Shown here: piece by piece, positions 1-31,139 of the stretch
Layout: every line of letters begins with the position of its first letter
Position numbering within the stretch: the first letter of the stretch is position 1
Source of the DNA: Vulcanimicrobiales bacterium
GTDB lineage: Bacteria; Vulcanimicrobiota; Vulcanimicrobiia; Vulcanimicrobiales; Vulcanimicrobiaceae
DNA: 31,139 nt
NCBI GenBank assembly: GCA_038215615.1
Contig: JBBQQR010000023.1
Span: forward strand, 1 to 31,139
Reading direction: 5' to 3'
The notes under the pieces: model-generated
The model's database searches: none
The model's input: only the letters and a program-made list of their open reading frames with translations
Told to the model about the DNA's origin: nothing
Translations under genes and position numbers: made by a program

Positions 1-40
1 TTGCAAACGCGGCCGGGGTTCTCTACCCAAAGAATAGAAT

Positions 41-1198
41 CTAGGCCGGAGTTTTCTGTCGCTGCTGCGCTTCTAGCGCGGCTTGCAGGTCGCCGATCAG
101 ATCCTCGACGTCTTCGATTCCAACCGAGAGTCTCAAGAGCCGATCCGTCAGACCGCGCCGCTCGCGCTCTTCCTTCGGAATAGAGCCGTGCGTCATTCGC
201 GCGGGATGGCAGATGAGCGACTCGACCCCGCCTAGACTTTCCGCGAGGCTAAAATACTTCAGCGTGTTTGCAAACGCCAGCGCTTGGTTGTCATCCCCTT
301 TGAGTGTGAACGAGACCATGCCGCCAAACCCGGTCATCTGACGTTTCGCGAGCTCGTGCTGCGGATGCGAAGCCAATCCCGGATAATAGACGCGGTCAAC
401 GTCCGGCCGCGCTTCCAAGAACTGCGCCACGGCCATCGCATTGTTTTCATGTTCGCGCATGCGGAGGGCCAGGGTCTTGGCTCCGCGCATGGTCAGCCAG
501 GCATCGTGCGGACCGGGAACGCCACCAGCCGAGTTTTGCTGAAATTTGATCGCCTCGTAGAGATCTTTGTCATCGGTGATCGCCGCGCCGCCGACGACGT
601 CGCTGTGACCGCCGATATATTTGGTCGTCGAATGGACAACCACGTCGGCTCCTAGTTCAAGCGGCTGCTGAAAATAGGGTGTTGCGAAGGTGTTATCGAC
701 GGCAATGATGAGATCGGGCGCCGCGTTTGCAATGGCACGGATGTCGACCAGCGTCAGCATCGGATTGGTCGGCGTTTCGATCCACATCATCTTGGTGCTG
801 GGACGAAGCGCCTTCGCAACGGCGCCGGCGTCGGTCATATCCATGTAGGTGAATTGAAGCCCATAGCGCCCAAAGACGTTGGAAAACAGGCGGTACGTGC
901 CGCCGTACAGATCGTCCGACACGATGACGTGGTCGCCGGAAGAGAGCAGCCCGACGACCGCCGCGGTGGCGGCCACGCCGCTTGAGAAAGCGCAGCCGAA
1001 GCGCGCATTTTCGAGCGCTGCAAGCTGAATTTCCAGTGCGCGCCGGGTCGGATTGGCCGTGCGGCTGTAATCGAATCCCTTGTGAACGCCGACGGCTTCC
1101 TGCGTGTACGTCGACGTCTGATAGATCGGGACGATGGTCGCGCCCGTCGCCGGATCGGCGCCCTGTCCGGCGTGAATCGCTTTGGTGCTGAATTTCAT
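41..1198 (-). CDS. Cystathionine gamma-lyase/gamma-synthase (Cys/Met metabolism PLP enzyme)
   Basis: 385 aa; YSRTANPT, ETPTNP, DNTFATP, PLP-lysine motif HSTTKYIGGHSD, SLGGVESL, LRLSVGIE. It lies directly downstream of CBS, which favours gamma-lyase in reverse transsulfuration. Confidence 0.93.
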   Translation of the reverse strand: MKFSTKAIHAGQGADPATGATIVPIYQTSTYTQEAVGVHKGFDYSRTANPTRRALEIQLAALENARFGCAFSSGVAATAAVVGLLSSGDHVIVSDDLYGGTYRLFSNVFGRYGLQFTYMDMTDAGAVAKALRPSTKMMWIETPTNPMLTLVDIRAIANAAPDLIIAVDNTFATPYFQQPLELGADVVVHSTTKYIGGHSDVVGGAAITDDKDLYEAIKFQQNSAGGVPGPHDAWLTMRGAKTLALRMREHENNAMAVAQFLEARPDVDRVYYPGLASHPQHELAKRQMTGFGGMVSFTLKGDDNQALAFANTLKYFSLAESLGGVESLICHPARMTHGSIPKEERERRGLTDRLLRLSVGIEDVEDLIGDLQAALEAQQRQKTPA

Positions 1199-1199
1199 C

Positions 1200-2600
1200 T
1201 TAGCGCTTTACCGGTTCGGACGAGGTGGAAAGATAACTGATGATATCTTGGCGGGTGAGCACGCCGACCGGGTCGCCGTCGTCGGTGACGACGACCGCGT
1301 GATTCGCGAGCGTCAGGAGTTTATAGGCCAACTCGATCGCTTCGCTCTGATCGAGCACGGGGAACGGGCTGCCCATGACTTCGCTGACGGGTTTATGGAT
1401 GATGTCCGAGCGGTCGAAGACCGCTTGCATCACGGCGACGTCGTTGATGCTGCCGATCTGCTCGTGGTCGCGCATGACCGGAATCTGCGATATCTCATAC
1501 TGCCGAAGAAGATCGAGCGCGTTTTTGACCACGTCTGTATCTTTGACTGTGATCATCGGCGGCAGCGGACGTTTGCTTCGCAGCACGTCGCCGACGGTTG
1601 CGCGGCGCTTGCCTTCGGCGAGGAAACCGTTGGCGATCATCCACTCGTCATTAAAAATCTTCGACATATAGCCGCGGCCGGAATCCGGAAAGATCACGAC
1701 GAGCACGGCGTCTTTGGGAAGGGTCGCCGCGAGTCTGACTGCGGCCGCGGCGGCGGTGCCCGACGATCCGCCGACCAGCAAGCCTTCCTCGCGCGTAATG
1801 CGACGCGCCATCAGGAACGACTCGCGATCGGAAACGCGTACGACTTCGTCGATAACTTTTAAGTCCACGGTCTCGGGTAAGTAATTCATGCCGATGCCTT
1901 CGACCGCGAACGATTTGGGCGTATCGCCGGAATAAATCGAGCCTTCAGGATCGGCGCCGACCACGTGAATCTTCGGATTTTGTTCTTTGAGGTAGCGCGC
2001 CGTGCCCGATATGGTTCCGCCCGTGCCGATTCCCGCCACCAGGTGCGTAATCTGTCCGGCCGTTGCGTCCCAAATCTCGGGCCCGGTCGTACGGTAGTGC
2101 GCTTCAGGGTTATGCAGATTGTGAAATTGATTGGGCTGGAAAGCGCCCGCGATCTCCGACGCCAGCCGGTTTGCGACGCCGTAGTACGATTCGGGAGATT
2201 CGTTCGGCACGTTTGTCGGCGTGACGACGACCTCGGCACCATACGCGCGCAGAAGATCGACTTTTTCTTTCGACATTTTATCGGGCATGACCAAGATGCA
2301 GCGGTAACCGCGGATAGCCGCTGCCATCGCGAGCCCTGATCCCGTGTTCCCGCTGGTGGGTTCGACGATCGTTCCGCCGGGTTTGAGATGACCGCCTTTT
2401 TCGGCGGCCTCGAGCATCGTCAGCGCGGGGCGATCTTTCACGCTCCCGCCGGGGTTCATGTACTCGACCTTCGCCAGCATCAAGCACTGGGCGCCGCCGG
2501 TAACCTTGTTCAGTCGTATGAGCGGCGTTCTGCCGATGGCCTGCAGGGCGTCGTCGTAGTAACGCATGCCTGCGCGCCGGTCCGTGGCTATGGTCGCCAA
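1200..2600 (-). CDS. cbs: Cystathionine beta-synthase with C-terminal CBS domain pair
   Basis: 466 aa; NPGGSVKDR PLP lysine, EPTSGNTG, GIGTGGT, PDSGRGYMSKIFNDEWM, followed by a tandem CBS domain (TVGDVL...ISQIPV...GVLTRQDII). TTG start is preceded by GGAGG. Confidence 0.93.
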   Translation of the reverse strand: MATIATDRRAGMRYYDDALQAIGRTPLIRLNKVTGGAQCLMLAKVEYMNPGGSVKDRPALTMLEAAEKGGHLKPGGTIVEPTSGNTGSGLAMAAAIRGYRCILVMPDKMSKEKVDLLRAYGAEVVVTPTNVPNESPESYYGVANRLASEIAGAFQPNQFHNLHNPEAHYRTTGPEIWDATAGQITHLVAGIGTGGTISGTARYLKEQNPKIHVVGADPEGSIYSGDTPKSFAVEGIGMNYLPETVDLKVIDEVVRVSDRESFLMARRITREEGLLVGGSSGTAAAAAVRLAATLPKDAVLVVIFPDSGRGYMSKIFNDEWMIANGFLAEGKRRATVGDVLRSKRPLPPMITVKDTDVVKNALDLLRQYEISQIPVMRDHEQIGSINDVAVMQAVFDRSDIIHKPVSEVMGSPFPVLDQSEAIELAYKLLTLANHAVVVTDDGDPVGVLTRQDIISYLSTSSEPVKR

Positions 2601-2689
2601 GGGAAACCTCCAGAGTCGTTGAGGAGAAATCGGCTTCCGCGTGCCCCGGGCATGGCCCTCCGCTTCACTATTTCACCGGGTGAGAGTCG

Positions 2690-2711
2690 TATACTAAAAG
2701 AAGAAGGGAGG
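2690..2711 (+). promoter_or_regulatory. Putative -10 element (TATACT) and SD (GGGAGG) of the lipoprotein gene
   Basis: TATACT at 2690-2695 and GGGAGG just before ATG 2714; no good -35 found. Confidence 0.45.
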
Positions 2712-2713
2712 CT

Positions 2714-3091
2714 ATGACGCGTGCACGCCTCTTCGGCGCCGTTTTCGCAGTTCTCGCGTTGGCCGCATGTAACGACAGCGCACTGCCCCCGGGCGGGACC
2801 TATAATGCCGTGCAGGGCGTCGTGATTGACGCGGCAACCAATCAGCCCGTTGCGGGCGCGACCGTTACCATCGATACGGTACTGACGGCGACCACTGACG
2901 CGCAGGGAAAGTTTGCGTTCGCGCAAGTTCCCGCCGGTGATGTCGACGTCGTCATTACAGCCCCGGGGTACAAAGACTACAGCGCACCGGCGCGGCTCGA
3001 GCCGGACAAGCCGCTGACCCTGTCGGTCAGTCTGACAAAAGTGCAGGCTACGCCGGGGAATTCGAGCGCTCGTAAACCTGTGCGGGTTTAA
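2714..3091 (+). CDS. Lipoprotein with carboxypeptidase-regulatory-like (transthyretin-fold) domain
   Basis: Lipobox LAAC after a hydrophobic segment; G-V-V-x-D...PVAGATV...TTDAQGKF...VPAG...APGY pattern. Confidence 0.82.
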   Translation: MTRARLFGAVFAVLALAACNDSALPPGGTYNAVQGVVIDAATNQPVAGATVTIDTVLTATTDAQGKFAFAQVPAGDVDVVITAPGYKDYSAPARLEPDKPLTLSVSLTKVQATPGNSSARKPVRV

Positions 3092-4403
3092 CATAAGATG
3101 CGCGGTGGGCGATCGCACGATCGATCACGCCCAGCACCTGTTCTCCGAGTTTCTCGGGATCGTGACGTACGTTCACGGTTTCGCTAATCATCTGGGCGCG
3201 TACGGGGGTCACGCCTAGTTCGCGAATGCGGTCGACGTCTGCCGTCACCGGTATCTGGCCTTCCTTGGCATAGACCTCGCGCAATTTCGACGGCGGTTCG
3301 TCGTTGACGATCGCGTAGTCGCAAATTTTCGCGCCGGCATTTTCGATCAGCGCCTCGACGTGATCGCCGGCGGTCATCCCCTCGGTTTCACCGGGCTGCG
3401 TCATCACGTTGCAGACGTATATCTTAACGGCGGGCGATGCGGCGATCTCATGCGCGATGCGATCCACTAAAACATTTGGAACGATCGACGTGAATAGGCT
3501 GCCCGGCCCCAGAACGATGGCGTCGGCTTCGGCGATAGCCTCGACGACTTCCGCGAGTGGCGCAGCATAGCGTGGATCGAAGAAGACCTGTTTGATCCGC
3601 TGACCGGACATCGAGATGTTGGACTCGCCTTCGACAACCGTTCCGTCTTCCAATCGCGCGCATAACCGAACGACGCCGAGCGTTGAAGGCAAGACGCGCC
3701 CTTTGATGTTGAGTACGCGGCTCGATTCCTTGATCGCCTTGTCGAAGTTTCCGGTGATGCCGCTCATCGCGGCGAGGAACAGATTTCCGAAAGAATGGCC
3801 GCTCAGGCCTTCGCCTTCGCTGAAACGGTACTTGAAAAGATCCGTTACCATCGCTTCGTCGTCCGCGAGCGCCACCAAACAGTTGCGCACGTCGCCGGGC
3901 GGAAGCACGCCGAGCTCTTTTTGCAGGCGTCCCGAGCTCCCGCCGTCGTCACTGACGGTAACCACAGCCGTGAGATTACTGGTTTTGCGTTTTAAGCCGC
4001 GCAGCAGCGTGGAGAGTCCGGTACCTCCGCCGATCGCGACCACCTTGTAGCCCTGTTTCAGGCGCATCTCCATGAGCGTGTCGATGATGTTGTCGCGGCC
4101 GCCGCCGGTCGCACTCGCGCGCAAAATGGCGATGAGCCACTGCCGGATGCCAAACAAGATCAGCGCGATCCCCAGCACGGCGAAAATCCAAGCCAAGTTG
4201 GACGGCGAAAAATAGTCCGATACGAAACTATCGATCCACTCGTTGGCGTTGACGCCGGCGCCTTCGGCGACGAGGTAGCGATCGACGCCGTTCACGAGCA
4301 ACAGAATCCCAACGATCACAACGAGCAGCCAGCGTTTTACGCCCAAACCCGGATAGGCCCAGCGAAGAGCGGGCGGGAGCGATTGCAAGCGGCGTGGTTT
4401 CAT
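3048..4403 (-). CDS. yvcK: YvcK/GlmR (UPF0052) UDP-GlcNAc-binding gluconeogenesis factor with N-terminal membrane anchor
   Basis: VAIGGGTGLS, VTVSDDGGSSGRL, PPGDVRNCL, GHSFGNL, GPGSLFTSI, NVMTQPGET, RHDP; two N-terminal hydrophobic helices. Confidence 0.93.
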   Translation of the reverse strand: MKPRRLQSLPPALRWAYPGLGVKRWLLVVIVGILLLVNGVDRYLVAEGAGVNANEWIDSFVSDYFSPSNLAWIFAVLGIALILFGIRQWLIAILRASATGGGRDNIIDTLMEMRLKQGYKVVAIGGGTGLSTLLRGLKRKTSNLTAVVTVSDDGGSSGRLQKELGVLPPGDVRNCLVALADDEAMVTDLFKYRFSEGEGLSGHSFGNLFLAAMSGITGNFDKAIKESSRVLNIKGRVLPSTLGVVRLCARLEDGTVVEGESNISMSGQRIKQVFFDPRYAAPLAEVVEAIAEADAIVLGPGSLFTSIVPNVLVDRIAHEIAASPAVKIYVCNVMTQPGETEGMTAGDHVEALIENAGAKICDYAIVNDEPPSKLREVYAKEGQIPVTADVDRIRELGVTPVRAQMISETVNVRHDPEKLGEQVLGVIDRAIAHRASYVKPAQVYERSNSPA

Positions 4404-4789
4404 TTTGCGATATCTCGCGTTTCGAGCGTGACGCGCGCGTCGTCCGCGGATTCCAGGTGCGTGCTGAGCCGGCGCGCGATGTAGACCGAGCGGTGTTTTC
4501 CGCCGGTGCAGCCGACGCCGATCGTTAACTTCTGCCGATCCTTTACGTAGCGCGGCACGAGAAAGTCGACCAACGCGAAGAGGCGGTCCAAAAACGGTGC
4601 GGTGGCTGGGTCGGCTGTGACGTGAGCCGCCACGGCCGGATCAAAGCCGGTGAGCGCCTCCAGCTCCGGCTCATAGTTGGGATTGCGCAAGAAGCGCACG
4701 TCAAAAAGAAGCTCGAGGTCCGCGGGGGCGCCATACTTGAACCCGAACGCGACTATCTCTATTTCCAGTATCCGCTCCAGGATGCTCAC
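4400..4789 (-). CDS. RapZ/YvcJ C-terminal domain-only protein
   Basis: FGFKYG, FDVRFLRNP, IGVGCTGGKHRSV motifs of the RapZ C-terminal domain. Start is probably GTG 4789 (AGGAAAG upstream) rather than ATG 4813. Stop overlaps the yvcK start (ATGA). Confidence 0.85.
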   Translation of the reverse strand: MSILERILEIEIVAFGFKYGAPADLELLFDVRFLRNPNYEPELEALTGFDPAVAAHVTADPATAPFLDRLFALVDFLVPRYVKDRQKLTIGVGCTGGKHRSVYIARRLSTHLESADDARVTLETRDIAK

Positions 4790-4840
4790 GCCGCTTTCCT
4801 GGGGAAGAACCATACCGATTCACCGGAGCGTTTGATCTGC

Positions 4841-5236
4841 ATGAAACTGTTTTCGCCCGAAAAGGCCAACGCCCTCATCCCGAAGGTCGCCCCTTTGGTG
4901 GAAGAGCTATGGCGCAAGCGGCGCGACCTGGCGATCAAACTGCTCGAGAGCGAAACCGCGCTTCACGGGGTCGAACCCTCGCCCCCGATCAGAATGGCTA
5001 TCCCCCGCTCCCCGTTCGTGCCCAGCCGGTTCAGCGAACAGAAAGCTGAGATCGTTCGGATCATCAATCGCATCGAAGCCCACGGCTGTTTGCTGAAAGA
5101 CGTGGACCTAGGGCTGCTCGATTTTCCGTCGATGCGTGAGGGGCGGGCGGTGTATCTGTGCTGGAAAGCGGGCGAGCGCGAGATTGCGTACTGGCACCCG
5201 ATGGACGAGGGCTACTCGTCGCGGCGGCCGCTCTAG
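4841..5236 (+). CDS. DUF2203 family protein
   Basis: FSPEKANALIP at the N-terminus and LKDVDLGLLDFP...VYLCWKAGE..I.YWH...EGY..RRPL; start moved to ATG 4841 (GGAG upstream). Confidence 0.85.
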   Translation: MKLFSPEKANALIPKVAPLVEELWRKRRDLAIKLLESETALHGVEPSPPIRMAIPRSPFVPSRFSEQKAEIVRIINRIEAHGCLLKDVDLGLLDFPSMREGRAVYLCWKAGEREIAYWHPMDEGYSSRRPL

Positions 5237-5249
5237 TTCAAGCCGGCCG

Positions 5250-5657
5250 CTAAGCCGTTGCGGTGGCCATTACAGGCACAAAATCCTCGGCCAGACCTTG
5301 CAGGCGCACTTCACCGAACTCCGCGGTATAGGCGCCGCTCTCGACGCTCTTGATTTCGCCGACTTCCGGGACATCGGCAAGCTGCGGAATTTTCGAACGA
5401 ATCTCGTCGGGGATGCGAACCTTGTCACCGATGGCGAGCCCACCCTGCTCCCAGAGCGCGTTGAGGCTTTCGAGGAGCATCGGCAGCGGAATGCCGTAGT
5501 CTTCGCTGATCGCGCCGATCGTATGCGTTTCGCTGATCGCGCAATTCGAGCAGCCGCCTAAATGGAATTTCGCAAAAACGCGGCGCGCCCCGGCGTGCAT
5601 TTTGAAGGCTTCGTCGACGGTCATTTCCGGAGTGAATTGCTGTTGGGTCATAGCCAT
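5250..5657 (-). CDS. CxxC redox-disulfide domain protein (DUF1858/ScdA-N-like) with small beta-barrel C-terminal domain
   Basis: MTVDEA...ARRVF.KFHLGGCSNCAISETHTI...YGIP...LLESLN resembles DUF1858; C-terminal IGDKVRI...VGEIK looks SH3/KOW-like. Confidence 0.65.
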   Translation of the reverse strand: MAMTQQQFTPEMTVDEAFKMHAGARRVFAKFHLGGCSNCAISETHTIGAISEDYGIPLPMLLESLNALWEQGGLAIGDKVRIPDEIRSKIPQLADVPEVGEIKSVESGAYTAEFGEVRLQGLAEDFVPVMATATA

Positions 5658-5707
5658 ATTCTTTTGCTACAACGCCTTCGAAGCCCCGTTTAGTTTCAGG
5701 TGGCAAT

Positions 5708-6043
5708 TCGCGGAGTACGCCTGTAAGCCGGATTCTGTAGATGACGGCCATCTCTCTGGGACGCGCGTTACCGCGCGCCTCTTGCGACTTATGCTCATCG
5801 GAGGGCATCCGCCCCGTTGCCGGGGACGAGCGTCTTGCTTCAGGTGGGGTTTACCCGAGCGCGCGTCTCCGCGCACTCCGTGAGCTCTTACCTCACGATT
5901 TCAACCTTGCCGGCGGACCGGCGGTATGTTTCTGTGGCACTTTCCTTCGAGTCGCCCCGACAGGACGTTATCCTGCACCTTGCCCTAGTGAAGCCCGGAC
6001 TTTCCTCTCCCGTTAAGGAGCGGCCATCCAGCGTACTCCGCGA
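5708..6043 (-). ncRNA. rnpB: RNase P RNA, bacterial type A
   Basis: Conserved GAGGAAAGUCCGGGC, AGUGCCACAGAAA, GGUAAACCCC and ACAGAAUCCGGCUUA; 13-bp P1 helix (5708-5720 pairs with 6031-6043). Confidence 0.98.
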
Positions 6044-6048
6044 CGATG

Positions 6049-6077
6049 AGTATACGCCCGCGACGCGGTGGAGGCAA
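6049..6077 (-). promoter_or_regulatory. Sigma70-type promoter of rnpB
   Basis: TTGCCT (6077-6072), 17-nt spacer, TATACT (6054-6049), about 5 nt upstream of P1. Confidence 0.75.
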
Positions 6078-6160
6078 GAAATGCGGCCGCGCCAAAGAGC
6101 GCTCCAGCAAGCGAGGGGCCCTTAGCCGCTCGCGCTCTTTAGCAGGGCGAGTATTTGCGC

Positions 6161-6886
6161 ATGCTGACAAGCCGGCAGGCACTCGAGGTGCCGCCGCCCT
6201 TTCATTTGATCGGCGATGTCGCCGCGGGATTGACCGCGCTGGACCGTCAGTTCCGCAGTACGCAAGATCTGCGCGGTCTGTTTGTGATAGCGTATATCAC
6301 GATGACCGACACCCTAGCACAATGGGTCGACCAAGGCGTCTTTGCGGACAATCAGGTCATGGCTCGTTACGTTGTCGCATTTGCGAACGAGTATCGCCGT
6401 TCGCTCGCCCACTGGGTTGACGGCGACCGCGTCCGCGTACCGGTTGCCTGGCAGCAATCCTTCGCTGCTTGCGAGGTGAGAAGCGCTGGAATTTTCCGTT
6501 GCTTAATGCTCGGCATCAACGCTCATATGAACCGCGACCTTCCCTACGCGGTCATCAAGGCGGGAGTCGATTTGCACCGCACGAGCGATTACGAGGATCA
6601 CGTCCGCATCGATGACGTGCTGCGCCTCAACATGCCGCTGGTTCGCAGGCGGATCGCCGATGCATACGGAGCCGAGCTTCCGTTCATCCAGCGATGGCTG
6701 GGCCAATTCGCCGCTGCCGGCATCGACCGCGGCTTCAGGCGCGACCGCCAGAATTCGTGGGCGTTTGCGCAGCTGCTCGCCGCCGCAAAAACCGAATCGG
6801 CGCGCGCAGATGTTGATCGCGCGATCGAGGAACGCGCCGCCGCCGAAGGTCAAAGAATCCTGGGCTTATCACGCATGGTTGCATGA
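6161..6886 (+). CDS. DUF5995 family protein
   Basis: D.RGLF..AY..MT...F.D..........FANEY...WQQSF...MLGINAHMNRDLPYA pattern. Confidence 0.75.
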   Translation: MLTSRQALEVPPPFHLIGDVAAGLTALDRQFRSTQDLRGLFVIAYITMTDTLAQWVDQGVFADNQVMARYVVAFANEYRRSLAHWVDGDRVRVPVAWQQSFAACEVRSAGIFRCLMLGINAHMNRDLPYAVIKAGVDLHRTSDYEDHVRIDDVLRLNMPLVRRRIADAYGAELPFIQRWLGQFAAAGIDRGFRRDRQNSWAFAQLLAAAKTESARADVDRAIEERAAAEGQRILGLSRMVA

Positions 6887-6932
6887 ACGCCGAAGCGCCT
6901 AAAAAACCCATGGTTCTCGGATAAAGTCGTTG

Positions 6933-7005
6933 TGGAGACAGTCGGACTCGAACCGACGACCCCTTGCATGCCATGCAAGTGCTCTACCAACTGAGCTATG
7001 CCCCC
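6933..7005 (-). tRNA. tRNA-Ala(GGC), CCA not encoded
   Basis: GGGGGCATAGCTCAGTTGGTAGAGC-ACTTGCATGGCATGCAAG...GGTTCGAGTCCGACTGTCTCCA; G3:U70 Ala identity pair; followed by CAA. Confidence 0.97.
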
Positions 7006-7017
7006 AGACCGAGACTT

Positions 7018-7090
7018 TGGAGATGAGGGGACTCGAACCCCTGACATCCTGCTTGCAAAGCAGGCGCTCTACCAGCTGAGCTACATCCCC
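7018..7090 (-). tRNA. tRNA-Ala(TGC), CCA not encoded
   Basis: GGGGATGTAGCTCAGCTGGTAGAGCGCCTGCTTTGCAAGCAGG...GGTTCGAGTCCCCTCATCTCCA; G3:U70; followed by AAG. Confidence 0.97.
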
Positions 7091-7122
7091 AGGCGCCGGC
7101 CGCAGTTTTTTCGGCCCGCCCC

Positions 7123-7163
7123 TTAACAGGTCTTGCCCGCGGTGCGATAATCAAACGTAGGAG
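7123..7163 (+). promoter_or_regulatory. Putative sigma70 promoter and SD of the 7173 gene
   Basis: TTAACA (7123-7128), 17 nt, GATAAT (7146-7151) with a TG extension; AGGAG at 7159-7163. Confidence 0.55.
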
Positions 7164-7172
7164 TCTCAAACG

Positions 7173-7904
7173 ATGTTTCCTGCGATCATGCTCGCGGCCG
7201 TCTTTTCCAGCCAGCAATGCTGGGATATTTTTGATGGCGCTCTGCGGCATAACGCGCAGGGAGCGCATCCGGCGTACATCAGTTACGACGAGCGGATCTC
7301 GGTCCTTGGGGATAACCTGCCAATTCTCTTCAGTTTGGCTCACGTCGACTACCGCGATGACGGAACGGCGCGCGTCCTCGACCAGCGGTTCAATTATCTT
7401 CCCATTTATACTAACCACGCCGAGCCGGGCCCCCCGGAGCTGGGACCTTATGGAAAAGCTCGTTCCGCGTGGCTTCCGTTTGAAGGCGCGCGGGATCTGC
7501 CGGTGATAACGAGCGTACACGTGCTCGGCAACGTGAGCTGCAGTATTGCGGGTATCGAAGAATACAAAAGCCACCGTTCGTATCATCTCGTCTTCGGAAG
7601 CTCTGCGCAGAACAAGCCGGCGATCAAGGCGATTTGGATCGACACCGCTTCGCAAGACGTGTGGAAATTGATTGTGAGCGGCTACGTCATGTTTATCGAC
7701 TCGAACCAATCACCGCCACTGGCTGATTTTCAGGTTGAGCTGGGATACGCGGGCCCATTTCTCGTTGTGAACCACGTCGTCTGGCAGCTGCGACGGAGGG
7801 AGTACTCGCAGTACGCAAATTATTTCGGCGAATATACGCTCTCCGGGTTTACTTTTCCAAACCAACTCCCGTCCGGCTATTTTGGAAGCGGAACGCAGCG
7901 GTAG
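7173..7904 (+). CDS. Hypothetical secreted beta-rich protein (possibly LolA/outer-membrane-sorting-like fold)
   Basis: 243-aa ORF with SD and promoter; short hydrophobic N-terminus; YHLVF...AIWIDT..QDVWKL beta-strand pattern. The fold call is tentative. Confidence 0.65.
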   Translation: MFPAIMLAAVFSSQQCWDIFDGALRHNAQGAHPAYISYDERISVLGDNLPILFSLAHVDYRDDGTARVLDQRFNYLPIYTNHAEPGPPELGPYGKARSAWLPFEGARDLPVITSVHVLGNVSCSIAGIEEYKSHRSYHLVFGSSAQNKPAIKAIWIDTASQDVWKLIVSGYVMFIDSNQSPPLADFQVELGYAGPFLVVNHVVWQLRRREYSQYANYFGEYTLSGFTFPNQLPSGYFGSGTQR

Positions 7905-8078
7905 CAATTTGCGTCAGCCGGTGGCGATCCGGTAAACATCGTCGTGATCGTTGAGCCGTCACGGCGGCGAATTTTTGAAATCGCGGGACGGACGCGCGTG
8001 CTCACCATCGTCTCGGCGCCCGGCCGGCTGAACCCAGCGCCGGAAAGCACAAAGGATATTGAGCCGGCGTAAGGGCGC

Positions 8079-8155
8079 TGGTGGGCCATCCTGGTCTCGA
8101 ACCAGGGACCTCATGCTTATCAAGCATGCGCTCTAACCAACTGAGCTAATGGCCC
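8079..8155 (-). tRNA. tRNA-Ile(GAT), CCA encoded
   Basis: GGGCCATTAGCTCAGTTGGTTAGAGCGCATGCTTGATAAGCATGAGGTCCCTGGTTCGAGACCAGGATGGCCCACCA. Confidence 0.97.
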
Positions 8156-8167
8156 GGGGCACGGGCC

Positions 8168-8195
8168 ATTATATCATCGCGATGTACTTTTTCAA
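8168..8195 (-). promoter_or_regulatory. Strong sigma70 promoter of tRNA-Ile embedded in the 3' end of the upstream CDS
   Basis: TTGAAA (8195-8190), 16 nt, TG-A-TATAAT (-10 at 8173-8168); the -10 contains the TAA stop of the 79-aa ORF. Confidence 0.75.
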
Positions 8196-8408
8196 TGCCT
8201 CGTCATCGGCTTTGAGTTGGGCGAGCATCATGTCCCGCAGAGCGTTGGATTCGCGCAACATCTCCGCTCTCTCGGCCAACCGGAAGTCAAACGCCTCTCG
8301 CTCCGCATCAATGGCATCGTCCGTTTGCGGACCCGCGCCCGCGGCCGCTTTGGTGGAGCCGCGGGCGTTAACGTGGCGAGGCGAGTTTTGGCGAACGGGT
8401 TCGATCAC
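8169..8408 (-). CDS. Small helical hypothetical protein, paralogue of 8405-8785
   Basis: 79 aa; GTGA overlap with the upstream stop; C-terminal 42 aa align without gaps to the upstream protein (20 identities). Confidence 0.8.
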   Translation of the reverse strand: MIEPVRQNSPRHVNARGSTKAAAGAGPQTDDAIDAEREAFDFRLAERAEMLRESNALRDMMLAQLKADDEALKKYIAMI

Positions 8409-8785
8409 TCGGTGATCGACTCGATGAATTTCTTGGTGATTTGATTATCGGCTTTGCGTTGAGTCATCTGGACGTCGCGTAGCGTATTGACTTCACGCAT
8501 CTGCTCGGATTTTTCGTCCATCATTTCGTCGAACGCTTCGGACTGCGTTTGCATCTGCTCTTGATGGCGGATCTGCTCGCCGTACATCGCGAGCTGAAAC
8601 GCTTCGTTCTGCGCATTGAGCGCGCCGAGGCCGGCGTTTCCCGCCGCGCCCGCGATGTTGCCGGCCGTCGTCCCACCGGTCGTTGCGCCGGCTAGACCCA
8701 TACCGATCGCGGCGAGCGGATTACCGCCGCTTTCCAGCAGGCCCAATCCCGCGTTGAGCAGTCCACCGATCACATTGAAGCTCAT
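8405..8785 (-). CDS. Glycine-zipper plus coiled-coil hypothetical protein
   Basis: 126 aa; ATGA overlap and GAAGG upstream; Gly/Ala/Leu-rich N-terminal half, Gln/Glu/Met-rich helical C-terminal half. Confidence 0.82.
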   Translation of the reverse strand: MSFNVIGGLLNAGLGLLESGGNPLAAIGMGLAGATTGGTTAGNIAGAAGNAGLGALNAQNEAFQLAMYGEQIRHQEQMQTQSEAFDEMMDEKSEQMREVNTLRDVQMTQRKADNQITKKFIESITE

Positions 8786-9432
8786 AGTACACCTTCGTTC
8801 TGAGTTGAACCGTCATCGTTATCGACGATCGATTCCGGATGCGCATTGTCGCTGCCGGCGAGCCGCCGGTATGAATGAGTGTTCGGTTCCGGAGGTGCGG
8901 GCGGCGGCATCAGCGATGCGAACGTCGCCAACTGATTCACGTTTTGCTGCTCGGCCGGGCTCTCCGCGGCGAGATCTTCCTGCGCACCGCCGATCTGCGC
9001 GTAATGTCGCAGAACCGAATCGGCGTAGCCGAGTCTCCGGCCGTCGTGCCAGGGCGTGACCGTTCCGGTGGCATTCGGATCGCCGGCATTGTACGCGGAC
9101 AGCGCTTTGCGGACGTTGCCACCATAGCGCCTGAGCAGCCCGGAGATCATTCCGGCCGCATAATCGGCGTTTGCCTGCGGGTCCATGGCGGAGGGGTCGC
9201 GCGCGAATGTGTGCCAGCGATCGTCGATCTGAAAGAGCCCGCGGCCGTGGCCGCCGTCGCCCACGATGTTGCTCCCGGCGTTGGATCCGGGGCCGCCCGT
9301 CTCTTGGGCAGCGACGGCCGCCAGGAGCTGGGCGCTGACGCCGTGTTTTTGGGCCGCCTGGACGATCTGAGATGCGTAAGCGACGCCGTGCCGGGCCAGG
9401 TCTGAGGCGGCGGGGCTTTGCGATTCGATCAT
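8782..9432 (-). CDS. GH23/SLT-family peptidoglycan-cleaving enzyme (goose-lysozyme-like)
   Basis: AAQKHGV...LLAAVAAQET (catalytic Glu), GDGGHGRGLFQIDDRWH, ALSAYNAG, YADSVL; no signal peptide; disordered C-terminal tail. Confidence 0.88.
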   Translation of the reverse strand: MIESQSPAASDLARHGVAYASQIVQAAQKHGVSAQLLAAVAAQETGGPGSNAGSNIVGDGGHGRGLFQIDDRWHTFARDPSAMDPQANADYAAGMISGLLRRYGGNVRKALSAYNAGDPNATGTVTPWHDGRRLGYADSVLRHYAQIGGAQEDLAAESPAEQQNVNQLATFASLMPPPAPPEPNTHSYRRLAGSDNAHPESIVDNDDGSTQNEGVL

Positions 9433-9440
9433 GGCGAAGG

Positions 9441-9469
9441 TCTATACCGCCGACCAACGCGTTTGACAA
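9441..9469 (-). promoter_or_regulatory. Putative promoter of the GH23 operon (probably near-leaderless)
   Basis: TTGTCA (9469-9464), 17 nt, TATAGA (9446-9441), then 8 nt to ATG 9432; no SD. Confidence 0.5.
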
Positions 9470-9491
9470 GGCCCTGGGGCGGGTCTACAAT
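9463..9491 (+). promoter_or_regulatory. Near-consensus sigma70 promoter of the yceD-rpmF-fab-ffh superoperon
   Basis: TTGACA (9463-9468), 17 nt, TACAAT (9486-9491). Confidence 0.85.
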
Positions 9492-9534
9492 GGGTCGAGT
9501 TTGGAGGGCCCCTGCCGGGGCCTTCCTCTATGTT

Positions 9535-10005
9535 ATGGGTTCTGCGCACAAAATCGACGTCAGTGGGCTGGTGGCGGGCAACCGCCGTGGCCTCGTGGTT
9601 GACGACCGCGTTCCGGTAGCCCCGTTCGAAGGGGTACTATTTCTGGAAGCGGCCACGGTCCATCTCGAGCTGCAAGCATCCGGTGAGCTGCTGCAGATCA
9701 AAGGGACGATAGACGTTCCGATGAGCGGCGAGTGCGCGCGGTGCTTGGCAACCGTGACGGCCGGAATGCACGTGAAGGTCGACGAGCAGGTCGAAGCCGG
9801 AGCGAACCTGCAAGACGGACCGTTCGAGGAAAGCAACGTTCTGACGGCAGGCCGTCTGGACGTCGCAGACCTGGCCGCGCAACTGATTTGCAGCGCAGTA
9901 CCGATTGGGATATTGTGCAAAGAGGATTGCAAAGGCATCTGTCCGCGCTGCGGAGAGAACAGAAACAGCAAAGAGTGCGAGTGTAACGGAGAGACGAGTG
10001 GCTAA
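9535..10005 (+). CDS. yceD: YceD/DUF177 23S rRNA accumulation protein
   Basis: ECARCL and LCKEDCKGICPRCGEN.N...CEC motifs; directly upstream of rpmF; start placed at ATG 9535, downstream of the promoter. Confidence 0.9.
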   Translation: MGSAHKIDVSGLVAGNRRGLVVDDRVPVAPFEGVLFLEAATVHLELQASGELLQIKGTIDVPMSGECARCLATVTAGMHVKVDEQVEAGANLQDGPFEESNVLTAGRLDVADLAAQLICSAVPIGILCKEDCKGICPRCGENRNSKECECNGETSG

Positions 10006-10201
10006 CTTAAAATGGAAAACCCCCCGCAGCAAGACGCGCAGCCGTCGCGCCGCGAACTGGAAGCTCAACCCCGTGACGACCGAAGAGTGTCCGCAATGCC
10101 ATGCGCCCAAACGTCCCCACTTCATGTGCGAAAAATGCGGCACATACGCCGGGCGCCAAGTGGTCGAGATAAAGGATGATCGCCGGCAGAAGCAGACCTA
10201 G
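9998..10201 (+). CDS. rpmF: 50S ribosomal protein L32 (zinc-ribbon C+ type)
   Basis: GTG start with GGAG upstream; KTPRSKTRSRRA...CPQC...PHFMCEKCGTYAGRQV. Confidence 0.95.
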   Translation: MANLKWKTPRSKTRSRRAANWKLNPVTTEECPQCHAPKRPHFMCEKCGTYAGRQVVEIKDDRRQKQT

Positions 10202-10210
10202 GCGCCCCCA

Positions 10211-11191
10211 TTGAACGGCGTCAAAATCAGCGCGGTCGGTCATTATGCGCCGGCCGCTATTCTGACGAACGAAGACCTCGAAAAGACGCTCGATACGTCC
10301 GACGAGTGGATTACTACGCGCACGGGCATGAAACGCCGCCACATCGCCGCGCCTGATCAGGCCACGAGCGATCTCTGCATCGCCGCCGCACGCCACGCCT
10401 TAGCGAATGGAAAGATCGCGGCCGCCGACATTGACTGCTTCATCGTCGCGACGTCGACTCCCGATTACCCGTTTCCGGCCACCGCATGCATCGTCGCCTC
10501 AGAACTTGGAGCGACCGGCAAACCCGCGTTCGACATGGAGATCGCGTGCAGTGGTTTTATCTATGGGCTGACGATGGCGTCGGGCCTCATTCGCTCGGGC
10601 ATCTACTCGCGCGTTATGCTCATCGGAGCGGAATCGCTCAGCAAGATCGTCGACCGCACCGATCGCAGCACCGCGATTCTTTTCGGCGATGGCGCCGGCG
10701 CAGTTGTGCTGGAAGCGTCGGTCGAGAATTCGTTTCTTTCCAGTGAATTAGGAGCCGACGGGCGCAGGCCCGAGATGCTCTGTTTGCTCGGCGGCGGTTC
10801 GCGCCGGCCGTTCACCGCGGAATCGTTGGAAGCCGGCGAGCAGTACCTGCGCATGGAAGGACGCGAAATATTTAAGTTCGCGGTGACGAAAATGATCGAG
10901 TCGACCGGCATCGCGCTGCGCCACGCCGGCTTGCAGAAAAGCGACGTAAACTGGCTGATTCCCCATCAAGCGAACAGGCGCATCATCGACGCGGCCGCCA
11001 AATATTTGGATATGCCCGATGACAAAGTGATCGTGAACATCGAAGAGTACGGCAACACTTCGGCGGCTTCGATTCCGATAGCGCTTTCCGAAGCGCTTGG
11101 GGCGGGCAGAATTAAAACCGGCGACGTCATTGTGTTCGTCGGTTTTGGCGGCGGGCTGTCGTGGGGAGCCGTTACGTGGAGGTGGGCGTGA
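10211..11191 (+). CDS. fabH: 3-oxoacyl-ACP synthase III
   Basis: DTSDEWITTRTG; Cys-His-Asn triad in ACSGF, IPHQAN and YGNTSAAS; GFGGGLSWG. Confidence 0.96.
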   Translation: MNGVKISAVGHYAPAAILTNEDLEKTLDTSDEWITTRTGMKRRHIAAPDQATSDLCIAAARHALANGKIAAADIDCFIVATSTPDYPFPATACIVASELGATGKPAFDMEIACSGFIYGLTMASGLIRSGIYSRVMLIGAESLSKIVDRTDRSTAILFGDGAGAVVLEASVENSFLSSELGADGRRPEMLCLLGGGSRRPFTAESLEAGEQYLRMEGREIFKFAVTKMIESTGIALRHAGLQKSDVNWLIPHQANRRIIDAAAKYLDMPDDKVIVNIEEYGNTSAASIPIALSEALGAGRIKTGDVIVFVGFGGGLSWGAVTWRWA

Positions 11192-12129
11192 AGTTCGCGG
11201 CGGTTTTCCCGGGGCAGGGTTCGCAGGTCGTGGGCATGGGCGCCGACGTGGCTGAAAAATCTACAGCCGCGCGCGATATTTTCACCCGCGCGGCCGTGAC
11301 GCTCGGCTACGATCTGCTCGAGCTGCAGCGGAACGGTCCCGAAGCCAAATTGCGGGAAACGCAGTTCGGTCAGCCCGCAATTTTTGTGACGAATCTCGCG
11401 CTCTATTACGCGGGCGGCGAAACGATCGATCCCGTGGCGACCGCCGGACATTCGTTCGGCGAATTCTGCAGTTTGACGATCGCGGGCTCGATTGATTTCG
11501 AGCAAGCCCTTCGTCTGGTCGACGAACGCGGCAAGGCGATGCAGCACGCGGCCGAGCTCGCGCCCGGCGGAATGACCGCCGTGTTGGGGTTAGACGCCGC
11601 GCAGATCCGAGAAGTTGCCGCGCGCATTGAAGCTGAGACGGGCGGCCGCGTGCAGCTCGCCAATTTCAATTCTCCTTCGCAGATCGTGATCAGCGGTGAC
11701 GCGGCCGCCGTGCAGGCCGCGGCTGACGCGATGCTGGAGAAAGGCGCGAAGAGAGTGGTCCCGCTCAACGTGTCCGGAGCTTGGCACAGCCGTCTCATGG
11801 AACCGGCGGCGCAGAGATTTGCGGCCGCCGTCAACGCCGCTCAGTTCGTGTTGCCCTCGTTCGACGTCGTCTCCAACGTCGATGCGAAACCTTATCGCGA
11901 CGTGCAAACGATCAAGAGCAATTTGATACGCTCGGTTACGCAGGAAGTACGTTGGCATGAAACGGCGGAGGCACTGTTGACGTACGGTCTCGATCTCGTT
12001 GTCGAGTTCGGTGCTTCGCCCGTTTTAGGGCCCTTGATGCGCCGGTTGTCCAACGCGCTCGACGGATTGAATGTCACGGATTTCGCCGGCGTCGAAAAGC
12101 TCCGGGAAAAGTTGAGCGTGCCCGCATGA
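11188..12129 (+). CDS. fabD: Malonyl-CoA:ACP transacylase
   Basis: FPGQGSQ, GHSFGE, ANFNSP.Q.VISG, VSGAWHS; GTG start overlaps the fabH stop, with GGAGG upstream. Confidence 0.96.
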   Translation: MKFAAVFPGQGSQVVGMGADVAEKSTAARDIFTRAAVTLGYDLLELQRNGPEAKLRETQFGQPAIFVTNLALYYAGGETIDPVATAGHSFGEFCSLTIAGSIDFEQALRLVDERGKAMQHAAELAPGGMTAVLGLDAAQIREVAARIEAETGGRVQLANFNSPSQIVISGDAAAVQAAADAMLEKGAKRVVPLNVSGAWHSRLMEPAAQRFAAAVNAAQFVLPSFDVVSNVDAKPYRDVQTIKSNLIRSVTQEVRWHETAEALLTYGLDLVVEFGASPVLGPLMRRLSNALDGLNVTDFAGVEKLREKLSVPA

Positions 12130-12872
12130 TGTTCGAAGGAAAGGCGGCTCTGATCACCGGGGCCAGCCGCGGCATCGGCCGCGCGATTGCCGTCGATCTT
12201 GCTAAGCACGGTGCATCGATCGCGATTGCCGGTAGAGATCATTCGGCGCTTGAGGCAACGGCCGCGGCTTGCCGGGAAGCTCGAGCGGGGCACGAGAGCA
12301 TCGTGTTGACCGGAGACGTCGCGGATCGCGCGACGGTGGATTCTTTTGTGGCTCGGACGGTTGAGAAATTCGGCCGGCTCGACTTTGCCGTCGGCAATGC
12401 CGGTCAGTCCCAGGACGGGCTGATCTTGCGGCTCCGCAGCGATGTCCTCGATCAGCTGCTTTCAGTCAACCTGAAATCGGCATTCTACCTGTGTGCGGCC
12501 GCGGCCAAGCCGATGATGAAGCAGCACGGCGGCTCGATTGTGCTCGTCTCGAGCATCGTGGGATTGACGGGCAATCCCGGCCAGGCCGTCTACGCCGCCT
12601 CGAAGGCCGGCTTACTTGGGCTCACCAAGTCCCTAGCAAAGGAATTGGGTTCGAGGAACATAAGAGTCAACGCCGTCGCGCCCGGCTTAATCGAAACCTC
12701 GATGACGGAAAAAATGCCGGGCGCCGCTAGGGAATTTTTGCTCAAACAAACGGCGCTCGGGCGCGCCGGACGACCGGAAGATGTTAGCGGAGTAGTGCGC
12801 TTTCTTTGCTCGGATGCCGCCGCCTACGTAACGGGCCAAACGCTCGTGGTCGACGGCGGAGTTGTAATGTAG
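12126..12872 (+). CDS. fabG: 3-oxoacyl-ACP reductase
   Basis: [35 protein letters not shown]; located in the fab cluster. Confidence 0.94.
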
Positions 12873-12879
12873 GAGACAT

Positions 12880-13119
12880 ATGTCCACGTTCGATAAAGTC
12901 AAGAAGATCATCGTCGAGCAGCTCGGCGTTGACGAATCGGAAGTAACGCCCGAAGCTTCGATCACCGACGATCTCGGTGCGGATTCACTCGATCAAGTTG
13001 AACTGGTGATGGCCTTCGAGACCGAGTTCAACATCGATATTCCCGACGAAGAAGCCGAAAAAATAAAAACCGTCGGTGACGCCGTCAAACGCATCGAGGA
13101 GACCAGCACCAAAGAGTGA
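12880..13119 (+). CDS. acpP: Acyl carrier protein
   Basis: DLGADSLD phosphopantetheine site; SD AGGAG. Confidence 0.98.
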
Positions 13120-13122
13120 CCC

Positions 13123-14457
13123 TTGTTTGAGACCCTCTCCGATCGCCTAGGCGCGATCTTTTCTAAGCTGAGCGGTCGCGGCCGGCTCAGCGAAGCCGAC
13201 GTGAACGAAGTGATGCGCGAAGTGCGCATCGCTTTGCTTGAGGCCGACGTTTCGCTGGCCGTCGCTAAAGCATTCGTTGCGCGCGTCAAAGAAAAATCCG
13301 TGGGCGCCGACGTGCTGGCCTCGCTCTCGCCGGCGCAAACAATCGTCAAGATCGTTCACGCCGAACTCATCGATTTGCTTGGGCCCCCGGCGGGTTCGCC
13401 GGAGGCACGGCTGCGTTTTTCGGATGCGCCTCCTTCAGTGATCATGCTCGTCGGATTGCAAGGGTCGGGCAAGACGACGCAAGCCGGCAAGCTCGCGCTG
13501 CGTTTGAAAGATCAGGGACGTCGTAGCCTTCTGGTGGCCGCCGACGTGTACCGCCCCGCGGCCATCGCGCAACTGCAAACGATCGGCAAGCAAATCGATC
13601 TCCCCGTTTTCGAAAAGGGTACCGCCAATCCGGTAAGCATCGCGCGCGAATCCGTGGCTGAAGCGCGCCGCCTGGGCCTATCGACCGTTATTCTCGACAC
13701 CGCCGGACGGTTGCAAATCGACGAAAGCCTGATGGACGAGCTAGCCGCCATCAAGTCGGCCGTAAGCCCCAGCGAGATATTGTTGGTCGCCGACGCCATG
13801 ACAGGCCAAGAAGCAACCAACGTAGCCAAGGGCTTCCACGAGCGCCTTGGCATTACGGGCGTGATTCTGACGAAATTGGATGGCGATGCCCGTGGCGGCG
13901 CGGCGCTTTCCATGTATAATGTCACGGGCGCGCCGATCAAATTTGCCGGTGTCGGCGAAAAGCTCTCGGCGCTCGAGCCTTTCCACCCGGACCGGCTGGC
14001 ATCGCGGATCCTCGGTATGGGCGACGTGCTCACGCTCATCGAGCGGACGCAGAGCGTCTATAGCGAAGATCAGGCCAAGGCGATCGAACAGAAACTGTTC
14101 AAGCAGCAGTTCACGCTCGACGATTTCCTCGAACAGATGCGGCAGATCCGCCGGATGGGATCGATGGGGGAGATCCTCAAGATGATCCCCGGCCTGTCGC
14201 GTGCGCTTCCGAAAGATTTCGAGATCCCCGAGCGGGACCTCAAACAGATCGAGGCGATAATTTGTTCGATGACCGCGCGCGAACGCCGGGACCCCGCGCT
14301 GCTCAACGGTTCGCGCCGCAAGCGGATCGCCGCCGGCAGCGGTACGCAGGTGGCCGACGTCAACCGCTTGGTCAAGCGCTTTGACGAATCGCGCAAGATG
14401 ATGAAGCAGATGGGGCTTGGCAAACGCGGCCGTCTGATGGGAATGTTAGGTAAATAA
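13123..14457 (+). CDS. ffh: Signal recognition particle protein
   Basis: [38 protein letters not shown], and M-domain [11 protein letters not shown]. Confidence 0.98.
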
Positions 14458-14474
14458 GTGCTTTTACGGAGTAT

Positions 14475-14741
14475 GTGGTGGTAAAAATTCGACTGAGGCG
14501 CATGGGCGCCAAAAAACAACCGACGTACCGCTTCGTTGTGGCGGATCAGCGCGCGCCGCGCGACGGCCGGTTCATCGAGATTCTCGGACATTACAATCCG
14601 CGAACCGAACCCCGCACGATCGTCGTCAACGAAGAGAAGGCGAAGGCATGGCTTGCCAAAGGCGCCCAGCCTTCGGACACCGTGCGGCGGCTGTTCACTG
14701 AAAAGGGTATCATCGAAAAGGTTATCAGCGAAGGCCGATGA
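14475..14741 (+). CDS. rpsP: 30S ribosomal protein S16
   Basis: [36 protein letters not shown]...GAQPSDTV; the start may be GTG 14478. Confidence 0.98.
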
Positions 14742-15241
14742 GCGCATTCGACGACGAATTCGGTCTATTTAGCGACGAGCAAGAAGCGGAACGGCGTTCT
14801 ACCCTTGGCGGCCGCCGCATCGCTTCGAACGAAACGATCATCGACGACGTCGAGCCCGAAGATGAAGGCCCGCCCCGGCGCAGATCGTCGGCCGGCACGG
14901 GCAGCGAACCGCGAACGTTCCGGCGTCCGCCCCCGCGGCGCGGCGCACCCGTGGATCCTGCCGCAGCGCAAAGACGTGCCGGCGAATTACTCGAGTTTCT
15001 CGCCAAAAAACTGGTCGAAAAAACTGATGTCGTGAAGATCGAAAGCTATCCGCCGGAAAACGGCGAGCTGGCGCTGATCGAGCTGGCGGTTGACCCCGAA
15101 GATATCGGTAAAGTGATCGGACGCGGCGGCCGCGTTGCGCAGGCGCTTCGCACGATCGTGCGGGCAACCGCGGAGGGGCGCATTCAAGTCGAGATTCTCG
15201 ACACCGACGAATTCTACGACGATACGCCCGAGGATGAATGA
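14738..15241 (+). CDS. khpA: KH-domain RNA-binding protein KhpA with long N-terminal extension
   Basis: [11 protein letters not shown]...[20 protein letters not shown]; canonical position between rpsP and rimM; ATGA overlap. Confidence 0.9.
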
Positions 15242-15725
15242 CGAACTTTTTGTAGGCCGTATCGCCGGCGTTTTCGGCATCCGTGGCGAACTCAAATGCG
15301 ACCCGACAAACGCGGGTCGCATGCTTTTTTTACCGGGTGAATTGCTGCGGGCCGCGCTGGCGGACGGTGACAGTCAAACCCTAACGCTACAGTCGGTCAG
15401 GGAGCATCAAGGCCGCTTGCTTCTCCGGTTCGAGCATTTCGATTCGGTCGAAGAAGCCGAAGCGCTCAAGGGCGCAACCCTTTACGCTGCGCGCGACCGC
15501 ATCACGCTGGAGCCGGGCGAATTCCTCGACGCAGACTTGACGGGTTGCGAAGTGTACGATAGGGGCAGCCCCGTTGGAACGGTCGAGCGCGTGGAGCACT
15601 ACCCCGCGTCGGACATGCTCGTCGTGCGGGGCCGTATGATTCCGCTCATCGATGAATTCGTGAAAGCGATCGACGTTGCAAAAAAACGCATCGATGCAGA
15701 ATTGCCCGAAGGTTTGCTCGAGTAG
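15234..15725 (+). CDS. rimM: 16S rRNA processing protein RimM
   Basis: VGRI.G.FGIRGELK...EF...DL.GC.V...MIP...FV..ID; start at ATG 15234. Confidence 0.93.
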   Translation: MNDELFVGRIAGVFGIRGELKCDPTNAGRMLFLPGELLRAALADGDSQTLTLQSVREHQGRLLLRFEHFDSVEEAEALKGATLYAARDRITLEPGEFLDADLTGCEVYDRGSPVGTVERVEHYPASDMLVVRGRMIPLIDEFVKAIDVAKKRIDAELPEGLLE

Positions 15726-15727
15726 CG

Positions 15728-16732
15728 CTAGTTGTTGAGCGGGTGGTCAGCTACGTACGCGGCCACTGCAGTTGAGACGGCGCTTTGCACGGAGTCTCCG
15801 TCGCCCGACGTTTCGGCGAGTCTCGCTCCAAAGCACGTGTAGACGTCGAATACGAAACTGTATTGTGTCCGGCTAAAGAAGCCGCGGCGAACCGATTTGG
15901 ATGAGAGGGTGCCCGTCGCGACGGTGTTATTGCGGTCGGCGCCACAGATTGCATTGGCCGACTTCGCGGCGTCGCCGCTTGAGTTGGTGTTGCGCGCGGC
16001 GTAGCGTTGATTCAGCGCCGCGTACAGCGCGCCCGTAGCGTCGCTTAGTGCTGCGCTCGGGCTGCCGCTAACACGAACGACGAAAATGCCCTTAGCCGGC
16101 TTCACGATCGCAGACGGATGCGGATCCGGCGTTTGCCGCGGGTGCCGCTTGAACAGGCCGGCAATGCCGCCTCCGATGTTGGCTTGATTGCTGGGCAGCG
16201 GCGCCGGAGTCGCCTGTGCGGAAGACTCGGCGAAAGCCTGCGCTTTACTCTGCTCGCGTGCGACAATGCCGTCGCGAATGCTAATCGCCTGCGAAGTTGC
16301 GTCTTCAAAAGATTGGATTTGCGCGGTAGCCGCAAGAATTATTGTTCCAGTCGAAGTGTCGACCACTTGCTCGACCAGCGAAACTCCGCCGCCCAGCGGT
16401 GTCATGTATCCGGCGACGTAATACGACGCGGTCAGCGATCTCGCGTAGTCTAAGTAATTCGCGCGTTTGATCGTGGCCGGTCCCTGGAGCGCGTCGACGT
16501 CGCCCGCGGCGTTCATTTGGCTGATAAACAGTTGCGCGGTCCGCGTGCCCGTGTCCGAACGCATGTCGGTGCTGAAATCGAATGGATAGACGACGACGAG
16601 CGGCAGCTTGGGCCGTGCAGATGGCAGAACGGCCGGCGCAAGCGTAGATGTGGCTTTGGGCGCGGGCGGCGGCGCAGCTGCAATTAAGCCAACGGTCGAT
16701 ACAAGAAGAAGAGCCGCGAAAACTCGACGCAC
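15728..16732 (-). CDS. Secreted hypothetical protein (possible CsgG/TolB-N-like alpha/beta domains)
   Basis: Signal peptide MRRVFAALLLV; Pro-rich linkers; VVVYPF...YYVAG.M...VEQVVD..TG.I pattern. Confidence 0.65.
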   Translation of the reverse strand: MRRVFAALLLVSTVGLIAAAPPPAPKATSTLAPAVLPSARPKLPLVVVYPFDFSTDMRSDTGTRTAQLFISQMNAAGDVDALQGPATIKRANYLDYARSLTASYYVAGYMTPLGGGVSLVEQVVDTSTGTIILAATAQIQSFEDATSQAISIRDGIVAREQSKAQAFAESSAQATPAPLPSNQANIGGGIAGLFKRHPRQTPDPHPSAIVKPAKGIFVVRVSGSPSAALSDATGALYAALNQRYAARNTNSSGDAAKSANAICGADRNNTVATGTLSSKSVRRGFFSRTQYSFVFDVYTCFGARLAETSGDGDSVQSAVSTAVAAYVADHPLNN

Positions 16733-16805
16733 GAAGTCCTCTCTAAAGGGAGCTAATGCAACCCCGCTGGAAACGGCGGGGCCGCGTCATTCGTTTCCTC
16801 ACCGG

Positions 16806-17678
16806 TCACGAGGCGCCCTCGCTTTCCGTTTCTACAACGTCCTGCTCGGTGGGCCGGACGGGGTCCACAAGGGCTGCGACCGTCTCGCTTCCTTTTTCGT
16901 GGGCCCAAGCTGCACTGAGCTCGGCGCCGAAGAAAAAAATCGCGCCCAGCAGATAAAACCACAACAGGAGTACGAGCGGCGCGGAGAGAGCGCCATAAAT
17001 ATGCGTGAAATCGACGTGGACCGTATAGAACGCGAAGGCGTATTGCGCTGCCGGCCACATCAGTGCTGCAAAGGTCGCGCCCGGTATGCCGAAGTACCAG
17101 CGCACCGAACGGTTGGGCAGGAACGTGTACAGCACGACGACCACGATGAAAATCAGCAGCATCGAGAGCGCATACGCCAGCACCTCGGAGACGTTTTGTG
17201 GATTGGAAAAATGCGCGTACACCACGAAAAGCGATACGAGAATGGGCAGCCCCATGGCTACGACCATCACGATGCCGATGAGCGGCAGCATGATGAGCGA
17301 AAGCGCGATATCGTGAATGAGCGGCCGGCTCTTGGGAACGGCCAGCGCGCGGTTGAGTGCGTAGGCGAGTCCCATACAGAGATTCTTTCCGGCCCAGATG
17401 ACAACCGCAAAGGCGATGATGCTGGAGATGCCACGGCCATAAACGTACGTTTGAAGATTGGTCGCCACCGTTTGGTGGAGCGCCGGGGCGAATTCGTCGA
17501 CGAAGGCGAGAATTTGCTGATTCGCATTGGGGTAAATCAGCGACGCGCCGGTCAAAATCAGCACGAAAAGCGGGAAGATCGCAAAGAGCGCATTGAACGC
17601 AATGGCTTGTGACAAGAAGGCGCAGCCGTCGCGGGAAAACCGCATGCCGGCCTCGCGGAATGCCAAGATGAGTCGCAT
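16806..17678 (-). CDS. YihY/virulence factor BrkB family membrane protein
   Basis: AIAFNALFAIFP, YALNRA, LYTFLPN, PGA, YGALSA..VLLLWFY....FFFGAE; start moved to ATG 17678 (AGGA upstream). Confidence 0.92.
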   Translation of the reverse strand: MRLILAFREAGMRFSRDGCAFLSQAIAFNALFAIFPLFVLILTGASLIYPNANQQILAFVDEFAPALHQTVATNLQTYVYGRGISSIIAFAVVIWAGKNLCMGLAYALNRALAVPKSRPLIHDIALSLIMLPLIGIVMVVAMGLPILVSLFVVYAHFSNPQNVSEVLAYALSMLLIFIVVVVLYTFLPNRSVRWYFGIPGATFAALMWPAAQYAFAFYTVHVDFTHIYGALSAPLVLLLWFYLLGAIFFFGAELSAAWAHEKGSETVAALVDPVRPTEQDVVETESEGAS

Positions 17679-17708
17679 AGGGTCCTGCGATACTATCGCG
17701 GTTCGTCC

Positions 17709-18194
17709 ATGATATTCCCACTTACCGCTCCCGCGCTCGCGGTGCTGCTCAACGGGACCATCGTGCATTCGTACTCACCGGCCTACGTCGTGCGCGGGCA
17801 CGTCATTGCGCCGCTGGAACCCTATGTAACGGCGGTCGCTGCAAGCATCGGGTTGCGCGGCGCTCAGCTGATCGTGACGCGCGGCGATCGTTTCGCACAG
17901 TTACCGGTCGCAGCAAACCTCGCTCCGTCGCAATGGGCGCTGACCTATGTGGAGATCGCGCCGATCATGCGAAGTTTGGGCGTTCGCGTCGCCTACGATG
18001 CACAATTACGACGGCTAGAGATCGATACCGCCGGTCCCATCGTCGTAACGCCGACGCCGTTCAACGCCGCCGTGCCGGCGGCGCCGCCTGCGGCCGTTTT
18101 TACCCCCTTCCCGGTTGCCACGCCGCGGCCGCAGGTAAGCGGTAGGCCCGCGCCGCGGCGCACACCGCTTCCGGTCACATGCTGCACGCGTTAA
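17709..18194 (+). CDS. Copper amine oxidase N-terminal (stalk)-like domain protein
   Basis: VLLNG...PAYVVRGHVIAPL and TYVEI.PIMRSLGVRVAYD...RRLEI pattern; Pro/Thr-rich tail. Confidence 0.7.
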   Translation: MIFPLTAPALAVLLNGTIVHSYSPAYVVRGHVIAPLEPYVTAVAASIGLRGAQLIVTRGDRFAQLPVAANLAPSQWALTYVEIAPIMRSLGVRVAYDAQLRRLEIDTAGPIVVTPTPFNAAVPAAPPAAVFTPFPVATPRPQVSGRPAPRRTPLPVTCCTR

Positions 18195-19018
18195 CTCTTC
18201 TGCTCGGGCTGACATTTCTGTCGGCCGACGGCAGTTCGATCGCGGGCACGCTGACGTACCCGCAATCGCACAGCGGAAAAGTGCCCGCCGTTGTGTTCGT
18301 CGGAAGCAACGGTCCGGTGGACCGCACCGAACTTGTCGGTGTAACGCCCGTCTTCGATCTGTACGCAGATGCGCTGAACAAGGCGGGCTTCGCCGTACTG
18401 CGCTACGACAATCGCGGGGTCGGGCAGAGTGCGAGCAAAACGCAAGCCGAACGTGTGCGGCGGCAGAATTTTATCGACGACGCTGTTGCTGCAGTACGAG
18501 CGGCGGCAAGCGATCCGGCGATCGACCCGTCGCGGATCTCCATCCTTGGATTGAGTGAGGGAAGCGACACAGCACTCGCCGCGGCGTTGTCGGCAGCGCC
18601 CGTGCGCGGCTTGGTGTTAGTGGGGCCGCTCAGCGTGCCCTATGCGCAGGCGATGGCCGAGCAGGACGCTACCGCCTCGCCGCTGGTCAAGCAGCGCGAC
18701 GCGCTCTTACTTGCGATGCCGTACTTTCAAAGTTACGCAAGTGTGGATCCGCGTAAAGAGGTCGCCTTCGTCTATCAGCCGCTTTTGCTCGTGCGGGGCC
18801 TTTCGGATACGCAGACTCCGGCGGCGGACTTCGACGGTTTGGTGCAAGCGGCGCAGACCGCACGCCGCGACGTCACGGTAAAGCGTTTTCCCGGCGACGA
18901 TCATTTCTTGCTGCAGCTGTCGGATGAAGAGCTTCGCGGGACTCCGCAATACCAGCAGCGGCACGAGTTAGACCCGGCCGCCGCCGGCGCAATCGTTAGT
19001 TGGCTGCGCTCGCACTAG
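18179..19018 (+). CDS. Alpha/beta hydrolase (serine aminopeptidase S33/S9-like)
   Basis: GTLTYP...PAVVFV.SNGPVDR, GFAVLRYDNRGVGQS, nucleophile GLSEG, G..DTQ Asp, DDH His. Confidence 0.88.
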   Translation: MLHALTLLLGLTFLSADGSSIAGTLTYPQSHSGKVPAVVFVGSNGPVDRTELVGVTPVFDLYADALNKAGFAVLRYDNRGVGQSASKTQAERVRRQNFIDDAVAAVRAAASDPAIDPSRISILGLSEGSDTALAAALSAAPVRGLVLVGPLSVPYAQAMAEQDATASPLVKQRDALLLAMPYFQSYASVDPRKEVAFVYQPLLLVRGLSDTQTPAADFDGLVQAAQTARRDVTVKRFPGDDHFLLQLSDEELRGTPQYQQRHELDPAAAGAIVSWLRSH

Positions 19019-19511
19019 CGGGACGCCGGAGAAAACGCAAGCTCGAATTGATGAACGCGATCAGCACAGCCACGCCGAGGATGATCCAGCGGTCGATGTC
19101 CGAGCCCAATATGCTCCAGCCGATCGCTTTGTCGATCGAGTAGATGCCGAAGCCGGCGAAGTCAATCGCAAGCGCTCCCGCAACGTACATCCCGGGCAGC
19201 TCCCAGCCGTTGTTTCCGACAAAGAAGCCCTTGCCCCAATGCACCGTAAAGATCGCGGTCAGCATCACTACCACCAGCAAGCCGGGGCCGACCCCGCCCA
19301 GGAAGCCGAGAGCGATGAGCAGGCCGCCGCCAAACTCCCCGAGGCCTGCGGCCAATCCCATCAACATGGGCGGGCGCATGTTCATGCTGGCCATGAACCC
19401 CGCCATCCCCTTGGGACCCGGTCCCCCGAAGGAGCCGAAAAGCTTCTGGGCGCCGTGGGCAGCCAGGCCGAGCCCGATAACCAAGCGCGCAATCAGCAGC
19501 GCAGTACTCAT
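18996..19511 (-). CDS. DoxX family membrane protein (CatD/MhqP-like)
   Basis: LIARLVIGL..AAHGAQKLFG.FGG.G...EFGGGLL..LG...VHW.KGF....GWE...G.G.YSID. Confidence 0.92.
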   Translation of the reverse strand: MSTALLIARLVIGLGLAAHGAQKLFGSFGGPGPKGMAGFMASMNMRPPMLMGLAAGLGEFGGGLLIALGFLGGVGPGLLVVVMLTAIFTVHWGKGFFVGNNGWELPGMYVAGALAIDFAGFGIYSIDKAIGWSILGSDIDRWIILGVAVLIAFINSSLRFLRRPASASAAN

Positions 19512-19585
19512 TTTAGAACCTACCTATTTTCAGGTTACTTACTTGTTATAGCCGTGTGCTAAAATAGTAAGGGAGTCACTGTGAG
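19512..19585. promoter_or_regulatory. Divergent doxX/hxlR control region with probable regulator operator(s)
   Basis: AT-rich 74-bp spacer; TGcTAAAAT extended -10 (19557-19565); SD GGGAG; imperfect inverted repeats ACCT-N6-AGGT (19522-19535) and TGCT-AAAAT-AGTA; tandem TACT repeats. Confidence 0.5.
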
Positions 19586-19921
19586 ATGTCAATAGCCTCG
19601 GAACATAGCTTATGCCCACGCTACCACCGGGCGGTAGAGCTCGTAGGCAAGCGTTGGACGGGTGCCGTCGTGCGGACCCTGATGGGGGGCCCGCGACGCT
19701 TCAACGAGCTCCTCACGTCGATTCCAGGCATTTCCGACCGGCTGCTTACCGAGCGGCTGCGTGAGCTGGAAGCCGAGAAGGTTGTTCGGCGCGAGGTGAA
19801 GCCGGAAGCGCCGGTGCGCGTGGTCTACGAACTGACCGACCGCGGTCGCGATTTGGGCCCCGCGCTGGACGAAATCGCCCGTTGGGCCGAACGCTGGATA
19901 GAGATCCCGACAGCGCGCTGA
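19586..19921 (+). CDS. HxlR/DUF24 (MarR-type) redox-sensing regulator, YodB/CatR/QsrR-like
   Basis: LCPRYHRAVELVGKRWTG, RRFNEL...IPGISDRLLTERLRELE, PVRVVYELTDRG; single N-terminal Cys. Confidence 0.92.
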   Translation: MSIASEHSLCPRYHRAVELVGKRWTGAVVRTLMGGPRRFNELLTSIPGISDRLLTERLRELEAEKVVRREVKPEAPVRVVYELTDRGRDLGPALDEIARWAERWIEIPTAR

Positions 19922-19926
19922 AGAGC

Positions 19927-22900
19927 GTGAAGGCCGGCCTTTTCGCAGCCCTGGTATTTGCCTTTGCCGTTGCGAGCGCTCGAGCGCAGGAACCGCAGTT
20001 CGGCGACCTCGCCTATCGCTGGCTCGGCCCCGCCGTCATGGGCGGGCGGCTGGATGCCGTGGCCGGGATTCCGGGCGACCCGGCGGTCGTGTATCTCGCG
20101 CATTCCTCCGGCGGTTTGTGGAAGTCGCGGAACGGCGGCCTTTCATTCGCGTCGGTGTTCGAAGCGGGAGAGACCGCGGCGGTCGGCGCCATCGCGATCG
20201 ATCCGCGCGATTCGCGCCGAGTGCTGATCGGCACGGGCGAAGGTTTTCCCCGCAATACGGCCGTTTACGGTGACGGCGTTTGGCTTTCGACGGACGGCGC
20301 GCGCCATTGGCGCAACGTGGGTCTGACGCAAAGCGGGAGCATTGCGAAGATCGCGATCGATCCGCAAAATAGCAAGGTCGTATTGGCAGCGGCGATGGGA
20401 CGCGAGTTCGCTCCCGGCGGCGACCGCGGAATCTATCGTAGTGAAGACGGCGGCCTGCACTGGCAGCGCGTGTTATACGTCAACGGCATGACGGGCGGCT
20501 GTGACGTCGCATTCGATCCGAAAAACGGCAACATCGTTTTTGCCGGCACGTTCGAATACCTACGGCGTCCTTGGACGATGATCAGCGGCGGAGCCGGGAG
20601 CGGCCTTTACAGATCCGTCGATGCGGGAAGAACATGGAGCAAACTCACCGATCCGGCGCTTCACAACGGTTTACCGGCGGGGCCCATCAACCGCGTCGGC
20701 GTGAGCGTCTGTTACAGCGATCCGAGAATGGTGTATGCGTTTGTCCCGGTCAAGAACGGCATGTTGTATCGCAGCTCGGACGGGGGCGCGCACTGGCAGA
20801 TGCGCAACGCCAGTCAAGAGATCAACTTCCGGCCGTTTTATTTTTCGCAAGTACGCTGCGATCCCGCGAACGCGCAGAAGGTGTTTGCCGTTGCGGGCGG
20901 GCTACGCGTTTCGCTCGACGGCGGAAAAACATTTCGCAGTGCGGGCGGCGGCGGCGACAACCACGATTTGTGGATCGATCCGCGTAACCCGCGCCGGCTG
21001 CTCAACGGCAGCGACCTCGGGTTCGATTATTCTGTCGATGGCGGGAAAACGTGGAGTTTCGACAACGTGGTCCCCTTCGATCAGATCTATCGCGTCGGTT
21101 ACGATATGGACGTGCCGTACCACGTCATGGGCGGCTTGCAAGATCACGAGGTTTGGCGCGGTCCGAACGAATTGCCGAGCCGCAGCGATGGAGTCGCGGG
21201 TGGAGATTGGCTCAACATCTCCGATTGGGGCGACGGGCAGTACGCAATGGCCGATCCGCGCGACCCCAATGTGATCTACGAAGATACGCACTTTGGCGAC
21301 CTGGCGCGCGAAGATCTCGCCTCCGGCGAGCGGCGATATATTTCACCCCAGCCGATTATCGGCTTTGGAACCGGCGCAGCGACGTACAAATACCGGTTCA
21401 ACTGGAGCGCGCCGCTGCTCATTTCCCGCTTCGATCCGGACGCCATATACTTCGGCGGCAACGTGCTGTTCCGCTCGGCCGATCGTGGGAACTCGTGGTC
21501 GGAGCTCAGCCCCGATCTTACGCGATGCGATCCGGGGCAACTCGCTGCTAGCGGCGGTCCGATCACGCTCGACGACACCAACGCCGAAACGTACTGCACG
21601 ATCTACTCTATCGGAGAAGATGCGAAAAGTCCGGAAACGATCTGGTACGGAACCGATAACGGGCATCTCGAACTGACGCGCGACGGAGGCAAGTCTTGGA
21701 AAGACACGATCGCAGGCGTTCCCGGCCTCGAGCTTCCGGCGCGGATCAGCGCGATTGCTCCTTCGCCGTCGCGCGCCGGGATGGCGTACGTATCGCTCGA
21801 TCGTCATCAGTGGAACGACTACACGCCGTACGCGTTCGTAACGACCGATTACGGCACGACGTGGTCGCCGATCGCCCGGGGGCTCACGGGCTACGTTCAC
21901 GTCGTCCGGGAGGATCCTCGCAATTCATCGGTGCTGTATGCGGGCACGGAAACGGGAGTATTTGTTTCGTTTGACGGCGGCAGCCACTGGAGCGACCTGC
22001 GCTTGGGGATTCCGCGCGTCCCGATCTTCGATCTGCAGATCCACCCGCGCGACAACGATCTGATACTCGGATCGCACGGACGCGGTTTTTACGTGCTCGA
22101 CGATCTCACGCCGTTGCAAGCCTGGTCGCGAGCCGCCGGTTCGGACGCCTATTTGTTCGCACCTATGCCTGCGCTGCGCTCCTCCAGCTCGGCTTACCGC
22201 GAGCATGGGCGGGGCGCGTACCTTTCTGATAATAAGCCCTACGGCGCGTTGATCTCGCTCTATCTCGCCAAGTCGCCGCCTGCGCCCGCCAAACAGAAAC
22301 CGTCGGTTATGGTGCAAGTGCTCGACAGCGGGAATCATACGATCGACCAGTTCTCCGCAACGGTGCACGCGGGTTTGAACCGGTTCACCTGGGACTTGCG
22401 CGTTCTGCCTCCGTCGGGAACCGGCACCATTCAGGACGCGCGCCCGTATTACATATTCTTCCCGATGAAGATCCGTGGACCGCAAGTGCTTCCCGGCACC
22501 TACAGTCTGCGCATCGAAGTGAACGGAGAAACTCTCAGTGCGCCGGTGAGCGTGCACATGGATCCGCATCGTCTGCTTGCTCCGCTCGATCTGCAGCGGC
22601 AGTACGATGCTCTGCAAAACCTCGCCGCGATTCAGGAGCGCGTCGAAATCGCGCTTGCGAAATTGGATAGCCTGCGCCGCCAGATCGCCGCGCTGCGCGT
22701 CCGAGCCGGCGCACCCGCGCGCGAGCTTGACACCTACGACGCAGGCCTCATGAGCGAGCAAGAGCGGCTGCGCAACCCCGAACCCAGCGGTTACCGCCGC
22801 CCGGCTCGCCTAAGCGAGCAGCTCGCGTATCTTCGTTACACCATCGAGCAGTACGACGGCGTGCCGACCGTTCCGCAGCAGGCGCTAGCTGCGCAATACG

Positions 22901-23010
22901 CTGCCGAGACGGCGGCAGCCGAAACGAATCTCGCGGACCTCTTTGGTGAAAAGCTCGCCACGCTGAACGGACTGCTCCGCTCCGCGCATCTGCCGGAACT
23001 GCACACCTGA
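19927..23010 (+). CDS. Secreted BNR/Asp-box (VPS10/YCF48-like) beta-propeller protein, glycosyl-hydrolase-like
   Basis: Signal peptide ending ARA-Q; RWLGP..MGGR; many S.DGG..W Asp boxes; GGLQD, RFNWSAP, SHGRG; helical C-terminus. Start placed at GTG 19927. Confidence 0.88.
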   Translation: MKAGLFAALVFAFAVASARAQEPQFGDLAYRWLGPAVMGGRLDAVAGIPGDPAVVYLAHSSGGLWKSRNGGLSFASVFEAGETAAVGAIAIDPRDSRRVLIGTGEGFPRNTAVYGDGVWLSTDGARHWRNVGLTQSGSIAKIAIDPQNSKVVLAAAMGREFAPGGDRGIYRSEDGGLHWQRVLYVNGMTGGCDVAFDPKNGNIVFAGTFEYLRRPWTMISGGAGSGLYRSVDAGRTWSKLTDPALHNGLPAGPINRVGVSVCYSDPRMVYAFVPVKNGMLYRSSDGGAHWQMRNASQEINFRPFYFSQVRCDPANAQKVFAVAGGLRVSLDGGKTFRSAGGGGDNHDLWIDPRNPRRLLNGSDLGFDYSVDGGKTWSFDNVVPFDQIYRVGYDMDVPYHVMGGLQDHEVWRGPNELPSRSDGVAGGDWLNISDWGDGQYAMADPRDPNVIYEDTHFGDLAREDLASGERRYISPQPIIGFGTGAATYKYRFNWSAPLLISRFDPDAIYFGGNVLFRSADRGNSWSELSPDLTRCDPGQLAASGGPITLDDTNAETYCTIYSIGEDAKSPETIWYGTDNGHLELTRDGGKSWKDTIAGVPGLELPARISAIAPSPSRAGMAYVSLDRHQWNDYTPYAFVTTDYGTTWSPIARGLTGYVHVVREDPRNSSVLYAGTETGVFVSFDGGSHWSDLRLGIPRVPIFDLQIHPRDNDLILGSHGRGFYVLDDLTPLQAWSRAAGSDAYLFAPMPALRSSSSAYREHGRGAYLSDNKPYGALISLYLAKSPPAPAKQKPSVMVQVLDSGNHTIDQFSATVHAGLNRFTWDLRVLPPSGTGTIQDARPYYIFFPMKIRGPQVLPGTYSLRIEVNGETLSAPVSVHMDPHRLLAPLDLQRQYDALQNLAAIQERVEIALAKLDSLRRQIAALRVRAGAPARELDTYDAGLMSEQERLRNPEPSGYRRPARLSEQLAYLRYTIEQYDGVPTVPQQALAAQYAAETAAAETNLADLFGEKLATLNGLLRSAHLPELHT

Positions 23011-25364
23011 AGGCAGCGTACGGGGTCCGGAAGTCCGCGCTGCTCAATGCATTCTGGATTCCACTGCATTTTCAAGACACAGCGCTGATCGCGATTTCCG
23101 TGCCGGCGGCGATCGTGCGATTCGCGCCGCAAGAGCACGTAAAAGTTTTCGCAGTGCTCGCAGCCCTGGTCTCGCTCGTTTCGATGGTGATTCCGCCGCT
23201 CGCCGGCGCATTCTCGGATCGCCTCCGCCGGCAAGGCGTGCCGCGCCGCGCGTTTATCTTGGGCGGCGCGGCGGTTGACGTCGCATGCCTCGTGATGATG
23301 GCCGAGGTTGGGAACCTCGGCCTTTTCGCACTCTTCCTGTTGCTGGCGACGTTTGGCGCGAATGTTGCCTTGGCCGCATATCAAGCGCTGCTGCCCGACG
23401 TGGTTCCGAAATCGCTGTGGGGAACCGTCTCCGGCGTGCGGGGCGTCGCGATGGTGATTGGCGTCGTCGGAGGTATTGCTCTAGCGGCGGGAACGTATCC
23501 GCAGACGACGTTCATCGGCATCGCGATCGCGATTGGTTTGGGCGCCCTCACGTTATTCGCCGTGCCCGAACGCGATGCGCCTAACGAACGGGAAGATCCC
23601 GCGCACATCAGCGACTGGCACGATTTCACCGTCGTGTTTGTGGCGCGGCTATTTCTGGCGTTCGGGCTCTCGCTGCTCATGACGTTCATTCTTTATTTTT
23701 TCCGCGACGTTTTACACTCGGGCGATCCGAAGGTCGGAACCGCTCTCGTCGCAGCGGCTTCGCTCGTGGGTTCGATAGCATCGGCGGTCTATTTAGGATG
23801 GCTGTCGGACCGCGTTCCCCGCAAGCTTGTCGTCGCCGCGTGCGGAATACCGATGACGCTTGCCGCGGCCGGATTTGCGCTGCTGCCGCAAGAACGCTGG
23901 ATGTATGCGTTCGCGGTTCTCTTCGGGATCGGCTTCGGCGGTGTGCTTTCAACGGGTTGGGCTCTTGCCATCGACACCATTCCGAAAATGCGCGACGTCG
24001 CGCGCGACTTGGGCGTGTGGGGTATCGCTCAGAACTTTCCCGCGGTCATCGCGCCGCTCTTCGGCTGGTGGCTGCTCTCGCTGTACAGTACGCCGCTCCC
24101 GGGGTATCGCTTGCTCTTTCTCACCGCGGCGGGGACCTTCGCGATTGGCTCCATGTCGGCTCTAGCCGTGGGGCAGCGCCCGCTCATGCCTTTGTGGGGA
24201 AGGCCGTTTCAATTCGCAACGGGGCTTGCCGTTTGGATCTATGTGCACATCGCGTACCGGGTGCGGATGTGGGGCAGGCTGCCGCGCAAACGCATTTCGG
24301 CGATCGTTATCTCCAACCATCAAAACGAACTCGATCTCATGGGCTTTACGGCATACGGCTTTCTGATCAGCGGCGTGCGCCGCCCGTTCCTGGCTGCCTC
24401 GGCAAAGCTGCTTTTCGAGCGCGGGTTCATGGCGATGCGAATCCGGTGGCTCTGGCGTGCCCTGCGTAACCTCAACATGAATGGATTCTTCTTAGCGATC
24501 GGATTGCGGCCGATCGAAAACGAGCTGCAGTCGCGCTCGATCGCGCGTTGGGCCTGGAGCGTCGAGCGACTGCACGGCCGGCTGGCGATGGAAGACATTT
24601 TTAAAGAAAGTGCGGTCGAACGGTTCGGTTTACGCGGACTCAAGACACGAGATCTGTTTTCGGCCGCGCATTTTAAGGAAGCGACGGAAACCTACGTGCG
24701 CATTACCGAGTTGCAGGCGAAGTACGGCAAGGAACAACTGGACCTAATGCGCAGCGGCGTTGCCGCAGATCTCGACCGTTTCGAAGATGTCGTGAAGCGC
24801 GGCGCGACCCTCTATGTCACGCCCGAAGGAGGATACACCGTAACGGGCGCGATGCTCCCGTTCCGGGCGATCTGGGAGCGATTGGAGCCCTTTGCTCGCG
24901 AAATTTACATCGCGGCAATCAGCTATGACCCCTTCGCTCCGAAATTTTCGCAGCTCTATCGCGTGTTGACGCTCGAGAACCGCGAAGATGCCGCCGCCGA
25001 ACTCTGCGCGGCCCGTCCGGTCACCGTGAGCGCCGTGCTTTCGGCGTGGATGCTCGGGCTGGGCGGCCCTTTTACGGAGGCCGAAGCGCTGCGCGCCGTC
25101 ACCGAAAGTTTGCGGCAGATGCCTGAAAATGTCTTCGTTGACCCGGAATTAGCTCGCTTGCCCGAAGAGGTAACGAAGCGGGCGTTGGCAGCTTTGCTGC
25201 GTTTGGGAATCACGGCGCGAGTGGACGCCCACTACATGCTTTTGAAAAAACGAAAGCATCCGAATTATCCGATGGTGGATGATATCGTGGCGTTTCAAGC
25301 AACATTTATTGGGGAGACGCTTGCAGCCGCGCAGAGCATCCAAGCGCGTTTGGCGGCCGTGTAG
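23007..25364 (+). CDS. MFS transporter fused to a PlsC/GPAT-like acyltransferase domain
   Basis: About 12 hydrophobic helices with GAFSDR and GWLSDR (motif A); then ISNHQNELD (HX4D) and VTPEG acyltransferase motifs. The start is extended to CTG 23007 to include TM1; the ORF track begins at GTG 23100. Confidence 0.85.
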   Translation: MKAAYGVRKSALLNAFWIPLHFQDTALIAISVPAAIVRFAPQEHVKVFAVLAALVSLVSMVIPPLAGAFSDRLRRQGVPRRAFILGGAAVDVACLVMMAEVGNLGLFALFLLLATFGANVALAAYQALLPDVVPKSLWGTVSGVRGVAMVIGVVGGIALAAGTYPQTTFIGIAIAIGLGALTLFAVPERDAPNEREDPAHISDWHDFTVVFVARLFLAFGLSLLMTFILYFFRDVLHSGDPKVGTALVAAASLVGSIASAVYLGWLSDRVPRKLVVAACGIPMTLAAAGFALLPQERWMYAFAVLFGIGFGGVLSTGWALAIDTIPKMRDVARDLGVWGIAQNFPAVIAPLFGWWLLSLYSTPLPGYRLLFLTAAGTFAIGSMSALAVGQRPLMPLWGRPFQFATGLAVWIYVHIAYRVRMWGRLPRKRISAIVISNHQNELDLMGFTAYGFLISGVRRPFLAASAKLLFERGFMAMRIRWLWRALRNLNMNGFFLAIGLRPIENELQSRSIARWAWSVERLHGRLAMEDIFKESAVERFGLRGLKTRDLFSAAHFKEATETYVRITELQAKYGKEQLDLMRSGVAADLDRFEDVVKRGATLYVTPEGGYTVTGAMLPFRAIWERLEPFAREIYIAAISYDPFAPKFSQLYRVLTLENREDAAAELCAARPVTVSAVLSAWMLGLGGPFTEAEALRAVTESLRQMPENVFVDPELARLPEEVTKRALAALLRLGITARVDAHYMLLKKRKHPNYPMVDDIVAFQATFIGETLAAAQSIQARLAAV

Positions 25365-25374
25365 GAGACGCCAC

Positions 25375-26703
25375 TTAAAGCGGGGCCTCTTTTTTAGTGA
25401 CCGCTTGCCAGATGAAATAGAGCGCGATGCCCGCGAGCAGAATGGCGATTCCGATCGACGTTTGCACCGGCTCGCCGATGAACGTGCGCACGACGACCGC
25501 CACACTGGCAACAATAAAGAAAAACGTCGTGTAAGGATGGCCCGGTACGAGGAAACCGCCGCGGACGTTTCCTTTATCCCGGCGGCGGAAGACGAAGAGC
25601 GTATACGCGACGAGTGCGAAATAGATAAAGTCGATCGAAACGACGTAAGCGAGAATCTGCGGGAAGCCGTTAAAGATCGTTATGACTGCCGCGATGATGC
25701 CTTGAACGGCGATCGCGACAACGGGCGCCTGCGTTTTCGGGTGGACCCAAGCCAGCCGTTTGAAAAATAAGCCGTCAGCGGCCATGGCGTAGTAGAGGCG
25801 AGGCGAAACTAAAATCGCGTTGCTTAAGTATCCGAGTGTGGAGAGTGCGACCGCGGCCGCGACAGCACGCACGCCGGTCGATCCCAGGACGTTGCGCATC
25901 ATGTCGGCGGCGGGCGCGCTTGAACCCGCCAAGCCGGCCGGTCCCAACATGCGAAGCGCGGCAAAGGTAATGGCGATATAGAGAACCATCACGGCGAGTA
26001 CGCCCCATAGCAGCGCGCGGGGCATGCCGCGCCGCGCGTCGCGCATTTCTTCGTCGATGAACGGAGCGGTTTGCCATCCGTCATACGCAAAGAGCACCGG
26101 CACCATCGCCGCGCCCACCAGCCAGAGCCAATTTCCATTGACGGGTAACTGGAGGAGCGGCGCCGCGGCGCGTGCCGGCCCGAAGAATCCGGCCAGGATG
26201 ATTGCGGCAATCGCTCCGATTTTCAAGATCATGAGAACGTTTTGCGTGAGACTTCCCGGCCGCACTCCCAGACAATTTACGAACGTAAGAAGCAGAAGAA
26301 CTGCCGCCGCGACGATCCACAGCGGCGTGTGCAATCCGAGTACCGGCTGAAAGTACGCGGCAAACGCGACTGCTGAAGCCGCCATTGCGCCCGTGTAACT
26401 GATCAAGAGCGCCGTCCACCCGGCTGTGAAAGCGATTGCCGGATGCAGCCCGTCGCGCAGATATCCGTAGACGCCGGCAACGGCTGGACGCCGCCACGCC
26501 AGCTCCGCAAAAATGAACGCGCCTGCGAGCGCGATGATCCCTCCGAAGATCCAGGCGGTTACGATCAGAGGCGCGGTTTTCGCCAGTTGCGCGATAAGCG
26601 GCGGGGTCAGGAAGATACCGGAGCCGACCATACCGCCCATAACGATGAGGGTCGCGTCGAAGGTCGTCAGCTTACGCGCGAGTTTAACACCGGCGTCCGG
26701 CAT
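25375..26703 (-). CDS. APC family amino-acid permease
   Basis: GGMVGSGIF, FAEL....P..AGVY.YL, FAYDGW, EEMRD..R..PRA, PRLYYAMAADGLF. Confidence 0.93.
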   Translation of the reverse strand: MPDAGVKLARKLTTFDATLIVMGGMVGSGIFLTPPLIAQLAKTAPLIVTAWIFGGIIALAGAFIFAELAWRRPAVAGVYGYLRDGLHPAIAFTAGWTALLISYTGAMAASAVAFAAYFQPVLGLHTPLWIVAAAVLLLLTFVNCLGVRPGSLTQNVLMILKIGAIAAIILAGFFGPARAAAPLLQLPVNGNWLWLVGAAMVPVLFAYDGWQTAPFIDEEMRDARRGMPRALLWGVLAVMVLYIAITFAALRMLGPAGLAGSSAPAADMMRNVLGSTGVRAVAAAVALSTLGYLSNAILVSPRLYYAMAADGLFFKRLAWVHPKTQAPVVAIAVQGIIAAVITIFNGFPQILAYVVSIDFIYFALVAYTLFVFRRRDKGNVRGGFLVPGHPYTTFFFIVASVAVVVRTFIGEPVQTSIGIAILLAGIALYFIWQAVTKKEAPL

Positions 26704-27804
26704 TTACTGCATGACCTGTTTGTAGTGGCGGTCGAACGCGTCGAGCAAACCTTCTTGTTGTGAATACGGCCCAGGTGTATATGCGCGCGAAGTAATGCCT
26801 CGTTGCGTGAGCTCGCTAACGGCCCAGTCTTGCCGGTTCGTCAGATCCCAAAATTCGACGGCGTCGGAACAATCGAAATCCGGCGCCCGCATCGTCAGCG
26901 GATCGAAGAACCAGTCGCAGACGATGCGCGTGTGTCCAGAATCCAGCGGCTGGACGGAGTGCACCATGACGTAATCCGGGTGCAGGCTCAAAAACATCGA
27001 CGGAAAGATCGTGTAATAGTAGACGCGCGAGCGGTTCGCTTCACCGGCCAGCAGCGGTCGTTTCGTTTTTCCGCTCGCATTGAGCGTTGTGGCGGTGTCG
27101 CGCAATTCGGAGTAGCCGCCTAAGAACGGACCCTCAAGCAAATCGTTGTGTCCACTGTCCGATGACGAGAGCCGCTCGAGCTGAGGGTGGATGACCGGGC
27201 AGTGGTAGCATTCGGAATAATTTTGGAAGACAAACTTCCAATTACAGGCAGCGTCGTATGTGATCGAGGCGGCACGCCGCAGCTCGGGCAGCCGCCATGC
27301 GGAAAAGCGGCCGGCAAGCGGTGAGAAGGCGTCGCTGAGCGGCTCCCGTGGATCGAGCGCCGCAAAAATAAAGCCTTCGAAAGATGCGACCGACGCTTCC
27401 CGCAGCGGATACGCTGCCGAGTCGAACCCATCGACGCCGTCCATGTTGCGCGCGGCGCGTAGCCTCCCGTCGAGCCCGTACGTCCACGCGTGATAAGGGC
27501 ACTGAATGGTGCCTTTGAATTCACCGCGTTCTTGGCTGCACAGTCTTGTGCCGCGGTGACGGCAGACGTTGTAAAACGCGTGCAACGTACCGGCTTGAGC
27601 GCGCGTAAGGATGAGGCTTTCGCCCGCTATTTCACGCGTGACGAAGGATCCCGGTACGGCGAGATCCTCCTCGCGTGCCGCGTATATCCAGGAGCGCGTG
27701 AAGATGCGCTCGTCTTCACGGGCGCGAATCTCCGGCGACAGATACCACTCGGCGGCGAGCGTGCGCGCCCCGGGTGCAACCGGCGCTTTCACGAAGGTCG
27801 TCAC
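26704..27804 (-). CDS. Rieske non-heme iron oxygenase alpha subunit (GbcA/Stc2/choline monooxygenase-like)
   Basis: NVCRHRG and CPYHAWTY Rieske ligands; NWK....NYSECYHCPVIHP mononuclear Fe site; QD...QRG..S..Y.PGPYS..E. Confidence 0.92.
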   Translation of the reverse strand: MTTFVKAPVAPGARTLAAEWYLSPEIRAREDERIFTRSWIYAAREEDLAVPGSFVTREIAGESLILTRAQAGTLHAFYNVCRHRGTRLCSQERGEFKGTIQCPYHAWTYGLDGRLRAARNMDGVDGFDSAAYPLREASVASFEGFIFAALDPREPLSDAFSPLAGRFSAWRLPELRRAASITYDAACNWKFVFQNYSECYHCPVIHPQLERLSSSDSGHNDLLEGPFLGGYSELRDTATTLNASGKTKRPLLAGEANRSRVYYYTIFPSMFLSLHPDYVMVHSVQPLDSGHTRIVCDWFFDPLTMRAPDFDCSDAVEFWDLTNRQDWAVSELTQRGITSRAYTPGPYSQQEGLLDAFDRHYKQVMQ

Positions 27805-27841
27805 GAATCGCGCCTTCCGCGCGCGTTATTTGCGCGCCTGT

Positions 27842-28444
27842 TTAGTTGCGGAGCAGCTGAGGGAAGCGGTGCCGCAGCGCGACGAGTTTCGGTTTGTCGT
27901 TATAGACGATGTACGGGTTATCCGGATTATGCGCCATGAAGTCTTGATGGTAGGCTTCCGCGGCATAAAACGCGCGCAATGGTTCAATCTTCGTGACGAT
28001 TGGGCCCGGATAGGCCTTTGCGCTTGTCAAGTGGTTGATGTAGGTTTGCGCTTCGTCGCCCTGTGCCGCGGTCGCGTAAAAAATCTCTGAACGGTATTGC
28101 GAGCCATCGTCGGGACCTTGCCGGTTGAGTTCGGTCGGATCGTGCGCTACCAGGAAATAGACATCGAGCAGCTGCTTGAATGAAATGTGCGCCGGATCAT
28201 AGGTGACTTCAACGGACTCCGCGTGGCCGGTCATGCCGGTGCTGACGATGTCGTAATGCGCCGTCAGCGCGTTCCCGCCCGAGTAGCCGGCGACGACTTT
28301 GGTGACGCCCTTGAGAGGTTCGAAGACGCCTTGCATGCCCCAAAAACACCCGCCCGCGAGGACGACGTGTTGCAGCGGTGCGGCCGAAGCCGTTGGGGGC
28401 AGCAGAAGGGAGAGGCCGAATAGCAGGGCGATCGCGCGTTTCAC
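27842..28444 (-). CDS. msrA: Peptide methionine sulfoxide reductase A, exported
   Basis: GGCFWG, GYSGG, TGHAESV, HDPT..NRQGPD.G.QYRS, AEAYHQ; signal peptide from GTG 28444 (KRAIALLFGLSLLLPPTASA). Confidence 0.95.
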   Translation of the reverse strand: MKRAIALLFGLSLLLPPTASAAPLQHVVLAGGCFWGMQGVFEPLKGVTKVVAGYSGGNALTAHYDIVSTGMTGHAESVEVTYDPAHISFKQLLDVYFLVAHDPTELNRQGPDDGSQYRSEIFYATAAQGDEAQTYINHLTSAKAYPGPIVTKIEPLRAFYAAEAYHQDFMAHNPDNPYIVYNDKPKLVALRHRFPQLLRN

Positions 28445-28497
28445 GATCGATATAACGCGCGGCAGGTTGTCTTGGATGCAGCAATCAAGCCGCACGC

Positions 28498-29196
28498 ATG
28501 AGATTTTATGCAAACGTGCTGCTTGCTATAGCCTTGGCCGGTGCGTTCGGCGGTCAGTGCAGGGCCGCGGAGCCCGGTGTAACGGCAACCGGAATCCCGT
28601 TGAATGCTCCATGGAAGGTGACGGTGTATCAACTGGCCCTTTCCACGTTTAAGCATCCTGCTTGGGGGTGGCAGCATTCCGAACGAAACTACCGCGTCGC
28701 GCTTGCGCTGGCGAAAGGCGATGGCTTAAAAGTTGATGACGATGTCTTGTTTGCCGCCGCATTCCTGCACGACATGAGTGCTTTCCAGCCGTGCGCCGAC
28801 CCGAAGATGGAACACGGTGATTGCGCAGCGTTTTCAAGCGCAGCGATCTTGAAATCCGCGGGCTTTCCGATGCAGAAGTATACCGCAGTCGCCGCCGCAG
28901 AGCGTGGCCACATGTATTACCGCGATCCCGGAACGCAACCGGAGGCGATCGTGCTGCACGATGCCGATTCCCTTGATTTTCTAGGAGCGATCGGCGCCGC
29001 CCGGATGCTTTCATTGACGGGAAGCTCCAAGGTTGACTTTGCAGGCGCGGTAAAGTCGCTGCGTTCGTTCTTGAACGACATTCCGCCCAAACTCGTCACC
29101 CGGACGGCGCGCGCAATGGCTGTGGTTCGGGTCGCGGAGTTGCAGAAGTTTCTCCACGCGCTCGATCGTGAGACGTTCAACAGCAAGGCGATGTAG
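28498..29196 (+). CDS. HD-domain protein with N-terminal signal peptide
   Basis: WQHSER, AAFLHD, EHG, GHMYY, LHDADSLDFLGAIGAAR metal-ligand pattern; hydrophobic N-terminus. Confidence 0.87.
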   Translation: MRFYANVLLAIALAGAFGGQCRAAEPGVTATGIPLNAPWKVTVYQLALSTFKHPAWGWQHSERNYRVALALAKGDGLKVDDDVLFAAAFLHDMSAFQPCADPKMEHGDCAAFSSAAILKSAGFPMQKYTAVAAAERGHMYYRDPGTQPEAIVLHDADSLDFLGAIGAARMLSLTGSSKVDFAGAVKSLRSFLNDIPPKLVTRTARAMAVVRVAELQKFLHALDRETFNSKAM

Positions 29197-29199
29197 CGC

Positions 29200-29502
29200 G
29201 TGGCGAGCTATAGCCATGAATTAGCCGCTGCGCGCCGCCAAGGCCGAGAAGCATTCGACTCAATGGAAGCGTGGGTCAGCGCTCCGGCCGACGCGCCCGA
29301 AGTTCCGGGCGCCGTGCTGGAAGGCTACGCGCGAAACCTGCGCGAGAGTCGCGAGAACCTGCGGAAGCTCCGCGAGGATCACGGTGAACGCGATGACATT
29401 GCCGCGGCGCTCACAGAAAGCGAAGAGTTTCATCGCTCCCTCGGATTGAGCATTCGGGACATGCCCGACCCCGAAACCGAGCCCGAACCTGAATCGGAAT
29501 AG
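29200..29502 (+). CDS. Hypothetical small helical protein
   Basis: 100-aa ORF starting 3 nt after the HD gene stop; acidic EPEPE tail; no recognised motif. Confidence 0.55.
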   Translation: MASYSHELAAARRQGREAFDSMEAWVSAPADAPEVPGAVLEGYARNLRESRENLRKLREDHGERDDIAAALTESEEFHRSLGLSIRDMPDPETEPEPESE

Positions 29503-29542
29503 CGCGGATGAGTCGCCGGGGGCCTCACGAAATTAATTTACC

Positions 29543-29767
29543 TTAGCGATGCGGGCACCCGGCCCAACAACAAGGGCGGCGCATACCCTTTCGCATTTTA
29601 TCAAGGCCAACGGTTATGCGGCGCTCTCTTGTTTTATCTTGCTTAGCAGACGTAACCCAGCAGATCTATTCATTGCGCGCTAATGGTGTGATGTCCATCC
29701 ACACAGCTTTTGCAATCGGGTCAAACTGGATTGCCTTGCGGAAATCCGCGGGTATTCTATGGACCAT
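29543..29767 (-). pseudogene. YdeI/OmdA (OmpD-associated) family gene interrupted by an in-frame TAG
   Basis: MVHRIPADFRKAI...VWMDITPLARNE*ICWVTSAKQDKTRERRI...KGMRRPCCWAGCPHR*; TAG at 29666-29668 falls where the family has Trp (RNEWICW). Confidence 0.82.
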
Positions 29768-29858
29768 GATACGACGGCGCTTCGACGCGCAATTGGCCTC
29801 GTTCCCGTCGAGGTGCGCAGACGTTCGGGCATCCGCGTTGGCTCGGCTGAGTGTCTGT

Positions 29859-31139
29859 TTAGCTGCAGCCGCTCGTCGCCCCACAAGAATCGCACTTTTC
29901 ACAAGAGCCGTTGCGAACCATCGTGAGTTGCCCGCAGTCGGAGCACGCGTTTCCTGTATATCCCTTGGCCTTTGCCGCGGTGATCTGCGCGGATTTCATT
30001 GCCACTACCGTTGCAGTACCGGCCGTTGTCATCGCGGGAACGTTGCCGGTGCTTGCGATCGCGCGATCGACGACATCCAGCGTTTGGGCATGCGGTGCCG
30101 ATCCATTCATCCGCAGATGGGAGCTGGTCGGATGCATTTTCTCGCTGACCCCCGCGGTCACATACTGCACTTCTCCGGCTTCCTCGCCAAAGTAATCTTC
30201 CTGGCGAACCGGTCCCATCGAGTCCATATCCATGTCGGGCTGCACGTGCGCGAGCTCGTAGCGGCCGAGATAGCTTACTGCCAGTTCGCGGAAGATGTAG
30301 TCGAGAATCGACGTGGCCATTTTGATATGATCGTGGCCGACGACCGGTCCGTTGGGCTCAAAACGCGTAAACGTGAACGCATCGACAAACTCTTCGAGCG
30401 GTACGCCGTGTTGTAGACCCAGCGAAACGGCGATGGCAAAGTTATTCATCAGCGAGCGGAAGGCGGCGCCTTCCTTATGCATGTCGATAAAGATCTCGCC
30501 GAGCTGTCCGCCTTCATACTCGCCCGTGCGCAGGTAGACTTTGTGGCCTCCAACGATCGCCTTTTGCGTGTAGCCGCTGCGCCGCTCCGGCATACGCCGG
30601 CGCTTGGCAATGTAGCGGTACACGATACGCTCGGCGATTTGCAGCGGATGCTGGAAGGCCGCCGGCGGTTGATCGTCCTCGGTAATCTCCCCGCCGAGAT
30701 CCGATGTCGATGCTAAGGGCTGCGAGAGTTTCGAGCCGTCGCGATACAGCGCGACCGCTTTGATCATGCGCTCCCAAGCGTAGCGGTAGGCTTCCTTCAC
30801 GTCGCCGATCGTCGCGGTTTGCGGGAAATTGATGGTCTTAGAAATGGCGCCGCTGACGAAGGGTTGGGCGGCGGCCATCATGTCGATGTGCGCGAGCGGA
30901 CGGATGAATCGCAGTCCATGTTTGCCGCACGGGTTGGCGCAATCGAAAACAAACAGGTGCTCGTCCTTCAAATGCGGCGCGCCCTCGAGGGTCATGCGGC
31001 CGCAGATTACGTCGGACGCCTCGTCGATCTGTCTTTGTGTGAATCCGAGACCGTCGCGCAGGATGGAGTAGCTCCACATATCGAGCTTGTCGTTGGCAAT
31101 ACCTAGCGTTTTCGTGCAGAATTCCTCGCCGAGTACGAA
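29859..31139 (-). CDS. nrdJ: Adenosylcobalamin-dependent (class II) ribonucleotide reductase, 3' part (5' end outside the window)
   Basis: [34 protein letters not shown]-like domain ([20 protein letters not shown]...[10 protein letters not shown]), C-terminal CSDCG...[14 protein letters not shown]; frame is open to 31139. Confidence 0.95.

Follow-up and report, generated by a model that had tools for sequence, protein, structure and literature searches.

Hrp pilins and needle subunits of type III systems (HrpA, PF09589; HrpE-like, PF28047; SctF, PF09392) are small proteins without a signal that combine a variable N-terminus with a conserved C-terminal helix. Hrp pilins stack via these conserved C-terminal helices, and their variable N-termini are exposed. 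A wall enzyme can be tied to such a structure: according to passages of PMC10880428, the lysozyme-like glycosidase EtgA is placed through binding the inner rod EscI. The NF-T3SS of Myxococcales is described in passages of PMC3459982 as a type III core with no secretin gene in its cluster, passed on vertically among free-living soil bacteria and lacking FlgBC, FliE and SctF. In the same passages, Abby and Rocha propose an ancestor that had no secretin and carried a structure based on SctF; they name no living example. The transition from flagellum to injectisome, together with the origin of the needle, is a long-standing question.

The locus described here encodes two small proteins, A and B, which resemble Hrp pilins and needle subunits in their small size, in lacking a signal and in pairing a variable N-terminus with a conserved C-terminal helix. 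They differ from them in having no HMM match, in being two paralogues and in having genes unlinked to the export gate, which here is of flagellum type and keeps rod genes. The machine found in relatives is similar to the Myxococcales system in a cluster with no secretin gene among the ORFs scanned, its vertical inheritance and its free-living soil hosts; unlike that system, it keeps FlgB/C, FliE and FlgF/G, and it would have a filament subunit. The phylum is abundant in soil and has a cultured member. Passages of PMC9758169 present the cultured Vulcanimicrobiota species as a diderm with thin peptidoglycan and with neither flagella nor a flagellin gene; the word secretion is not used in them, and supplementary Table S8 of that paper may list flagellar genes. 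In the accessible portions of the literature on type III secretion, flagella or sporulation in Eremiobacterota and Vulcanimicrobium, we found no publication on this system.

The window, that is, the whole stretch of 31,139 nucleotides analysed (genome G000 in our set), carries the following features at this locus:

8782..9432, minus strand: gene for a GH23 goose-type-lysozyme-like putative muramidase, 216 aa (ORF and Pfam SLT)
8405..8785, minus strand: protein A gene, 126 aa (ORF)
8169..8408, minus strand: protein B gene, 79 aa (ORF)
9441..9469, minus strand: candidate trio promoter, facing away from that of yceD (sequence and conservation across loci)
9463..9491, plus strand: sigma-70-like promoter of the yceD-rpmF-fab operon (11/12 consensus matches)
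8079..8155, minus strand: tRNA-Ile(GAT), conserved downstream neighbour of the trio, adjacent to the small genes at most loci (ARAGORN)

As the preliminary description had stated, the three minus-strand ORFs are coupled by 4-nt overlaps (ATGA at 8782-8785 and GTGA at 8405-8408). All three are genuine genes and evolve under purifying selection, with pairwise dN/dS of about 0.03-0.16 in the conserved parts. They are flanked by tRNA-Ile and by the divergent yceD-rpmF-fabH-fabD-fabG-acpP-ffh operon, and no GC anomaly was seen at the locus. A scan of 35 ORFs against Pfam agreed with the earlier statement that the window holds no secretion apparatus. Three other window ORFs (7173-7904, 5250-5657 and 15728-17721) are conserved or long and have no Pfam family; the first two are syntenic in many relatives.

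The trio had also been credited with a putative promoter of its own. The sigma-70 scan returned no match for it, its matches serving yceD and tRNA-Ile, but promoter-like boxes are recognizable by sequence: TTGTCA (9469-9464), a 17-nt spacer and TATAGA (9446-9441), 8 nt before the ATG. From this putative promoter the transcript may be leaderless. A G(G/T)GATAG-type element lies at a fixed distance of 19-20 nt from TGTCAA in 65 loci, these being the loci that match the search pattern used; the conservation of TGTCAA is not independent, since the yceD -35 box is TGTCAA reversed. When the genome was scanned for the trio promoter motif, 122 matches came up, 8 of them intergenic, without a clear regulon.

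The enzyme matches Pfam SLT (PF01464; E 1.8e-10, 40.8 bits against a cut-off of 21.3). Its best PDB sequence matches are the goose-type lysozymes 3mgw and 4g9s (E 3-4e-6), while the best NCBIfam match, IagB (E 6.6e-6), falls far under its cut-off. The muramidase domain covers approximately residues 8-146 and is followed by a Pro-rich tail. E44, D59, Q68, D70 and Y114 are invariant in 66/66 distinct enzyme orthologues, and E44, D59 and D70 align with the catalytic region of 3mgw/4g9s. By these comparisons the protein is g-type-lysozyme-like and a putative muramidase. It differs from the goose-type lysozymes of GH23 in being bacterial, at most 25-30% similar to them and extended by its tail. With EtgA-EscI and IagB it shares the GH23 lysozyme-like domain, a Glu with a hairpin Asp, and a gene position next to those of small helical subunits of type III-like character. 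According to the passages of PMC10880428, EtgA carries a signal peptide; the window enzyme does not, lies nearer to the g-type lysozymes of animals and occurs in one family only. The claim that it lacks a signal held up: within the first 35 residues no 11-residue segment exceeds a hydropathy of 1.0, and there is no signal-like hydrophobic stretch.

Protein A consists of a variable Gly-rich N-terminus, whose 44 residues are rich in Gly, Ala and Leu, and a conserved Q/M/E-rich C-terminal helix. In protein B, a disordered Pro/Ala/Arg-rich N-terminus precedes a C-terminal helix paralogous to that of A. The proposed paralogy was borne out both by 43% identity over the last 47 aa and by the alignment of the two family profiles (hhalign probability 99.4, E 4e-21). 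The core of A shows dN/dS of 0.03-0.06. In the low-confidence AF2 model (pLDDT 69, pTM 0.26), A is a single long helix spanning residues 41-125, and this monomer contains no needle-type hairpin. Foldseek returned no match for the model at E 0.001, and the VIA-align matches were all generic coiled coils (best Z 7.0, rmsd 3.9, 85 aligned); needle folds were neither listed nor excluded in these fold searches. The predicted complex of A(41-126) and B(22-79) scored 0.28 against a mark of 0.32.

No curated family was matched by A or B, and needle or pilin families in particular gave no match in Pfam, NCBIfam or PDB sequences; the A alignment retrieved nothing from the PDB under E 0.18. PF09589, PF28047 and PF09392 are not among the 25 families listed when 41 + 55 members were searched with E as high as 1, in a Pfam version that may predate PF28047. 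There was a weak profile match of A to SctB2 (E 0.04). In the ESM Atlas, after clusters of its own family, the named neighbours of A are HrpA (0.90, 186 features) and HrpE-like (0.85). For B, HrpE comes first (0.92, 179 features), followed by SctF (0.88), HrpA (0.86) and needle_F (0.84), and the six named clusters listed are without exception subunits of type III filaments. The recognition values of the two proteins, 2171 and 2137, are under the 2300 mark, so we treat this similarity as a lead, and as a single one because A and B are paralogues.

Homologues of A come from Vulcanimicrobiaceae and Baltobacteraceae, and the ESM clusters from Vulcanimicrobiota. A is present in 39/41 relatives, and its profile matches 228/301 genomes of the phylum. 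By group, the profile finds 203/219, 4/4 and 19/20 genomes in the class's three families, against 1/57, a weak match, elsewhere in the phylum. The small-protein family is therefore near-core in Vulcanimicrobiia. A whole-library HMM search gave 121 matches, and 60 inspected proteins, mostly from these matches, were all A- or B-like or fragments. The tallies include unpublished genomes (G036, G211, G231, G235, G242, G244 and G258), on which no conclusion depends. Families f1 and f2 carry the A-B pair between yceD and tRNA-Ile; f3 has a single small gene, located elsewhere and still often near tRNA-Ile. The enzyme gene occurs in 21/41 relatives, all of family f1, and the small genes stand without it in f2, f3 and some f1 genomes. 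The three-gene module as first proposed is thus syntenic in f1 and is not obligate. This distribution, taken in place of a rooted tree, suggests an ancestral unit of one small gene that was later duplicated, the lysozyme being added last. Additional copies were observed as well: an extra partial A-like copy in genus g39 (L167) and duplicated B copies in G102, G126 and G135. One database protein among the 121 matches (P0150) fuses the enzyme to A and may be an assembly frameshift artefact; in G016 (L009:6295-6900) an additional ORF combines an N-terminus resembling that of A with a stretch similar to the tail of the enzyme.

The same distribution bears on the proposal that the trio is an antibacterial set in which a wall-lytic toxin is exported with two small helical partners in the style of type VII (WXG100/LXG) substrates. 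Two paralogous small helical proteins encoded near a wall hydrolase are indeed what the two systems have in common, and the predicted hydrolytic g-type active site in a protein without a signal peptide would suit a toxin, as would the enzyme-A fusion if it is genuine. Nevertheless, A and B contain no Trp and hence no WxG motif, and the family alignments show no such conserved column. The model of A has no hairpin, and the host is diderm. The trio is inherited vertically in single copy at yceD/tRNA-Ile with low dN/dS, we saw no immunity gene or cassette swapping, and the small genes persist where the enzyme is missing. We regard this explanation as very improbable, and the type VII and effector branches of the preliminary description are not supported.

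In the relatives, FlhA-family matches fall into two score classes, and the near-universal one adjoins secD inside a reduced flagellar-type cluster whose anatomy was assigned by Pfam/NCBIfam. This gate cluster comprises flgB-like, flgC, fliE, a fused fliF-fliG, fliH, fliI, SLT, an unknown ORF, a rod/hook-like gene, fliM-like, fliN, fliP, fliQ, fliR, flhB and flhA. It is interrupted by metF and aspartyl protease genes, already has its own SLT gene, and is separated from the flgF-flgG-sigma28 genes, which are located elsewhere. The gate FlhA scores 630 bits on FlhA against 499 on SctV. FlhA-family genes occur in 34/41 relatives and flagellin in 11/41, the latter having a second, motile-type FlhA; flagellin was not found in the remaining 23 of the 34 carriers, which leaves 23 gates without a known filament. 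FlgI is present in 1/5 genomes tested, the flagellated one, and was not found in G003, G013 and G032. Neither secretin SctC nor SctD was detected among the gate-cluster ORFs scanned, two of which have no family. The same gene order was seen in 5/5 sister-class genomes read, 4 of them without flagellin. No linkage between trio and gate was seen in any of the Vulcanimicrobiia loci read.

Several other details of the gate genes were recorded. FliF is fused to the FliG middle domain in Vulcanimicrobiia (L034:12576-14039), and in the sister class the two are separate genes. Several apparently leaderless internal promoters precede flgB, the unknown ORF and fliQ (L034, L049, L070) and share a GGTAAC/GTTCAT ... 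TAG/TAC pattern 7-8 nt before the ATG. A promoter common to the trio and the gate cluster was rejected, as the motifs differ. G028 (L043/L044) carries a third, divergent FlhA/SctV-family system, in G049 a truncated copy of flhA precedes flhA itself (L120:3239-4090), and C-terminal-only FlhA-like matches occur in sister-class genomes.

The window genome itself has no FlhA-family gene. On contig C4, secD, metF, the protease and DUF3810 lie side by side in mid-contig, and a 41-codon remnant of the cluster SLT is left; the loss is a true deletion. It follows that co-export of the trio is unlikely in this genome. Compared with L034, L049, L062 and L063, the deletion (C4:111805-114817, L064) is a clean multi-segment one that spares metF and the aspartyl protease, and such deletions recur in at least 11 other genomes. 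Contig C9 (L125:8780-11206) nonetheless carries an intact operon of flgF, flgG, a 52-aa ORF, a sigma28-like gene and a 94-aa ORF, so known parts of the machine outlive the gate here.

Mid-contig gate deletions were found in G000, G001, G007, G008, G021, G123, G136, G175, G184, G194, G284 and G235. The last is unpublished, with its trio locus at a contig edge, and was left out of the assessable 11, as were G186, G196 and G260, where the gate gene was not found and contigs end or are rearranged. The trio carries lesions in 7/11 assessable genomes: a 24-codon deletion in A (G001), a nonsense codon in the enzyme (G007), a weak lesion, Leu102Pro (G008), a frameshifted B with A and the enzyme gone (G021), a truncated B (G175), a split A with two stops in B (G194) and a split A (G284). 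It is intact in 4/11 (G000, G123, G136 and G184). In a hand tally of f1, anomalies in A/B were present in 11/36 genomes with an absent or broken gate FlhA vs 13/184 with an intact one (Fisher p 3e-4), or 14/36 vs 26/184 with no-match genomes included (p 1.4e-3); related genomes are not independent in this tally, and fragmentation adds noise. Long-read frameshifts in G014, G015, G024 and G020 may be errors, and counting three of them as gate-intact anomalies is conservative. Gate-positive g28 controls were left out of the lesion rates because they had been picked from top profile matches. As a control, flgG is lost or broken in 5/11 gate-deleted genomes (G001, G008, G021, G175 and G194) and ambiguous in G123, and G007 has no sigma28 gene.

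G000 and G007 share deletion-junction DNA at 74-80% identity (20-26% diverged) with no resemblance left to the deleted genes. Between these two genomes, dN/dS is 0.039 for A, 0.033 for the core of B and 0.072 for the enzyme, and purifying selection on the trio is also seen in the gate-less G123/G175/G136. However, flgG is intact as well, with dN/dS of 0.07 between G000 and G007, and because it behaves likewise these values cannot separate a leftover from a repurposed trio. Pooled pairwise dN/dS is low everywhere, with no clear relaxation; between living genomes this measure is dominated by the history before the loss and does not discriminate. Conflicting gene trees suggest recombination in this genus. 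The expected association with type III or flagellar genes is seen as co-decay with an unlinked gate, tempered by a trio that is intact and under purifying selection in several gate-less genomes.

These data also bear on a role independent of export, such as envelope remodelling, dormancy, or a stress or developmental stage under an alternative sigma factor, with shared dispensability as the only link to the gate. The G000/G007 divergence with the low dN/dS of A fits such a role, although flgG does the same, and so does selection in the other gate-less genomes. The housekeeping location, the putative promoter with its GGGATAG-like element and the presence of SigB/F-, FliA/WhiG- and SigH-like sigma factors point in the same direction. 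Sporulation as the stage in question was rejected, Spo0A being found in 0/5 genomes with a control search positive in Bacillus subtilis, and passages of PMC9758169 describe the cultured species as non-spore-forming. Lesions are enriched where the gate was lost, and a cytoplasmic lysozyme without a signal needs some export route. Altogether, we consider an export-independent role unlikely.

A further indication comes from the sister class, where a helical, Q/M-rich gene of 75-113 aa is found two places behind flhA in 3/5 clusters (G049, G072 and G042, but in neither G092 nor G047) and beside flhA in 8/25 loci. The family occurs in 43/57 sister-class genomes, often in tandem and in up to 8 copies, and has no Pfam family. 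Its protein is the top match of the A profile among 902 ORFs (E 0.005). Profile-profile alignment by hhalign of A, B and f3 with this family gave a probability of about 1% and E 0.045-0.09, within the shuffled range, and the C-terminus-flush register it picked is not significant. The reverse search with the sister-class HMM found neither A nor B among 12,907 ORFs of G000. Ungapped profile scores peak with the C-termini nearly flush, and 1, 0 and 1 of 300 column shuffles attained these scores; the test is lenient because such shuffles destroy helical periodicity. Homology of this family to A/B is suggestive only. Its loci (L120:263-604, L116:9227-9481, L118:9175-9414 and L203-L227) are unannotated and multicopy, and a conserved 79-114-aa ORF lies between the helical gene and flhA.

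Thus, the type III pilin or needle branch of the earlier proposal gains from the ESM look-alikes, the co-decay and the sister-class position, and lacks a Pfam, PDB or significant profile-profile match. Also speaking against it are the missing linkage to the gate, the differing promoter motifs, the SLT that the gate cluster already possesses, the signal peptide of EtgA, the single helix of the low-confidence A model and the splitting of A in gate-positive genomes. We take the pair to be the candidate filament of the gate because its look-alikes are HrpA, HrpE and SctF, because it decays more often with gate loss, as flgG does, and because of the sister-class gene behind flhA. On balance we lean towards the view that A and B are filament subunits of a type III machine that lacks flagellin and has not been described before, with the lysozyme as its wall hydrolase. 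The small proteins would likely, if only just, constitute a new pilin/needle family; in this genome they are probably orphaned, and the trio is probably an intact leftover.

Co-decay with the gate would fit any dedicated substrate. A and B might instead be other substrates or regulators of the reduced gate, for instance translocator-like membrane-inserting proteins, a rod cap or a secreted checkpoint factor, and both the Gly-rich hydrophobic N-terminus of A and its weak SctB2 match are in keeping with this. Yet the best 19-residue hydropathy of A is merely 1.08, and the f3 and sister-class proteins have no long Gly stretch. The ESM neighbours are filament subunits, not translocators, and a size of 75-130 aa with tandem paralogues fits pilins. 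We therefore hold this alternative to be improbable, slightly more so than an export-independent role.

If A and B are filament subunits, the machine could work as follows. The reduced gate (FliPQR-FlhAB with FliI/H) would export rod proteins, then A and B. These would stack via their conserved C-terminal helices on the rod as a thin filament with exposed variable N-termini, A serving as the major needle/pilus-like subunit and B as a minor or inner-rod-like one. By analogy with EtgA-EscI, the lysozyme without a signal would leave by the same gate and open the peptidoglycan, hydrolysing it by E44 with D59/D70. It would be a later-added helper, presumably recruited by A or B.

Gene A is also a target of integration. 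Among genomes whose junctions were read, the split lies near codon 110 in at least 10 (G124, G159, G223, G214, G108, G185, G222, G177, G194 and G284), near codon 109 in G016 and near codons 91-96 in G179 and G203. Loci concerned include L010:4158-5576, L187:1498-3051, L092, L185 and L189. The elements are 7-71 kb long, and Pfam confirmed large serine recombinases in those of G016 and G179; in G179 the recombinase frame runs into the last codons of A. In none of the cases read was A restored upon integration. The splits also affect gate-positive genomes (G124, G159, G214, G185, G179 and G203). The splitting fits either inactivation of the appendage or expression controlled by excision. In other bacteria, developmental genes are split by serine-recombinase elements, and in this respect a split and unrestored A also agrees with an export-independent role. 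These observations indicate an integration hotspot.

The boldest version of the filament reading is that Vulcanimicrobiota harbour a living flagellum-injectisome intermediate. A motor-less flagellar basal body with a rod, a tiny HrpA/SctF-like A/B filament in place of hook and flagellin, and its own exported lysozyme would then represent the secretin-less, SctF-bearing stage postulated by Abby and Rocha, repeatedly switched off by serine-recombinase insertion into the pilin gene. We put this forward tentatively, as an idea that may well be wrong. A phylum-wide flagellin-less gate with rod genes and a candidate pilin makes the secretin-less step testable, and it offers a first functional handle on a gene family that spans the class and lacks annotation.

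The window genome additionally contains, on contig C15 (25981-36775, L128), a locus that by eye is type IV pilus-like, with an embedded SigB/F-like sigma factor gene assigned by NCBIfam.
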